NCBI GenBank assembly: GCA_963555755.3
Contig: OY820905.2
Span: 2,688,001-2,752,000, forward strand
DNA: 64,000 bases
From: Nitrospirales bacterium
GTDB taxonomy: Bacteria; Nitrospirota; Nitrospiria; Nitrospirales; UBA8639
Direction: 5' to 3'
Part shown: positions 1 to 64,000 of the stretch, in pieces
Position numbering within the stretch: position 1 is the first letter of the stretch
Layout: every line of letters begins with the position of its first letter
Notes under the pieces: generated by a model
Databases searched by the model: none
What the model was told of the DNA's origin: nothing
The model's input: only the letters and a program-made list of their open reading frames with translations
Position numbers and translations under genes: made by a program

Positions 1-114
1 GTTAAAACTGACCAAATGTGTTTTCTCAAACGCCGTTGGCATGACCCGTTCAAAAAAAACCTCTGGCAAGCGGGTATAGGTGTTGTCAAAGTTCAAATGT
101 TCGAGTTTCTTCAT
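1..114 (-). CDS. selO: N-terminus of SelO/YdiU family protein adenylyltransferase (runs off window)
   Basis: Manual translation from ATG at 114 gives MKKLEHLNFDNTYTRLPEVFFERVMPTAFEKTHLVSFN, matching the YdiU N-terminal pattern FDNTYxRLP. Confidence 0.75.
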   Translation of the reverse strand, partial: MKKLEHLNFDNTYTRLPEVFFERVMPTAFEKTHLVSFN

Positions 115-203
115 AAGTCCATTATCTTCCACGATAGAGCCAGCCGCAAGTGAAGGGTTTGCACAATACGGCCTCACACTGAAAGTTGAGATTTTACAAT
201 AAT

Positions 204-674
204 TCAAAACACCTTCCTTAAACGATCAAGACAGCCATTCCACCCTTCGTTGTGCTTCTCACGAGTCTCGGCATCAGGGAATTGCTCATGGGTAAGAATC
301 AATTCAGTCTCCCCATCCCGATTTCGAAATTCTACCGTGACCAGGGTTTCTATAGGCGAACCCGATTCGGTACCACCACAACCGCCGCCCGCTTCCCAAG
401 CCCAGGTGAACACGAGTTTTTCAGGGGCGACAATTTCTTTGTACATTCCTCCCACAATATGCGTTTCACCATTCGGCGCGATCATCTGAATTCGGTACTT
501 TCCCCCTACACGTAGGTCTACTTCGGCCTCCGGAGTTTTAAAGTCATCCGTAGGGCCGAACCATTGTTTCAGGGTTTCTGGGTTCGTCCACGCTTCAAAG
601 ACTGTTTCCCGGTTGGCTTGATAGGTCCTCTTGATTTGGAGTGTGGTCTGGTTGGTTTCTGTGGTGTTGCCCAT
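204..674 (-). CDS. SRPBCC/AHSA1 (START-like) domain protein
   Basis: IKRTYQANRETVFEAWTNPETLKQWFGP...DLRVGGKY...HNEGW motifs; ATG 674 preceded by GGAGAG. Confidence 0.9.
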   Translation of the reverse strand: MGNTTETNQTTLQIKRTYQANRETVFEAWTNPETLKQWFGPTDDFKTPEAEVDLRVGGKYRIQMIAPNGETHIVGGMYKEIVAPEKLVFTWAWEAGGGCGGTESGSPIETLVTVEFRNRDGETELILTHEQFPDAETREKHNEGWNGCLDRLRKVF

Positions 675-1030
675 GATGGTCTCTCCTTTGCCTGTGATGA
701 ATCCGGTAATTGCGAAAGATAGTGTCCCAACGCGTCCAATTGTTGTTCCCAAAATTGTTGATGGAAAGTAAACCAATCCTGCGCTTCCTGGAGTGGCACA
801 GTATTTAAACGGCAGTGATGCACACGGCCTTCCTTTTTTCTGAGGAGCAACCCGGCTTGTTCAAGAATGCGAAGATGCTTGGAGATCGCTGGGAGTGACA
901 CATGAAATGGTTTGGCCAACTCCTTGACCGTGGCACTCCCGGCAGCAAGCCGCTGCACAATGGCCCGGCGTGTGGGATCGGCAAGTGCCGCAAACGTAAA
1001 ATCCAGTGGTGCGCGACAATAGTTAACCAT
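569..1030 (-). CDS. ArsR/SmtB family transcriptional regulator
   Basis: FAALADPTRRAI...SLPAISKHLRILEQAGL winged HTH; typical partner of SRPBCC genes. Confidence 0.9.
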   Translation of the reverse strand: MVNYCRAPLDFTFAALADPTRRAIVQRLAAGSATVKELAKPFHVSLPAISKHLRILEQAGLLLRKKEGRVHHCRLNTVPLQEAQDWFTFHQQFWEQQLDALGHYLSQLPDSSQAKERPSWATPQKPTRPHSKSRGPIKPTGKQSLKRGRTQKP

Positions 1031-1042
1031 ATGGTTAACTAT
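1019..1042. promoter_or_regulatory. Perfect 24-bp palindrome, probable ArsR autoregulatory operator
   Basis: ATAGTTAACCATATGGTTAACTAT is its own reverse complement and covers the ArsR start codon. Confidence 0.8.
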
Positions 1043-1120
1043 AAGCCACGGTCCCTCTTCCCGTCAAGCCCTCCCTCATCCTTTTTTAGGTCATACCAAT
1101 GAACGGAAAAATATGGGATA

Positions 1121-2620
1121 GTGGGACCCATGAAACAGCCGTGCGGTTTGACCTTTTCAGTAATTCTCTTCAGCGGATTCTTTCTTTTTTCATTTCCTGT
1201 CTACGCGACCGATGTACCCAACGCCCCTGATCCAACCCGAATGGTGAAAGACATTCAAGCGTTAAGCCATCCTGACCTTTTAGGACGACAAACCGGAACC
1301 ATAGGCGGATTTGCATCAGCCGAATACGTTGCCAACCGCTTCCACCAGTTGGGGCTCACACCAAGCGGAAATATTCCTTCCTACAACCATATTTTTGAAC
1401 CATGGTACCAAATCGCACCAGTTACAAGCTCCCATATTGAGGCTCCAGCAATTTTTGAAATTTTCTCCCCCACAGTATCCGGAGAGGCTTCAACTGTGAC
1501 CCTTCAATTGGGTTCACTGTTTTTGCCAGTCCTCGATTCCCCTTCGATCAATGTGACCGTTCCCATCGTTTTTGTGGGCTATGGCATCTCAGACCCTGCG
1601 CGTGGGTGGGATGAATATGAAGGATTAGATGTTCGAAATCGTGTTGTGATGTTCTTAAGAGGGAAACCCCCTCACTACCCTCTCCACATTCAGCACTTAG
1701 AAAAAGAACGGATCGCTCGTGAAAAAGGAGCTATTGGATTTATCACACTCACCGGTCCGCTGTTGAGTCGCTACGCCGCACGTCGCCGAATGGGGCACCA
1801 ACCTTTGGCGTTTTATACCAATGCAAAAAATGAAAGACCGTTATCTGGAGTATGGATTAGCGGAGAGGTTGGTTCGGAAATATTTCAAGCACAAGGATTG
1901 TCCTTACAAGACATTCAAGAAACCCTCAACAAAAAACGCATAGTTCAATCGAGAGAGCTTCAGACCCTCGTGCGTATGCAATGGGAGAGCGACCAACATG
2001 CAGGGTCCCTCGTGAATGTCCTGGGCATGATTCCCGGAAGCGATCCCATCTTGAAACACGAAACCGTCATCCTTGGAGCCCATCGTGATCATTTTGGAAA
2101 ACAAGCCGGCCTTCTGTTTCCCGGAGCCGATGACAACGCCTCCGGCACGGCCTTGCTGTTGGAAATCGCCCGAGTTCTCATGAAGGGCCAAGCGCCAAAA
2201 CGAACCATTCTCTTTGCATCCTTTAGTGGGGAAGAACAAAACCTGTTGGGATCAAGTTGGTACGTACAGCATTCCACACGGTCATTGAATAAAACCGTTG
2301 CGATGATCAACGTCGATCATATGGGCATTGGCAATGGCCAATTAACCGTCGGCGTGTCAAAGATGCCCAAAGATGTGGCCCAACTCGCGGCAGAGAAAGA
2401 AGGTCTATCGGACAAAGTAACGTTGTATGGCTTCTTCCCCGGCGGCGATCATGTGCCATTCGCAAAAGCCGGCATTCCCACCATCGCCGTCGTCACCGCC
2501 GGCAAACATTCACACTTTCACCAACCCTCTGACACCGCTGATACCATTCAGCCTGAAATGCTTAACACCGCCGCACGCTTTGTTCTCGGAATTACACAAC
2601 GGTTAGCCAATCCTGATTGA
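1121..2620 (+). CDS. Exported M28 family peptidase with PA domain (start may be ATG 1130)
   Basis: Signal peptide; GAHRDH, PGADDNASG, FSGEEQ, INVDH, GGDH and FHQPSDT zinc-peptidase motifs. Confidence 0.9.
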   Translation: MGPMKQPCGLTFSVILFSGFFLFSFPVYATDVPNAPDPTRMVKDIQALSHPDLLGRQTGTIGGFASAEYVANRFHQLGLTPSGNIPSYNHIFEPWYQIAPVTSSHIEAPAIFEIFSPTVSGEASTVTLQLGSLFLPVLDSPSINVTVPIVFVGYGISDPARGWDEYEGLDVRNRVVMFLRGKPPHYPLHIQHLEKERIAREKGAIGFITLTGPLLSRYAARRRMGHQPLAFYTNAKNERPLSGVWISGEVGSEIFQAQGLSLQDIQETLNKKRIVQSRELQTLVRMQWESDQHAGSLVNVLGMIPGSDPILKHETVILGAHRDHFGKQAGLLFPGADDNASGTALLLEIARVLMKGQAPKRTILFASFSGEEQNLLGSSWYVQHSTRSLNKTVAMINVDHMGIGNGQLTVGVSKMPKDVAQLAAEKEGLSDKVTLYGFFPGGDHVPFAKAGIPTIAVVTAGKHSHFHQPSDTADTIQPEMLNTAARFVLGITQRLANPD

Positions 2621-2638
2621 TTGAAAAATATTTATTAT

Positions 2639-2824
2639 GCAGGGTTTCGCCCCTGCAGACGAGCACTTTTGTTTCGGCAAAAGTGCCCAAAACCATTCTC
2701 GCCCGTGCGCGGCCCTCCGGGTGCCTCCGCCTCCGTACCGAATAAGAGGGCGAGGGAACTCGCTGCGCTCAAACAGCCCTCGGCGAGAAGCCGATTCGGT
2801 ACGAAGGCTCCGCCGCGCCCAACG
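2639..2824 (+). repeat. Multi-hairpin dispersed repeat, family A copy 1
   Basis: Homologous to reverse-strand copies at 3101-3310 and 4347-4481. Confidence 0.8.
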
Positions 2825-2880
2825 CGAAGACCAAAGATCGAGGCAGAAAATGAAGAAGCAACCTTACAGAACGATCGAAG

Positions 2881-2951
2881 GTCATTTCGAGCGGAGCGAG
2901 AAATCTCCCCTCATTGTCGAACGAGAGATTTCTCCCAAGGGTCGAAATGAC
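2881..2951. repeat. REP-like palindromic element
   Basis: Nested inverted repeats GTCATTTCGA/TCGAAATGAC and AGAAATCTC/GAGATTTCT. Confidence 0.7.
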
Positions 2952-3100
2952 AAAGGAGGGATTGAAGTGACAGAGGGAAAAACCTTGATTCTTGATTCAT
3001 GATGTCTGGAATAACGGCAGGAAAACGTGATGGGCTGCAACTAACCGACTCTGCTTCTACCATCCCAAACAGGATAAAGTCCCTTCTCTCCTGCCTTCGT

Positions 3101-3310
3101 GCACGGCGGAGCCGAAGCACCGAATCGACTTTTCGGCGAAGGCTGTTTGAGCGGAGCGAGTTCCTGAGCCATCTTGATTCGGTGCGGAGGCGGAGGCATC
3201 CTGGAGACCCAGCTTCTGAGCAGGGTCGGAGGGAGCGCGCACGGGCAAAAATGGTTTTGGTTCCTTTTGCCGAAACAAAAGGGACTCGTCGCGCGGGCGC
3301 GAAAGCCCGC
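3101..3310 (-). repeat. Family A copy 2
   Basis: Reverse-complement homologue of 2639-2824. Confidence 0.8.
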
Positions 3311-3322
3311 ATAAGAAAATTT

Positions 3323-4288
3323 CTATTCAGCTTTCCGTCGTCGCCAAAGACTTGCCAACAGTGGTCCTGTCACATTGTGCCAAATGCTAAATATCGCCCC
3401 AGGCACCGCAGCCATTGGCCCAAAATGGGCGATCGCTAACGCGACGGCGAGTCCGGAATTTTGCATGCCGACTTCAATCGCAACGGTTCGACGTTGTTGA
3501 TTCGTGGCTTTCTTGAATCCCGAGCCCCAATAACCCAGAGATAACCCCAGTGCATTGTGAGCTATCACTGCGATCAACACCACACCAGCGACATTCAGAT
3601 GATCATGATTTAACCCCACAATCACACCGACGATCCAGGCAATGATCATCATCGAGAGAATGGGAAGAATGCCTTCAAGCAACCATGGGCCTGGTTGCCA
3701 GAACCGACGCACGGTAATTCCTGACACGACAGGTAACAGCACGATCTTCATGACCGTCCATAACAGTGGGAGCGGATCAATCGACACCCACGTGGATGCA
3801 AGAATCCAAATCCACAGGGGAGTCAAGATAGGACTGAGTAATGTTGAAACCGTTGTCATGCCCACAGACAACGCCACATCACCTCGCGCGAGATAGGCCA
3901 CCACATTTGACGCGGTTCCACCTGGACACGTGCCAACTAAAATGAGGCCGAGGGCTAACAGTTTCGGCAGACCCAAGACCATCGCGATGCTCCAGGCACC
4001 AAGCGGCATCACCAAATACTGCAACCCGACTCCCACCAGCAGGATGCGGCCTGAATACCGAAGATTGAGCACATCGTGATGCGTCAGCGTGAGCCCCATG
4101 CCAAGCATCACCGCGGCGAGAGCTTCCGGAATCCAGGTTTTGCCCGATGCCGCAGATTCAGGAGCCAACCATCCCCACGCCGCTCCGAGCAACACCCACA
4201 CCACAAACCCGTCTTGGATAAGCCTCACCCAAGACGGAATAACAGATTGTGAGGAAAGTGGAACTTTTGGAGTAATAGGCGAAGTCAC
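3323..4288 (-). CDS. Bile acid:sodium symporter (BASS) family transporter
   Basis: MLGMGLTL, CPGGTASNV and EVGMQNSGLA motifs; about 9-10 TM segments. Confidence 0.9.
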   Translation of the reverse strand: MTSPITPKVPLSSQSVIPSWVRLIQDGFVVWVLLGAAWGWLAPESAASGKTWIPEALAAVMLGMGLTLTHHDVLNLRYSGRILLVGVGLQYLVMPLGAWSIAMVLGLPKLLALGLILVGTCPGGTASNVVAYLARGDVALSVGMTTVSTLLSPILTPLWIWILASTWVSIDPLPLLWTVMKIVLLPVVSGITVRRFWQPGPWLLEGILPILSMMIIAWIVGVIVGLNHDHLNVAGVVLIAVIAHNALGLSLGYWGSGFKKATNQQRRTVAIEVGMQNSGLAVALAIAHFGPMAAVPGAIFSIWHNVTGPLLASLWRRRKAE

Positions 4289-4346
4289 AACACGAACTCT
4301 TATTCTAAGATTGCGCTAACAACTACCGAAGCTCAATTTCTCTATT

Positions 4347-4481
4347 CGTTGGGCGCGGCGGAGCCGCAGCCCCGAATCGACCTTTCGGCGAGGACTGGCT
4401 GAGCGTAGCGAGTTTCCGAGCCATCTTGATTCGGGGTGGTGGACCAGGCACCCGCAGGACCGCGCGGGGGCGAAACCCTGC
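4347..4481 (-). repeat. Family A copy 3 (internally deleted)
   Basis: Shares both ends with copies 1 and 2. Confidence 0.75.
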
Positions 4482-4546
4482 AAAATAAAATTCCTGGATA
4501 AATTAAAAGCTATGAATTAATCGTTAACCTTTTTGCCTCGCAATTT

Positions 4547-5854
4547 TCAACGATTGGAAAAACGATGCGCCAACCACCCACACCCTGCCCCAAACACACA
4601 TGCTGCTGCCGCAAGATACCAAATCCCCGCATACCCCTCCACCGTTCCGGTTGCTCCCGACGCCCACGCCATTCCGACATACCCACTCACGGATAAGGCG
4701 ATTGCTCCGGCGAACTGCCCAACCATATTGATCCATCCAAGTGCATGACCGGTCCGATGATCTCCCCATCGGTCAGCCACGGCCGCATTTAGAATGGGAA
4801 AGGCATGTAAGGTGAAACCCAAGAGCAACGCCACCGCACCTAACATCAAGGAAGATCCCAGGGGCAAGGTTAAACAACTCACTGAGAGGGCCCCTAACCC
4901 TAACACGACTGATGCACACAGGAATCGACTGACGCCATGGGCTAACAAGTGATCCGACATTTTGCCCAACAAAGGGCTTCCAACAACGTGTCCTACCGTA
5001 TACACCGTTCCAATCACCCCTGCGGCAATCACGGCGTCAGCCTGGCTATATCCCTGTTCCACTCGATACCATTCACTCGCAAAAATTATCAGCCATCCTG
5101 GCACTAACCGGAGGGCAATAATCCCCGCTGCAAAATATCCGCCCAGACACCAAAGGACAGGATCTTTGATGATGGAATGTGCAACAGGGTGTATTGCTGT
5201 AGTGTTGGTTGATTGCGTCAGTACTGACGGTTCACGTGTGGTTTCTATGTGTGGCGAATAGGACCGAAGGAAGATCCAACACGCCAACCCCAAAACCGCG
5301 ACGATCAGCGCTACAATCCCCATGGCTCCCCGCCACCCAGAAACCGGAAGCATGGAACTGTCAAGAACATACACATGGAGAAGAGGGAGCAACAAAAACG
5401 CCGTGGTCTGCCCCAATCCTCCACCCAATCCATAGTACATCCCATTAGCCATTCCTCGATCCTCCGAGGCGAACCAATGACTCAACATGCTCGCAACTGG
5501 CACAAACACACTAGCAGATACGAGGCCTATCACCATCCGCCATCCCACAGCTTCGCCAAAAGATTGCGCCAAAGAAAATCCCATCAACCCGGCTGCCGAA
5601 AACAACACGCCTATCGAGATCACCGTTCGCCCACCCCATCGATCGGCACTTTTCCCCCACGGGATTTGTGCAACAGCGTAGGTATAAAAAAACGCGCTAC
5701 CCATTAGACCCAGGTTGGCCTTATCTAACTGCAGATCATCACTAATAAAGGAAGCAAGACCCGTGTAACTCCAACGCGTGAGATACGATGTGGCATAAGC
5801 CAAGACCCCACACACCAAAATCACCCACCGATATGAATGGCCCCTTGGCGACAT
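4547..5854 (-). CDS. MFS transporter
   Basis: About 12 TM; GKSADRWGGR motif A; likely start MSPRGHS at 5854. Confidence 0.9.
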   Translation of the reverse strand: MSPRGHSYRWVILVCGVLAYATSYLTRWSYTGLASFISDDLQLDKANLGLMGSAFFYTYAVAQIPWGKSADRWGGRTVISIGVLFSAAGLMGFSLAQSFGEAVGWRMVIGLVSASVFVPVASMLSHWFASEDRGMANGMYYGLGGGLGQTTAFLLLPLLHVYVLDSSMLPVSGWRGAMGIVALIVAVLGLACWIFLRSYSPHIETTREPSVLTQSTNTTAIHPVAHSIIKDPVLWCLGGYFAAGIIALRLVPGWLIIFASEWYRVEQGYSQADAVIAAGVIGTVYTVGHVVGSPLLGKMSDHLLAHGVSRFLCASVVLGLGALSVSCLTLPLGSSLMLGAVALLLGFTLHAFPILNAAVADRWGDHRTGHALGWINMVGQFAGAIALSVSGYVGMAWASGATGTVEGYAGIWYLAAAACVFGAGCGWLAHRFSNR

Positions 5855-6010
5855 ACCACCCCTCGCTCTGCACATAGGATTGTTTGAGAAATGCGGCCGG
5901 TTTAAGAACAACGCACACGAGCCGGAATCTGCACGAAGGCAGGAGGCCACAGTACCACAGGAGACAGACTGTTTACATGGAAGAGGGGCTATGGGATTTC
6001 GAAGAGAAGA

Positions 6011-7729
6011 TTAATTCATCGCCGACGCGATGACACGGCCACTCTGGAGAACCGGCATCAGGGCCTCAAGAGATTGAGGCCTGGCAAACAAGAAACCTTG
6101 CGCGCGGTCACAGTCGTAAGCTTTGAGAAATTTAACTTGTTCCATGGTTTCCACGCCTTCCGCCAACACGGACAATCCCAAGCTGTGCCCCATGTCAATC
6201 ATAGACGCCACCAGGCTGGCATTATGCCCATTGTGAGGAAGGTCTTGGATAAACGACCGATCGATTTTCAGAGTATCGATGGGGAAGGTCTTGAGGTAGC
6301 GGAGGGAAGAATAGCCTGTCCCAAAATCATCGATGGAAATTTTCACGCCCATCTTTTTTATTTGGTCTAACATGGAGGTATAATCCATGGAGTCATCCAT
6401 AAACACATTCTCGGTCAACTCCAGTTCCAACATGTCGGGAGCCAGTTCGGATTCCTCCAACACTTTCTGGATCTTGGCGACCAAATCTTTATGACGGAAT
6501 TGCCGACCAGACACATTGACGGCAACTGGGATCTCAGCCATACCTTCTCGACAGATTCTCCCAATATCCGTACAGGCTTTCTGTAGAACCCACTGGCCAA
6601 GTCGATCAATAAACCCAATTTGTTCGGTAATGGGAATGAATTGCCCCGGCGGGATCACTCCTTTGGTGGGATGCTGCCATCGAACCAAGGATTCCAACCC
6701 AATGATTCGGCAAGTGTTGAGATCGACGAGCGGTTGATAGTGCAGAAAAAATTCCTCTTTGGCCAATCCCTGACGGAGATCGTTAGCCAACGACGATCGA
6801 CTGGCAACCTGCGCACCCATTCCACCCAAATAGTACTGATGGGCATTGCCTCCCTGATGTTTTGCTTGATACATCGCAATATCCGCATGTTGCAACAAGG
6901 TGCCTTCCGCATTATCGTCGAAGGGGAAAACCGTAATGCCCACCGACGCGCTGGTGAAAATTTCACGATTCTCAATAAGAAACGGTTCCGCAAGGTTGTG
7001 CAAGATCCGCTTCGCAACGATGCTGACCTGTTGAATGCTCGCAATGTCTTCCAGCACCAACGAAAACTCATCACCACCCATCCGAAACACCGTATCGCAT
7101 TCCCGCACACAAGTCCGCAGACGATCGGCCACATGTTGTAGCAACACATCTCCTGCATAATGTCCAATGGAGTCATTAATATTTTTGAAATGGTCCAGAT
7201 CGACAAACAAGAGCGCCACGAGATGTTCCGACCGTCGCGCCCGTTTGATCGCATTCCCAAACCGGTCAAAAAACAAACTCCGGTTGGGCAATCCGGTGAG
7301 CTGATCATAGTGCGCTAAAAAGGCCAGATGCTGCTGAGATCGTGTCCGTTCAATGCTATAGCGAATCGCCCGATTGAGGGACTCCATATCAATGGAACCT
7401 TTCACCAGGTAATCCTGAGCACCAAGTTGAACGGCCTCAACCGCGAGCGCTTCATCGACCACGCCACTCCAAATAAGGATAGGAATATCCGGCGCCAGCG
7501 CCTTGATGCGATGAAAGGTATCCAGCCCTTGGGAATCCGGAAGCATCAGGTCTAACAGGATGGCATCCACGGTCACCCCTTCGAGTTTTTCCAGGCCGGC
7601 ACTCAAACACTCTGCGTGGATGAGTTCAACCTTGGCGCTTCTTTTCCCAACTAAGGCTTTCTTCACCCACAGTGTATCACTGGGATTATGTTCAACTAAT
7701 AACACTCGTGTGATGGATGACTCAGACAT
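6011..7729 (-). CDS. REC-GGDEF-EAL c-di-GMP signalling protein
   Basis: Receiver (LLDLMLPD), RMGGDEF, and EAL-domain ESLVRW, DDFGTGYSSL, AEGVE. Confidence 0.93.
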   Translation of the reverse strand: MSESSITRVLLVEHNPSDTLWVKKALVGKRSAKVELIHAECLSAGLEKLEGVTVDAILLDLMLPDSQGLDTFHRIKALAPDIPILIWSGVVDEALAVEAVQLGAQDYLVKGSIDMESLNRAIRYSIERTRSQQHLAFLAHYDQLTGLPNRSLFFDRFGNAIKRARRSEHLVALLFVDLDHFKNINDSIGHYAGDVLLQHVADRLRTCVRECDTVFRMGGDEFSLVLEDIASIQQVSIVAKRILHNLAEPFLIENREIFTSASVGITVFPFDDNAEGTLLQHADIAMYQAKHQGGNAHQYYLGGMGAQVASRSSLANDLRQGLAKEEFFLHYQPLVDLNTCRIIGLESLVRWQHPTKGVIPPGQFIPITEQIGFIDRLGQWVLQKACTDIGRICREGMAEIPVAVNVSGRQFRHKDLVAKIQKVLEESELAPDMLELELTENVFMDDSMDYTSMLDQIKKMGVKISIDDFGTGYSSLRYLKTFPIDTLKIDRSFIQDLPHNGHNASLVASMIDMGHSLGLSVLAEGVETMEQVKFLKAYDCDRAQGFLFARPQSLEALMPVLQSGRVIASAMN

Positions 7730-8299
7730 AAGAAAATATGAATCCTTGGTCACTGAGCAATGCAATTTTTCTATAAATTTTCTACGAGGAATACAGTAAC
7801 TTCGGCAGGCCTATTCTCAGACTTAACCCAACAAAATATGGGAAAACGCGCCTCTGATTCATTGCCAGCGCATGAGATTTTTCACCTATTACTGTGAGCT
7901 TTCAGCTTGATTTTCGCTGTTCGATGACTTGCCTGTCTTGCCACCATTTTTCATCCCCCTCCAAACGTAAAGCGCAAAAGGTCTTGGAGAAAATATGGAC
8001 TTCAAACCATCAAGAAGAATTTCCAAAAGACAGCAACGTGAAGAACGAAAACCAGAAGTACAAAAAGAGATTGTTTTCTTATGAGACGGAACCCAACAGA
8101 CCGCCATGATGAGAGGATGATAATGAAAAAATAATCATCGCCCCAAGCACCGTGGCATTCAGAGGAAAAATTGATTTGAAAATCCCCCTAACCCTCTCCT
8201 CCAAAGGGGAGACTCCTGGCTTACCGAACGCATTTCCGCTGAAAATACACTTTTACCATTATGAATCTGAAACCAAAAACGGTTTGACAAGCGGCTGGC

Positions 8300-8945
8300 T
8301 AGGTCCTGATAAAAGGCTCGGCAGGACCTGACATATTCAGGCAGGTAAGGGGCGAAGAAATAATCCCGACACCAGGATTGTGAAGTAGGGGTCCGTCAGG
8401 AAATAACCGGGACAATTGGCCGAGACGATTTTGGAGTGAGCCAAGGAGCGATGAGCGACGCCGGTGCAGCCCAAAAGCGTCCGGCCCTACGGGGAGGCCC
8501 ATCTTTGGCCCAGTGCGTCGTGGCTCCTCAGTCACAGAGTCCCGCTATGCTCCCTTGTCGCGCCTTGGCCTGATCACAAATCTGGGTCACCCAATTGACC
8601 CGGTTATTTCGTGACGGACCCTCAGAATGCCCCGTTGTTCAAAAGGGATGATATACGAAAAGGCCTCGAACCGATCTCCTTCCTGAGTCTGCACGGTGAG
8701 CAGCTCCCGCCTGTACCTCTCATCCTCAAATTCGTCGAGGATGTGGAGAGTCTTCGAATCCACGCCCTCATACAGTCGGCCTGAAGTCGTTTCCCCCTTG
8801 GCTGGAGTCATGCCTGGATACACACAGTCCTGGATCAAATCGCGGACAATATCTTTTGGCGTGGGTTCGCGAGAAGCAAAAACCTGGCCGGTCACCGCCT
8901 CCATCACTTCAGGGATTTCTAACGTCCCGCAGGTAAATGGCGTGA
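8300..8945 (-). pseudogene. Gamma-glutamylcyclotransferase (AIG2-like) gene split by a MITE; boundaries approximate
   Basis: FTCGTL..EVMEAVTG..YPG..LDEFE motifs; frame continues beyond the MITE as TSQSWCRDYFFAPYLPEYVRSCRAFY. Confidence 0.7.
8389..8621. mobile_element. MITE family B
   Basis: About 31-bp TIR GGGTCCGTCA(C/G)GAAATAACCGGG(A/T)CAATTGG; second copy at 19524-19786. Confidence 0.85.
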
Positions 8946-9107
8946 GGCTAACCCAAAATGTGAAGTGAGAACAGCCTGCGGACCTTGAAAGTTCCTGAAG
9001 TTTCATATTTCTTTTTTCATATTGATTCATCTTAGCAAGGTCGCGGCGGAACTTCCGAGAGTAGTATTTAGAAGGAGAGGCAAACCTTTTTGCCCAGTCA
9101 ACTTGCC

Positions 9108-9980
9108 ATGGCCAACATTGAACAATTCACCATTCTGAAGCAAGGGGTCTCAACGTGGAATGCCTGGCACGCGGAACACCCTGACGTCCAAGTCGATCTG
9201 AATCAAGCTCCATTGCGTGGAATGAGACTCGTTGGCGTGAACCTTGAAGGGGCGTTACTGATTGACGCAGACCTTCAGGGAACAGACTTGAGCCATGCTA
9301 ACCTGGCACGGGCCAATCTCAGCGGCGGGAACCTCTCGGACGCACAGTGCCAAGCTATCTGTTTGGACCAAGCCCTGCTTGTGAGAGCGAATCTCAGGAA
9401 AACCAATTTCGATGAGGCACAGCTCTGGTTAGGGCAAATGGGTGGTGCAACATTATGTGAGGCTTCACTCGTCAGAGCCAAAATGGTCAACGCCACGTTG
9501 GCGAAAGCCAATTTGGCTTATGCCAGCCTCAATGCCGCTGACTTGAGTTTTGCTCTGTTAGGTGAGGCCGTTCTGACCGAAGCCAATTTTGCACGCGCTA
9601 ATCTATGGAAGGCCAACCTGGAAGGCGCGCACCTGGAAGGCGCCAATTTCCGATACACCAATCTTCAAAAAGCAAATCTGGCTCGGTGTGTATTACAAGG
9701 AACGAATCTCGCTCGGGCCAATCTTGCTTATGCGAGTCTTTTTCAAGCCGACTTGATGTCGGCCGATGTAGCCAAAACAAACTTCCAGCACGCGATTTTG
9801 GTGGATACCGATCTGAGAGGAGTCAATCTCACACAAGTGGCAGGGGTCAGTTCCGGACAACTTCGAGTGGCCCTGACCGACGAAACCACTCACCCCCCCT
9901 GCGAATTAGTCGTGCCTGAGGAAGATTGTTGGGGTGAGACACCGAAGCCATGTTGGCTACCGCCTCAACTAGTCGCCTAA
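9108..9980 (+). CDS. Pentapeptide repeat protein
   Basis: ILKQGVSTWNAW N-terminus followed by long A(N/D)Lxx repeats. Confidence 0.92.
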   Translation: MANIEQFTILKQGVSTWNAWHAEHPDVQVDLNQAPLRGMRLVGVNLEGALLIDADLQGTDLSHANLARANLSGGNLSDAQCQAICLDQALLVRANLRKTNFDEAQLWLGQMGGATLCEASLVRAKMVNATLAKANLAYASLNAADLSFALLGEAVLTEANFARANLWKANLEGAHLEGANFRYTNLQKANLARCVLQGTNLARANLAYASLFQADLMSADVAKTNFQHAILVDTDLRGVNLTQVAGVSSGQLRVALTDETTHPPCELVVPEEDCWGETPKPCWLPPQLVA

Positions 9981-9984
9981 GGGC

Positions 9985-10680
9985 TCATTCCGGTGGAACG
10001 CAATATTTCTTCCCCTTGGCCATACACAATCGATACGCAAACCGGTCAGCCCAAAACTTGAAAGATCTCTCTACGTCGTCCCAAGAGTTAAGAGAGCCTT
10101 CAAGCGTTTTTCCGCCTGCTCGCCGGTCGACTCCAGCCACTAATACTTCCCCAGTTTGACTATCGGTGACCTCGGCCTCAACGCTTGCGCTGCCAACGAA
10201 TGAGTTCGTCCCGAACGCTAGTTTTTTCGCTCCCGATAACAACCGCGCTTGAGGTAGGAGGGTGGTAATGGAATCCAAAAAGGGTTTCGATTGTTGCGCT
10301 TCCGTAATGGCGCTTCGTATTCGCATTACCCCAGGCCCTGGCTCCTTAACACGGCTGATTCTCTCATTTTTCAAGGCTTCGATCACGCGTACTTTGAGCA
10401 TTAGGGCTAACCGTTCCCGATCCTTTAACGGTACATCTTTTAGAGATTCATTTCCCATATCCCAAATCTTTACCGGGTCGATCATAAATTTGTCATACTT
10501 TCGCCAATCCACGTTTGGATTTCGATAAATCAAGGCTGCCTCGTCAGATCCTCCGGGTTTGAGCTTGGAATAATCTCCTAAAAATCCTCGGGTTTCCACC
10601 CCCCCAGCTTGCTGACTTGCAGCACAACCACTCAACACGAGCATCAACAACAAAAATGTCAGACCTGCATAGCGTTTCAT
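9985..10680 (-). CDS. DUF3313-like lipoprotein
   Basis: Lipobox LSGC; GFLGDYSKL and EAEVTDSQTGEVLVAGVDRR motifs. Confidence 0.8.
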   Translation of the reverse strand: MKRYAGLTFLLLMLVLSGCAASQQAGGVETRGFLGDYSKLKPGGSDEAALIYRNPNVDWRKYDKFMIDPVKIWDMGNESLKDVPLKDRERLALMLKVRVIEALKNERISRVKEPGPGVMRIRSAITEAQQSKPFLDSITTLLPQARLLSGAKKLAFGTNSFVGSASVEAEVTDSQTGEVLVAGVDRRAGGKTLEGSLNSWDDVERSFKFWADRFAYRLCMAKGKKYCVPPE

Positions 10681-10853
10681 GAGTACACGCTCCTTTTTGC
10701 GGTAGACGGACATCGAAAAATCCTGACCAATATTCCGATTCAAAAGAAAAATTCAGGTGTACCAGGGTGGCAAAGGTAGAGCGTGAAGATCAAGCCCCTT
10801 CACAAACGCCTTCGGAATTGGTGGACTTATAGTCTGGTTGCAACCAGAGATTG

Positions 10854-11776
10854 CTAAAAGCGAAAGGCTACCAGCAACGAAGGAGACAATACAAAGTTCG
10901 TGTAACGAAGTGTGCTAATGGTGGACTCATTCCGTGCGATGGTTCCTGTGAGATTCACCGTGACCCATTCTTGTGGTGTCCAATTAATGGCGGCTAACAG
11001 GCGGGCTCCATAGTCATGACGAGCTTCCAGCATGCTGGGTTCGAAGAAATCGTCGTAAGATTTGTAATCCACTTGCCCCTGAAAGAACACGACTATTGTT
11101 TGGGTTAAGGCGTGAACGAGGGTTCCTCCCCCAGCCAGGGCGGTGTTTGAAAAATCATCAGGATTAGCCCAGACACGAACCACGGAGAAGAAGGGATACA
11201 GCGCAGTTGTTTGGCTTAAGCCGACAGTCGTACTGATGTTCAATCCAAGATTATGAAGCGTGACCAAATGCGCATCGAAACTTCGATCGAAAATCGCACT
11301 GCCTTCGTAGCGTAGACTCATCACCCATCGATCAACTGGCCAACTCGCTCCAGCGCTCCCTGAAACACCACTAAAGTCGAGACCTTGGTTCCGATGATAG
11401 CGGGAAAGAAACCCGCTTCCACTCACAAACACATCCACGCGCTGAGCAATTCGAGTTTCTGCACGGACCAATAATGATTGGCACATAATCGTGTGTTTTC
11501 TGTTTGTCGCTGAGAAAGGCATTGTCAGTGAATTGATAGGAGGAATTGGAGTCGAGGGTGAACAGCTTGGGCCGGCGAAGCAACACGAGATCTTCCTCGC
11601 CAGTGAGAATTAATTCTTCTAGAGGAACAACAAGAATGGGACCCTCTTGAGCCTGTTGAGCCCGTTGCTCAATGGTTTGAGTTCCAAGTTCTTGCGCATG
11701 CGACTCAACTGAACAACCCATGCCCATCAAAGCGAGGAGGAGAGAAATGATCCAACGTCGTATGAAGTGTTGCGTC
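10854..11776 (-). pseudogene. Frameshifted outer-membrane beta-barrel protein gene
   Basis: Signal-bearing ORF 11371-11730 and amphipathic beta-strand ORF 10854-11522 ending in Phe lie in different frames (shift near 11480); 5' end abuts MITE F. Confidence 0.6.
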
Positions 11777-11915
11777 CTAGGAGCCTGTCCAAGATTAGAC
11801 TGATCTACTGCGGGTGTGCCGGAGGTGGCCAGATCTTCATCGTTTTCGGGGAATGTTGAAAAAGGCCGCCAGCCTTCGCCAAGGCTACGGCAGACAAGCC
11901 AGCCGCGTTCTCGGG
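11777..11915. mobile_element. Truncated MITE F with nested partial family E repeat
   Basis: CTAGGAGCCTGTCCAAGATTAG end matches the right end of 45770-46066; E end at 11850. Confidence 0.75.
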
Positions 11916-11929
11916 CTTGCGGGACAGCC

Positions 11930-12808
11930 TTATGGAGTAGCCCAATGATCTACCATAATCAGGAAGGCAAAATCCTGTCGAACAACAATCCAATCTGATG
12001 AGTCGAGTTGATCGATATTGTTGACAAAAAGCAGGGGGCTGATCAACCATTCTACGGTTTGTAAATCCCTGGTTCGTAAGGCATCAACAAACGCCTCCGC
12101 CACACCCCGCCTCAACCGTTCAACTTCTGGGTATTGCCGAATTAACTGCAATACCACAAGGTTCCCCAAATACTGGTGGCGCGCGGATGCTCCAGACCCG
12201 GGCTTGAAGGAAGAGGTCAGATTGAGATTCACATGTTCTAACAATCCCCAGAATTTTAGGCGTTCTTGGTTTTGCGCGACTTCCTCAAGATTGGCCTTCG
12301 TGTCAGGACTGAGTTCCACCGGGCTGGTGGCCAAAAAACTCCTGGCATCAAACACCACCACTTGAATATCCTCTTCGCCGAGTGGCCACGCCATAGCCTC
12401 ACCAGCTTCTGCCGTCTCGTCTTGCACCTGGATTTCCCCTACCAAGACCGCTGCAATCAAGACCGACGGTTTCGCTTGGAGCAGAAGCGTCGTGTGGGTC
12501 AAAGCGGTGAGAGACACATCGTAAAATGAAAGCCTTTGCCCTTTGGTCAACGTGGCGAGAATTGAGGATTCAGCGAGGGTCTCTTCCAATTCAATGAGCG
12601 TCACAGGCACATTGAGATCAGTCCTGTATAGTGTCAGGTACTGTGAATCTTGGCTCGTCGTGCTCCCTGAAGATTCACTCAATTGGGCAAGAGACATTTC
12701 TGGATGGGTAAAGACAAGAAATCCGAGGACAAGAATGATTTGAGTTCGAAGCGCTGGATTCACGCGTCTCCGATGGGGTGCTGATTCATCCCTGGCCTTC
12801 GTAGCCAC
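11930..12808 (-). CDS. Hypothetical exported protein (start uncertain, possibly 3'-truncated)
   Basis: Long ORF with signal-like segment; no motif recognised. Confidence 0.5.
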   Translation of the reverse strand: MATKARDESAPHRRRVNPALRTQIILVLGFLVFTHPEMSLAQLSESSGSTTSQDSQYLTLYRTDLNVPVTLIELEETLAESSILATLTKGQRLSFYDVSLTALTHTTLLLQAKPSVLIAAVLVGEIQVQDETAEAGEAMAWPLGEEDIQVVVFDARSFLATSPVELSPDTKANLEEVAQNQERLKFWGLLEHVNLNLTSSFKPGSGASARHQYLGNLVVLQLIRQYPEVERLRRGVAEAFVDALRTRDLQTVEWLISPLLFVNNIDQLDSSDWIVVRQDFAFLIMVDHWATP

Positions 12809-12935
12809 TTCGGCGGAGTAGGCTTGACCTGTAGCCCGAGAATGACGAGACGAAAGTTGAGGGACCGCAGCTTCTTTATCATGATCTGACTCAAACTGGC
12901 TTTTTCGGAAAGAACGAGTCTATCTTTCTATGGTC

Positions 12936-13655
12936 TTACTTCGCATCGTGAAAGATGATACCCAAGGCCCAACGCTGACCAGAGGTCACGGGACTGATGC
13001 CGTGCCGCATCGAAGCACGCAGCATACCTCGTTTACCCTGTACCGGACGATCAGACACCGGAAAGATAAGCAGATCGCCTCGATCTGGCTTGAGCACGAT
13101 TCCGCGAGCCTGTTGCCGGGGCCGATTTTCCACGAGAAGAAATTCGCCCCCTTCGAAATCTTTGCCTGGTTGACTCAGCATCACCATCACTTGCAGAGGG
13201 AACAACGTGGGGCCATAAATATCCCGATGCAAGCAATTAAATCCGCCTGCTTCGTAATGAAGCAGTAAAGGAGTTGGTTTCGTCTGCCCTTGACGTTGAC
13301 ATGCTTTTCGGAAGGCCGCATGGGTAGCAGGGTAGCGTTGTGACCGGTTCATCAACTCCATCATTCGATTGGCAATAGGAACGAGGTGAGGAAATAAATG
13401 AGTGCGTAAGTGAGCAACCACGGCGGGCAAAGGATTGGCAAAATACGAATATTCTCCTTGGCCAAAATTGTAGCGTGCCATGTCGATCCGGGATCGAAAA
13501 TAACGATCCTGATCATACAACTTGGCAAGGGACTGGCATTCGGAAGGTTGGACAAAATGGGGCTCATGCGCCCAGCCATTGGTGAACAGCGAGTGCGTGA
13601 TAGAAGTCCAGTCCAACGAGTGCGGATCGGGAAATGTTTTTCGGCTGGTGGCCAT
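12936..13655 (-). CDS. 2OG-Fe(II) oxygenase (DUF2086-like)
   Basis: NCLHRD HxD motif; GGEFLLVENRPRQQ; MRHGIS; LGIIFHDA. Confidence 0.88.
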   Translation of the reverse strand: MATSRKTFPDPHSLDWTSITHSLFTNGWAHEPHFVQPSECQSLAKLYDQDRYFRSRIDMARYNFGQGEYSYFANPLPAVVAHLRTHLFPHLVPIANRMMELMNRSQRYPATHAAFRKACQRQGQTKPTPLLLHYEAGGFNCLHRDIYGPTLFPLQVMVMLSQPGKDFEGGEFLLVENRPRQQARGIVLKPDRGDLLIFPVSDRPVQGKRGMLRASMRHGISPVTSGQRWALGIIFHDAK

Positions 13656-14014
13656 GGAGAGCTCCGCGCGTTCCTGATAGGGTTAAGGTGATTATCAGTT
13701 CAACGAGTAGTACCAAACAACCGAGATAGATGGTATTCTCGCGGGATGTTGAAAAAGCATGTCCTGAGTGTAGTCGCTCGTCGCTAGTAAAAAAATGAGC
13801 AACGACCAACTGTTTTTTCTTCACGCTTGCGTGCCGGGCCGACTCCGCCATAGTAGCCTCCTGGCTACAACGGCCGGGAGCGCTACAGCACGCAGGCACA
13901 ATCAACGAACAACCCCTTCCGAGCGACAAGTCCCGTGAATAATTTTTTCGTTAGAAAATCTAACACACCCATGGTCACCACCTGGTCATACGTTCTTTTG
14001 TTTCTCTCAATATC

Positions 14015-16828
14015 GTGAGCAAACCCTCTCGTCCCATATGGCGCAAGGTATTGTGGTGGTTGGGGATCGCGGTGTCCTTCAATCTTGCACTCTACATCCT
14101 TATTCCAAAAATCGCCTCCTTTATTGTGGAACGAAAATTTGAAACGTTCGGGCTTCGGAATGTCCACGTGGAGTTTGAATACCCGGGGTTACAACGAACC
14201 AGTATTCCCTTGATTGCTTTTCAAAAAGACATGGGATCGGAAACCGCTACCCTCACGATCCGAAATCTCACGCTGGAATATCACCTCCCCCAATTATTTG
14301 GAGGGTTTCTGAAGGCTGTCCGTCTTGAAGAATTGCACTTGGATATCACGGGCGTTCCATCCGAGCAACCCCAATCTATCACGAGTACGTCTGCTGTCAA
14401 CTCGGTGGGTGCGCCCTTACCCTTGTTGTCCCAATCCCTGCCGGACCTGCCATTCGGTCTCTTCTCCGTAACCAAAGCCACTATTTTTCGAGAGCAAGCC
14501 ACCGGGCCTCTCAGGCAAGTCACCATATCGAGTCTTCTTCGCAACGAACAGGGCACACTCGATGGGACCATCACCTTTCAGGGAGTCCGAGGGGACGCAT
14601 ATACCTTGCACGCTAAGATTAGTCCTCTCGGAGAGATGAAGATCGTGTTGGACTCCGGTACACATATCGCCGAGCCCCTCCTTGATGTGGAGTCCGTCAT
14701 GAAGGTGTCTCAGGATTCCGGCCTTCATTGGCAAGGGACCCTGACCGCAAATTTGAAACGCGCCACCCCGTTTTTAGCCTTACTGATGCCGCTTGGACCT
14801 GACCTTGAACGGGTTGATGGGATGGTGAAATTTCAATGGGATGGGTTTTCGCGTCAGATGGAGTCAGTGAAAAAGATGCTATATAACCCGTTCACTCAGC
14901 TTCACGTCGTGGTGGACGCTCATGTGGAACTCCCCGCCTGGGGAACAATGAGTGAAGACATTTCAATCAATGTCTCCGGGGAGGTGGAGGTGAATTCGAC
15001 TGAAATGAGAGTAGACCTCTCCCCGCCCTCTTTCATGAAGGCCCTTCTCAATCCTCACGAATTCCCTTTCCACGAGAACCTTCCCTTTCCTCATCTTAAT
15101 CAAGATCTTAATCAAGGAGAGCCAGTCCATATTCAATTGAACGACGTGGTTCGTAGTCGAATTTCTTTTGACCAAAAAGACCCGCAATGGAGTATTGAGG
15201 GCCCCATCCGAGTTCAATACGGGGAGGAGCGTTCGCCAATCGGGATGGATGTCACCTTCACCAATGCCTCCGGTCGATTGCTGGACCCGCTATCGACCCA
15301 TGCAAACGCCCAATTTGCCGTTTGGGGTTCATTGCCCCTCCTCGAACATCAACTGTTTCAGGTAAAAGATCTCCGCTGGATACTCAAAGGTCAGATGGGA
15401 TTGGAGAAGCAAGCGATCCAGGTCACTCTGGCCGAAGGCTCTTCGGTGAAAACCGGTTTGATTCAAATAGAACAGGGAAGGGCAGACCAAGTTGCATTTC
15501 ACATGAATCAGCCGGTTTCCTTGACCTATGACTGGCCCTTACAAAAATGGAACGTAGGAACCACCAGTGCGCAAATCGTGCTTCCCAAGATTCACTGGCG
15601 CGATCAATCCGTCTCTATTTCAAAGATAGGATTGCGCCTGGAAGAAGCGAGGGGCGAGGGACAAGATTGGCACACCAAAGGCACGGTGAAACTTCTTGGT
15701 GTGAGCACGACGATGGAGAATTTCTCTCCTCACACCACGAATCTGGCCATCGGGTTTGAGGCCAATTCTGAAGAAATTCAGGCAGGCATTGTCGCCGAAT
15801 CCACCGACAAAACCATCCGTGCAAAGGTGCGTATCGAACACCACCTCCACACAAACCAAGGAACGATTCAGGCAACATTGACACCAGAGGCCTTTTCGCC
15901 ATCAACGATGACCCTCAGCACCTTGATCCAACCATGGACGCATCCTTTTGATATCACCTCAGGCCAGCTTGGGATTTCGATTGCCTGTGTGTGGATGCCC
16001 ACGACTCCGAGTGAATCTTCTAGCATCGCCATCACACGAGGAGACGTGACCATCGCGCTCAAGAACATCGGCGGGTACTACGAGAACGTGCTCTTCGATA
16101 ATGTAAACTCTACAATTACTATCATTGCGAACAACCTCAACAACTTTGCCACGCTCCCCCCGGCAACCGTCTCGGTGGGAAGTGTGAAAGCCGGAGTTGA
16201 ACTTACCAACACCACATTCAAGGTGAATCTTGCACTCGGGGAAGGGGACGCCTTACCCACCGTGGATCTGGAAAATGTATCAGCCAACGTGTTTGGTGGG
16301 CAGATATCCAGCCCCCGCATCTACCTTGACTTGGCGAGACCGCCGGCACTCTTCACCGTGAAATTGAATGGCATTCAATTAGATCAACTCTTGCAACTCG
16401 AGCAACACAAAGGGCTGGATGGGACCGGAATTCTTGATGGGATCATCCCGATTACCCTGAATGCCACAACCGTCCAAGTGAAAGATGGAAAGCTCACGGC
16501 ACGGGCACCGGGAGGCGTGATTCGTTTTCAATCCCTTGATGACACCGCACACACCCTCATCCAAGCCAATCCGCAAATGAAAATTGTTTTGCAGTCTCTT
16601 AGGAATTTCCATTATGATGTATTACGAGTTGGGATACATTACCAGGAAGATGGCACGCTCAACTTGGCCACGCGGCTAGAGGGAAGAAACCCGGATCTCA
16701 AGCAGAGTCGCCCGGTTCACTTCAACTTGAATGTCAAGGAAAATATTCCGGCTCTGCTCAAAAGTTTGCAAGTCACGAAGGGCATTGAAGACAAGATTGA
16801 ACAACTCTTTCAAGGACCCTTGTTTTAA
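14015..16828 (+). CDS. ydbH: YdbH family (AsmA-like) intermembrane lipid-transport protein
   Basis: N-terminal TM, long beta-rich body, C-terminal LRNFHY..LEGRNP..PVHFNLNVKENIPALLKSL; followed by ynbE and ydbL. Confidence 0.85.
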   Translation: MSKPSRPIWRKVLWWLGIAVSFNLALYILIPKIASFIVERKFETFGLRNVHVEFEYPGLQRTSIPLIAFQKDMGSETATLTIRNLTLEYHLPQLFGGFLKAVRLEELHLDITGVPSEQPQSITSTSAVNSVGAPLPLLSQSLPDLPFGLFSVTKATIFREQATGPLRQVTISSLLRNEQGTLDGTITFQGVRGDAYTLHAKISPLGEMKIVLDSGTHIAEPLLDVESVMKVSQDSGLHWQGTLTANLKRATPFLALLMPLGPDLERVDGMVKFQWDGFSRQMESVKKMLYNPFTQLHVVVDAHVELPAWGTMSEDISINVSGEVEVNSTEMRVDLSPPSFMKALLNPHEFPFHENLPFPHLNQDLNQGEPVHIQLNDVVRSRISFDQKDPQWSIEGPIRVQYGEERSPIGMDVTFTNASGRLLDPLSTHANAQFAVWGSLPLLEHQLFQVKDLRWILKGQMGLEKQAIQVTLAEGSSVKTGLIQIEQGRADQVAFHMNQPVSLTYDWPLQKWNVGTTSAQIVLPKIHWRDQSVSISKIGLRLEEARGEGQDWHTKGTVKLLGVSTTMENFSPHTTNLAIGFEANSEEIQAGIVAESTDKTIRAKVRIEHHLHTNQGTIQATLTPEAFSPSTMTLSTLIQPWTHPFDITSGQLGISIACVWMPTTPSESSSIAITRGDVTIALKNIGGYYENVLFDNVNSTITIIANNLNNFATLPPATVSVGSVKAGVELTNTTFKVNLALGEGDALPTVDLENVSANVFGGQISSPRIYLDLARPPALFTVKLNGIQLDQLLQLEQHKGLDGTGILDGIIPITLNATTVQVKDGKLTARAPGGVIRFQSLDDTAHTLIQANPQMKIVLQSLRNFHYDVLRVGIHYQEDGTLNLATRLEGRNPDLKQSRPVHFNLNVKENIPALLKSLQVTKGIEDKIEQLFQGPLF

Positions 16829-16883
16829 CAGAGACAGTGAAACATTGGTTGGCCTTTCATTCGACACCTATCTCGATTCACGC

Positions 16884-17093
16884 ATGAACATCCAACGACA
16901 CATGCGATATACTCTGGGATTCGCTTTACTCGTGAGCGGTATCCTCGTATGGAGTTGTACCCCACGAATCGAAGTGGCTGCACCCGACAAACCTATCACG
17001 ATTAATTTGAACATCCAGATTGATCACGAAGTTCGGATCAAAGTTGAAAAAGACTTGGAGGATGTCTTTTCTGAAGACAGTAAGTTGTTCTAG
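16884..17093 (+). CDS. ynbE: YnbE family lipoprotein (start may be 16902)
   Basis: C-TPRIEVAAPDKPITINLNIQIDHEVRIKVEKD signature. Confidence 0.9.
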   Translation: MNIQRHMRYTLGFALLVSGILVWSCTPRIEVAAPDKPITINLNIQIDHEVRIKVEKDLEDVFSEDSKLF

Positions 17094-17118
17094 CCGCAAT
17101 GTATAATGGAGTGAATCA

Positions 17119-17481
17119 ATGCGTTCAACCGTCCATCGATGGACCATCCAATGTGTGATCGTCGTGCTCTCGCTGGTCATGGCCTGTTCCACCGCCTGGG
17201 CCCTTTCCCTCGGTGACGCCAAAGGCCGAGGCTTGGTGGGCGAACAGCTCAGTGGCTATCTTGGAGCCGTCTCAGGAAAGGCTTCCTCTGATGTGCAATC
17301 ACTCATCGACAACGTCAATCAACAACGCAAACAACGGTATCAACAGATTGCCAAGCGGAATAAGACCAACCTGAAAGCCGTCGAAATGCTCGCGGGCCAG
17401 ACGGCCATGAAAAAAACGAAACCCGGGCATTACATTCAACTGCCGTCAGGCCAATGGACGAAAAAGGAGGCAACCCGATAA
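17119..17481 (+). CDS. ydbL: YdbL (DUF1318) family protein
   Basis: AKGRGLVGEQLSGYLG..VNQQRKQRYQQIA..GQW. Confidence 0.88.
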   Translation: MRSTVHRWTIQCVIVVLSLVMACSTAWALSLGDAKGRGLVGEQLSGYLGAVSGKASSDVQSLIDNVNQQRKQRYQQIAKRNKTNLKAVEMLAGQTAMKKTKPGHYIQLPSGQWTKKEATR

Positions 17482-17610
17482 TACACGCTCCAACTTTTCC
17501 TCATTCAACCCTTCCATCTTTACATCTTCTATGGGCTTCTGACCTTTTCATCAAAAGAAAGAATTGCGCTTAAGGAAAAATGACATACAATCGGAGATAA
17601 CTCGACAGGG

Positions 17611-18849
17611 ATGAGGGCTAAGCCGTGTGGGCCTCTGTCCACCCTTGTCCAATCAATAACAGAAAGACACAGCCTCGTGGAATCATTTCAAGGATTCGGA
17701 AAAGAATTCTCCTCGGTGTGGGAGACCGGCGTGTTCGGAATCAGCGTGGGAGAAGTCGTCACCGCGCTCCTCATTGTCCTGGTGTTCATGGGGATTCGGC
17801 GATTGTTTTACCGTTTTGTGGTCACCACGCTGAGAGCCCTCACCCGTCGAACCAAAACTGACCTCGACGACCTGCTCCTTGATGCCATGGAAAAACCTCT
17901 CGAGCTGGCATTTGTTATTGTCGGGCTCTATGTCGGCGTACAAGTGTTGCCGCTCTCTGATGCCGTCGGGGATATCTTTGATAAGCTGATCCGTTCGCTC
18001 ATCGCACTGATGTTGTTCTGGGCGATCTTTCGATCCATCGATCCTTTGTCTTCACTCATGGATCGTGGCATCGAAATGATGGGCAGTGTGAGCATGCGGG
18101 ATACTATGAAAGGCTTCTTCGTGAAGTTGGGGAAGTTTATTGTCGTTGTCCTTGGCATCGCCGCCGTGTTTCAAGAATGGGGATTCAACGTTGCGGCCGT
18201 GCTCGGCAGCTTAGGATTAGTCGGGATGGCCGTGGCACTGGGGGCCAAAGACTTCATTGCCAATCTGTTCGCAGGGTTGACTATTTTTCTCGACCGCATG
18301 TTTGAGAAAGGCAATTGGATTCGCACCACTGATATAGACGGCATTGTCGAAGATATCGGATTTCGCGCCACAAAAATTCGTCGATTCGACAAAGCGTTGG
18401 TCACCATTCCCAATTCGCGGTTAGCCGGGGAAGCCCTCATTAATTTTTCCCGGATGACGAATCGACGGATTTATTGGACCATCGGGGTTGAATACCGCAC
18501 CACCAAAGACCAACTTCGGCTCATCATTCAAGACATCTTAGCGTACCTGAAAGAAAACCAAGATTTTGAAACCAATCCCGCTCTCACCAAAACCTTTGTC
18601 TTTGTTGATTCCTTCGGTGCATCCAGCATCGACATCATGGTGTATTGTTTCACCAAAACCACCGTATGGGGCGAATGGCTAGCATGCAAGGAACGCCTTG
18701 GATATAAAATCAAAGAGATTGTGGAAGGCCACGGTACCGCCTTTGCCTTCCCCTCGACATCGCTTTATGTGGAGTCTTTGCCATTCGGAACACCCGAACC
18801 CTTCCCAATTCCGGGACAGCAAACGCCAACATCCCCTCAGACGTCTTAA
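17611..18849 (+). CDS. MscS family mechanosensitive channel (start uncertain)
   Basis: GLVGMAVALGAKD..NLFAG; GIVEDIGFRATKIR; IPNS; FAFPS. Confidence 0.92.
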   Translation: MRAKPCGPLSTLVQSITERHSLVESFQGFGKEFSSVWETGVFGISVGEVVTALLIVLVFMGIRRLFYRFVVTTLRALTRRTKTDLDDLLLDAMEKPLELAFVIVGLYVGVQVLPLSDAVGDIFDKLIRSLIALMLFWAIFRSIDPLSSLMDRGIEMMGSVSMRDTMKGFFVKLGKFIVVVLGIAAVFQEWGFNVAAVLGSLGLVGMAVALGAKDFIANLFAGLTIFLDRMFEKGNWIRTTDIDGIVEDIGFRATKIRRFDKALVTIPNSRLAGEALINFSRMTNRRIYWTIGVEYRTTKDQLRLIIQDILAYLKENQDFETNPALTKTFVFVDSFGASSIDIMVYCFTKTTVWGEWLACKERLGYKIKEIVEGHGTAFAFPSTSLYVESLPFGTPEPFPIPGQQTPTSPQTS

Positions 18850-18987
18850 CGTTCACACGAACTTGTCCTTCCGAAACTCGTTTCTCCATAAGAATTTTGT
18901 AACCCGCCTGGGAATCCCACCCGAGACTTTGTACAATAAAATCGTTCGATCTCATTTATTTCTCATACACCCCTAAGGAGGCCCCTC

Positions 18988-19959
18988 ATGTCGGTCATGG
19001 AAATTGGAAAAGAAATTGTCCCCCTATGCCAACAAGGCAAAAATCTCGAAGCCATCGAAAAGTTCTACAGCTCGGACATTGTGAGTATCGAAGCCTTCGG
19101 CATGCCAGGGATGGAGCAAACCCAAAAAGGGATCGAAGCCATCAAAGGCAAAAACAAATGGTGGATGGACAATCATGAAGTCCACTCTGGAGAAGTCCGC
19201 GGACCCCATCCCCATGGCGATCGCTTCGCACTCTGGTTTAACCTAGAAACGGCAGTTGGGCGCAAAAAAGCCGTGCAAGATATTGGTGTGCATGGTGAAA
19301 TAAAAAAAGTCGTGGTCACCTTAGGGTTCGCGCAAGAATACCTTCCCCGGTTTGGGCGTCGATCCATCCTGTCTGGCGGCGTTGCTCGTCCTTTCCATAC
19401 GAGGAGTATGCGCAGTCCTCGCGCCTTGCCAGACAGGTGTCTCAGCACCCAAACCGGGGAAGGTATTCTTGCGCGAACCCTCCGTGGTGATGAGACAATT
19501 TTTTATTTTGCCAGGTGCGCTCAGGGTCCGTCACGAAATAACCGGGACAATTGGGAGGCCCAGATTTGTGATCGGGGCAAGGCGCGACGAGGGAGCCTAG
19601 CGGGGCTCTGTGACCGAGGAGCAACGCCGCCCCGGGCCAAAGATGGGCCTCCCCGGAGGGCCGGACGCTTTTGGGCTCCGCCGGCGTCGCTCATCGCTTC
19701 CATACTCCCGGTATGCGCGCGCTTCGCTCCTTGGCTCGCTCCAAAATCGTCTCGGCCAATTGTCCCGGTTATTTCGTGACGGACCCTGAGAGCTTGCGCG
19801 GACTCTTGTGATCCAACTGCCGTTTCTAGGTTTAAATACGAGGTAACTCTCAAACACACAGGCCAACGAATGACGTTAGAAGAAATCGGACTGTACACCG
19901 TGGCCAATGACAAGGTCATACAAGAGGAGTTTTTCTGTTCCATGCCGGGGCAGTGCTAA
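18988..19959 (+). pseudogene. SnoaL/NTF2-like protein gene interrupted by a composite MITE
   Basis: ...HGDRFALWF rejoins KYEVTLKHTGQRMTLEEIGLYTVANDKVIQEEFF in frame after removing 19241-19831 and one TTA. Confidence 0.85.
19241..19831. mobile_element. MITE family D carrying nested MITE C (19324-19480) and MITE B (19524-19786)
   Basis: TIR ACCTAGAAACGGCAGTTGG; TTA target duplication at 19238-19240 and 19832-19834. Confidence 0.9.
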
Positions 19960-20210
19960 GCATACGTCATGTACCGAAGAAGGATTTTTGTACAACCACC
20001 TTATGGGGGAGGCCAGGCCTTCCCCACGCCCCTTTCTTCACCTCTCAATCGCCGCAACACCCATCGAAACACACCAAAAGGCTGACGGCGCCGTGACGGT
20101 AAAAAGCTAGGAGTCTGTCCAAGATTAGGCGGCTCTAGGCTAACTCTAAAGATACAGGAAACGAAGGAAGGCTCTTAGGGAGAAATCAGGGAAAGGTATT
20201 CAAATATCTA

Positions 20211-20960
20211 TTACTGCCCGATATACCAGCCGATTCCATTTCGTTCGAGAAAGCTGGTGAGGCGCGTGAGGGAGTCGCCGTAGATCAACACGCCGGCGAA
20301 AATCAAAAAGGCTCCGCCTACTACTGACACTCCACGAAGATACAGACGAGCCTTTTTAAAATAGTTCAAAAAGCTATCCACGCTAAAAGCCGTGAGGAAG
20401 AGCGGGAGCCCAAGGCCAACCGAATACGATGCCAACAGCATCACGCCATCCTGCATCGATTCCGTTGTACTGGCATACGCCAAGATGGCGCCCAGGATGG
20501 GACCCACACAGGGGGTCCAGGCCGCGGCAAAGGCGGTGCCAATCAGATACGATCCTACATACCCTGCCGGACGCTTGTTAAATTCAACGAGTCGGTACTC
20601 GTTCATTAAAAATTTCATTTTCAGGAGGCCTATCATGTACAGGCCAAAAATGATGATTAAGACCGCGCCAAGCTTGCGAATGATATCTTGGTACTCGTAC
20701 ATGACTTGCCCAATAAAACTCGCTGACGCGCCAAATGCGATAAAGACCGTGGAAAACCCGGCGATAAACAGCAACGAATTCACGAGAATGGTTTTTCGGA
20801 ATCGCTGACGCTCCGCAGCATCCGTCAATTGTTCAAGAGACAGTCCAGTGATGTAGGACACGTAGGACGGGACCAGCGGCAACACGCAGGGCGAGATAAA
20901 GGACAACAGGCCCGCGCTAAACGCCGCAAACAGAGACACGTGCATGAGTGAATCGATCAT
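20211..20960 (-). CDS. ccdA: Cytochrome c biogenesis protein CcdA
   Basis: AGLLSFISPCVLPLVPSY and WTPCVGPILG redox Cys motifs. Confidence 0.93.
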   Translation of the reverse strand: MIDSLMHVSLFAAFSAGLLSFISPCVLPLVPSYVSYITGLSLEQLTDAAERQRFRKTILVNSLLFIAGFSTVFIAFGASASFIGQVMYEYQDIIRKLGAVLIIIFGLYMIGLLKMKFLMNEYRLVEFNKRPAGYVGSYLIGTAFAAAWTPCVGPILGAILAYASTTESMQDGVMLLASYSVGLGLPLFLTAFSVDSFLNYFKKARLYLRGVSVVGGAFLIFAGVLIYGDSLTRLTSFLERNGIGWYIGQ

Positions 20961-20963
20961 GGG

Positions 20964-21521
20964 TTAGGATTTTGCTAACAATTGGTTAATCAGTTCACGC
21001 GCTTCGGGACTATTCCAATCGCGGGCGCCAAATACCCGATGGCGAAGAGTCCCTTGGCGATCGATCAAATAACTCATCGGCAAGGTTCGTATGCCATACG
21101 TCCCGCTCACCCGATAATCCAAATCATGCAGGATTGGAAAGGTAAGGGACTTGGATTCCACAAACGGTCGCGTCACCACACTCCCCTGAGGGTCGGAGGA
21201 AATCGCCAAAATCTCAAATCCCTTTTCCTTTAGTTCCTGATACACGATTTCCATACTTGGCATTTCGACTCTGCAAGGGCCACACCATGTGGCCCAAAAA
21301 TTCACAAGGACGACTTTCCCTCGATAGTCCGAGAGCGAGAGCCACTTTCCCTCCAAATCAATAAGCTTGAACTCAGCGGATACATCTCCAAGTTTGGGGC
21401 GACTCTTTTTATACCCAACGGTCTGGCTAGTCCCCTGATCTTGAGATCCTTCAGTGAGCCTGGAATCGCACCCCAATCCAAATACAAAAACGACCAGGCT
21501 CAGACACCACACATTCTTCAT
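20964..21521 (-). CDS. TlpA/ResA-like thiol-disulfide oxidoreductase lipoprotein
   Basis: VNFWATWCGPCRVEMP; lipobox-like GLGC. Confidence 0.9.
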   Translation of the reverse strand: MKNVWCLSLVVFVFGLGCDSRLTEGSQDQGTSQTVGYKKSRPKLGDVSAEFKLIDLEGKWLSLSDYRGKVVLVNFWATWCGPCRVEMPSMEIVYQELKEKGFEILAISSDPQGSVVTRPFVESKSLTFPILHDLDYRVSGTYGIRTLPMSYLIDRQGTLRHRVFGARDWNSPEARELINQLLAKS

Positions 21522-21887
21522 TCTGGTAGAATACCATTGATTCGTCTCTGAGGGTAGGTCCGCAATCTTAAACCAAGGTGAAAAGGCCGCCAGCCTGCAC
21601 TGACGTTTTAGACCTCACTCCTCCGTCATGATATTACTACCTTCTAAAAAGCGTCAATTGCCCTGTAGATAACCCAGGTTCATAATGAGAGAGGGACAAC
21701 CTGGACACGAGGCTACTTACCAATTATACTACGTAGTTAATTTCTTACGCTTTGGGCTCAAAGACATTCCCATGCTTTACCGCACTATTATAGATATTAT
21801 TACCTAGGTAATTAACTTTACGAAGAACCTTCCGAAACCAATTTCCTCATTCCAAAAAAAGATAAAAATCCAAGTGGTTCCAAGCTT

Positions 21888-22562
21888 ATGACAGCCATTT
21901 CCTGCCAAGACCTCTGTAAGTCCTATGGACATTATCAAGTCTTAGACGGCATTAGCCTGAAGATTCATGAAGGGGAATGCTTTGCCCTGTTTGGACCCAA
22001 CGGTGCGGGCAAGACCACCCTGTTAAAAATTCTGGCGACGCTGCAACGACCGAGTGAGGGACATTATGAAATTCTTGGCTTGGATGGGCTCAAAGAAAAA
22101 GAAGCCATTCGAGCTAATATCATGTTTTTAGCCCATGGTGCTCATCTCTACGACGATTTAAATGCCAAGGAAAACTTGGAGTTTGCCTTGGCCTTACGAG
22201 GACTAAGCCCGACGCAACACGAGATAAAACTAGCCCTGGACCGCGTCGCCATTGGAGCTTTTGCGGACATGAAAGTTCGGAACTATTCCGCGGGAATGAA
22301 GAAACGGTTGGCGCTGGCCAAAGCCATGTTAGTCAAACCCAAGGTTTTGCTGTTGGACGAACCCTTTGCCGCGCTCGATACAGCTGGCACTGAGATCATG
22401 CGCGAGTATATTCGTGAGCGGCTGTCGGAACATAGCGCCGTGCTCATGTCCACTCATGATCGTGAGAAAGCGCGTCCCATTTCTAGCCGAGCTGGAATGC
22501 TTCGGCAAGGAACGCTCCAAGAAATCTCCATTGAGGCTCTTCATTCAGATGACCTTTTTTAA
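21888..22562 (+). CDS. ccmA: Heme ABC exporter ATP-binding subunit
   Basis: GPNGAGKTT, YSAGMKKR and LLDEP motifs; first gene of the ccm operon. Confidence 0.92.
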   Translation: MTAISCQDLCKSYGHYQVLDGISLKIHEGECFALFGPNGAGKTTLLKILATLQRPSEGHYEILGLDGLKEKEAIRANIMFLAHGAHLYDDLNAKENLEFALALRGLSPTQHEIKLALDRVAIGAFADMKVRNYSAGMKKRLALAKAMLVKPKVLLLDEPFAALDTAGTEIMREYIRERLSEHSAVLMSTHDREKARPISSRAGMLRQGTLQEISIEALHSDDLF

Positions 22563-23226
22563 CGTCATTCGCTGGATCGTGTGGAAGGATCTGGTCACCG
22601 AACTGCGAAGCCGGGAGACCATGTCGTCGATGGTGTTTTTCGCGCTCATCGTGATTTTTATTTTCAGCTTTAGCTTTTCCATGGACCAGCAAGCGGCGCG
22701 AGAAGTCATTGCGGGTATTATTTGGGTAGCGTTCGCGTTTACCGGGATTATCGGTTTGGGGAAATCATTTTCCACCGAACTGCAGAATGACTGCCTCGAA
22801 GCGCTCCAAATGGTGCCAGAGTCCAAAGGCGCTATTTATTTGGGAAAAGTCGTGGCCAATTTTTTGTTTATTTTTGTCGTGGAAATCCTTTTATTTCCGA
22901 TGTTTGTGATTTTTTTCAATTTGGACGTCGTTGAAGAGATTTCAATCCTTCTGTTAATATTTTTCTTAGCCACCGTGGGTCTTTCAGCCGTTGGGACGCT
23001 CTTCTCGGCCTTGACGGTTCAAATTCGGGCCCGTGAAGTGATGCTCCCAATTTTACTCCTTCCCATGGTGATCCCGGTCATGATCGCCGCGGTTGAAGCC
23101 ACGAAAGGCGCCCTCAATGGAGATCCCCTGACAATGTATAGTCAATGGCTAGAGCTACTAGCCATTTTTGACGTAATATTTACGGTGGTCTCGTTTTGGC
23201 TGTTTGAATTTGTGATGGACAACTAG
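22549..23226 (+). CDS. ccmB: Heme exporter permease
   Basis: KDLVTELRSRE..LPILLLPMVIPVMIAAV. Confidence 0.92.
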   Translation: MTFFNVIRWIVWKDLVTELRSRETMSSMVFFALIVIFIFSFSFSMDQQAAREVIAGIIWVAFAFTGIIGLGKSFSTELQNDCLEALQMVPESKGAIYLGKVVANFLFIFVVEILLFPMFVIFFNLDVVEEISILLLIFFLATVGLSAVGTLFSALTVQIRAREVMLPILLLPMVIPVMIAAVEATKGALNGDPLTMYSQWLELLAIFDVIFTVVSFWLFEFVMDN

Positions 23227-23260
23227 CAGACCAGATGGGAAACTGAAAACAAGTTAAACC

Positions 23261-23989
23261 ATGATCATTCATCGAGTCATACGAAAAGTTCAACGATTCC
23301 AAGGCTGGTTTGGCGGTGGCGCAGCCCTGTGCATTATTGCAGGCCTCTACATCGGGCTCATTGATTCCCCCCCGGATTACTACCAAGGGGAAGTCGTTCG
23401 GATCATGTATGTCCATGTTCCCTTGGCCCACACTTCGCTCTTTGCGTACATCGTCTTATCCGTCGGGAGCATTTGGTATTTATGGAAACGTGACCCCATT
23501 GTGGACAACATGTGCCATGCCGTGGCCGCGTTGGGTGCGATCTTTACCACCTTGGCCTTGGCGACCGGGATGATTTGGGGCAAGCCTACTTGGAATACCT
23601 GGTGGACCTGGGATGCACGCCTAACCTCCTATACCGTGATGCTGTTAATTTTAATCGGCTATTTAATGCTCCGAACCTTTATTGACGACCAAGAAAAAGA
23701 AGCACGGTATGCAGCAGTCCTCGCTATCCTTGGGCTTGTGGATCTTCCCATCATTCATTTTTCCGTGGAATGGTGGCGGACGTTGCATCAACCGCAATCT
23801 TTTTCCATGCGAGGCGTGAGCATGTCCTCTGAAATTTTGGTACCGCTGATGTGTATGAGCATCGGGATGTCCTTACTGTTTTCGTATATGCTAATGGTTC
23901 GTACGCAATTGTTATATCTCGACCGCTTGCTGCACGCGAAAAAAGGACGGCTGTTGAGTCAGTTCCACATGTCGCAATCCGATTCATGA
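23261..23989 (+). CDS. ccmC: Heme exporter/chaperone CcmC
   Basis: YVHVP; WGKPTWNTWWTWDARLT WWD motif; WWRTLHQ. Confidence 0.95.
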   Translation: MIIHRVIRKVQRFQGWFGGGAALCIIAGLYIGLIDSPPDYYQGEVVRIMYVHVPLAHTSLFAYIVLSVGSIWYLWKRDPIVDNMCHAVAALGAIFTTLALATGMIWGKPTWNTWWTWDARLTSYTVMLLILIGYLMLRTFIDDQEKEARYAAVLAILGLVDLPIIHFSVEWWRTLHQPQSFSMRGVSMSSEILVPLMCMSIGMSLLFSYMLMVRTQLLYLDRLLHAKKGRLLSQFHMSQSDS

Positions 23990-24471
23990 CCAGTTTGTAT
24001 CTTCGATGGGGCGGATTGCTGATTGTGGCTGTGGGGTTAAGCGTATTGACCTACAATCACTATCAACAACACCTGTCGACGGTGTCTCCTCACCAGATGA
24101 AGGAGCAAGCCCCTCGTCAAGAAATTCGGCTCTTCGGAATGGTGCGTGGCGGAACATTGGAAGGTAAGGTGAAAGCCGGAGACGCCACCTTCGAGTTGAT
24201 TGGAAACGACACATCCGTCACCGTTCATTATCAAGGGCCACCACCGGATAATTTGCGCGAACTCAAGACTCTGATCTTGATTGGGAAGTGGAATCCATCC
24301 GATAATATCTTTGAAGCACGAGATATCGGATTGGTCACGAATTACGGCTTCGTGATCGGGGCGTATTTGATTGGGCTGATTCCGTTGGCCATTTTCCTGT
24401 TTGCCATGAGTCGGCGAGTCGAACTCTTGTACGAAGAAATCAAAGAATCGAAACTGTATCAGGAAGAATAA
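23986..24471 (+). CDS. CcmE-like OB-fold protein lacking the heme His, with a CcmD-like C-terminal helix
   Basis: IRLFGMVRGGT..F.L..VTVHYQGPPPDNLRE aligns with CcmE; tail NYGFVIGAYLIGLIPLAIFLFAMSRR; occupies the ccmD position. Confidence 0.65.
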   Translation: MTSLYLRWGGLLIVAVGLSVLTYNHYQQHLSTVSPHQMKEQAPRQEIRLFGMVRGGTLEGKVKAGDATFELIGNDTSVTVHYQGPPPDNLRELKTLILIGKWNPSDNIFEARDIGLVTNYGFVIGAYLIGLIPLAIFLFAMSRRVELLYEEIKESKLYQEE

Positions 24472-24474
24472 ATC

Positions 24475-24930
24475 ATGGGTGCAAAAAATAAAAAAGTCGG
24501 CGTGATTGTGAGCATCATGTTGGTAGGCGGAGCGTTAATCTACCTGGCCCTTGGCAACTTCGGGGAAAACTTGGTGTACTTTTTTACGCCCTCTGAAGTG
24601 AAGGCATTTTCGTCTGAGTATTATCAGAAAAAAGTGCGCGTCGGTGGCATGGTTGTAGAAGGAAGCATGGAAGCCTATGCTGATCGACTCGGGCTGACAT
24701 TTGAATTAACCGATGGTGAAGCGACGATTCCCGTCACATTTGAGGGCATCCCGCCGGACCTTTTTAAAGAGGGACAAGGCGCTGTGGTCGAAGGCTACTG
24801 GACAAACAAACATCAGTTCCAATCCAACCTCATCATGGCCAAACATTCCGAAGACTACATGCCTATTGAGCTCAAACGCGCGGGGGTCAAACTCCCCCGC
24901 AAGGACTTCATGAAAACCTTGGTTCAGTAA
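24475..24930 (+). CDS. ccmE: Heme chaperone CcmE
   Basis: LVYFFTPSE, VRVGGMV, PDLFKEGQGAVVEG and AKHSEDY (HxxxY). Confidence 0.95.
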   Translation: MGAKNKKVGVIVSIMLVGGALIYLALGNFGENLVYFFTPSEVKAFSSEYYQKKVRVGGMVVEGSMEAYADRLGLTFELTDGEATIPVTFEGIPPDLFKEGQGAVVEGYWTNKHQFQSNLIMAKHSEDYMPIELKRAGVKLPRKDFMKTLVQ

Positions 24931-25055
24931 CTCTACAACCAACTTCCCTCTATGTATGGCTTATGTGGAAATTGTTTTGGCAAGGAAATTCTACTGCTTT
25001 TACCCTCGCCCCCCGTGAGGGGGTTTCTATTTACGTGTAGAATCTCAAAAGCCTT

Positions 25056-27005
25056 ATGATCATCGAAATCGGACATTTTTCCGTTGTCATTGCCCTCGTG
25101 CTCTCTGTGTTTGGGATTGTCTCGTCTTTTATCGCGGTCCAGACTCGCAATGTGGACTGGGTGCGCGTCGGACGGATCTCCCTCACGCTCATCTTTATCC
25201 TGCTGTCCATTGGCATGGCGTCGTTGATCTATTCGTTCCTGGTCCGTGACTTTTCCGTCCACTACGTCGCGGCCACGTCGAATTCGCAACTGCCCTTGTT
25301 TTACACCGTTGCCGCAGTCTGGGGAGGGCATGAGGGATCACTCCTGTTATGGGTCTTTATTCTGTCTGCCTTCAGCACGATTGCTGTCTGGCTACATTGG
25401 CGAACCCAACCGGCCATCATGCCATACCTCATCGGCACGGAATGCTTGTTGATTTTGGGGTTCCTCCTGTTGATCGTCTTTCTTTCAAGCCCGTTTGAGC
25501 GACTCATACCCACCCCCGCTGATGGCAAAGATTTAAACCCGTTACTCCAAGACCCTGCCATGGTCATGCACCCGCCTATGCTGTACATGGGCTACGTCGG
25601 GTTTTCGATTCCCTTTTCCTTTGCCATGGCGGCATTGTTCTCCGGTCGGCTGGGAGAAGAATGGATTAAAGTCACCCAACGCTGGACGATCTTTGCCTGG
25701 ATGTGTCTGACCACAGGAATTTTGATGGGTGGGTATTGGGCGTATTATGAATTGGGCTGGGGTGGCTACTGGGGTTGGGACCCGGTGGAGAATGCGTCAT
25801 TTATGCCATGGCTCGTGGGGACGGCCTTCCTGCATTCGGTGATGGTTCAGGAAAAACGGAAGATGTTTAAGGTCTGGAATCTCTTCCTCATCATCGTCAC
25901 CTTTTCGCTCTCGTTAATCGGCACCTTCTTGGTTCGAAGCGGTGTCCTCACTTCGGTCCATACATTTGCCACTGACCCTGAACGAGGGCTCTACATCCTG
26001 ATTTTTGTGGCCACGGTCATCGGCATTGCCTTTGGTACGTTAATCTTGCGAGCCAACAAACTGAAAAGTCAGGTCGAAATGGACTCCATGGTGTCCCGGG
26101 AATCTATCTTTCTCTTCAATAATTTATTTTTCTTGGTCGCAGCGGCCACCGTCTTTCTTGGCACCCTGTATCCACTCATGATCGAAACATGGCAAGGGGC
26201 GAAGGTCACCGTCGGGCCTCCGTATTATAACACGGTGTTCATGCCCATCGCGCTTGGCCTCTTGTTTTTGATGGGGGTCGGCCCCTACATTCCCTGGCGC
26301 AAAGCCTCCCAAGCCAGCTTAAAGAAAAATTTTGTGGTCCCCCTAGCCATTGGATTCGTTTCAACCATTCTATTATTCGCCTTAGGCATTCACAGTATCT
26401 TTGCGTTGGCTGGCACATTTGTCGTGGGATTTTCGGGCGCAAACATCCTTATCGACTTTGGAAAAATTTCCTTACTGTATTCCCGACGTGAATCCGTCAA
26501 CCTGCTGAAGGGATCTCTGTTGGCTTTTACCTCCAATCAACGACGCTACGCAGGGATGATCACACATGTGGGCGTGCTGGTGTTGGTCATTGGCATTATT
26601 GCTTCGACTGTGTACCAAACTGAAAAAGTGGTGTCGTTACGAGTTGGGGATGAGTTCGTGATCGATGATTATCGAATGAAACTCGAACGCATCCACGAGG
26701 TCCGAGGGAAAAACTGGAGTGCGCAGGAAGGCGTATTTAAAGTCTACGAAGGAGACACGCTGCTCACCACATTACGTCCTCAAAAGCGCGTGTATGATGC
26801 CTCGCAAACACCAACGACCGAGTCCGCGATTTATGCGAAAAACATGGGGCATATTTTTCTGACCATGCCGGATGTATCACCTGATGGAGTGGCTGTTGCC
26901 AGGGGCGTGATTAATCCGTTGATCCTCTGGGTCTGGGGTGGCGGCGGAATCATGGGTCTCGGGGTGTTATTGAACATCTTCAGACCGAGAAAAAGGGACG
27001 AATGA
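25056..27005 (+). CDS. ccmF: Heme lyase CcmF
   Basis: WGGHEGSLLLW; HPPMLYMGY; WAYYELGWGGYWGWDPVEN; SVHTFA. Confidence 0.97.
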   Translation: MIIEIGHFSVVIALVLSVFGIVSSFIAVQTRNVDWVRVGRISLTLIFILLSIGMASLIYSFLVRDFSVHYVAATSNSQLPLFYTVAAVWGGHEGSLLLWVFILSAFSTIAVWLHWRTQPAIMPYLIGTECLLILGFLLLIVFLSSPFERLIPTPADGKDLNPLLQDPAMVMHPPMLYMGYVGFSIPFSFAMAALFSGRLGEEWIKVTQRWTIFAWMCLTTGILMGGYWAYYELGWGGYWGWDPVENASFMPWLVGTAFLHSVMVQEKRKMFKVWNLFLIIVTFSLSLIGTFLVRSGVLTSVHTFATDPERGLYILIFVATVIGIAFGTLILRANKLKSQVEMDSMVSRESIFLFNNLFFLVAAATVFLGTLYPLMIETWQGAKVTVGPPYYNTVFMPIALGLLFLMGVGPYIPWRKASQASLKKNFVVPLAIGFVSTILLFALGIHSIFALAGTFVVGFSGANILIDFGKISLLYSRRESVNLLKGSLLAFTSNQRRYAGMITHVGVLVLVIGIIASTVYQTEKVVSLRVGDEFVIDDYRMKLERIHEVRGKNWSAQEGVFKVYEGDTLLTTLRPQKRVYDASQTPTTESAIYAKNMGHIFLTMPDVSPDGVAVARGVINPLILWVWGGGGIMGLGVLLNIFRPRKRDE

Positions 27006-27025
27006 TTTCCTCTTTTCCTCCCTAT

Positions 27026-27060
27026 CCCCCTCAGGGGGGGAGAGGGTTGGGGTGAGGGGG
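27026..27060. repeat. Short REP-like GGGGAGAGGGTTGGGGTGAGGGG element
   Basis: Near-identical copy at about 28137-28177; related sequence near 8184-8212. Confidence 0.6.
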
Positions 27061-27071
27061 TTGTCTGAATT

Positions 27072-27626
27072 ATGACACGCACCACGCAAATCACCATTCT
27101 CGCTGTACTGTTGGGCTTGCTGACCTTGTTTTACCAAGGGCTGTGGGGCGATCCTCGGCATATCCCACCAGTCCTAGTGGGCACCCAAGCCCCCATTTTC
27201 GAAGGACCGGATGTTGAGTCAGGCAAGCCACTGTCTTCTAAACAGTTCAAAGGCAAAGTCATTCTCGTGAACTTCTGGGCCTCCTGGTGTCAGGAATGCA
27301 AAGTCGAACATCACAATCTATTGAGATTGTACGATGAGTTTAAAGATAATCCGGAATTTGTGATGCTTGGCATCAACTACCAAGACGAGGTGCCACTGGC
27401 ACGAGCCTATTTGAAACAATATGGATCGAGCTTCCCGCATGTTCGTGATATCAAAGGCGCATTGGCCATTGATTTTGGGGTGTACGGCGTGCCGGAAACC
27501 TTCGTCATCGATAAAGAGGGAGTCATTCGCCATAAATGGATCGGCCCAATCGTGGGCGATGTCTATACCAATCTCACGAAAAACATCCTGACCCCATTAT
27601 TAAACGGCTCGAACCCCGCAATTTAA
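27072..27626 (+). CDS. ccmG: Thiol:disulfide interchange protein CcmG/DsbE
   Basis: NFWASWCQECKVEH; FGVYGVPETF. Confidence 0.92.
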   Translation: MTRTTQITILAVLLGLLTLFYQGLWGDPRHIPPVLVGTQAPIFEGPDVESGKPLSSKQFKGKVILVNFWASWCQECKVEHHNLLRLYDEFKDNPEFVMLGINYQDEVPLARAYLKQYGSSFPHVRDIKGALAIDFGVYGVPETFVIDKEGVIRHKWIGPIVGDVYTNLTKNILTPLLNGSNPAI

Positions 27627-28091
27627 ATGCCACACCTCTTAACCCTTATGATCCTGCTGTGTTTCGTCTTCCCTTCTGGAGTCTGGGCAGAAACCGTAGA
27701 TGAGACAGAAATTGATGAAAAGGTGCGCGAGATTGCGAAAATTCTTCGGTGCACCGTGTGCCAGACCGAAAATATTTGGGAATCTGGCGCGCCATTAGCC
27801 CATCAAATGCGAGAAGCCGTTCGGGAACGTGTCATCAAAGGCCAATCGGCTGAGGACATCCTGGCCTATTTTCACAGTCGCTACGGCGACTACATCATGA
27901 TGGAACCACCCAAACATGGATTTAATTGGCTCATTTGGTTGGCCCCGTTTCTTTTGCTCCTTGGTGGCGGAGCCCTATTATTGAAGGAAATCAAAGGGTG
28001 GGTAACTCGAACTCCCGCGCCGCCGACAGAAACTCCCCCACCTCTTGATGAAGAATCTCGACGTCGTATTGAACAAGAACTGCAGCCATAA
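27627..28091 (+). CDS. ccmH: CcmH
   Basis: LRCTVCQ; YFHSRYGDYI..PP..WLIWLAP. Confidence 0.93.
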   Translation: MPHLLTLMILLCFVFPSGVWAETVDETEIDEKVREIAKILRCTVCQTENIWESGAPLAHQMREAVRERVIKGQSAEDILAYFHSRYGDYIMMEPPKHGFNWLIWLAPFLLLLGGGALLLKEIKGWVTRTPAPPTETPPPLDEESRRRIEQELQP

Positions 28092-28244
28092 AGGTGACAC
28101 AGGGAATTATTGTTTAGGCAACTACAGACCTTAGCTCCCTCGCTCCCTCAGAGGGGGAGAGGGTTGGGGTGAGGGGCTCCCCTCATTCACAACAGCGATC
28201 TATCGTTAGCCGTTCCACACGCAACACCTACCTAGAAAATCTTC

Positions 28245-29165
28245 ATGTCGATCATTTTTCTTATTGCCTGCGTCATCATCCTCATCGGGGTGCTTGTCGC
28301 TATTTCCTCACCATTTTGGCGCAAAGATCCAACCACTCCAGACCTGATTAGTCAGGAAGCCGATGAAGATCAGGAACGCGCCGATCTCTCCGTCGAACGC
28401 GAGGTCTTACGCCAATCACTCCAAGAACTCGAAGTAGAACTCGCGCAGGGCCGATTAGAGCAAGTGGATCATGACCGATTAAAAGTCACCGATGAACATC
28501 GCTTGATAGGAGTCTTGGATCGACTCGAAGCCTTAGCCACATCCAGTACGCATGCAGCAGCAGAGCAACATACGAAGAAAACGGGGAAGGCTTGGGGGTC
28601 GGCGATTGCGGCCAGCCTCGTCGTGCTAGTGTTATCGGTCGGGATCTATAGCTTCCTGCAATGGCGGACCATTAACCGGCTCGTAGATGTCCAAGCCGAA
28701 ATGGGAACCCAAGCGCCAGATCCACGAGAAATGGTCGCCAGGTTAGAAGCCCGACTCAAAGAGAATCCCGATGATGTGCAAGGCCAAATGATGGCTGGTC
28801 GATCCTACCTGGCCTTAGACCGTGTCGATGATGCGAAGAAAGCCTATGAAAAGGTATTAGAACTGGACACCAGGAATCATGAAGCGCATTACAAATTGGG
28901 CATCATCATGATCGAAGAACGAAAATTCGACGACCCCAAAATCTTTAAAGCCGCTCTCGAACATTTCGATGTGGTGTTAGTCGACCTGCCGAATCAACCA
29001 GGGGTCAATTGGTACAAAGGATTGGCCTTGTGGTATTTGAAGCGCTACCGGGAAACCGAAGAGTACTGGGCCACCGCCCATACCAATCTCAAACCCGGTA
29101 GCCAAGACGCCGAATTCGTCAAACAAGCCCTCGTCAAACTGCGCAAAGGCGAAACGCCGTTTTAA
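28245..29165 (+). CDS. ccmI: CcmI/CycH-like TPR protein
   Basis: Two TM segments with LQELEVELAQG coil; RLEARLKENPDD and TPR repeats; last gene of the ccm operon. Confidence 0.8.
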   Translation: MSIIFLIACVIILIGVLVAISSPFWRKDPTTPDLISQEADEDQERADLSVEREVLRQSLQELEVELAQGRLEQVDHDRLKVTDEHRLIGVLDRLEALATSSTHAAAEQHTKKTGKAWGSAIAASLVVLVLSVGIYSFLQWRTINRLVDVQAEMGTQAPDPREMVARLEARLKENPDDVQGQMMAGRSYLALDRVDDAKKAYEKVLELDTRNHEAHYKLGIIMIEERKFDDPKIFKAALEHFDVVLVDLPNQPGVNWYKGLALWYLKRYRETEEYWATAHTNLKPGSQDAEFVKQALVKLRKGETPF

Positions 29166-29211
29166 CAAAGGTCTCCGCTCGAATTTCCACAAATTTTTTG
29201 ATCTAATATCA

Positions 29212-30393
29212 CTACTGTCCGGTTAAATTATCGAACAAATTCAATTGGTTGCACATGGCATAGGCCGCCTCATTGTAGCGCTTATCCGTAAGGAGTTGAT
29301 TCAATGGAATTTTCTCAAACAGGGTCAGGCTCAACACCTGTAAAATTGTGTAGAGGTCTGCCTTGAGATCGAGTCGTTTTTTGATGATTGCCACCAGCAC
29401 ATAGATCGAGATGGCGATCCAGATCTGGCTCTTGACGGCATTCTCGGAGGTGCCAAAAAACGATTTGATTCTGAGATGCTGTTTGATCCATTTAAAAAAG
29501 AGCTCCACTTGCCAGCGATAGCGATAGAGATCGGCGACGGTTTGTGCCGGCGTGGCAAAGTTGTTGGTGAGAAAGTTGAACGTCTTGTCGGTCTTGCTGT
29601 CGTGGTATTTGACTCGTCGCAATGGCTGAGGATAGGCGTGCTTGGTATTGGCTCCAGTCAGCACGATTGTCTGATCGCATCGCAACCCATGAGCTTTGTC
29701 GATGGCATGGGAGTATTGCCGTTTGTACTGCGTATTGCTCTTGGCTCGAATGACGAAAAATGTTCCCGATTGCGTGAGGGTGAACAGTCGCTCGAAGTCC
29801 AGATACCCTCGATCCATGATATAGAATGCTCCAGGCTCTGGCAGAAGGATATCGAGAACATTGACGTCGTGAAGCTTGCCGTCCGAGATATGGATAAAGG
29901 TCGGAATATTGCCGCGTAAATCGAGCAGGGTATGGAGTTTCACGGCGGACTTGGTGGAACGAAACCGTGCCCAGGGAAAAAGAGACAGGCAGAGATCGAT
30001 AGTGGAGGCATCGAGCGCGTACACGGTATGGTTGAGATCGAGCCCCAAGTCCTCTTTGGCATACAAGGGACGGGCCAGCTGGATCAAGGCCTGAGCGAAG
30101 TCGGCATAAATTCGCCAATCTCGTTGTTCGTTGGCCTCGGCCAGGGTGCTCCGGGAAATCGTGGTGCGAATCCCCATATGATAGAGTTTGGTTTGGTGAG
30201 CACGAAGACAGGCTTCGATATCGCGAAGACTTTCGCGATAGGTCAACTGTGCAAACGCCATGACCAGGTACTGATCGAGACAACGGAACTGCTTCACATA
30301 GCGTTCGCCTTGATAACGCTGAACAGATCGACGAAAGGTGTGCAGGGGTAAATGATCGGTGACTTGTGAAAAAATGAGTTGCCCCTCGTGCAT
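29212..30393 (-). CDS. IS4 family transposase (DUF4372 N-terminus)
   Basis: FAQLTYRESLRDIE; DASTI, MDRGY and YRYRWQVELFFKWIKQ (YREK-type) motifs. Confidence 0.93.
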   Translation of the reverse strand: MHEGQLIFSQVTDHLPLHTFRRSVQRYQGERYVKQFRCLDQYLVMAFAQLTYRESLRDIEACLRAHQTKLYHMGIRTTISRSTLAEANEQRDWRIYADFAQALIQLARPLYAKEDLGLDLNHTVYALDASTIDLCLSLFPWARFRSTKSAVKLHTLLDLRGNIPTFIHISDGKLHDVNVLDILLPEPGAFYIMDRGYLDFERLFTLTQSGTFFVIRAKSNTQYKRQYSHAIDKAHGLRCDQTIVLTGANTKHAYPQPLRRVKYHDSKTDKTFNFLTNNFATPAQTVADLYRYRWQVELFFKWIKQHLRIKSFFGTSENAVKSQIWIAISIYVLVAIIKKRLDLKADLYTILQVLSLTLFEKIPLNQLLTDKRYNEAAYAMCNQLNLFDNLTGQ

Positions 30394-30530
30394 GGTGTGC
30401 CCCCCAAATATCGGAGAGTGCCTCAGCACAGCATTTTTCACAATCGAAATCGGTAACACCCATTAAATCGTGATTTCCTTTGTTAGAACAGGGAGTTAGC
30501 GCGGGTGTTGGTCACTTTTACCGGACACTA

Positions 30531-31726
30531 GTGTAGTGTCCCTCAAATAACTGGACAAGTAGTTCTATTTAGAGTATGCTCGGGCATGGCAACTTCCTGC
30601 CAACTGTCGACATCCGAGCAGCAGCAACTTCAACAATGGGTTGCGGCCCAAGGAACACCTCAGCAGGTAGCCCTGCGCTGCCGGATCGTGCTCGCTGCCG
30701 CCGATGGACAGTCCGACTTAACCATTGCCCAGCAGTATTCGATCAACCGGAAAACGGTCATGTTGTGGCGCCAGCGATTTTCTGAACAGCGACTAGACGG
30801 TCTGTGGGAGATCGCTCCCGGACGCGGACGCAAGCCCACCTATCCCATCAAGAAGATCGCAGCGATTGTGGAGGCCACCTTGCAAACCAAGCCGGACGGC
30901 ATGACGCATTGGAGTTGCCGAACGCTGGCCAAGAGCCAGGGGGTGAGCAAGTCCACCATCAACACCATCTGGCAGGCTCACAATCTGAAGCCCCATCGGG
31001 TGGAAACCTTCAAGCTGTCCCGTGATCCGAAGTTCCTGGAGAAACTCACCGACGTCGTTGGACTCTACCTGAATCCGCCCCAACAGGCGATTGTGTTGTG
31101 TGTGGACGAGAAGAGTCAGATTCAGGCCTTAGATCGAACCCAACCCGGCTTGCCGCTTAAGAAGGGACGGTGTGGGACCATGACCCATGACTACAAGCGC
31201 CACGGCACAACCACCCTCTTCGCCGCTCTGGAGACGTTACAGGGCAAGGTGATCGGCCAATGTTATCAGCGGCATCGGCATCAGGAATTCCTCAAGTTTT
31301 TGCGGACCCTTAACAAGGCGTTCCCGGGCACCATGCCCCTGCATGTCATCATGGACAATTATGGAACGCATAAGCATAAAAATGTACGGGCTTGGTTCAC
31401 GCGCCACCCGCGCTTCGTACCGCACTTTGTCCCGACCAGCTCCAGTTGGCTGAACCTGGTCGAGCGATGGTTTGGTGAACTAAGCGCGAAGGCGATCCGC
31501 CGGGGAGCCTTTGGGAGTGTGCAAGATTTGAAGGCCTGCATCGAGGCGTTCCTGACGGCATGGAATAAGGCTCCGAAACCGTTCGTCTGGGCTGCGACAG
31601 TCGATTCGATTATTGACAAACTCTCACGTTGCCAACAAACGTTGGAGCAGATTCAGCCCGGCTGCACCAGCCCACGTAGGAGAAAACGAAAGAAATAACT
31701 GTCCAGTTATTTCCTGGACACTACAC
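30531..31726 (+). mobile_element. IS630-family element
   Basis: TIR GTGTAGTGTCC..AAATAACTGGACA; TA duplication at 30529-30530 and 31727-31728. Confidence 0.9.
30586..31698 (+). CDS. IS630 family transposase
   Basis: VDEKSQIQA, HDYKRHGTT, MDNYGTHK and SSWLNLVERWF motifs. Confidence 0.95.
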   Translation: MATSCQLSTSEQQQLQQWVAAQGTPQQVALRCRIVLAAADGQSDLTIAQQYSINRKTVMLWRQRFSEQRLDGLWEIAPGRGRKPTYPIKKIAAIVEATLQTKPDGMTHWSCRTLAKSQGVSKSTINTIWQAHNLKPHRVETFKLSRDPKFLEKLTDVVGLYLNPPQQAIVLCVDEKSQIQALDRTQPGLPLKKGRCGTMTHDYKRHGTTTLFAALETLQGKVIGQCYQRHRHQEFLKFLRTLNKAFPGTMPLHVIMDNYGTHKHKNVRAWFTRHPRFVPHFVPTSSSWLNLVERWFGELSAKAIRRGAFGSVQDLKACIEAFLTAWNKAPKPFVWAATVDSIIDKLSRCQQTLEQIQPGCTSPRRRKRKK

Positions 31727-31751
31727 TAGTGATCTAATATCTTTAAATTGA

Positions 31752-31880
31752 AATAAGTTGGAGAACTTGACCGGAAATCGTGCAGGAGAATATAGCATCC
31801 GAATCAATGATCAATGGCGAATCTGTTTCGCCTGGAAAGAAGATGGCCCCTACGATATGGAAATTACAGACTACCATTGA
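31752..31880 (+). pseudogene. higB: C-terminal half of HigB toxin
   Basis: Manual translation NKLENLTGNRAGEYSIRINDQWRICFAWKEDGPYDMEITDYH*; no start codon; directly upstream of higA. Confidence 0.85.
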
Positions 31881-31892
31881 GAAGGTGAGATC

Positions 31893-32204
31893 GTGAAAAA
31901 CAAAATGCGTCCCGTTCCACCAGGGGAAATCCTTGCTGAGGAGTTTTTGAAGCCGCTTGGGATGACGGCGAATGCCTTGGCCAAAGCTATTGGGGTCCCG
32001 GCAAACCGAATTACCGCTATTTTAAAAGGAGACCGGGGCATCACCGGAGACACAGCCGTACGGCTCGGAACTTTTTTTGATACTACCTCCGCGTTTTGGA
32101 TGAATCTTCAAACCAGCTATGAGTTAAGGCTTGCCGAAAAAGCCCTCCCACAAAGGGTTCGAAAAAATATAGAGGCGCAAAGGGAAACACTGGTTTCAGC
32201 GTAG
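31893..32204 (+). CDS. higA: HigA family antitoxin
   Basis: PPGEILAEEFLKPLG..ANRI..ITGDTAVRLG..FWMNLQ. Confidence 0.92.
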   Translation: MKNKMRPVPPGEILAEEFLKPLGMTANALAKAIGVPANRITAILKGDRGITGDTAVRLGTFFDTTSAFWMNLQTSYELRLAEKALPQRVRKNIEAQRETLVSA

Positions 32205-32264
32205 AGATCGCTCCAACTCTCTAACCCAAATCCTTCCAGGCCACATCCGATCCTTTCTATATTA

Positions 32265-32458
32265 GGGTGTTAGTCGCTCTTCCCAATCAGCCTGGCGTCA
32301 ATTGGTACAAAGGCTTGTCCTTTTGGTACTTGAAGCGATACTGCGAAACCGAAGAGTTCTGGGCCACCGCCCATAAAAATCTCAACCCCGGCAGCCAAGA
32401 CGCCGAATTCGTCAAACAAGCCCTCGCCAAACTCCGCGAAGGCGAGACACCGTTTTAA
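32265..32458 (+). repeat. Diverged copy 1 of the ccmI 3' end
   Basis: 63 codons, 9 aa differences from CcmI C-terminus, same ETPF* end. Confidence 0.9.
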
Positions 32459-32516
32459 TTCCCGGAAAGGGCCTCAAGGGCACAAATCCAATTCACTGTG
32501 CCCTCTCCCACAGACT

Positions 32517-32810
32517 CTACTGGTTTCCAAACTCATCAGGCCATTTCCGAGAGGTGTGCATGACAGCAAGAATGCGAATCTGTTTCCCTTTGATGTAATA
32601 GGGAAGGATATAGGGCAAACTCGGCACGATAAGTTCTCGAGTTTTGTCAACCCGACCAGGACGTCCTAAGTGTGGGTTATGGAGAAGGGAATTTCCTGAG
32701 GTTTCGATTTTGGTTAAGACTCCATAAGCAGCAGCAGGGTCATCCGCTGCGATGAATTGACCGATTTCTTTGAGATCCTGAATCGCCTCTTTCAACCATA
32801 GAACTTCCAT
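32517..32810 (-). CDS. RelE/ParE family toxin
   Basis: WLKEAIQDL..GRPGRVDKTRELIV..PYILPY..ILAVMHTSRKWP. Confidence 0.92.
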   Translation of the reverse strand: MEVLWLKEAIQDLKEIGQFIAADDPAAAYGVLTKIETSGNSLLHNPHLGRPGRVDKTRELIVPSLPYILPYYIKGKQIRILAVMHTSRKWPDEFGNQ

Positions 32811-33061
32811 CACCGCTTGAAGGACTCAACAACCTTATTCACCTCGGCAGTAGAAAAAAATTTCCCCCCTCTTTCAGCTTTTTTCAGGCGTTGACGGATC
32901 CGCTTTTCTTGCCAGTCATACACTTCTAAATAGTGTTCAAGGGCTTCATTAATGAGCCAATTCCTAGAGCGATCAATTCCTGCAGCGATTCGGTCCAATT
33001 TTTTTTGAGTTTCAACCGACATCCTCACGGTCACATTTCCAGTATTTTGAGGCATATGCAT
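32810..33061 (-). CDS. Ribbon-helix-helix (CopG-like) antitoxin
   Basis: VTVRM...LDRIA..DRSRNWLINEALEHYL; stop overlaps the toxin start. Confidence 0.88.
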   Translation of the reverse strand: MHMPQNTGNVTVRMSVETQKKLDRIAAGIDRSRNWLINEALEHYLEVYDWQEKRIRQRLKKAERGGKFFSTAEVNKVVESFKR

Positions 33062-33157
33062 TTACTCCGATTGCAAAAGATTACAGTTGCAGTATGGCAC
33101 GGATTTCTATGAATTTCTAGTCAGGAACCTCCAAAGCTAAGGAATAGGATATTTAGA

Positions 33158-33288
33158 GAAACCGAAGAGTACTGGGCCACCGCCCATACCAATCTCAAAC
33201 CCGGTAGCCAAGACGCCGAATTCGTCAAACAAGCCCTCGTCAAACTGCGTGAAGGGGAAACGAAATTTTTATTTGGGTCTCCGCTCGA
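33158..33288 (+). repeat. Copy 2 of the ccmI 3' end
   Basis: 33158-33249 is identical to 29052-29143 (92 bp); downstream GGTCTCCGCTCGA also shared. Confidence 0.92.
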
Positions 33289-33371
33289 TCTTCCCTAAAA
33301 AAATTGCCTAAAATCAATCCATTGTATGTTTTACCTAAATGGTAGAACACGCTATTAACTGAAGAAAACAA

Positions 33372-33453
33372 GGCCACCGCTTCCAAGTACTTCACACGCG
33401 GCAGCCAGGATGCTGAATTCGTCAAGCAAGCCCTCACGAAATTGCGTGAAGGC
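33372..33453 (+). repeat. Degenerate copy 3 of the ccmI 3' end
   Basis: Encodes GSQDAEFVKQALTKLREG. Confidence 0.8.
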
Positions 33454-33724
33454 AAAATCTCCTTCCAACGAAATACATCCCGAAACCCCAGGCAAGACTT
33501 CTTAGGCTCTGCGTCGAAAGAAAAAGTGAATTAAGCCAAATTAAACATAAGAAATATATTTCCCTGATAACGCTGGTATGTACTAGCCTCTACTCCAAAG
33601 TTTATGATACCCCCTCATGAGTACTGTTGACCTAGGCAGATAAAATCAAGTACCCCTGGTCATATACACTGTAAAACTTTGGGGTTTTATTAAATCTTTT
33701 ACCCATTCAAATTTGAGGGTAGCC

Positions 33725-34432
33725 ATGTTGAAAAATGTTAATTATTTCCTCCTCTTTTTTGTTTTCCTGACGGCAACCGGGTGTGCGCAGACATCTGTTC
33801 TGACCCGTGATGGGGAAATTATTGAAAAGGCCGCTGACGATAGAATTTTGCTAATGCCGCCTGATATTGAACTTTATGAAATGACTATGGGTGGAATGCT
33901 GGAACCAAAGGCAGATTGGACTGCCTCGGCACTTAAGAATGTGGCGGAAGCTCTTAAACAGGAATTAAAGGCCAATAATGACACCATGATCTCTTATAAG
34001 GAACCTGCCGACGGTTCGAATGAGTTTAAAGTTCATCAGCAACTGATCAAGCTCCATGAAGTTGTTGGTGCGTCTATTATGAAGCATCAATATCCAACTG
34101 TTTGGCAACTTCCAACCAAAGAGGATAACTTTGAATGGACCTTGGGACAAAGAACAACTCGACTAAAGGAAAAATACGGAGCTCAGTATGGGCTGTTTGT
34201 CTATATGAGGGATAGTTACGCCAGTGCTGGGCGAGTCAGCTTAATGATTGGAATGGCAGTTTTAGGGGTGGGAATTCCTCTCGGACAACAGGTAGGTTTC
34301 GCATCGTTGGTAGACCTCAAAACTGGAGATATCGTTTGGTTTAATCGGATGTTTTCTGAGTCCGGTGACTTAAGAGAGTTGAATTTAGCTAGAGACTCTG
34401 TTCAGAACCTACTTGATGATTTTCCTTTATGA
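33725..34432 (+). CDS. Hypothetical lipoprotein
   Basis: Lipobox ATGC; ASLVDLKTGDIVWFN strand; stop overlaps the next gene. Confidence 0.8.
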   Translation: MLKNVNYFLLFFVFLTATGCAQTSVLTRDGEIIEKAADDRILLMPPDIELYEMTMGGMLEPKADWTASALKNVAEALKQELKANNDTMISYKEPADGSNEFKVHQQLIKLHEVVGASIMKHQYPTVWQLPTKEDNFEWTLGQRTTRLKEKYGAQYGLFVYMRDSYASAGRVSLMIGMAVLGVGIPLGQQVGFASLVDLKTGDIVWFNRMFSESGDLRELNLARDSVQNLLDDFPL

Positions 34433-35604
34433 CATTCTTAAAAACCGTATTAATTTTGGTTATGTATGGAATGTGCATTTCCTGCGCCACTCCAGGGGGA
34501 GAACCTGGTGCCTTAGGAGACATCAAACCAGGAGAACGTCCTGAACTCCACACTGATGAAGCAGGATTATGGATGGCCTTCGACAACATGGAGGAAAAAT
34601 TGAAGACTTCGGGGCGTCGAATCACCGATCCTCAAGTCAATCACTATATCCGAAATATCGTGTGTAAACTTGCGGGCCCCCAATGCTCTGATATTCGAAT
34701 TTACATCATGCAAATCCCAGATTTTAATGCCAACATGGCTTCCAATGGGATGATGCAAGTGTGGACAGGACTGATTCTTAGAGCCCAAAACGAGGCCCAA
34801 CTAGCTTACATTCTAGGTCATGAGATTGGTCACTATTTACGCCGCCACTCGATTCAAGCATGGCGTGATACTCGAATGAAGTCCAATGTTTCCGTGTTAT
34901 TTCAAATCGCCACGGCGGCCGCTGGAGTGGGCTATGTCGGTCAACTGGGACACATTGCGCTCATAGGGAGTATTCAGGCCTTTTCACGCGATAATGAACG
35001 AGAAGCCGACGATGTGGGATTTGATTTGATTGCTCAAGCGGGCTACGACCCGAGAGAGGCTTCCCGTATTTGGGAATCCTTGATGAAGGAACATGCCGCA
35101 TCCGAAAAGGAGGCTCCTTCTATCTTTTTCGCTACACATCCCCCCACGGAAGAGCGCATTGAAACCCTCACGGCCAAGGCTCAAGCAGTGACAGCCCAGG
35201 GAGGACGTTTTTTTGTGGGCAAGAAAGAACTCGAAGCTGTGGTATTACCACTAAGAGCTAGCTTACTTCGTGATGAATTGCGGCGCGGGGAATTCAAAGA
35301 GACTCAAATACTTTTAAATAATCTAATGAAAAATGAAGTGGGGTTGGGTCAGATACATTTCTTTCAAGGGGAACTTCATCGGCTGAGAGCTGAACCAGAT
35401 GACCAGGAAAAGGCTGTTGTTGCTTATCAGAAGGCCTTAGAATTTCCCAATGCCCCACCAGAAGCCCACCGAGCCCTGGGGCTTTTCTACTTCAAGGCAG
35501 GGGAAAAACCCAAAGCCCGGGAAGCCTTGGAGCGGTACTTGGATTTAAAGCCTGACGGAGATGATCACGAGATGATTCGTGAGTACCTCCGACAATTAAA
35601 CTGA
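34429..35604 (+). CDS. M48 family metalloprotease lipoprotein with TPR C-terminus
   Basis: LGHEIGH, SRDNEREAD and FATHP motifs; TPR tail. Confidence 0.9.
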   Translation: MTFLKTVLILVMYGMCISCATPGGEPGALGDIKPGERPELHTDEAGLWMAFDNMEEKLKTSGRRITDPQVNHYIRNIVCKLAGPQCSDIRIYIMQIPDFNANMASNGMMQVWTGLILRAQNEAQLAYILGHEIGHYLRRHSIQAWRDTRMKSNVSVLFQIATAAAGVGYVGQLGHIALIGSIQAFSRDNEREADDVGFDLIAQAGYDPREASRIWESLMKEHAASEKEAPSIFFATHPPTEERIETLTAKAQAVTAQGGRFFVGKKELEAVVLPLRASLLRDELRRGEFKETQILLNNLMKNEVGLGQIHFFQGELHRLRAEPDDQEKAVVAYQKALEFPNAPPEAHRALGLFYFKAGEKPKAREALERYLDLKPDGDDHEMIREYLRQLN

Positions 35605-35611
35605 GGAAACC

Positions 35612-36193
35612 ATGAGAAAATTACTATTTATTTCTGGGCTGATAATGATGCTTACTGGGTGTGCCACGTATACCTTAGTAGAACCTAATCGGACTGAAAT
35701 CGGCGACCTCTATACAGTTGAACCCCAAATTCCTTGGAGTGAGTCAACCTCGGATAAAACCCAAATTTGGACAGTGGACGGTCCCGCTTTGCAAGAACTT
35801 CGCTTTGTCAATGGTATTGAAGATAGTGAGTCTCCATTTGTGGGCTTACTAGAAGAAGAAAAGAGTCCAAAATTTAGAAAGGGCATGACGTCTTTAGAAA
35901 TTAAGGACCTGGTAGTTGATGGGCTCTCCGTCATGGGCGCCTACAAAATTAAAATGAAAAAGGTTAAGCCATTTCAGTTTGGGGCACATGAGGGTTTTCG
36001 AATGGAATTGGATTATGTCACAGAGGATGGACTTGAAAAATCGGGATTGGTGGTTGGCTCAGTCATTAAAGAAAAATTGTACGTTATCGCGTATACCGGG
36101 GCACGGGCACATTATTTTGCCAAGCATAAAGATCACGCTGAAAAAATAATTAATTCGATTCAAATGAAAGATAGTAAACCTTCTGCGGAATAG
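35612..36193 (+). CDS. Hypothetical lipoprotein
   Basis: Lipobox LTGC; RBS GAGG; WTVDG..L..L motif. Confidence 0.8.
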   Translation: MRKLLFISGLIMMLTGCATYTLVEPNRTEIGDLYTVEPQIPWSESTSDKTQIWTVDGPALQELRFVNGIEDSESPFVGLLEEEKSPKFRKGMTSLEIKDLVVDGLSVMGAYKIKMKKVKPFQFGAHEGFRMELDYVTEDGLEKSGLVVGSVIKEKLYVIAYTGARAHYFAKHKDHAEKIINSIQMKDSKPSAE

Positions 36194-36402
36194 AGGCTTT
36201 TAAGATCTTCCATAGACTGTCGTTCCTTTCTTCTCAACTCCTATATGTATTCTTGTCCCTCTTCTCCTTAAGGCTTCTCTCGTATGGGGAGACCAGTAAT
36301 AATCTGGTTCCTAATGATCTTACCGTGGGCTCGGTATGCCCGATGCAGTTGCACCGGGGAATAAGAAGAATGAAAATGAAGAGAAAAGGAAGGTACAAGG
36401 TA

Positions 36403-36420
36403 TTGGTGCCGAAGCCGGGA
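36403..36420 (-). repeat. att-like duplication of the tRNA-Leu 3' end
   Basis: TTGGTGCCGAAGCCGGGA is identical to 41160-41177. Confidence 0.8.
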
Positions 36421-37086
36421 TTGTGATAGTGGGGGTTGCTCAAGTCGTTGATAACTTTGGCAATCCCCGCTCCTAGCGTGCCTTTACGCAGTTTGCCTCT
36501 TTGCCTGACCTTGCCTCTCTCTTCCTCCATTCCCAACAGTTTGTCTGTATTTCTAACACCTATTTAACACCTACCAATTTGGCTAGGAAAGAGGGGGGGG
36601 GGTTGTCGGCAGGCGGGGGTGGCCAATGAGGAGTCCTCGCCCTAGCCTCTCATCTGGAGGGCTGTCGTCCTCAAAAGTCCTGTTAAGCATGTCTCGACGG
36701 GTTGATACACGCTTTTTCCCTCCAATCTACCGTGGGTTTGTCACAAGGAAAACAACAAAGCCCGTCGCCAACACGATGAGGCTTGCTGTTTGCAGGATGT
36801 TGTTTTCAACTACTCGTTTACGCTTTTACCTACCTCATTGCCCCGCTTGCATGAAGTCCTACGCGGAGAATTTCAACTAACTTTGGGCTTGACTCTTCTG
36901 TTTCTGTGTAAGGAATAGAAAGCATATGAAGTGTGACAACTATGTCACACAGAGAAAGCCTTCATTTTGTTAGGTTATTTGAGAAATTCGTTTGTAATTT
37001 TGAAAGATGGTGCGACACACTTTCCACAGTTTTTTTATTGCGAAGGCTAAGTCTCTAAAATTCAAAGGATTTTTTAATCATCATTT

Positions 37087-37102
37087 TGGCACAGAGCTTG
37101 CT
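37087..37102 (+). promoter_or_regulatory. Sigma-54 -24/-12 promoter
   Basis: TGGCAC-AGAGC-TTGCT matches the consensus; palindrome GTGTGACA-N4-TGTCACAC at 36931-36950 upstream. Confidence 0.7.
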
Positions 37103-37190
37103 TTATATCGTTTTTTAGAAGATTTTTTTTAACAATATGACATGAAGGAAGTACATACCCTGGTAAAAGCAATAGTAAGATTTTTCGTAA

Positions 37191-38639
37191 CTACTCAGGT
37201 GTGATGATCTTTGTAGTGAATTGTGCAGGCATAAAGGGGTGGCCGATCATGGCTTGTGAAATGGCTTGCAGCATGTTGCCGCCCTGCTTTCTCGCGGTAG
37301 AAAGGTAGCTTCGTATGCGGGCGAACTGCCTCGCGCCTTGAAGCGTTCGAAAACACCCGGATATTTTGAGGCGGAGCTTGATCATGCGGATATCCTGTTC
37401 TGCCAGATTATTAGTGAAGGGAACCTGTCTGTCATGGAGGAACGCGAGCACGGAGGCTTCATGCTCGCCAAGACGGGTGAGGAGATTTTGGGCCTTGGTC
37501 TTTTTGGGCCGGCCTCGTGACTTTTTCTGTGGCGGTGCCGGAAGGGGGTTGGCCTGCCATCCGAGGGTGAGAAGATCCCTGTATTGTTTCAGCCAGGGGG
37601 TTTTCTGTTCTTCCGTTAACTGTGCGAGTTGCTTGCTGACAAACACGTTCATCGTCAGCAACAGGTCAAACATGTGTTTGGCCCATGGTTGTTCGTGCTG
37701 CTCGAACAGGCACGTGAGTTCCCGCAAATGATGGGCGTTACAGAGGCCGTGGGCACAGTCATAGGAGAGATAGGGTTTCCAGAAATCGTGGATCAGGCGG
37801 CCAGCAAAATCCGGGAGGATCTGGAACTGCTCGATCGCCTCTCTTCCCCGTTTGGCGTGCACACCGTAAAAGGTCAACGTGGCCGTGCTGGCACTGTGGA
37901 GCCAGTGGAGCGTCCCGGCCGTGCGGACGCCGCTTTCATCGGCATGGAGGATGGGACTCTTGCCGAGCGCTTCTTTGACCGCAGTCTCGAACGGCGCGAG
38001 GTGCTCATAACTTCGGCGGGAGGCCTCGTCAATGGTGGCGTCGCTGACCGAGGCGCCATACAGATCAGCCATCATCTGGCTGACACGGCGTAAGGGGATC
38101 AACTGTTGGTTCTGGAGGTAGACCAGGAGGCTGCGAAATCTGGGACCGTACTGTGCCGGCGCAGGCAGGTCATCAGGAAATGACGCCGTGACCGAGCGGC
38201 CGCATTGGGGGCAGGTTTTGATTGCTCCCCGATATTCGGTGACGTCGAGTTTTGGCTCCGGCAGTTCAAAGAGCTGCCGGCGTTCATAGCCGGTGACCGT
38301 CTCGTTGGTGAGGTCGGCATGGCAGGAACAGGAGTGAACAGGCAGGTGGACCAGGTGGTCTGGGGTTTCCACCTGTTTTAACGTCTGGCCGGCATGTCCC
38401 TGTTGGCCGCCCGGCTTTTTCCCGGAAGGTATGCGCAGGCTCTTGGTTCGGGGCTTGGCCGGTCCATCGGACGAGGGCGGTTTGCTGCTGTTGCGACTGT
38501 GTTGGTCGAGCCGCTGTGCCAGTTCGGTGACATGCGTGGTCAGCGCCTGCCCCTGTTCCTGCAGCGCCAGGATCAGTTCGACGAGCGCCTCGGGGTTGCT
38601 CTTGGCCAGGATGAGGAGTGCGTCGCGGGTGAAGGTCAT
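37191..38639 (-). CDS. IS66 family transposase (TnpC-like)
   Basis: SRNSSKPPSSD, zinc ribbon, LHADES, LCNAHHLREL and PFTNNLAEQDIR motifs. Confidence 0.93.
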   Translation of the reverse strand: MTFTRDALLILAKSNPEALVELILALQEQGQALTTHVTELAQRLDQHSRNSSKPPSSDGPAKPRTKSLRIPSGKKPGGQQGHAGQTLKQVETPDHLVHLPVHSCSCHADLTNETVTGYERRQLFELPEPKLDVTEYRGAIKTCPQCGRSVTASFPDDLPAPAQYGPRFRSLLVYLQNQQLIPLRRVSQMMADLYGASVSDATIDEASRRSYEHLAPFETAVKEALGKSPILHADESGVRTAGTLHWLHSASTATLTFYGVHAKRGREAIEQFQILPDFAGRLIHDFWKPYLSYDCAHGLCNAHHLRELTCLFEQHEQPWAKHMFDLLLTMNVFVSKQLAQLTEEQKTPWLKQYRDLLTLGWQANPLPAPPQKKSRGRPKKTKAQNLLTRLGEHEASVLAFLHDRQVPFTNNLAEQDIRMIKLRLKISGCFRTLQGARQFARIRSYLSTARKQGGNMLQAISQAMIGHPFMPAQFTTKIITPE

Positions 38640-39523
38640 GGCTTGCTCCGGCAGAGGGCCTGTCGGAAGTGGCGGATGAGGGGATAGAGATAAATTGCCT
38701 TCACCGGCACGCGCAGAGCCTTGTCACGGTCCTGCCGGGACCGGCCTTTGGTCTGCCCGACATAGAGCCAGTTCGCGGCCTGATAGCAGATACCTTTGAA
38801 GCGGTCTCGCTCCACAAAGGTCTCCACCAAGTGGACGGGATGGCCGTATTTCTCGATCCAGTCCTGCCGGAGACGTCTCATGACCCGGCCCAGGAGATGG
38901 CTGGCCAGATGCGGCACACGCACCCAGGGCAGGATGAGAAAGCGGGTATTGTTGGTCATGAAGTTGAGGTTGGCGGCTCGGGTGTCCGGCTCCCAGCCGA
39001 TAAAGGTGTCGCGCGGAGTGGTTTTCCAGGCGGCGGAACCGAAGAGGAGGCAGGCCAGATCCTGCCCGGAGCGATCCCGCACCAGGTACTTGAGATGTTC
39101 ACCGACCGTTCGGGTGAACCCGAGGTAGTGATGGTGGCTCAGGTAATATCCCACACAACTGGCTTCGTAGGAATGTGAGGTTGGAATATGAATGGACAGG
39201 GGCGTCAGGGTCTTGAGAGCTGCGTCGATGTGCGGGGCTTCGGGAGGCATAAACCCCTTTCGGAAAGGGGGGAAGATGTTGCGTCGAGAGGCGACACGAA
39301 TCGGGGGCAGCTTCAGGAGCCCGCGATGTTCGAGTTTGTCGATCATGCTGCGGGCGGCAAAGGTTTTCAGTTGTCCGGACGGGGTCTGCCAGCCCCAGTG
39401 CCGACAAATATGCTGGGTTATTTTATGGCGGCTCCAGTCAGGGTGCCGGCAAACCAGATGGCGTAACCAGCACAGATCAGATTGGGGGAGGCGACGACCT
39501 TGACATGTAATCGCTTCATTCAT
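38636..39523 (-). CDS. DUF4338 (DruA-like) protein
   Basis: HHYLG, RDTFIGW, NNTRFLILPWV..LASHLL, ETFV and GICYQAANW..VGQTKGR motifs. Confidence 0.85.
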   Translation of the reverse strand: MNEAITCQGRRLPQSDLCWLRHLVCRHPDWSRHKITQHICRHWGWQTPSGQLKTFAARSMIDKLEHRGLLKLPPIRVASRRNIFPPFRKGFMPPEAPHIDAALKTLTPLSIHIPTSHSYEASCVGYYLSHHHYLGFTRTVGEHLKYLVRDRSGQDLACLLFGSAAWKTTPRDTFIGWEPDTRAANLNFMTNNTRFLILPWVRVPHLASHLLGRVMRRLRQDWIEKYGHPVHLVETFVERDRFKGICYQAANWLYVGQTKGRSRQDRDKALRVPVKAIYLYPLIRHFRQALCRSKP

Positions 39524-39599
39524 GGCCCCGATTATGCCATGGGTGGAGCCGTTAGTCCAGAAAAAAATCAGGCTATAGAAAATTGACCTGAGTAGTTAC

Positions 39600-40048
39600 C
39601 AATCATCAAGCCAATCCTTAAATTCTTCACCTCCTAACTCAGATGCGTGAACGGGTCTTAAGGAAAATCTGGCTTTCCACACTCCCATTCTAGGTGTCAC
39701 TAAAGCATAGTACACCTTCCCTGCCTCAAGTTCGGCATCCATAAAATCAGCGGCTTCACTTATGACCATAAAACGAGTGGGTCCGGGGTTGGTCATATAG
39801 GTCAGTTTCCTTTTGGCCGGCACAATTCCAACAAATTCGTCCCTGTCTGGTTTTAGTTCATAGACGGAGGAAGCAATGGCAAAACCAAAAGTGGAAGGAC
39901 GCAGGAATAACACCAAGGCTTTTCCCGGATCCGGTTCTATTGTGGCTTGTTCAGGCAGCAACTCCCGCATGTGGGTAATAGGACCAGCACAACCTGTAAC
40001 CGTGAGCAATAGACAGAAAAGTGTTACGAAAAATCTATTTGGTGACAT
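39600..40048 (-). pseudogene. Lipoprotein truncated at the 3' end by the IS66-like element
   Basis: Lipobox VTGC; the stop codon is supplied by the IS terminal repeat. Confidence 0.75.
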
Positions 40049-40446
40049 TAGGCCTCCTTAGTTTGAAAACCATCCTAAAGGGATAGGACTTTGAACGCGA
40101 GTTGGAGAAACATAACATCCAAGATAAGAGTCAAATGCCCTGGTTTATTTCATTTACACCTCAATCCAGTCGTCGCCTCATTGCCCCCCACCTCCCCACC
40201 CTCATGACTCCTCTTTCCCTTTCCTTTTTTAAAAATATCCTTGACCGGAGAAAAGAGTCAAGCCAAAAGTTGGTATTGTCAACTTAACGTGCTGCAAATG
40301 AAATGGGACGCATTCGCCGAACGGTGACACCATCTCATGCACACACCACATCTTTCCAAACCTGAAATGCCTGAGTACGCAACAGACGGTAATTGACCGC
40401 CTGCATGAGGTGGCGGCCGAGACGAAAGAGATTCTGCGTGAGTCCG

Positions 40447-40494
40447 GAAAAGGGGTCAATCATATTTACTGAAAAGGGGTCAATCATATTTACT
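40447..40494 (+). repeat. Perfect 24-bp tandem duplication
   Basis: GAAAAGGGGTCAATCATATTTACT x2. Confidence 0.9.
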
Positions 40495-41160
40495 AATTAA
40501 TAGGGAACAGGAAATTCAAACGCTATTTTAGGTCAATCGGAAACGTACCGAAGGGGCCGCACGGTGTCAATTACAAAATGAGAGGTTTCGGCGGTGGGGC
40601 TTTGTTGCTGGCGAGGTCTATCTACTTGTCAATAATTTGGAGGCAGACAAACGAAAGGCCCACACGGTTACCAGCCGGTAAGCCTTTCCAAAAGGAGAAT
40701 GCACCATTAGGTTTACTATCTCATGGAACGCGGAATCGGGCTAAACGTCGTTTGGAATATGGCCGATGAACAATCACCTTCCCTATAGTCTTTACTGTGG
40801 GCCTATCAAAACATTTCCAAAATCGAACCAGAAATTTTACGAGGACTCCGTACGCCCTGGACTGATTGCTGATTTTAACCCCCACCCCCCTATCCTTGCA
40901 TGCCCTATAGGATTAACTTGTTTATTGACTATGGCACCCCTTCCCTTCACATTCCTCGCCCTATCTCCTCCTTTCCTGAGCATGTAAATAAGCTGACTGC
41001 CATCCTAGAAATGGTACACATCGAACTATGAATCTCACAGGAACAGCCAGAGGTAGTGCGGTATATAAAAGCGGAAAAAGGAAAGGCGGACGGCCATTTT
41101 ACGGCCCACGGAGATTGATACAAACGAATCCCTTAAATATATCAATCACATAAAGAAACT

Positions 41161-41244
41161 TGGTGCCGAAGCCGGGACTTGAACCCGGACGGGTTTCCCC
41201 ACACGCCCCTCAAACGTGCGCGTCTGCCATTCCGCCACTTCGGC
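41161..41244 (-). tRNA. tRNA-Leu(GAG)
   Basis: GCCGAAG/CTTCGGC acceptor stem, anticodon loop TTGAGGG, long variable arm, TTCAAGT T-loop, encoded CCA. Confidence 0.95.
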
Positions 41245-41348
41245 ACGGTGGGGGATTATATGTAGGGGTGAAAACGGTTGTCAATCAACCAAACCTCCGG
41301 TACAATTCACTTGATGGATTGTTTCTCACTTTAGAGCTTCAAATTTTG

Positions 41349-42044
41349 ATGTCCGATTCCAATCAGCATTTTCGTTCCCATTCCTCAGTTGACAGTTCTA
41401 TCGGTGCTTTTTTCGACGTTGATAATACGTTGATTCCCGGTCAATCCATTGAAATCCGCTTTGTGCGATATTTGTGGAAAAATGGATTTTTATCCAAACG
41501 GGTGATCGTCGACAGCGCACTCTATTTGTTGTTCAATATTCTTGAGTTTTCCCTGTCCCCTCTTCGCGAACGAAAAATTTATCTTTTGGACAAACGGCCA
41601 GAAGGCATAGAACCTCTGGCGAAGTGGTTTGTACGATCAGAGATCTGTCCACGCCTGTCGTTAAAAGGCACGGCTGCTTTAGCTCAACATCTCCAAGCGG
41701 GGCATCATGTGGCCCTAGTCAGTGGTACGCCGGAATTTCTTGTGAAACCACTCGCACATTTTTTGGACGTGCCCACTGTCCTTGCCGCAAAATTAGAAAC
41801 CAATGAGGATGGCTACACGGGTCGAGTGCTTGCGCCCTATCCATATGGGGAAGGGAAGCGCCGTTTACTCCAAACCTTCGCGGAAACGCATGGGGTGAAT
41901 CTCAATCAAAGCTACGCGTATGGTGATAGTCCCGGCGATATTCAAGCGTTAGAATCCGTGGGACATCCACTCGTGATCAATCCCATTCGCGGAATGGCAC
42001 GGATTGCGAGGCAACACAGGTGGCCTATTGCCCTGTGGAGCTAA
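41349..42044 (+). CDS. HAD-IB family hydrolase
   Basis: AFFDVDNTLI; VSGT; AYGDSPGD. Confidence 0.9.
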   Translation: MSDSNQHFRSHSSVDSSIGAFFDVDNTLIPGQSIEIRFVRYLWKNGFLSKRVIVDSALYLLFNILEFSLSPLRERKIYLLDKRPEGIEPLAKWFVRSEICPRLSLKGTAALAQHLQAGHHVALVSGTPEFLVKPLAHFLDVPTVLAAKLETNEDGYTGRVLAPYPYGEGKRRLLQTFAETHGVNLNQSYAYGDSPGDIQALESVGHPLVINPIRGMARIARQHRWPIALWS

Positions 42045-42153
42045 TTCGTGAAGCGTAAGGCGTGAACACTCCTTATTTCTTTTCTTGCCCCCTCACCAAT
42101 CAACTCACACGCCTTCATCCTCACTCCTCACGGAACACATTCTCGGCAAGAGT

Positions 42154-42855
42154 ATGAATTCTTCGTCCAGTTTACCAGACAATCCATTGACCGAACTGTC
42201 GAATACCCCGCAGTCTTCTCTCCGAATCACGGAAATTTTTCATAGTATTCAAGGCGAGTCCACATATGCCGGGGAACCCTGCGTCTTTGTTCGGTTAACG
42301 GGGTGCCCGCTTCGATGCTCCTGGTGTGATACGGCCTATGCATTTCACGGTGGCACGGATATGAATCTGGAAGCCGTGCTGGACCAGGTCAAAACCTACG
42401 GCTGTCCTTTGGTTGAAATCACCGGAGGAGAACCACTTTCTCAATCAACGGCTTTCGAGTTGATCGCCCGTTTGTGTGATGAACGATTCGAGGTGTTAAT
42501 AGAAACCAGCGGCGCCATCGATATCTCGCCTGTTGATTCGCGAGCCAAGATTATCATGGATATCAAATGTCCCGGCAGTGAAATGGACGACCGTATGCGT
42601 TGGGACAATCTTCAGCACATCGCCCCAAAAGACCAGATTAAATTTGTCATAAGCGACCGTCGAGATTACGATTGGGCTGTAGGGGTGGTGAAGCAGTATC
42701 AACTCACGAATCGGTGTCCTGTATTGTTTAGCCCAGTGTTTGCAGGACAAGAGTTACGACCGCTGGCCGAATGGATTCTTCAAGACCGGTTGCCGGTTCG
42801 CTTTCAAGTCCAGTTGCATAAGTTTATTTGGGCCCCCGATACGCGAGGGGTATAA
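42154..42855 (+). CDS. queE: 7-carboxy-7-deazaguanine synthase
   Basis: EIFHSIQGE; CPLRCSWCDT; ITGGEP; QLHK. Confidence 0.92.
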   Translation: MNSSSSLPDNPLTELSNTPQSSLRITEIFHSIQGESTYAGEPCVFVRLTGCPLRCSWCDTAYAFHGGTDMNLEAVLDQVKTYGCPLVEITGGEPLSQSTAFELIARLCDERFEVLIETSGAIDISPVDSRAKIIMDIKCPGSEMDDRMRWDNLQHIAPKDQIKFVISDRRDYDWAVGVVKQYQLTNRCPVLFSPVFAGQELRPLAEWILQDRLPVRFQVQLHKFIWAPDTRGV

Positions 42856-42950
42856 TTGTTAGCCATATGCCGCTAATCCTAAATTAAAGAGGGGCATTTC
42901 ACACCAATAGCCAATAAACGTTTCATATGAGCCACACACCATCAAAGGGA

Positions 42951-43096
42951 GGGAATGTTCAAAAAAGCATGCCCTGAGTCTTTCGGAAGGGTCTATCCAG
43001 CAAGGCCGCAGCCGTTTTGACGCGCGGAGCGTACTCTTCGTACGTGAGCACGGCAAAAGGGCGAGAACGCCGCTGGCGGCTTTTTTCAACATTCCC
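42951..43096. repeat. Family E palindromic repeat
   Basis: Ends GGGAATGTTCAAAAA / TTTTTCAACATTCCC; other copies at 45871-45993, 46194-46316, 50284-50451 and 57604-57724. Confidence 0.85.
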
Positions 43097-43114
43097 GGAG
43101 GAATAGGAGAATTT

Positions 43115-44623
43115 ATGAATTGTCAGGTCAAGCAAGGAGATATCAACACAGAAGCCACGGAGGTGTTGGTCTTAGGTGGTTATGAAGATGAGAACACGTT
43201 GCCCAAAACATATCAAGGACTGGATAAAGCGTTGGGTGGACAACTCCAAGAGCTGAGAAAAAACGGAGAGTTTTCAGGCAAGAATCAACAATCGGTGTTG
43301 ATTCATACGCGTGGAGCCGTTCCTGCCAAGCGAATTCTATTGATGGGTTTAGGCAAGAAAAAGGATGTGACCTTAGACCGCGTGCGCCAAGCCATGGGTA
43401 CGGCATCCAAAAAGGTTCGGCAAACCGGGGCACAAAAGTTTTCCGCCCCAATATTAGGAGCCGATGCCCTAAGTGCCTCTGCATCTGACGTCGTCCAAGC
43501 AATGGTCGAGGGGGCTATTCTGGGAGGATACCGCTTCAATCACTATCGATCGGACAATGGGGATGCGTCAAAAGAAGTTCAGTCGATCACACTCATAGCA
43601 AATACTGCGAGCCAAATGAGTGGAATGAAAACCGGCGCGAAGCGCGGAGAAGCCAGTGCCAACGCCACATCATTGGCGCGCGATCTCTGTAACCACCCAG
43701 CCAATGTCATGACCCCAACGCGCGTGGTGAAAGAAGCGAAAAAAATCACTAAAGAATCCAAGGTGAAATTAACGGTGTTGGAACGCAAGCATCAGGAAAA
43801 ATTAGGCATGGGTGGCATGCTGGGCGTATCGCGCGGAAGCCAGGAACCTCCTAAATTTCTTATTCTGGAATATTCCGGTGGCAAGAAAAAAGAACAACCC
43901 ATTGTGTTGGTCGGAAAAACCGTCACCTTCGATTCGGGCGGTATTTCCATTAAGCCCGCCGAGAATATGGAACAGATGAAAGCGGATATGACCGGTGGAG
44001 CAGAGGTACTGGGCGCGGTGCGAGCGGCTGCTCGTCTTAAATTGCCAATCAATCTGATAGGCATCCTTCCTGCTGTGGAAAATATGCCCGGCGGTCGAGC
44101 GACCAAACCAGGGGATATCCTGAATATGCTCAACGGCAAAACCGTTGAAGTGCAAAATACTGATGCTGAGGGCCGACTGATCTTAGCCGACGGCCTGTCC
44201 TATGCCACTCGGCTCAAACCGAAATGTGTGGTTGATATTGCCACGCTGACTGGCGCGTGCATTGTGGCACTGGGCCAATTCGCAATTGGCATGTTGGGCA
44301 ATGATGATAAGTTAAAAGCCGAGTTGAAAAAAGCGGGCGAGCAAGCGGGCGAACGCGTGTGGGAAATGCCGCTCTGGGACGAATATTTCGAACAACTCAA
44401 AAGTGACGTGGCGGACATGCGCAATATCGGTGGCCGTGGGGGTGGCATGATCACCGCTGGGATGTTCTTGAGTAAGTTTGTCGGAGATTACCCTTGGGTA
44501 CATCTCGATATTGCGAGCACGGACTGGAGTGCCTCTGAACGCCCGTACGTCAGTAAAGGGCCAACCGCCATTGGCACGCGATTGTTGGTTCAATTTTTAA
44601 TCAATCGTGCAGGGAATTCATGA
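43115..44623 (+). CDS. pepA: Leucyl aminopeptidase (M17)
   Basis: VGKTVTFDSGG; MKADM; NTDAEGRL; DIATLTGA. Confidence 0.96.
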   Translation: MNCQVKQGDINTEATEVLVLGGYEDENTLPKTYQGLDKALGGQLQELRKNGEFSGKNQQSVLIHTRGAVPAKRILLMGLGKKKDVTLDRVRQAMGTASKKVRQTGAQKFSAPILGADALSASASDVVQAMVEGAILGGYRFNHYRSDNGDASKEVQSITLIANTASQMSGMKTGAKRGEASANATSLARDLCNHPANVMTPTRVVKEAKKITKESKVKLTVLERKHQEKLGMGGMLGVSRGSQEPPKFLILEYSGGKKKEQPIVLVGKTVTFDSGGISIKPAENMEQMKADMTGGAEVLGAVRAAARLKLPINLIGILPAVENMPGGRATKPGDILNMLNGKTVEVQNTDAEGRLILADGLSYATRLKPKCVVDIATLTGACIVALGQFAIGMLGNDDKLKAELKKAGEQAGERVWEMPLWDEYFEQLKSDVADMRNIGGRGGGMITAGMFLSKFVGDYPWVHLDIASTDWSASERPYVSKGPTAIGTRLLVQFLINRAGNS

Positions 44624-44636
44624 AAGGTCTCTCTCA

Positions 44637-45722
44637 ATGACGGCCCGTGGCACCATCGGACAGCTCTTGATGGTGGGGTTCCAAGGGACAGAACTCTCTT
44701 CGGAATTTATCGACTGGCTTCAAGAATATCGCCCAAGTGGGGTTATTCTGTTTTCACGCAACCTGGTCGATCCCGAACAAGTTGCCCGGCTCACGAATTC
44801 CCTTCAAGAACATGCGCCAAACCCTCCCCTCTTGATCGCGATCGATCAAGAAGGGGGGCGCGTCTCGCGATTACCTCAAGGGTTTACTATCTTCCCTTCA
44901 GCGGTTTCAGTGGCTGCATGTCAATCACCGGATGTGGCCTATGGAGTTGCGGAGATTACAGCCAAAGAACTGCGGGCCGTCGGGATCAACATGAACATGG
45001 CCCCGGTGTTGGATGTGAACAGCAATCCCGCCAATCCCATCATTGGGATTCGGGCGTATGGTAATTGTCCCGAACAAGTCTGCACTTTTGCCATGGCCAC
45101 GATGGAGGGGCTCCGGGACAACGGAGTTATTCCTTGCGGCAAACATTTTCCCGGACATGGCGACACCACGACGGATTCACACAAAGTCCTGCCCGTGGTG
45201 AACGCCGACCGAGCCCGGCTGGATGCCATTGAATTGGCACCCTTTCGCCATGCGATTGGCCACGGGCTCCCGACTATTATGACCGCGCATGTTCACTACC
45301 CTGCTCTTGATGCCGATGCTCCCGCGACCTTGTCTCGCCCTATCTTAACCGACCTCTTGCGGAATGAATTGGGTTTCCAAGGAGTCACACTCACCGATGA
45401 TATGGAAATGCGAGCGATTCTCGATCATGGGTCTATTGGAGAAGCCTCCGCCCGCTCCCTTCAGGCAGGAGCCGACATGGTGCTCATTTGTCATCAACAG
45501 GATCGGCAAACCGAGGCCGTGCTAGCCATCGAGCAAGCGCTGGATCGAGGTGAGCTTTCCATGGACGATCTTACGGCCAGCGCTGATCGTATACACGCTC
45601 TGAAAAAAACCCATCTTTCCTCATTTCAACCCGTCGATCCTTCGCAGGTCTCCCAAACAGTCGGCATTCCCCCCCACAAATCCTTTCTGGGAAAAATTCA
45701 CCGAGTCGCCGCCCGAGTGTAA
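44637..45722 (+). CDS. nagZ: Beta-N-acetylhexosaminidase (GH3)
   Basis: DQEGGRV; KHFPGHGDTTTDSH; TDDMEM. Confidence 0.94.
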   Translation: MTARGTIGQLLMVGFQGTELSSEFIDWLQEYRPSGVILFSRNLVDPEQVARLTNSLQEHAPNPPLLIAIDQEGGRVSRLPQGFTIFPSAVSVAACQSPDVAYGVAEITAKELRAVGINMNMAPVLDVNSNPANPIIGIRAYGNCPEQVCTFAMATMEGLRDNGVIPCGKHFPGHGDTTTDSHKVLPVVNADRARLDAIELAPFRHAIGHGLPTIMTAHVHYPALDADAPATLSRPILTDLLRNELGFQGVTLTDDMEMRAILDHGSIGEASARSLQAGADMVLICHQQDRQTEAVLAIEQALDRGELSMDDLTASADRIHALKKTHLSSFQPVDPSQVSQTVGIPPHKSFLGKIHRVAARV

Positions 45723-45769
45723 TCTCTTTTCTTTCCAAAGCTGGACTTTCCCCCTTTCAATTTGGTTAG

Positions 45770-46066
45770 CTAGGAGCCTGTCCGAGATTAGCGATCGTAG
45801 CGAGGAGGTGCTGGTTTGAGTCAGATGTTTCGATCGTTTGAGGCGAATAGTGGGACTATTCAACGAAAACGGGGAATGTTCAAAAAGGCCATCCAGCAAG
45901 GCCGCAGGGGTTTTGGCGGGCGGAGCGTACACGGAGTACGTGAGCACGCCAAAAGCCCGAGAACGCAGCTGGGGGCCTTTTTCAACATTCCCCGAAAAGG
46001 ATCGGAAGATCTGGCCACCTCCAGCACATCCGCAGTAGATTCGGCTAATCTGGGACAGGCTCCTAG
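45770..46066. mobile_element. MITE F with nested family E repeat (45871-45993)
   Basis: TIR GAGCCTGTCC.AGATTAGC with CTAG on both flanks. Confidence 0.85.
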
Positions 46067-46193
46067 GCCAACGGCATCGAGTCATCATTTTTCTTGGCAC
46101 GTGACTTTTTTTCTTTCTAAGGATTGTTGCAAAATTGAAACAATCTCGATTGGCCCTTGGTCTTGACACACCATCAATCACAACAAAAGGAAC

Positions 46194-46316
46194 AGGGACT
46201 GTTCAAAAAGGCCGTCCAGCAAGGCCGCAAGCAGCGAGAAGGGCGAGGCGTACGCTGCGTACGTTGAGGCCTTCGCGCAATGAGAACGCAGCTGGCGGCT
46301 TTTTTCAACAGTCCCT
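46194..46316. repeat. Family E repeat
   Basis: AGGGACTGTTCAAAAA..TTTTTCAACAGTCCCT; directly before an RBS. Confidence 0.85.
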
Positions 46317-46328
46317 TCGGAGGATTTC

Positions 46329-46724
46329 ATGGGGTTAAAAAAGGGAGACATCATTGATGAACACAAAAACCACCCAGATAGTTGTGGCTTGATGATCAAA
46401 GTCATGGCCGGAGGAGAAGGGTTTGAAAAAATCGTGTGCTGTGGGCATGAATTAACGGAAGAAGATGTCATGCCGACCTTTACCCGCGGTCGAGGACGCA
46501 AGCGAGGGACGTTACCACCTGCCGTCCTCTTGGATGAAAAAAAACTTTACCAGGATTCCTGTGGCCTTCGAGTCATGATCATGGATGGCGGAGCAGGATT
46601 TCAGGAAATCATCTGCTGTGGGCATTCACTCAAACTCAACGCCATGAAAGAACTTAAATATGGCGAAGATCAACGCGGAGGAGAGGAACAGATAGAAGAG
46701 ACAGGGCATTCAGGGACTGCGTAA
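46329..46724 (+). CDS. Small protein with two desulforedoxin-like Cys modules
   Basis: RBS GGAGG; repeat DSCGL-x6-GG-x-GF-x2-I-x-CCGH present twice. Confidence 0.75.
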   Translation: MGLKKGDIIDEHKNHPDSCGLMIKVMAGGEGFEKIVCCGHELTEEDVMPTFTRGRGRKRGTLPPAVLLDEKKLYQDSCGLRVMIMDGGAGFQEIICCGHSLKLNAMKELKYGEDQRGGEEQIEETGHSGTA

Positions 46725-46918
46725 CGGCCGTGAAACGTAATGCGTAAAAAACCTAAGGTGAAATGGGGAAGGCCCCGCGATTCCTCAACTAGCACAGTAC
46801 ACGAACCCCCTCATAATACCATCTTCTCCTCTCGCATCACGGATAACGCATCACGCATGACGAAACAGGTCTTGCATCTCCGAAACCGGGCATGGCACTA
46901 TATTTTCCCGAACCTACC

Positions 46919-47524
46919 ATGAGTACACTTCCTGAATTCGTCGGTACGATTCATATTTTTTTCGGTCCCTACCGTGGCAACCCGATTGCGCTCTATTTGC
47001 GAAAGAAAGGCGAATCCTGGCACATCTCGCCAACTATCTATCCCTGGAATCGATTTGTGGGAATTGGGGAAAGCGTCAATAAAGCTGCGGCAAATTTCGA
47101 TGTCAATTGGAAAGAAGGCAATCTCGCACCGGAAATGTACTCCGGTCCCCACTGGGAAGGTGGAATAAAACCAGAAAAACCCAAACCGCCACCCAAGCCA
47201 GCAGCTCCCCCACAACCAGCCACGACTGAACCCGCGAAGGCAGAAACACCGGTTGCCGACCTTCCAAAACCCGAGGCGGCTCAAGCCGGAACCGCGAAAC
47301 CAGAAGCCACAAAGCCTTCGACACCAACAAATGCTCCCTCACCAACCAGTGAATCCTCGCAATCCCAAACAGCCAATATCACTCCGGCCCCGCCTGCACC
47401 AGCACTACCCGCAGATACGAATTCTGCATCAGCGGCTCCAGCTCCTCCAGAACCAAAAAGTTCACCACTACCCACCCCAACCAAATCTACTTCAACGGTC
47501 GATCCTCCTAAAAACTCGTCATAA
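46919..47524 (+). CDS. Hypothetical protein with Pro/Ala/Thr-rich tail
   Basis: Globular N-terminal part of about 80 aa, then low complexity. Confidence 0.7.
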   Translation: MSTLPEFVGTIHIFFGPYRGNPIALYLRKKGESWHISPTIYPWNRFVGIGESVNKAAANFDVNWKEGNLAPEMYSGPHWEGGIKPEKPKPPPKPAAPPQPATTEPAKAETPVADLPKPEAAQAGTAKPEATKPSTPTNAPSPTSESSQSQTANITPAPPAPALPADTNSASAAPAPPEPKSSPLPTPTKSTSTVDPPKNSS

Positions 47525-47659
47525 ACATAAATCCATTTCTCAACTCTTGGAGACCAACCCCTGTTGTTGATCGACAATGTCAGGCCGGATACCCAAAAGG
47601 GAGGCCCCAACGCAGAGATTTCCCAGGATAAAACTAAAAACGCCAGTCACATGGCCATT

Positions 47660-47810
47660 GGCCCGTTCATGCCCCTCGGCAGTACTCAGGACGGGCTTCG
47701 ACCCTTCGGCAAGCTATGGGTCAGCACGAACGGGATGTCGGGGCGGTCACCCGTTGGGTCAAATGCCATTCGCCCTGAGCGCCGCGGCTTCCGCAGGAGT
47801 CGAAGAGATC
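47660..47810. repeat. Degenerate REP-like inverted pair
   Basis: CCCTTCGGCAAGCT..CACGAACGG versus CCATTCGCCCTGAGC..GTCGAAG. Confidence 0.5.
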
Positions 47811-47901
47811 CGAGAGTTCCAATGGCCGTTTTTAGGATTATTCGTCCTAGCGATGCAAATCCTCCGCCCTATTTTCAACATACACCTTGTTTTTAACTTT
47901 A

Positions 47902-48043
47902 GGGCACCTCTAAAAATCCCGGCATTTTTTGTGAGGGCAAAGAAGCCGCGCGCGGAAAACCGGAGTGTATGGGCGAATACATGAGGATGTGAGCACGTGG
48001 CTGACGCCGCCATCACGGAAAAGGACGGTTTTTAGAGGTGCCC
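47902..48043. mobile_element. MITE family G
   Basis: TIR GGGCACCTCTAAAAA / TTTTTAGAGGTGCCC. Confidence 0.8.
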
Positions 48044-48168
48044 TTTACAACATTTTTCCCGTTTTTGAAGTGGATTTGAGAGTAACGACACAGAGGCGTG
48101 AATATTTCCCGGCTCAATTTTTTCTCAAACACCCCTACCCAATAATGGAAAAGTAGGGGCGAGGAGGG

Positions 48169-48927
48169 CTATTGGCATGACTTGCGTTTGGAAAAGGCTC
48201 GGGCTGCTCTGATAAGCGCTTGAAATAGCTTTTTTTGGATGGGATGGCGTTCGTACAAAAACTCGGGATGCCATTGCACGCCGAGGAGAAACTGTTTGTT
48301 CGGGGCTTCAATGGCTTCGATGATCCCATCAGGGGAAACAGCAGTGGTGAAGAGGCACGAGGGAACGTCTTTGACAGATTGATGGTGCGAGCTATTGACC
48401 TGAATGGTCGCTTTGCCGGCAATGCGCCGAAGCAGTGATCGCGGTTCGATCTGAATAGCATGGGCTATCTTCGTGGCTGAGTAGGTTGGTTGGTGCGAGA
48501 TCGAGGTGTTGAGTTGAGAGTTGATGTCTTGAAACAGGGTTCCCCCCAGCGCAACGTTGATGGATTGCATGCCACCACAGATGCCGAGCATGGGCACATC
48601 GGCTTGGTACGCGATTTTGGAGATGCCTAATTCCAGGATCGCGCGCGCGCTACTCATGCGCGTAAATTTGTATCGTTGCTTCTCTCCGTATGTTTCCGGG
48701 GCAAGGTCTGACCCACTACCGGTGATCAGCAACCCATCAACGTGGGAGACAATTCTCCGCCATGCCCGACGATCAGGCAGGAGTGGAAGAATGAACGGAA
48801 TGCCGCCCGCATCCTCAATGGCTTTGGTATAGCGAACCCGAAGGAAATAGGTGGGCTCTTTTCCACCCATATCCTTGCGATCGCCTGCATTAAAATCTGG
48901 CGTGACGCCGATGATAGGTTTCATCAA
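48169..48927 (-). CDS. Gamma-glutamyl-GABA hydrolase-like glutamine amidotransferase (peptidase C26)
   Basis: LGICGGMQ; VNSSHHQ; GVQWHPE. Confidence 0.9.
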   Translation of the reverse strand: MMKPIIGVTPDFNAGDRKDMGGKEPTYFLRVRYTKAIEDAGGIPFILPLLPDRRAWRRIVSHVDGLLITGSGSDLAPETYGEKQRYKFTRMSSARAILELGISKIAYQADVPMLGICGGMQSINVALGGTLFQDINSQLNTSISHQPTYSATKIAHAIQIEPRSLLRRIAGKATIQVNSSHHQSVKDVPSCLFTTAVSPDGIIEAIEAPNKQFLLGVQWHPEFLYERHPIQKKLFQALIRAARAFSKRKSCQ

Positions 48928-48951
48928 GAATCGCTATCTCACTCCAGTGCG

Positions 48952-49524
48952 TTACTCCGCGTAGGCATCTTCTTCGTAGGGACTCACACCAAAAAATCGA
49001 AGGGGTGTTTTCCCTTTGAGATGATCTGGGGTGATGACGTAATCACCGTAAAAACTGGGCGCCCATACGGCCTGGGCTGTTTCAGTATTTCCTCCGGTCA
49101 ACACCCAGGTGGCGCCTCCGACAATTCCCCCCAATCCCGCATAAATAATCTTCGCGGGGCCATAGGGAAGGGTCAGCAGTGCACTGGCGACACCAAGCCC
49201 GGCTTCTTCAACCGGATCCGAGTCTTCCTGTGCCGCAGCCAGGGTGGCGCCTCCGCCAACCAACAGCACACACATGGCCAACACAAGAAAACACTTGGAC
49301 CAGTTGAACCTAGAAACGGCAGTTGGGCGCCAACCAGCCGTGTAAGATATTGGGGTGCCTGGTGCAATACAAAAAGTCGAGGTCACCTCGGTGGTGATGA
49401 GACATTTTTGTATTGTGCCAGGTGTGCCAAGGGCTAGCGCGGACTTTTGTGATCCACCTGCCGTTTCTAGGTTCATGAATAATTCATGAGATGAGCGCCC
49501 GTTCATAAACTTTTGGGTTTTCAT
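48952..49524 (-). CDS. Hypothetical exported/membrane protein with an in-frame MITE insertion
   Basis: RBS AAGGAGG before ATG 49524; frame stays open through MITE D. Confidence 0.75.
   Translation of the reverse strand: MKTQKFMNGRSSHELFMNLETAGGSQKSALALGTPGTIQKCLITTEVTSTFCIAPGTPISYTAGWRPTAVSRFNWSKCFLVLAMCVLLVGGGATLAAAQEDSDPVEEAGLGVASALLTLPYGPAKIIYAGLGGIVGGATWVLTGGNTETAQAVWAPSFYGDYVITPDHLKGKTPLRFFGVSPYEEDAYAE
49308..49472. mobile_element. MITE family D, empty 165-bp form
   Basis: TIR ACCTAGAAACGGCAG; collinear with 19241-19831 once its inserts are removed. Confidence 0.9.
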
Positions 49525-49656
49525 TGGTTGTCCCTCCTTAAATGGATCTGCTGGATGGATACAAGACGAATTCTTCCGTGAATTCAAAACTGGTGAGAAG
49601 GGAAATTCCTTGTATTTAACCGATCTCCCCCAAACTTGCAAATGAGTGCTGTTCGG

Positions 49657-50109
49657 TTATGCAGGAAGCTCAATGCCCAATTCTTGTAAAATTTCTTCCT
49701 TCACTACAACTTCTTCCTTTCCTAAGACTTCATCAAGTTCAGCCACCAGAAAGTCTTTGGGCACTCGACTATTTTCTTGTTGGATACCGACTCCTATGGC
49801 CAATTGGAGTTTGACCAAGCATACCTGCTGGACAAATATGTCGTGTCCACGGTCCAGGTAATCCTCCCGTTCCGATTCGGGAAGATGAACCAGGAAGGTG
49901 GGTAACCACTGATCAAAGCCGAAACGTTTGCGAATGTGTGCCATCTGGGCCTGAGACATTTCCACAGCCACCTGAACCCCACCCTTCCAGCTTCGCTTTT
50001 TGACATTAAACACACAGTACACCACATCGGAGGCAGACTCATCCGGTTCGGGTCCATAAAACAAGGTCATGCGGTAAGGGGGAATTTTGGGCGAGGCCAT
50101 ATCCGACAT
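49657..50109 (-). CDS. Hypothetical protein
   Basis: Protein-like composition; no motif recognised. Confidence 0.65.
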   Translation of the reverse strand: MSDMASPKIPPYRMTLFYGPEPDESASDVVYCVFNVKKRSWKGGVQVAVEMSQAQMAHIRKRFGFDQWLPTFLVHLPESEREDYLDRGHDIFVQQVCLVKLQLAIGVGIQQENSRVPKDFLVAELDEVLGKEEVVVKEEILQELGIELPA

Positions 50110-50283
50110 GGCTGAATTGTACCATGGAAGGTGAACAAAACAAGGCTGATACGAATCCTTATCCTGTCAAAACCTGTACCTGCTTTGAGGACCATCTTGT
50201 TTTCCTAAAGGGACTTTTGAAAAAATTGAAATTTTTCAAAATGAAATTGGTCTTTAACATCTTTAGTGACCAAAAAGAGCGAG

Positions 50284-50451
50284 AGGGGCTGTTCAAAAAG
50301 CATGCCCTCGCGGAGGCGGGGGGGTGCGCTCAGCAAGGCCGCAGGCACTTTGGCGCGCGGAGGGTACGTGAGCACGACAAAGGGCCGAGAACGCCGCTGG
50401 CTTGTCTGCCGTAGCCTTGGCGAAGGCTGGCGCCCTTTTTCACCATTCCCT
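50284..50451. repeat. Family E repeat with two small inserted hairpins
   Basis: Inserts CATGCCCTCGCGGAGGCGGGGG and CTTGTCTGCCGTAGCCTTGGCGAAGG. Confidence 0.8.
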
Positions 50452-50543
50452 TCAGGTTGACACCGCAAGTTCTGGGTCATTACCATGATTGCTTAGATCT
50501 ATGTATTAGGAATCCAACGCACTTTAGGCTGAGGGACATCAAT

Positions 50544-51356
50544 ATGTTTGGTACAATGGGAATTTCTGAACTCGTCATTATTCTGGTGATCGTGTTAATC
50601 ATTTTTGGCGCCGGTCGGCTTCCCCAGATTGGGGAAGGGGTGGGGAAGGCGCTCAGGGGATTTAAAAAAGAAATCAGTGAAATTCCGCCTCCGGTTGAAG
50701 AGCAAAATCCTGTGGCCCCTTCTGAAACCCCAACACAAACACAGCCTGCGGCAGCGCCGAGTGCCCAGGAACCATCAGCCTCTCAACCCGTTGCTCAGCC
50801 CGCCACGCAACAACCCTATAAACCAGGACCTGAACGAACTCCCGGCACCTTAGCCGCTATGGTGTATAGCGGAATAGGTCCAGAGCCCGTCCAACCCGTT
50901 TCAGCGCAGCCAGAAGTTGCCCCAGCATCCACGTACGTTGAACAGCATGCACCGGTGAGTATGGAACAGCGAGCCTCGGGGACGGTTCCTCGCCAAACGG
51001 CTCAGTACCCCCCCATGCCAACCTCAGTCACGCCGACCCCAACCGGGAAACGCCCCTCAGCCGTGGTCAACAAAGAAGCTGTTGCACGAGTTCAAGCCCA
51101 ACAATCCGCCATAAAAGCCAAGACCGCTCAGACCAAGCCCAACATTGGGTCGCCAGAGGATTTACAAAGCCTCGGCGAGGGACTGGGCGGCGCCTTGCGA
51201 ACTTTCCGGGAAGCCACCGCTGATGTGCGTAATTCCATCGATCCAGAGATGCGGACGATTCAAGCCGAATTGGAAGCAGCGAAAAAGGAAGTCGAAGAAA
51301 CCATTGAGGTAGCGAAGCAGCCTCCTCTCCCCAAAGACCCACCGCCCTCGACCTAA
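50544..51356 (+). CDS. Extended TatA/E family protein
   Basis: MFGTMGISELVIILVIVLIIFGAGRLPQIGEGVGKALRGFKK N-terminus; 270 aa. Confidence 0.85.
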   Translation: MFGTMGISELVIILVIVLIIFGAGRLPQIGEGVGKALRGFKKEISEIPPPVEEQNPVAPSETPTQTQPAAAPSAQEPSASQPVAQPATQQPYKPGPERTPGTLAAMVYSGIGPEPVQPVSAQPEVAPASTYVEQHAPVSMEQRASGTVPRQTAQYPPMPTSVTPTPTGKRPSAVVNKEAVARVQAQQSAIKAKTAQTKPNIGSPEDLQSLGEGLGGALRTFREATADVRNSIDPEMRTIQAELEAAKKEVEETIEVAKQPPLPKDPPPST

Positions 51357-51424
51357 ATTCCGTTAATTATAGCTACTTCAATTAACTACCGCACTCTCTG
51401 CTGATGGTGGAAGAACCATAGATT

Positions 51425-51533
51425 AAATCCGAAGCTCGAATATCAAAATCCGAAACAATTGAGAATGACCAAATTGAAACATTCGCATTTAGGATTTTGG
51501 GCTTGTTTCGAAATTCGATATTCGTATTTCGAG
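51425..51533. repeat. Degenerate 7-mer inverted-arm repeat
   Basis: AAATCCGAA/CTCGAATAT arms and inverted TTCGATATTCG; related to 56629-56841. Confidence 0.65.
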
Positions 51534-51536
51534 TGT

Positions 51537-52367
51537 ATGACATTTATTTGGAATGGCTATACACGGCGCAGGCAGGCTTTACTACCCTACATAACCCTTG
51601 TGTTTGTGCTGATGGTGATCGGTGTGGGCTGTCAGGCAGACTCCACTCGAAACGATCCTCTGACGTTAACCGCCGCGTTAGTGGAATTGCTTCAGGATCC
51701 CTCTCCAGACGTCCGGCGAACCGCGGCGCTGTCTCTTGGGAAAATTGGGCATTCCGCAGGAACACAGGGATTGGCCAAGGCAATATCTGATCCAGATCCT
51801 TTAGTTCGAGAATATAGTGCCTGGGCTCTTGGCCAAATCGGAGAAGAAATCAATACGGATGCAGCCCTCGCAGTCGTATCTGCCTTGGGAGACGAGCACC
51901 CAGCGGTCAAACAAGCAGCAGCGAAAGCATTAGGAAATATCGGAATACGAAGGTCTATGATTCCTTTGCTCATCGAAGGATTGAAAGTCGGCGAAGTCCA
52001 GAGCCGCCGTGCGGTGGTCGATGCGCTCATGCACCTGGAAGGGAAAAATGCGTACTCCGCACTCCTTGCTGTTTTGGACGACCCTGACCCCAACGTTCGG
52101 CAAGGAGCCATTGCCGCCTTAGGAGAATTAGGTGACCGACATGCACTTCCCCTGTTTCGAAAAAGCTTGTTGAGTGATCCAAATGTGGGAGTACGAACCG
52201 AAGCGGCTTATCGGCTTGGAAAACTGGGTGGCCCCACTGACCTTCATTCCCTACAAAAAGCCGCCAAGCAGGATACCGCCCCCATTGTTCATTTGTGGGC
52301 CACCTGGGCTATCAACAATATTACTCCTGTTCCCGAAGCGGCAGGGTTGAAATCTGCTGAGAATTGA
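51537..52367 (+). CDS. HEAT/PBS-lyase repeat lipoprotein
   Basis: Repeated L.DPDP.VR..AA.ALG.IG units; lipobox-like GVGC. Confidence 0.88.
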   Translation: MTFIWNGYTRRRQALLPYITLVFVLMVIGVGCQADSTRNDPLTLTAALVELLQDPSPDVRRTAALSLGKIGHSAGTQGLAKAISDPDPLVREYSAWALGQIGEEINTDAALAVVSALGDEHPAVKQAAAKALGNIGIRRSMIPLLIEGLKVGEVQSRRAVVDALMHLEGKNAYSALLAVLDDPDPNVRQGAIAALGELGDRHALPLFRKSLLSDPNVGVRTEAAYRLGKLGGPTDLHSLQKAAKQDTAPIVHLWATWAINNITPVPEAAGLKSAEN

Positions 52368-52397
52368 GAGGAAGAGGGTTTCTAGGTTAAAAGGTTA

Positions 52398-52538
52398 GTA
52401 ACTACTCAGGTTGCTTCAATTTTGGCTCAGGACAAGGCGCGAGGAGCGCAGAACCGGAGCGTATGTGGGAATACGTGAGGATTTGAGCACCACAGCAACG
52501 CCGTCATGAGCCAAAAGGGAAGTGACCTGAGTAGTTAC
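52398..52538. mobile_element. MITE family H (IS66-type ends)
   Basis: TIR GTAACTACTCAGGT; 8-bp target duplication AAAGGTTA at 52390-52397 and 52539-52546. Confidence 0.92.
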
Positions 52539-52589
52539 AAAGGTTAAAGGTAGGAGGGGAATTTTGTCCCCATTATTCTCTTACAGGGC

Positions 52590-53261
52590 CTAAGAAAAAT
52601 TCTCGTTTCTGAGGGCAGCAAGCTGAGGGATCATTTCTTTCTCATAACAGGCGGGACAAATCCCGTGACTAAACTTCACTTCGGAATGGTTCCCTATGTA
52701 CTCCTCAACCTGCTGCCAATAATTCCCATCGTCTCGAATCTTTTTACAATACGAACAAATCGGCAACAGCCCTTGCAATTGTTTAATCTGACCGAGCGCC
52801 TGCTCTAATTCGTCCACGCGATGGGTGAGCTTTTCTTGAAGGTCGAGTACGCGAAATCCTACTCGCACCCGTGCTCGTAATTCTTCCGCATCAAACGGCT
52901 TGATCATGTAATCATCGGCCCCGGCTTCCAATCCTTTGACCACATCCTGGCATTCAGCTTTGGATGTCACAAGAATCAGATACCGAGTCCTTCCGTCATT
53001 GGCACCCTTCAGGTCACGGCATAATTGGACCCCATCCAAGCCGGGCATCATCCAATCCAAGATCGCCAGGCGTGGGGCATTGGGGTCTTGCAACACATCC
53101 CAAGCTTGCAGACCGTCTTTGGCTTCCACCACCTGATTCCCGCCTCGGGCCAAGGCTGCCACCACTATTCGGCGTGATATCGTGTCGTCCTCTGCAACCA
53201 GGACGCTTCTCAAGGTCGGGACTTGCACCCCCCAGTCTACTCCTTCTCCACTTTTACTCAT
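52590..53261 (-). CDS. Response regulator with Cys/His-rich C-terminal domain
   Basis: VAEDD, LDWMMP and KPF; tail LPICSYCKKIRD..W..SHGICPAC. Confidence 0.88.
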   Translation of the reverse strand: MSKSGEGVDWGVQVPTLRSVLVAEDDTISRRIVVAALARGGNQVVEAKDGLQAWDVLQDPNAPRLAILDWMMPGLDGVQLCRDLKGANDGRTRYLILVTSKAECQDVVKGLEAGADDYMIKPFDAEELRARVRVGFRVLDLQEKLTHRVDELEQALGQIKQLQGLLPICSYCKKIRDDGNYWQQVEEYIGNHSEVKFSHGICPACYEKEMIPQLAALRNENFS

Positions 53262-53330
53262 GGGTGCAGTCTCTTTTTGATTCTCACCGAATTGGGATAT
53301 ATTGATGTCCCCAGATACATGGGGCAGCGC

Positions 53331-53726
53331 TCAAGAACACGATACGGGAATGGGATCAGTTTGGGTTAAGACCTTCCGCACGGCTAGGAGCATGTCCCCG
53401 AGTTCAAACGGTTTGGGAAGCGTCCACCGTGCACCCAATTTTTTGGTGAATTCTAACGAGGTAAAGCCCAACGACCCAGTATACCCAGACATGGTAATGA
53501 ACTTCAGGGTCGGAAAGTCCTGGACAAGTTCTCGGATCATGGTAATTCCGCTTTTTTCCGGCATCACCAGATCGCAAATAATCAAATCCGCGGGTCGCGA
53601 TCGGAAGAGTTCGACTCCCTCGGCGCCATTGACAGACTCGAGGACCGTGTGGCCCGCTGATTCGAGGGCTTCGCGCAAAAACCCTCGAATTTGCCGGTCA
53701 TCGTCTATGATGAGAATAGTGGCCAT
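53331..53726 (-). CDS. Single-domain response regulator
   Basis: IIDDD, CDLVMP, MSG and KPF motifs. Confidence 0.88.
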   Translation of the reverse strand: MATILIIDDDRQIRGFLREALESAGHTVLESVNGAEGVELFRSRPADLIICDLVMPEKSGITMIRELVQDFPTLKFITMSGYTGSLGFTSLEFTKKLGARWTLPKPFELGDMLLAVRKVLTQTDPIPVSCS

Positions 53727-53755
53727 GTTTCAATTAGTCCTCTCAATTGGACATC

Positions 53756-54100
53756 TTAGGCCATGACTGGTGATCGGGCCGCCTCTTGAATGCTTGGGTA
53801 CATGGGAATAATTTTTTGAAGGTTCGCAAGCTCAAACATTCTCTTCACATAGTCCTGAGGATTGGCAATACTGACCCGTGCATTTTTCAGTTTCAGATTC
53901 TGATGAGCTAGAGCCAATAATCCAAGGGCGGCGCTATCAACAAACGGCACATGTTGAAAATTCAAGATCACATGAGCCACAGGTCCCTCTTGGACCTTCC
54001 TCAACGAATCCGTGAAGACTTTCCGTCCCATAAATTCAAATCGTCCGGAAATATTCAGAACGGTAGCACCATCCAGGGATTCCTGTGTGACTGTCAACAT
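53756..54100 (-). CDS. STAS-domain anti-sigma factor antagonist
   Basis: VPFVDSAALGLL phospho-Ser motif. Confidence 0.88.
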   Translation of the reverse strand: MLTVTQESLDGATVLNISGRFEFMGRKVFTDSLRKVQEGPVAHVILNFQHVPFVDSAALGLLALAHQNLKLKNARVSIANPQDYVKRMFELANLQKIIPMYPSIQEAARSPVMA

Positions 54101-54382
54101 AGAGTTTCCTCTCGAATGCAAAGCCTCAATGAACTTCGAAGATGGTATTTGGCCCGCCGTGGCCAATTTTCACATCCCCTTTCTTGCTAGTTCGGTTCTT
54201 TCCCTTTCTTTCTGAAGTACTTGTTCAGTATTTTTTGAGGTTTTGATAATTTTTCTGACCCCGCCCCACGATGGTTCACAGCACAGGGATCAAAAAAATG
54301 AGGGAAGCATCCAGAATGGATTTCAGAGGAGAGGAGGGAGCAAATACTCTCGTCGAGTCAAAACAATGACGGGAGCGGATAA

Positions 54383-54539
54383 GGGCTCGCGCAAGAATAA
54401 TTTCCCATGTTTGGGCGTCGATCCATCCCGCCTGGCGGCGTGGCTCGTCCTTTCCATACGAGGAGTATGCGCAGTCCTCGCGCCTTGCCAGACAGGTGTC
54501 TCAGCACCCAAACATGGAAAGTTATTCTTGCGCGAGCCC
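54383..54539. mobile_element. MITE family C
   Basis: TIR GGGCTCGCGCAAGAATAA; TAA duplication; same 157-bp length as 19324-19480. Confidence 0.9.
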
Positions 54540-54544
54540 TAAGG

Positions 54545-56545
54545 TTATTCAGGTTTGATATCAACCAGAAATCCGATGGCTTTACGAATGTTATCGGAGG
54601 ATCCTAAGAGGGCCAAGACGTCTCCAACCTCCAGCCTGGACTTGTTTGAAGGATTGGATTGGGTCACCCCTGCCTTCATGAGTGCGATGACGGAGGCCCC
54701 TGTTCGTTGGCGAATTGCGAGTTCCCCCAGAGATTTCCCGAGAGCAGGTGAATCTTCATCAATTCGGCATGTTTCGACTTCGACGTCAACTAAGGTGCCC
54801 GCCCGCAGATGATGAGCCAATTCCGGGAGCTCGCCACGCCGTAACAGAGCATACCCTTCCCGACGAATCTGTTCAGCCTTTTCCAGGATCACCTGCTTGG
54901 GCAATTTGTAGGTTTGAAGCACCAACGTGGATATTTCGATGGAGGTTTCAAACTCTTCAGGAATAATTTCGTTGGCCCCGAGTTGCCGAAGCTCTTCCAA
55001 TTCTTTCAAATACCTGGTGCGCACGACGATATGCACCGTCGGATTGAGCTCTCTTGCTAGTTGAACGATCCGCCTGGCTCCAAAGGGATCAGATGTGGCC
55101 ACGACCAGAACCTTGGCATATTCGATTTGTACATGTCGGAGGACCGTGGGATTAGTGGCATCTCCGTATTGAATGGGGACCCCCGTTCCCAATTCCATCT
55201 GTACGACATCCCCACGAATCTCCAGAACCATATAGGGCAGCTCAAACTCTTCTAGAACTTTTGCCAGATTTCTTCCATTGAGCCCAAATCCCACAATGAT
55301 CACATGATCTTTCAGTTTGAGTTGAGAGGATTCGGTACGATGCGTGATTCGACCAGGAAACCATTGATGAAGGCGCTGAATGGCTTCGGTTCGACGAGCA
55401 AGTTTCGGAGCCCATTGAATGAAAAACGGAGTAATGATCATGGTGATCACGGAGACCGCGAGAAATACGTTATAGGTCTCCTGATAGAGAATGCCGACTT
55501 TGAGTCCCTCTTGCGCCAAAATAAAGGCAAACTCTCCCACTTGCGCTAAGCCAACCCCTGCGAGGACAGCCGGGCGAAGAGGGACCCCAGCCGCAAGCAC
55601 TGCCCCAGCCCCCGTGACAAATTTTCCGATGAAGACCGTTGCGACCATCATCAGGATCAGGAAAGGATGTTCAAATAGCACACGAGGATCCATCAACATC
55701 CCAATCGACACGAAAAACAGGCTGTTAAAGCTATCACGGAATGGCAGTACTTCTGCTAAGGCCTGATGGCTATACTCCGATTCTGAGATTAGCAGTCCGG
55801 CAATAAACGCCCCCAAGGCGAGTGATAATCCCACGAGCGAGGTCAGCCACGCTGTTCCCAACCCCAACACTACGACCGTCAGCAGAAAGAGTTCTCGGCT
55901 TCTGGTGCGAACGATGTGGGTCAGAAGCCAGGGAACAAAGAATCGAGCGGCAATGACAACGGTTGTGACCAAAGCGAGTGATTGAACGAGCGTCCAGAGA
56001 ATCTGCCCCATGCCCTCCACTCCCTCCTGATCACTTAAGAAGGGGGTCATGAGCATCATGGGAACGACAGCGAGGTCTTGAAAAATTAAAATTCCAATGG
56101 TAGAGCGTCCATGCAGTGTGTCATTTTCCCTGCGTTCCGCAAGAGATTTGAGGACGATTGCCGTACTACTGAGCGAGAGGAGCATGCCCCAAAAAATCGC
56201 GGTCTTCATGGACAACCCAAAGCCCAACCCGCCCACCATGACCAACAACAGCACACCAAAGACTTGAGCAGGCCCGGCAATGAGTAGTACTGACTTTGAG
56301 GATTTGAGTTGGGCTAAGGAAAATTCCAGACCGATGGTAAATAACAGGAGAATCACGCCAACCTCAGCCAGGACTTGGACTTGCTCTCGATCTGAGATGA
56401 GGTTCAGGCCGTATGGGCCGACTAACGTCCCGGCGACCAGAAAGCCGGCAATAGAGGGCAAGTGGAGTTTCTGGAATAAAAACACCACGCCAACCGAAAC
56501 CGTAAAAATAACAATGATATCTCGTAAGATGCTGCTGTCTTCCAT
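54545..56545 (-). CDS. CPA2/Kef-type cation:proton antiporter with TrkA-N and TrkA-C domains
   Basis: LSSTAIV, ILIFQDL, LAQVGEF, IVGFGLNG and YGDAT motifs. Confidence 0.93.
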   Translation of the reverse strand: MEDSSILRDIIVIFTVSVGVVFLFQKLHLPSIAGFLVAGTLVGPYGLNLISDREQVQVLAEVGVILLLFTIGLEFSLAQLKSSKSVLLIAGPAQVFGVLLLVMVGGLGFGLSMKTAIFWGMLLSLSSTAIVLKSLAERRENDTLHGRSTIGILIFQDLAVVPMMLMTPFLSDQEGVEGMGQILWTLVQSLALVTTVVIAARFFVPWLLTHIVRTRSRELFLLTVVVLGLGTAWLTSLVGLSLALGAFIAGLLISESEYSHQALAEVLPFRDSFNSLFFVSIGMLMDPRVLFEHPFLILMMVATVFIGKFVTGAGAVLAAGVPLRPAVLAGVGLAQVGEFAFILAQEGLKVGILYQETYNVFLAVSVITMIITPFFIQWAPKLARRTEAIQRLHQWFPGRITHRTESSQLKLKDHVIIVGFGLNGRNLAKVLEEFELPYMVLEIRGDVVQMELGTGVPIQYGDATNPTVLRHVQIEYAKVLVVATSDPFGARRIVQLARELNPTVHIVVRTRYLKELEELRQLGANEIIPEEFETSIEISTLVLQTYKLPKQVILEKAEQIRREGYALLRRGELPELAHHLRAGTLVDVEVETCRIDEDSPALGKSLGELAIRQRTGASVIALMKAGVTQSNPSNKSRLEVGDVLALLGSSDNIRKAIGFLVDIKPE

Positions 56546-56628
56546 GACAAGTCTGGGGAAAGGATAAGAATTTTGTCCGGTACTATACCTGACTCCCTAC
56601 AATGACAAAAGCAGAGATATCGGAGGCC

Positions 56629-56841
56629 AAATCCGAAACTCGAATATCGAAATCCGAAACACACCTGAAATAAATCCGAAATCCGAATCTCGAAATCCGA
56701 AAAACATTCAAATGACTAATACCAAAAATGCTCGAAACAGTCAGTACGGCTTTTTTGCGCCCAACTGCCGTTTCTAGGTTGAAACATTCGAGTGTATGAT
56801 TTCGGATGTGTTTCGGATTTCGAGATTCGGATTTCGAATTT
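56629..56841. repeat. Degenerate 7-mer inverted-arm repeat with a MITE D end fragment (56746-56779)
   Basis: (AAATCCG)-type arms inverted to (CGGATTT); 34 bp match the reverse complement of 19241-19274. Confidence 0.75.
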
Positions 56842-56863
56842 AAGACACGGAGTAGGGAGGTCA

Positions 56864-57490
56864 TTACGAGGCTGACATATCACGAAACAGCCATGGTGCT
56901 TCAGCCTTTCTCCGTTGTTCGTAGGCGGTGATGGCCGCTTCCTGTTTTAGGGTCAATCCGATCGCGTCGAGGCCTTCCATCAGACAATTCTTTCGAAATG
57001 GATCGATTGAAAAGTGAAAAAGGAAGCCTGCAGGTGTGGCCACTGTTTGGTTGAGAAGGTCAATAGTCAGTTGCACGGTCTCTTCACTCGTCACCGCATC
57101 AAAAAGTTGCTGGATTTCTTCCGCTTGAAGCGTGACAGGCAACATACCGTTTTGAAAACAGTTGTTATAAAAAATATCCGCAAAACTCGGAGCCAGAAGG
57201 GATCGAATACCATAATCCAACAGTGCCCAAGGAGCATGTTCCCGTGACGACCCGCATCCAAAGTTGTCACGCGTGAGCAAAATCGTGGCATGTTCATATC
57301 GGGGCTGGTTCATGAAGAAATCAGGGTCTGGTGTATCGTTGGCCTGCATTTTCCAATCGACGAATAGACCCGTTTTGAGTCCGGTCCGATGAATAGTCTT
57401 CAAATATTGCTTGGGAATAATTTGGTCAGTATCGACATTGACCCGATCAAGCGGAGCAACAATGCCCGTCAAAGTGGTAAACGGTTCCAT
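56864..57490 (-). CDS. leuD: 3-isopropylmalate dehydratase small subunit
   Basis: NVDTDQIIPKQ; NFGCGSSREHAPWAL. Confidence 0.97.
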   Translation of the reverse strand: MEPFTTLTGIVAPLDRVNVDTDQIIPKQYLKTIHRTGLKTGLFVDWKMQANDTPDPDFFMNQPRYEHATILLTRDNFGCGSSREHAPWALLDYGIRSLLAPSFADIFYNNCFQNGMLPVTLQAEEIQQLFDAVTSEETVQLTIDLLNQTVATPAGFLFHFSIDPFRKNCLMEGLDAIGLTLKQEAAITAYEQRRKAEAPWLFRDMSAS

Positions 57491-57603
57491 GAGACTCCTC
57501 AGTAATTAGGTATGTCCAAAGAGTGATGAGTCAGGAGAAAAATTCTTTCTTCACGCTTCATAAAAATGAGCCTGTCGAATAATTCAAAATTCGCAAAAGC
57601 GGG

Positions 57604-57724
57604 AGGGGCTGTTGAAAAAGGTCTCCAGCAAGGCCGCAGGGCCTTTGGCGCGCGGAGCGTACTCTCGTACGTGAGCACGACAAAGGACCGAGAACGCCGC
57701 TGGTGGCCTTTTTCAACAGCCCCT
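57604..57724. repeat. Family E repeat abutting the leuC stop
   Basis: AGGGGCTGTTGAAAAAGG..CCTTTTTCAACAGCCCCT. Confidence 0.85.
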
Positions 57725-59127
57725 TAGGACCAATGGCGAATATCGACAAAATGTCCAGCAATCGCCGCCGCGGCAGCCATGGCTGGGGAGACAAGGTGCG
57801 TACGACCACCCTTACCTTGACGGCCTTCAAAATTACGATTGCTGGTTGAGGCGCAACGCTCACCTGGTTGTAGCACATCGGCATTCATAGCCAGGCACAT
57901 ACTACACCCGGCATCACGCCATTCCGCGCCAGCAGAACGAAACACTTCATCCAATCCTTCTTCTTCAGCTTGTTTTTTTACGAGGCCTGAACCCGGCACG
58001 ACCATGGTGTGAACACCGTCTGCTACTTTTCTCCCTTTGAAGTACGATGCGGCCACGCGTAAATCCTCGATTCGCGCGTTGGTACACGACCCAATAAACA
58101 CCCGATCAATTGTTAGCTTTTCTATGGGGGTTCCCGGTGTCAGAGCCATATAATCCAACGCCCGTTGAATCGAATTTCGCGTCTCACCTTCCGGATAGGA
58201 ACGGGGATCGGGAATCACTTCATTGACACCGCTGACCATACCCGGGTTCGTTCCCCAGGATACTTGTGGAGGAATCTCTTCAGCCTGGAGACAAATGGTC
58301 TGATCATATGATGCACCCGGATCGGTTGTTAAGCTGGCCCACGCTTGTACCGCTTGATCAAATAATGCCCCTTGGGGAGACAAGGGCCGTCCTCGCACAT
58401 AGGCAACCGTGGTTTCATCAGGAGCGACCATGCCAGCCCGTGCGCCACCCTCGATAGACATATTACACAAGGTCATCCGGCCTTCCATGGTCAGAGCACG
58501 AACCGCTGATCCCGTGTATTCGATCACGTACCCAGTCCCGCCTGATGTGCCGATCTTGCCAATAATGGCCAAAATCATATCCTTCGCGGAACACTGTGGT
58601 GGCAACGTGCCATCGACCCGAATCTCCATGGTCTTGGGACGTTTTTGCACCAAACATTGGGTGGCCAACACATGCTCGACCTCACTGGTGCCAATGCCAA
58701 ACGCCAAAGCCCCAAATGCTCCATGCGTGGAGGTGTGTGAATCACCGCACACAATCGTCATCCCAGGCAAGGTCAGGCCCTGTTCCGGTCCAATCACATG
58801 CACAATACCTTGGCGGATATCGTCCATTGTAAAAATGGAAATTTTGGAGTCCTGGCAATTTTGTTCTAGCGTCTGGATTTGAATACGGCTCATGGGGTCA
58901 GCAATGCCCAAACCTCGGTCCGTGGTCGGGACATTATGGTCTGGAACCGCTAGCACGGCTGTCGGACGTCGAGGCGTGCGCCCGGCAAGTTTTAATCCCT
59001 CAAAAGCCTGAGGGGAGGTGACTTCATGAACCAAGTGGCGATCAATATAAAGAAGAGTCGTGCCATCAGCCTCCTCATGAACGACATGTGTTTCCCAAAT
59101 CTTATCAAAGAGGGTCTTTGCGGGCAT
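57724..59127 (-). CDS. leuC: 3-isopropylmalate dehydratase large subunit
   Basis: [42 protein letters not shown]. Confidence 0.98.
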
Positions 59128-59269
59128 CCCTAGCTCCTGTAGTAAATTGAAGGACCAATATCATGCGCCGAATGAATTCCGCCTTGCAACCCCATGATGC
59201 CTGGGTTAGCTGGGCTGAAGGGTCAGTCGTCAACCAAACAGTCTGGAGTACAAAATGTTGAATGGCTCA

Positions 59270-59479
59270 GGTTCAGGGTTCAGGGTTCAGGGTTCAGGGT
59301 TCAGGGTTCACGGTTCAGGGTTCACGGTTCAGGGTTCACGGTTCAGGGTTCACGGTTCAGGGTTCACGGTTCAGGGTTCACGGTTCAGGGTTCACGGTTC
59401 AGGGTTCACGGTTCAGGGTTCAGGGTTCACGGTTCAGGGTTCACGGTTCAGGGTTCACGGTTCAGGGTTCAGGGTTCAG
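59270..59479 (+). repeat. Tandem heptamer array (GGTTCA[G/C]) x30
   Basis: 210 bp of exact 7-mers; degenerate inverted arm at about 59537-59567. Confidence 0.95.
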
Positions 59480-59926
59480 GGTTGGTTCTATTGCCACACA
59501 TCAATATTTTTAAACCCTTCAATCTTTACTCTATTCCTAAACCGGGAACCCTGAACCTGCCAACCTGCGTCGTTATCAAATTTTTGCCCCCCCCCCTTTT
59601 CATAAGACCCCGAGCGAGGTAACTTGGTAGGTGACAGAGGATTTGCTATACTTTTTGAAAGGTTTCGTTTACATTTCATGGTTTAGGGTTTGACCATTGA
59701 CGGAAAAACTCCTTTTCCGTCGAGGACTTATGTTACAAAGAGATCTCGTCTTCTTTGAGCAGACCCACCTCCGTCCCAGGATGTGACCCTCAAGCCAATT
59801 GGCCAATCGGCCAATCAGATAGTATGTCTTTCTTGTGATGTGGCAAAAGTAATTGAAAAACAGCATCCGTTTGAGCAAAACCGGGTCCCTCGATCATGCA
59901 ATCGATCATGTCAAGAGTCGTCCTGA

Positions 59927-60991
<1,065 letters not shown>

Positions 60992-61002
60992 AGGACACAT
61001 GT

Positions 61003-61905
61003 ATGATTGGCCGGGTCCGGCCTTTAGTCCTGTGGAGTCCCAGTACAAGGCGACTAGTTGTGGTGTTGGTGATTATCGCCCTGGTACTTCTATTTCTCCT
61101 TCCTCGCCAAACGCAATTTCTCCTCCAACAAGTCAGTAAGCCCGTGGCGGACCTGGTCAGCGTTCCCTTGGAAATGATGGCCGATGTCGATCGTGGGGTT
61201 CGCAATTGGTGGAACCAATATGTCGCCCTACAAGGCATGTATGAACAAAACCGCGACCTTCAGGTCAAAGTTCAGAACTTGGAAGGAGAATTAAATCGGC
61301 TCCGGGAACACGCTCTGGCCTCTCAACGGTTAGCTGCATTGCTCGACTTTCAGGAAGAAAGCGCCATGACCACTCTTGCGGCACGAGTGATTGGCCGAAG
61401 CGCCTCGAATTGGTATAGCGGCGTGGTGTTAAATAAAGGAGAAGATGATGGAGTCGCGGTGGAATTTGGCGTGATCACCCCAGCTGGAATCGTAGGGCAC
61501 ATTGTGAAAGTCGCCAGTTCAACGAGTATCGCCTTGTTGATCACCGACCCCAATGTGGCGGTAACTGGGCTCGTTCAGCGAACGCGGGATGAAGGCATTG
61601 TCCAAGGAACGGCGCAGGGTTATGTCCGGATGAAATACATTCCTCCCTTAGCGGCCGTGAAAGAGGGAGATGCGGTTGTCACATCGGGATTGACCGGAGG
61701 ATTTCCTCGCGGGCTCCTGATTGGGCAGGTTCTCAAAGTTGGAGAACGAGAAGGAGATCTCTTCCAAACGGCTCACGTTGCCCCTGTAGTCGATTTTGGA
61801 AAGTTGGAGGAAGTGTTAATCGTCCTTCCACCACCATCGTCGGAAAGTACGGAGTCAATTGGCAACATCCTGACTTCTCAAGAGAAGAAACCCAAGGATT
61901 CATGA
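61003..61905 (+). CDS. mreC: MreC
   Basis: TM, coiled coil, ARVIGR..NKG..VVTSGLTGGFPRGL; follows mreB. Confidence 0.93.
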   Translation: MIGRVRPLVLWSPSTRRLVVVLVIIALVLLFLLPRQTQFLLQQVSKPVADLVSVPLEMMADVDRGVRNWWNQYVALQGMYEQNRDLQVKVQNLEGELNRLREHALASQRLAALLDFQEESAMTTLAARVIGRSASNWYSGVVLNKGEDDGVAVEFGVITPAGIVGHIVKVASSTSIALLITDPNVAVTGLVQRTRDEGIVQGTAQGYVRMKYIPPLAAVKEGDAVVTSGLTGGFPRGLLIGQVLKVGEREGDLFQTAHVAPVVDFGKLEEVLIVLPPPSSESTESIGNILTSQEKKPKDS

Positions 61906-62390
61906 AAACTGGTCTTTTCGTCGGCTTTATTCTCCTGCTCGTTCCCTTACAAACGACTGTGTTGGGATCGGTTAGCCCGTTTGGCATTCGCCCGGATTTG
62001 TGTCTTATCGCAGCCTGCCTCATTGGGTTTCTCACGGGGCAAGTCCAGGGATTGATCATGGGATTTTTTCTCGGATTTGTTCAAGATCTGTTTTCCGCCA
62101 GTGACTTGTGGCTGAATACCATCACCAAATCTGGCGTGGGATTTTTTGCCGGGTTGATTGCGAGAAATTTAGCGAATGCCGCGTCGCATTCAGCATTTTT
62201 AGTTGTGGCTGTTTTTTCAGTCTTTTCCGGGGTGGTGTTTATGGTGTCGTCAAGAGTTGGCATGGACATCGGGGATGTGTTGTTGGGATTTCCTTCCATC
62301 CTCTTGCCCCAAGCGCTCTTTGATGGGTTGGTGGCTATTGCCGTCTATTGGGTCGCCACTCGTTGGACACCAGAGGCCTCAAGCTTCTAG
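61902..62390 (+). CDS. mreD: MreD
   Basis: GIRPDL; GFVQDLFS; hydrophobic; follows mreC. Confidence 0.9.
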   Translation: MKTGLFVGFILLLVPLQTTVLGSVSPFGIRPDLCLIAACLIGFLTGQVQGLIMGFFLGFVQDLFSASDLWLNTITKSGVGFFAGLIARNLANAASHSAFLVVAVFSVFSGVVFMVSSRVGMDIGDVLLGFPSILLPQALFDGLVAIAVYWVATRWTPEASSF

Positions 62391-62493
62391 GAGTTGTCGC
62401 TCGCGGCTAGAGAAAAAGATGGTATGAAAACTCTTATAAATACGAGGGACGAATTTGGGCATACCTTTTCAATAGTCCCAAAACGGATTCGAA

Positions 62494-64000
62494 ATGAGTG
62501 ACAGAAAACTTCAAGAAAACGGATTAGCGGAACTCCAACAGCGGTTGGTTCTGCTCAAAATCGGCGTGCTGGTCGTCATCGGCCTTCTCGCATTGCGTTT
62601 ATGGCAATTACAGGTTCGTGATGGTCCGTACTATCGGGAGCTCGCTCAAAATAATCGAACGCGTTCGATCCTGTTACACCCTGCCCGCGGGCTCATTTTC
62701 GACAGAGACGGGAAACTCCTGGCCAATAATGTTCCCAGTTTTAACGTGTATGTCGAGCTCAACGATGTCAATGATCGAGAAGTCCTCATTCAGAAACTCG
62801 TGAAGTACCTGGGTATTGAAGAATCCGAATTGAGCAAAAAGTTTCGAGCAAGAGGGACCCTAACCCGGGTGAAATTAAAGGGGGGATTGACGCTCCGTGA
62901 GGCGGCCTTGATTGAATCTCATCGGTTGGATTTACCAGAAGTCGTGGTTCACCCGGAATTTCAACGGAATAATCCCCAAGGCCCCTATGCTGCGCATGTG
63001 ATTGGATATGTTGGTGAAGTGTCTGAGCAACAACTGTCCCAGGAATATTTTCAAGGACTTCATCCGGGGAGTATCGTGGGGCAATATGGCGTGGAACGGA
63101 AGTATGATCAACTCTTGCGCGGACAAGCCGGCCGTAAATTGATCGAGGTGGATGCTCTGGGGCATGAAAAACGAACAATCTCCGTCGAGAAACCGCAAGC
63201 CGGCCATGACCTCTATCTGACCCTTGATTTTGATCTGCAACAATTAGCAGAAAATTTATTAGGTGAAGAAGCTGGGGCCATCATTGCGTTGGACCCCAAA
63301 ACCGGCGACACGTTGGCAATAGCCAGCCGCCCCAGTTTTGACCCAAATGCCCTTTCAAGAGGATTGAGTTCAAAGAAATGGCAAAACATTCTCCAGGACA
63401 AGCGGCATCCGCTCACTAACCGAGCCATACAAGGACTCTATCCTCCCGGATCGACGTTTAAAATTATTATGGCTGCAGCCGCATTAGAAACCAATGAGGT
63501 GAAAATGTCCGAAACGATTCAATGCCACGGGAGGTTTCGGTTCGGCAGACGAACGTTTCGTGATTGGAAAGCGAGCGGACATGGTACGGTGAATTTACAC
63601 AAAGCCCTCACACAGTCGTGTGATGTGTATTTTTATAAAATGGGTCATCGCTTAGGCATTGATGCCATTGCGACCTACGCCAGCCTGTTTGGGCTGGGCA
63701 AAAAAACGGGGATTGATTTGCCATCGGAGCAACGAGGCATCGTCCCCTCAACCGAATGGAAACAACAGTTTCGGGGAGAACCCTGGTATCCGGGAGAAAC
63801 CATTTCGGTTGCCATTGGGCAGGGATACGTCACCGTAACCCCGATTCAAATGGCACAAGTGATTGCCACCATCGGCAATAATGGGGTGGCCCACCAACCT
63901 CGATTAGTTCGGGGTGTGCGACGCCGCAATACCGGGAAAGTCGAAACTTGGCCAATGGCCAAAGCCGTACCATTAGGCTTGAATCCCGTGTTTGTGGAGG
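62494..64000 (+). CDS. mrdA: Penicillin-binding protein 2 (runs off window)
   Basis: Manual translation: LRLWQLQV..ARGLIFDRDG..YPPGSTFK..SCDVYFY. Confidence 0.93.
   Translation, partial: MSDRKLQENGLAELQQRLVLLKIGVLVVIGLLALRLWQLQVRDGPYYRELAQNNRTRSILLHPARGLIFDRDGKLLANNVPSFNVYVELNDVNDREVLIQKLVKYLGIEESELSKKFRARGTLTRVKLKGGLTLREAALIESHRLDLPEVVVHPEFQRNNPQGPYAAHVIGYVGEVSEQQLSQEYFQGLHPGSIVGQYGVERKYDQLLRGQAGRKLIEVDALGHEKRTISVEKPQAGHDLYLTLDFDLQQLAENLLGEEAGAIIALDPKTGDTLAIASRPSFDPNALSRGLSSKKWQNILQDKRHPLTNRAIQGLYPPGSTFKIIMAAAALETNEVKMSETIQCHGRFRFGRRTFRDWKASGHGTVNLHKALTQSCDVYFYKMGHRLGIDAIATYASLFGLGKKTGIDLPSEQRGIVPSTEWKQQFRGEPWYPGETISVAIGQGYVTVTPIQMAQVIATIGNNGVAHQPRLVRGVRRRNTGKVETWPMAKAVPLGLNPVFVE

Follow-up and report, generated by a model that had tools for sequence, protein, structure and literature searches.

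Many chromosomes carry dozens of toxin–antitoxin (TA) pairs with no adjacent phage, plasmid or transposase, and by which route such pairs arrive is an open question. The question is raised by a window of 64,000 nucleotides from a Nitrospirales genome (the whole stretch of DNA analysed here), in which TA genes lie behind the cytochrome c maturation gene ccmI, separated by copies of the 3′ end of that gene. Here we describe this array, compare it with the same locus in relatives and with other TA genes of the genome, and propose a route by which it could have been assembled.

Anatomy of the ccmI array

The live ccmI gene (28245..29165, + strand) was assigned by TIGR03142 (31.7 bits; cut-off, 29.3), TPR domains and ccm synteny, with ccmF, dsbE and ccmH-type genes upstream. 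Behind this intact gene, ccmI fragments of variable length are stacked, and re-reading gave exactly the order proposed from the sequence alone: ccmI, higBA (with a broken higB), copy 1, parE/ribbon-helix-helix (RHH), copy 2 and copy 3. The duplicated target is the final ~230 bp of ccmI, and all copies encode the same conserved end. At this site the inserts measure 0.1–3.1 kb and the copies 103–235 bp, and a genome-wide sequence comparison returned no further ccmI matches elsewhere in the genome.

The three copies differ in their state of preservation. Copy 1 (32224..32458, + strand) is well aligned over 32266–32458 and has a degraded 5′ extension from ~32224. It matches live ccmI at 169 of 193 positions (88%); of the changed codons, 12 are synonymous and 9 non-synonymous, as the sequence-only reading had counted. 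That reading also likened copy 1 to an allele from a relative. Of its 24 differences, 16 were indeed found in live orthologues, whereas 5000 random draws yielded 4.2 on average and never more than 12; by this comparison, copy 1 resembles an allele that once functioned. It may nevertheless be an old native end and not a foreign one, because its shared states are mostly ancestral and a clade of copy 1 and the live end was not rejected (AU test, p 0.051). Copy 2 (33158..33294, + strand) has lost the stop codon, and its similarity extends ~23 bp beyond the stop, with 124 of 137 positions identical overall; the 92-bp identity to the live gene reported earlier was verified as an exact run (33158–33249 equals 29052–29143). 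Copy 3 (33357..33457, + strand) is the most decayed (75% identical), and its tail is common to the last copy in the closest relative, G006.

The higBA cassette starts at 29166..29209 (+ strand), a segment that includes the left IS4 target duplication (29201–29209) and shares 95.6% identity across 45 bp with what follows ccmI in loci L088–L091 and L101. Inserted behind it are an IS4-family element (29210..31731, − strand; NF033592; 9-bp target duplication ATCTAATAT), which has two additional 100% copies in the genome, and an IS630-family element (30531..31726, + strand; NF033545; inverted repeat I1), whose ends were read and which has a 5′-TA target duplication. The two elements had been listed among the cassette cargo. 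Because the IS630 element is nested in IS4's terminal repeat, the pair is one late, secondary insertion instead, and the cassette of the metagenomic relatives is free of IS elements, with higB intact. The higB 3′ remnant (31750..31880, + strand; PF05015 match) is 91.5% identical to the intact higB of L089, ~183 bp of the 5′ part having gone through a deletion separate from the IS insertion. It is followed by the higA antitoxin gene (31893..32204, + strand; TIGR02607, above cut-off). The second cassette carries a ParE/RelE-type toxin gene (32517..32813, − strand; PF05016, above cut-off) and an RHH antitoxin gene (32810..33061, − strand; PF01402, with NF048017 below cut-off). Scans for promoters and terminators did no better than shuffled sequence (4 versus 4.6 and 6 versus 5.6, respectively).

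The ccmI locus in relatives

Comparison of the DNA downstream of ccmI across relatives, proposed earlier as the check on a recurrent capture site at the ccmI 3′ end, revealed varying and not invariant content and supports that proposal. A ccmI-end copy was present at 6 of 46 relative loci, with differing left ends and cargo; L087 was dropped from the count, its apparent copy being a mis-set gene end, L084 lacks the gene end, and L052 offers less than 2 kb of downstream sequence. The left ends at ccmI fall at −335, −231, −113, −60, −41, −38 and −28. In G003, G026 and G028 the cargo behind ccmI is not TA-like.

G006 carries the same cassettes as the window in reversed order: parE/RHH (95% identical), a decayed copy, abrB-type/vapC, higA, a copy and then a tail as in the window. 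In L096, abrB/vapC–higA is followed by a copy and then by a start resembling the parE cassette. The higA cassette has one and the same left junction (about −231) in the window, G006, L088–L091, L096 and L101. The identities of higA and ccmI do not run in parallel: between the window and G006, higA is 83% and ccmI 94% identical, and between L096 and the others, higA is 84–86% and ccmI 78–79% identical. The reversed order could also have come about by duplication and deletion inside one lineage.

A single clade of six tested copies was rejected (AU p 0.0003), as expected if every insertion strands the recipient's own gene end, and in the tree test the copies of G006 and G003 were placed near live genes that were their own or close to them. 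A clade of copies could likewise be broken up by gene conversion between a copy and the live gene, and the 92-bp identity of copy 2 indicates that such exchange does happen.

A variable region of 12 kb has the array at its left edge and a tRNA-Leu gene (41161..41244, − strand) as its right boundary. Behind the array lies a low-GC operon of three genes, two unknown and one encoding a peptidase M48-TPR protein (33713..36193, + strand). In G001, a spacer of 234 bp separates ccmI from tRNA-Leu, there is no ccmI copy, and the spacer does not align to the tail of the window.

TA pairs behind gene ends across the genome

The genome has about 15 TA-bearing sites of this kind, among them the ccmI locus. 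Of 84 TA toxin genes, 17 were flanked on one side by a gene 3′ end and on the other by a copy of that end; the same held for 6 of 500 random sites (Fisher p 5e-11). The toxin-gene count comes from local comparisons, includes one 2.2-kb segmental duplication and has ccmI twice. Corrected for both, it falls to 16 toxin genes at 15 sites (p 3e-10), and the 5′-end version of the test returned 2 of 84. The other 67 toxin genes have no such arms, and in five relatives arms flanked 5 of 46 PIN matches (3 by a strict rule). Roughly a fifth of the examined TA toxin genes bear a legible scar, which indicates one route and makes that route testable.

Target genes include der, metG, citrate synthase and bioB, and the cargo at sites other than ccmI comprises PIN, DUF433/DUF5615, HepT/NTase and DUF4160/DUF2442 genes; the acs, carB and rapA sites hold cargo other than TA. 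Several sites vary between relatives; for gltA, no gene end was among the listed matches or the regions retrieved for comparison. At der, the site is empty in G002 and G003, whereas in G006 both the vapC and the copy length differ, with left ends at −122 versus about −141. At bioB, cargo and copy length differ in G003, the left end being at −221 there versus −279. At ftsX, stacking at the front is likewise seen: ahead of a shared FitA/PIN pair, G003 carries a new cassette together with a copy.

Across 34 copies of 26 genes, pS was 0.297 and pN 0.055 (pN/pS 0.18), and the mrpD copy has 20 silent and no replacement changes. No common motif was found in the junction sequences when inspected by eye. 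The nearest integrase or resolvase (PF00589 or PF00239 match) lies at least 15.7 kb from all 21 of 21 sites and 61 kb from ccmI, in keeping with the sequence-only reading, which had seen no integrase; no integron integrase stands beside the array. A search for inverted repeats gave no palindromic separator between the cassettes. Contig C2 was considered as an excised cassette circle and rejected, as it is an IS-led duplicate of C1 4,141,231–4,153,174. The competence genes comEC and dprA are present; they also occur in 10 of 14 and 11 of 14 control genomes, respectively, so their presence is little informative.

Proposed route, alternatives and known systems

We lean towards reading the array as a stack of small cassettes, each a TA pair with a spare ccmI tail, laid down by serial homologous recombination with DNA of relatives and without an integrase. 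More generally, integrase-free insertion with long target duplication, here carrying TA pairs, is the best reading of the sites, and the cassettes likely spread by homologous recombination. The integrase-free reading draws on the anatomy, the ~15 TA-bearing gene ends, the empty sites and alternative cargo, the reversal in G006, the excess of silent changes and the lack of nearby integrases. A cassette would be born when a donor gene end with its TA pair recombines within the recipient's gene and joins illegitimately further along it, so that the recipient's old end stays behind the cargo; no donor context for this step was found. The finished cassette would then have two arms homologous to one conserved gene end, and a double crossover could insert it directly behind the live gene of a relative with the existing DNA kept and older ends and cassettes moved downstream, which fits the data. 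The repeats would permit loss and reordering, and TA cargo could be over-represented because addiction resists loop-out.

More tentatively, a TA pair with a spare core-gene tail may constitute a minimal self-targeting mobile unit, the tail serving as a portable homology arm. If so, entry would always be at the front, in any relative that shares the gene, and would build integron-like shuffled arrays with no recombinase; this could be a main route of spread of solitary chromosomal TA pairs in Nitrospirales, and perhaps far beyond.

A cassette might instead loop out between ccmI-end repeats and return to the live gene through a single crossover, whether within the same cell or following transfer, as was proposed for rhs tips in the accessible part of Jackson 2009 (PMC2935791). 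This would yield the same product and account for both front-stacking and the reversed order, and copy 2 supplies 92 identical bases. We give it a rather low probability, since a non-replicating 1-kb circle requires a transfer route and none was found. Among the matches listed from short-read contigs of four near-identical runs, there was neither a circle nor the 29143–33250 joint expected of the 4.1-kb loop-out suggested from the sequence alone, although such data are uninformative for an identical repeat of 92 bp.

It is unlikely that the cassettes are decayed islands, once mobilized by integrases that targeted gene 3′ ends and were later lost. The genome does have 16 tyrosine recombinase matches, and the 3′ end of tRNA-Leu has an att-like 18-bp copy at 36403–36420, with an 80-bp repeat in G003. 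Against this, no recombinase lies within 15 kb of the 21 sites, the cargo is mostly 0.7–2 kb and just a TA pair, and the left ends at ccmI are spread over −28 to −335, which does not fit a fixed att site; those at bioB and der vary too. None of the 21 sites has a recombinase gene at the insert edge, and at ccmI, bioB and der the crossover position is not fixed.

Quite improbable, too, is local self-duplication of gene ends, followed by TA insertion, and with alleles of relatives taking the place of the live gene. The exact run in copy 2 and the position of the G006 and G003 copies in the tree agree with it, and frequent allele import would raise silent differences. Yet neutral decay would be expected to give a pN/pS of about 0.5 or more, well above that observed, and self-duplication accounts neither for a left junction that moves with higA across lineages nor for the asymmetry between 3′ and 5′ ends. 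An assembly artefact can practically be dismissed: in all four runs, contig depth past copy 2 drops to about half its value in front, but contigs from these runs cover the cassettes with zero differences, copies 1 and 3 are only 88% and 75% identical, and the same units are present in other genomes and in sediments.

Insertion with long target duplication has been described for restriction-modification genes (Furuta, Abe and Kobayashi 2010, PMC2853133; Nobusato 2000, as cited there), and in the available portion of the 2010 paper DNA breakage by the restriction enzyme is suggested as the cause. As in that account, the ccmI array has addiction-type cargo, inserts below 20 kb, target duplications above 30 bp that are long, variable, genome-unique direct repeats, and no mobility gene; repeats often cross the stop codon and keep the target gene whole, and relatives have empty sites (der in G002 and G003, and ccmI in G001, where the spacer did not align to the tail of the window). 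The cargo differs, being type II TA pairs (HigBA and ParE/RHH at ccmI) in place of restriction and modification genes, as do the ~15 sites in one genome, the stacking and reordering at one site, and the nature of the repeats, which are coding alleles that have diverged, mostly through silent changes; supplementary figures of the 2010 paper may hold stacked cases. The integrase-free route proposed here would extend this type of insertion past restriction enzymes. The toxins of the array presumably have RNase- and gyrase-type activities, so breakage of the restriction type would not be supplied here, and the pattern would argue that addiction and host recombination suffice, DNA breaks made by the cargo being unnecessary.

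In the parts available to us, accounts of C-terminal displacement in rhs (Jackson 2009) and of tpsA/tpsC cassettes (PMC3848433) also describe gene-end fragments of variable length stacked downstream, entry at the front by homologous recombination, and circle or double-crossover models. There, it is the protein's own variable toxic tip that is swapped, whereas at ccmI no variable, non-homologous C-terminal tip was found among the variable-length fragments: here many unrelated core genes have a conserved protein end that merely provides an arm for the unrelated genes downstream. Additive flexible genomic islands, so far as the sections seen of PMC7771536 and PMC5217437 describe them, likewise gather cassettes where a conserved gene ends, with a direct repeat of that end remaining, but target tRNA genes with site-directed recombination invoked; here the targets are protein-coding ends and the repeats vary from 30 to 900 bp. 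Chromosomal super-integrons, for which a stabilization model is set out in the accessible text of PMC2654758, share arrays with TA pairs, front insertion, reordering and a possible resistance of TA pairs to deletion, whereas the ccmI array has no integrase nearby and its separators are copies of coding sequence. TA pairs flanked by duplicated gene ends were not found in the literature searched, which comprised few subscription papers and no supplements, nor are they described in the portion of PMC7285500 that was seen. Spare tails of this kind also explain small false open reading frames and contig breaks behind core genes.

The ccmI array in the window

In the 4.6-Mb host genome, whose relatives by ccmI belong to Nitrospiraceae and Nitrospirales, ccmI (28245–29165), the last gene of the cytochrome c maturation operon, is followed by three duplicates of its own 3′ end: copy 1 (32266–32458; 169/193 identical), copy 2 (33158–33249; 92 bp exact) and copy 3 (33357–33457; 75% identity). 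Comparison with the whole genome revealed no further ccmI 3′-end copies. The gaps between ccmI and these copies contain a parE/RHH pair and higA, the latter next to a remnant of higB. The perfect 92-bp identity of copy 2 and the 9 replacement and 12 silent codon changes of copy 1 agree with the sequence-only reading, which gave about a dozen silent changes. That reading had also counted IS4 and IS630 as part of the higBA module. IS630 is nested within the IS4 terminal repeat, and IS4 is flanked by a 9-bp target duplication; in relatives, the cassette (a toxin–antitoxin (TA) pair plus a spare gene end) is IS-free with intact higB, indicating that the two IS elements arrived late and had no part in capturing the cassette. 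The array is real and not an artefact.

Contig depth roughly halves past copy 2 (33220–34500) in all four near-identical runs, drawn from two studies (19 behind versus 31 in front, 28 versus 58, 16 versus 34 and 68 versus 152), which could reflect low-GC bias or a second allele there. A 42-bp intergenic repeat (90%) occurs inside the ccm operon (27018–27059 and 28135–28176). A DruA/DUF4338-like gene followed by an IS66-type transposase (37191–39523) recurs as a pair elsewhere in the host genome (contig C1 1003735–1006067).

Gene-end duplications across the genome

A total of 3132 ORFs of at least 450 bp were surveyed for single-copy genes with their own end repeated nearby. The 3′ end was repeated downstream on the same strand for 27 ORFs and upstream for 2, and the 5′ part was repeated upstream for 13. 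Among 21 of the 27 examined for cargo, a TA-type family located between gene and copy exceeded the Pfam cut-off at 13, with weaker matches at 2 and other cargo at 6; DUF433/DUF5615 and DUF4160/DUF2442 are pairs that we take to be TA. Targets include genes for a histidine kinase, metG, citrate synthase, der, an SPFH-domain gene, cobW, an FtsX permease and biotin synthase. Conversely, 17 of 84 toxin genes from seven families lie between a gene 3′ end and its copy, compared with 6 of 500 random sites; dropping one segmental duplication leaves 16 toxin genes at 15 sites. Genes and copies diverge mainly at silent sites (pS 0.297, pN 0.055; 34 copies of 26 hand-picked genes). At C1:60333–61802, a PIN pair is flanked by a 197-bp repeat of the downstream gene's 5′ start, a mirror-image form.

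Variation among relatives

Downstream of the ccmI 3′ end, itself proposed earlier as a recurrent capture site, DNA content differs widely across relatives. Of 46 loci in relative genomes that extend at least 2 kb beyond ccmI, 6 contain a ccmI-end copy, and left ends span −28 to −335. In the closest genome, G006 (ccmI 92%), parE/RHH stands first and is followed by a decayed copy, an AbrB/MazE-type antitoxin paired with a PIN toxin, higA, another copy and a tail shared with copy 3, the reverse of the window's cassette order. Five of 15 metagenome loci carry ccmI, intact higBA and a copy; in others, the PIN pair and higA (L096) or parE/RHH (L098) come first. At L068 (about 10920–11350), tandem 57-bp repeats fill the space between ccmI and its 66-bp copy. 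The distance from ccmI to tRNA-Leu is 234 bp in the relative G001 versus 12 kb in the window, so the variable region gains DNA at its tRNA end as well and grows at both ends. An 18-bp repeat of the tRNA-Leu 3′ end (36403–36420, matching 41160–41177) borders a 4.7-kb insert, and G003 (L032) has an 80-bp copy at 840 bp distance.

Other sites vary too. The der site lacks an insert in G002 and G003, and G006 has a different vapC there; in G003, the bioB site has different cargo and copy length, and the ftsX site a new cassette ahead of the pair common to the host genome. In five relatives, 5 of 46 PIN matches (3 by a strict filter) show the gene-end/copy pattern, so in these genomes it does occur but is less common or more eroded. 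Further duplications surround PIN pairs in G002 (L158 3441–5111) and G006 (L173 357–1747), at a transaldolase/PGI fusion and an unknown gene. In G003 (L132 4056–5625), the gene whose host-genome counterpart lies behind gltA has a 254-bp, 82% 3′-end duplication around a 284-aa non-TA gene.

Origin of the copies and cassette placement

Copy 1 had been suggested to resemble a relative's allele. Live orthologues, 16 in all, show the same state at 16 of its 24 differences, among them 4 of the 9 amino-acid changes (5000 random draws gave a mean of 4.2 and a maximum of 12), and copy 1 falls outside the 99/98 clade containing live ccmI, but a clade uniting the two was not formally rejected (p 0.051). 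Copies behind higA have a common left junction, yet a single clade was rejected (AU p 0.0003; 6 of 23 rows, 232 columns), and higA and ccmI identities are discordant across lineages. The decayed G006 copy occupies the position of copy 2, whose perfect identity therefore points to recent exchange with live ccmI.

We lean towards placement of cassettes by homologous recombination with incoming DNA. Birth would combine a homologous joint with an illegitimate one and so account for the variable left ends. A finished cassette, both of whose arms match one gene end, could then enter at the front in any relative, stranding the host's own end behind it; such entry would yield fixed junctions with varying arms, silent-site excess, stacking and reordering. 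Only repeats including the gene's end would leave the target whole. The enrichment for TA cargo probably arises because DNA lying between repeats would otherwise be lost; PMC2654758 describes this stabilization model and cautions that not every chromosomal TA pair conforms to it. Against recombination with incoming DNA, four fifths of TA genes have no homology arms, some sites carry non-TA cargo, gene conversion can mimic the higA-associated tree result, and short-read contigs, uninformative for a 92-bp identical repeat, contained no intermediate. A circular intermediate, giving the same product as the linear route, seems unlikely. Decayed integrase islands fit less well and are improbable; no integrase or resolvase occurs within 15.7 kb of 21 sites, in line with the initial impression at ccmI. 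Self-duplication of gene ends with allele import also fits less well and is slightly less probable still.

Our searches of an open-access library turned up no paper describing TA pairs that lie between a gene end and its duplicate. The nearest kind is the insertion with long target duplication known for restriction–modification genes (PMC2853133); size, uniqueness and empty sites agree, whereas the cargo differs, so TA cassettes work like that class without being members as defined. The rhs (PMC2935791) and tps (PMC3848433) systems have the stacking logic in common but swap the protein's own tip. Integrons and tRNA-based additive islands (PMC7771536 and PMC5217437 for the islands) differ in target and enzyme.

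Finally, a G+C-rich foldable repeat of 150–200 bp (~105 copies; for example, C1:3441160–3441400, in L114), abundant across the genus, lies within ~1.2 kb of 21 of 84 TA toxin genes versus 4.3% of random sites, and could serve TA pairs as another type of homology arm or as a target. The 14-kb second contig, C2, is a 99.98% duplicate of C1 4,141,231–4,153,174 with a 2.2-kb multi-copy element ahead of it.
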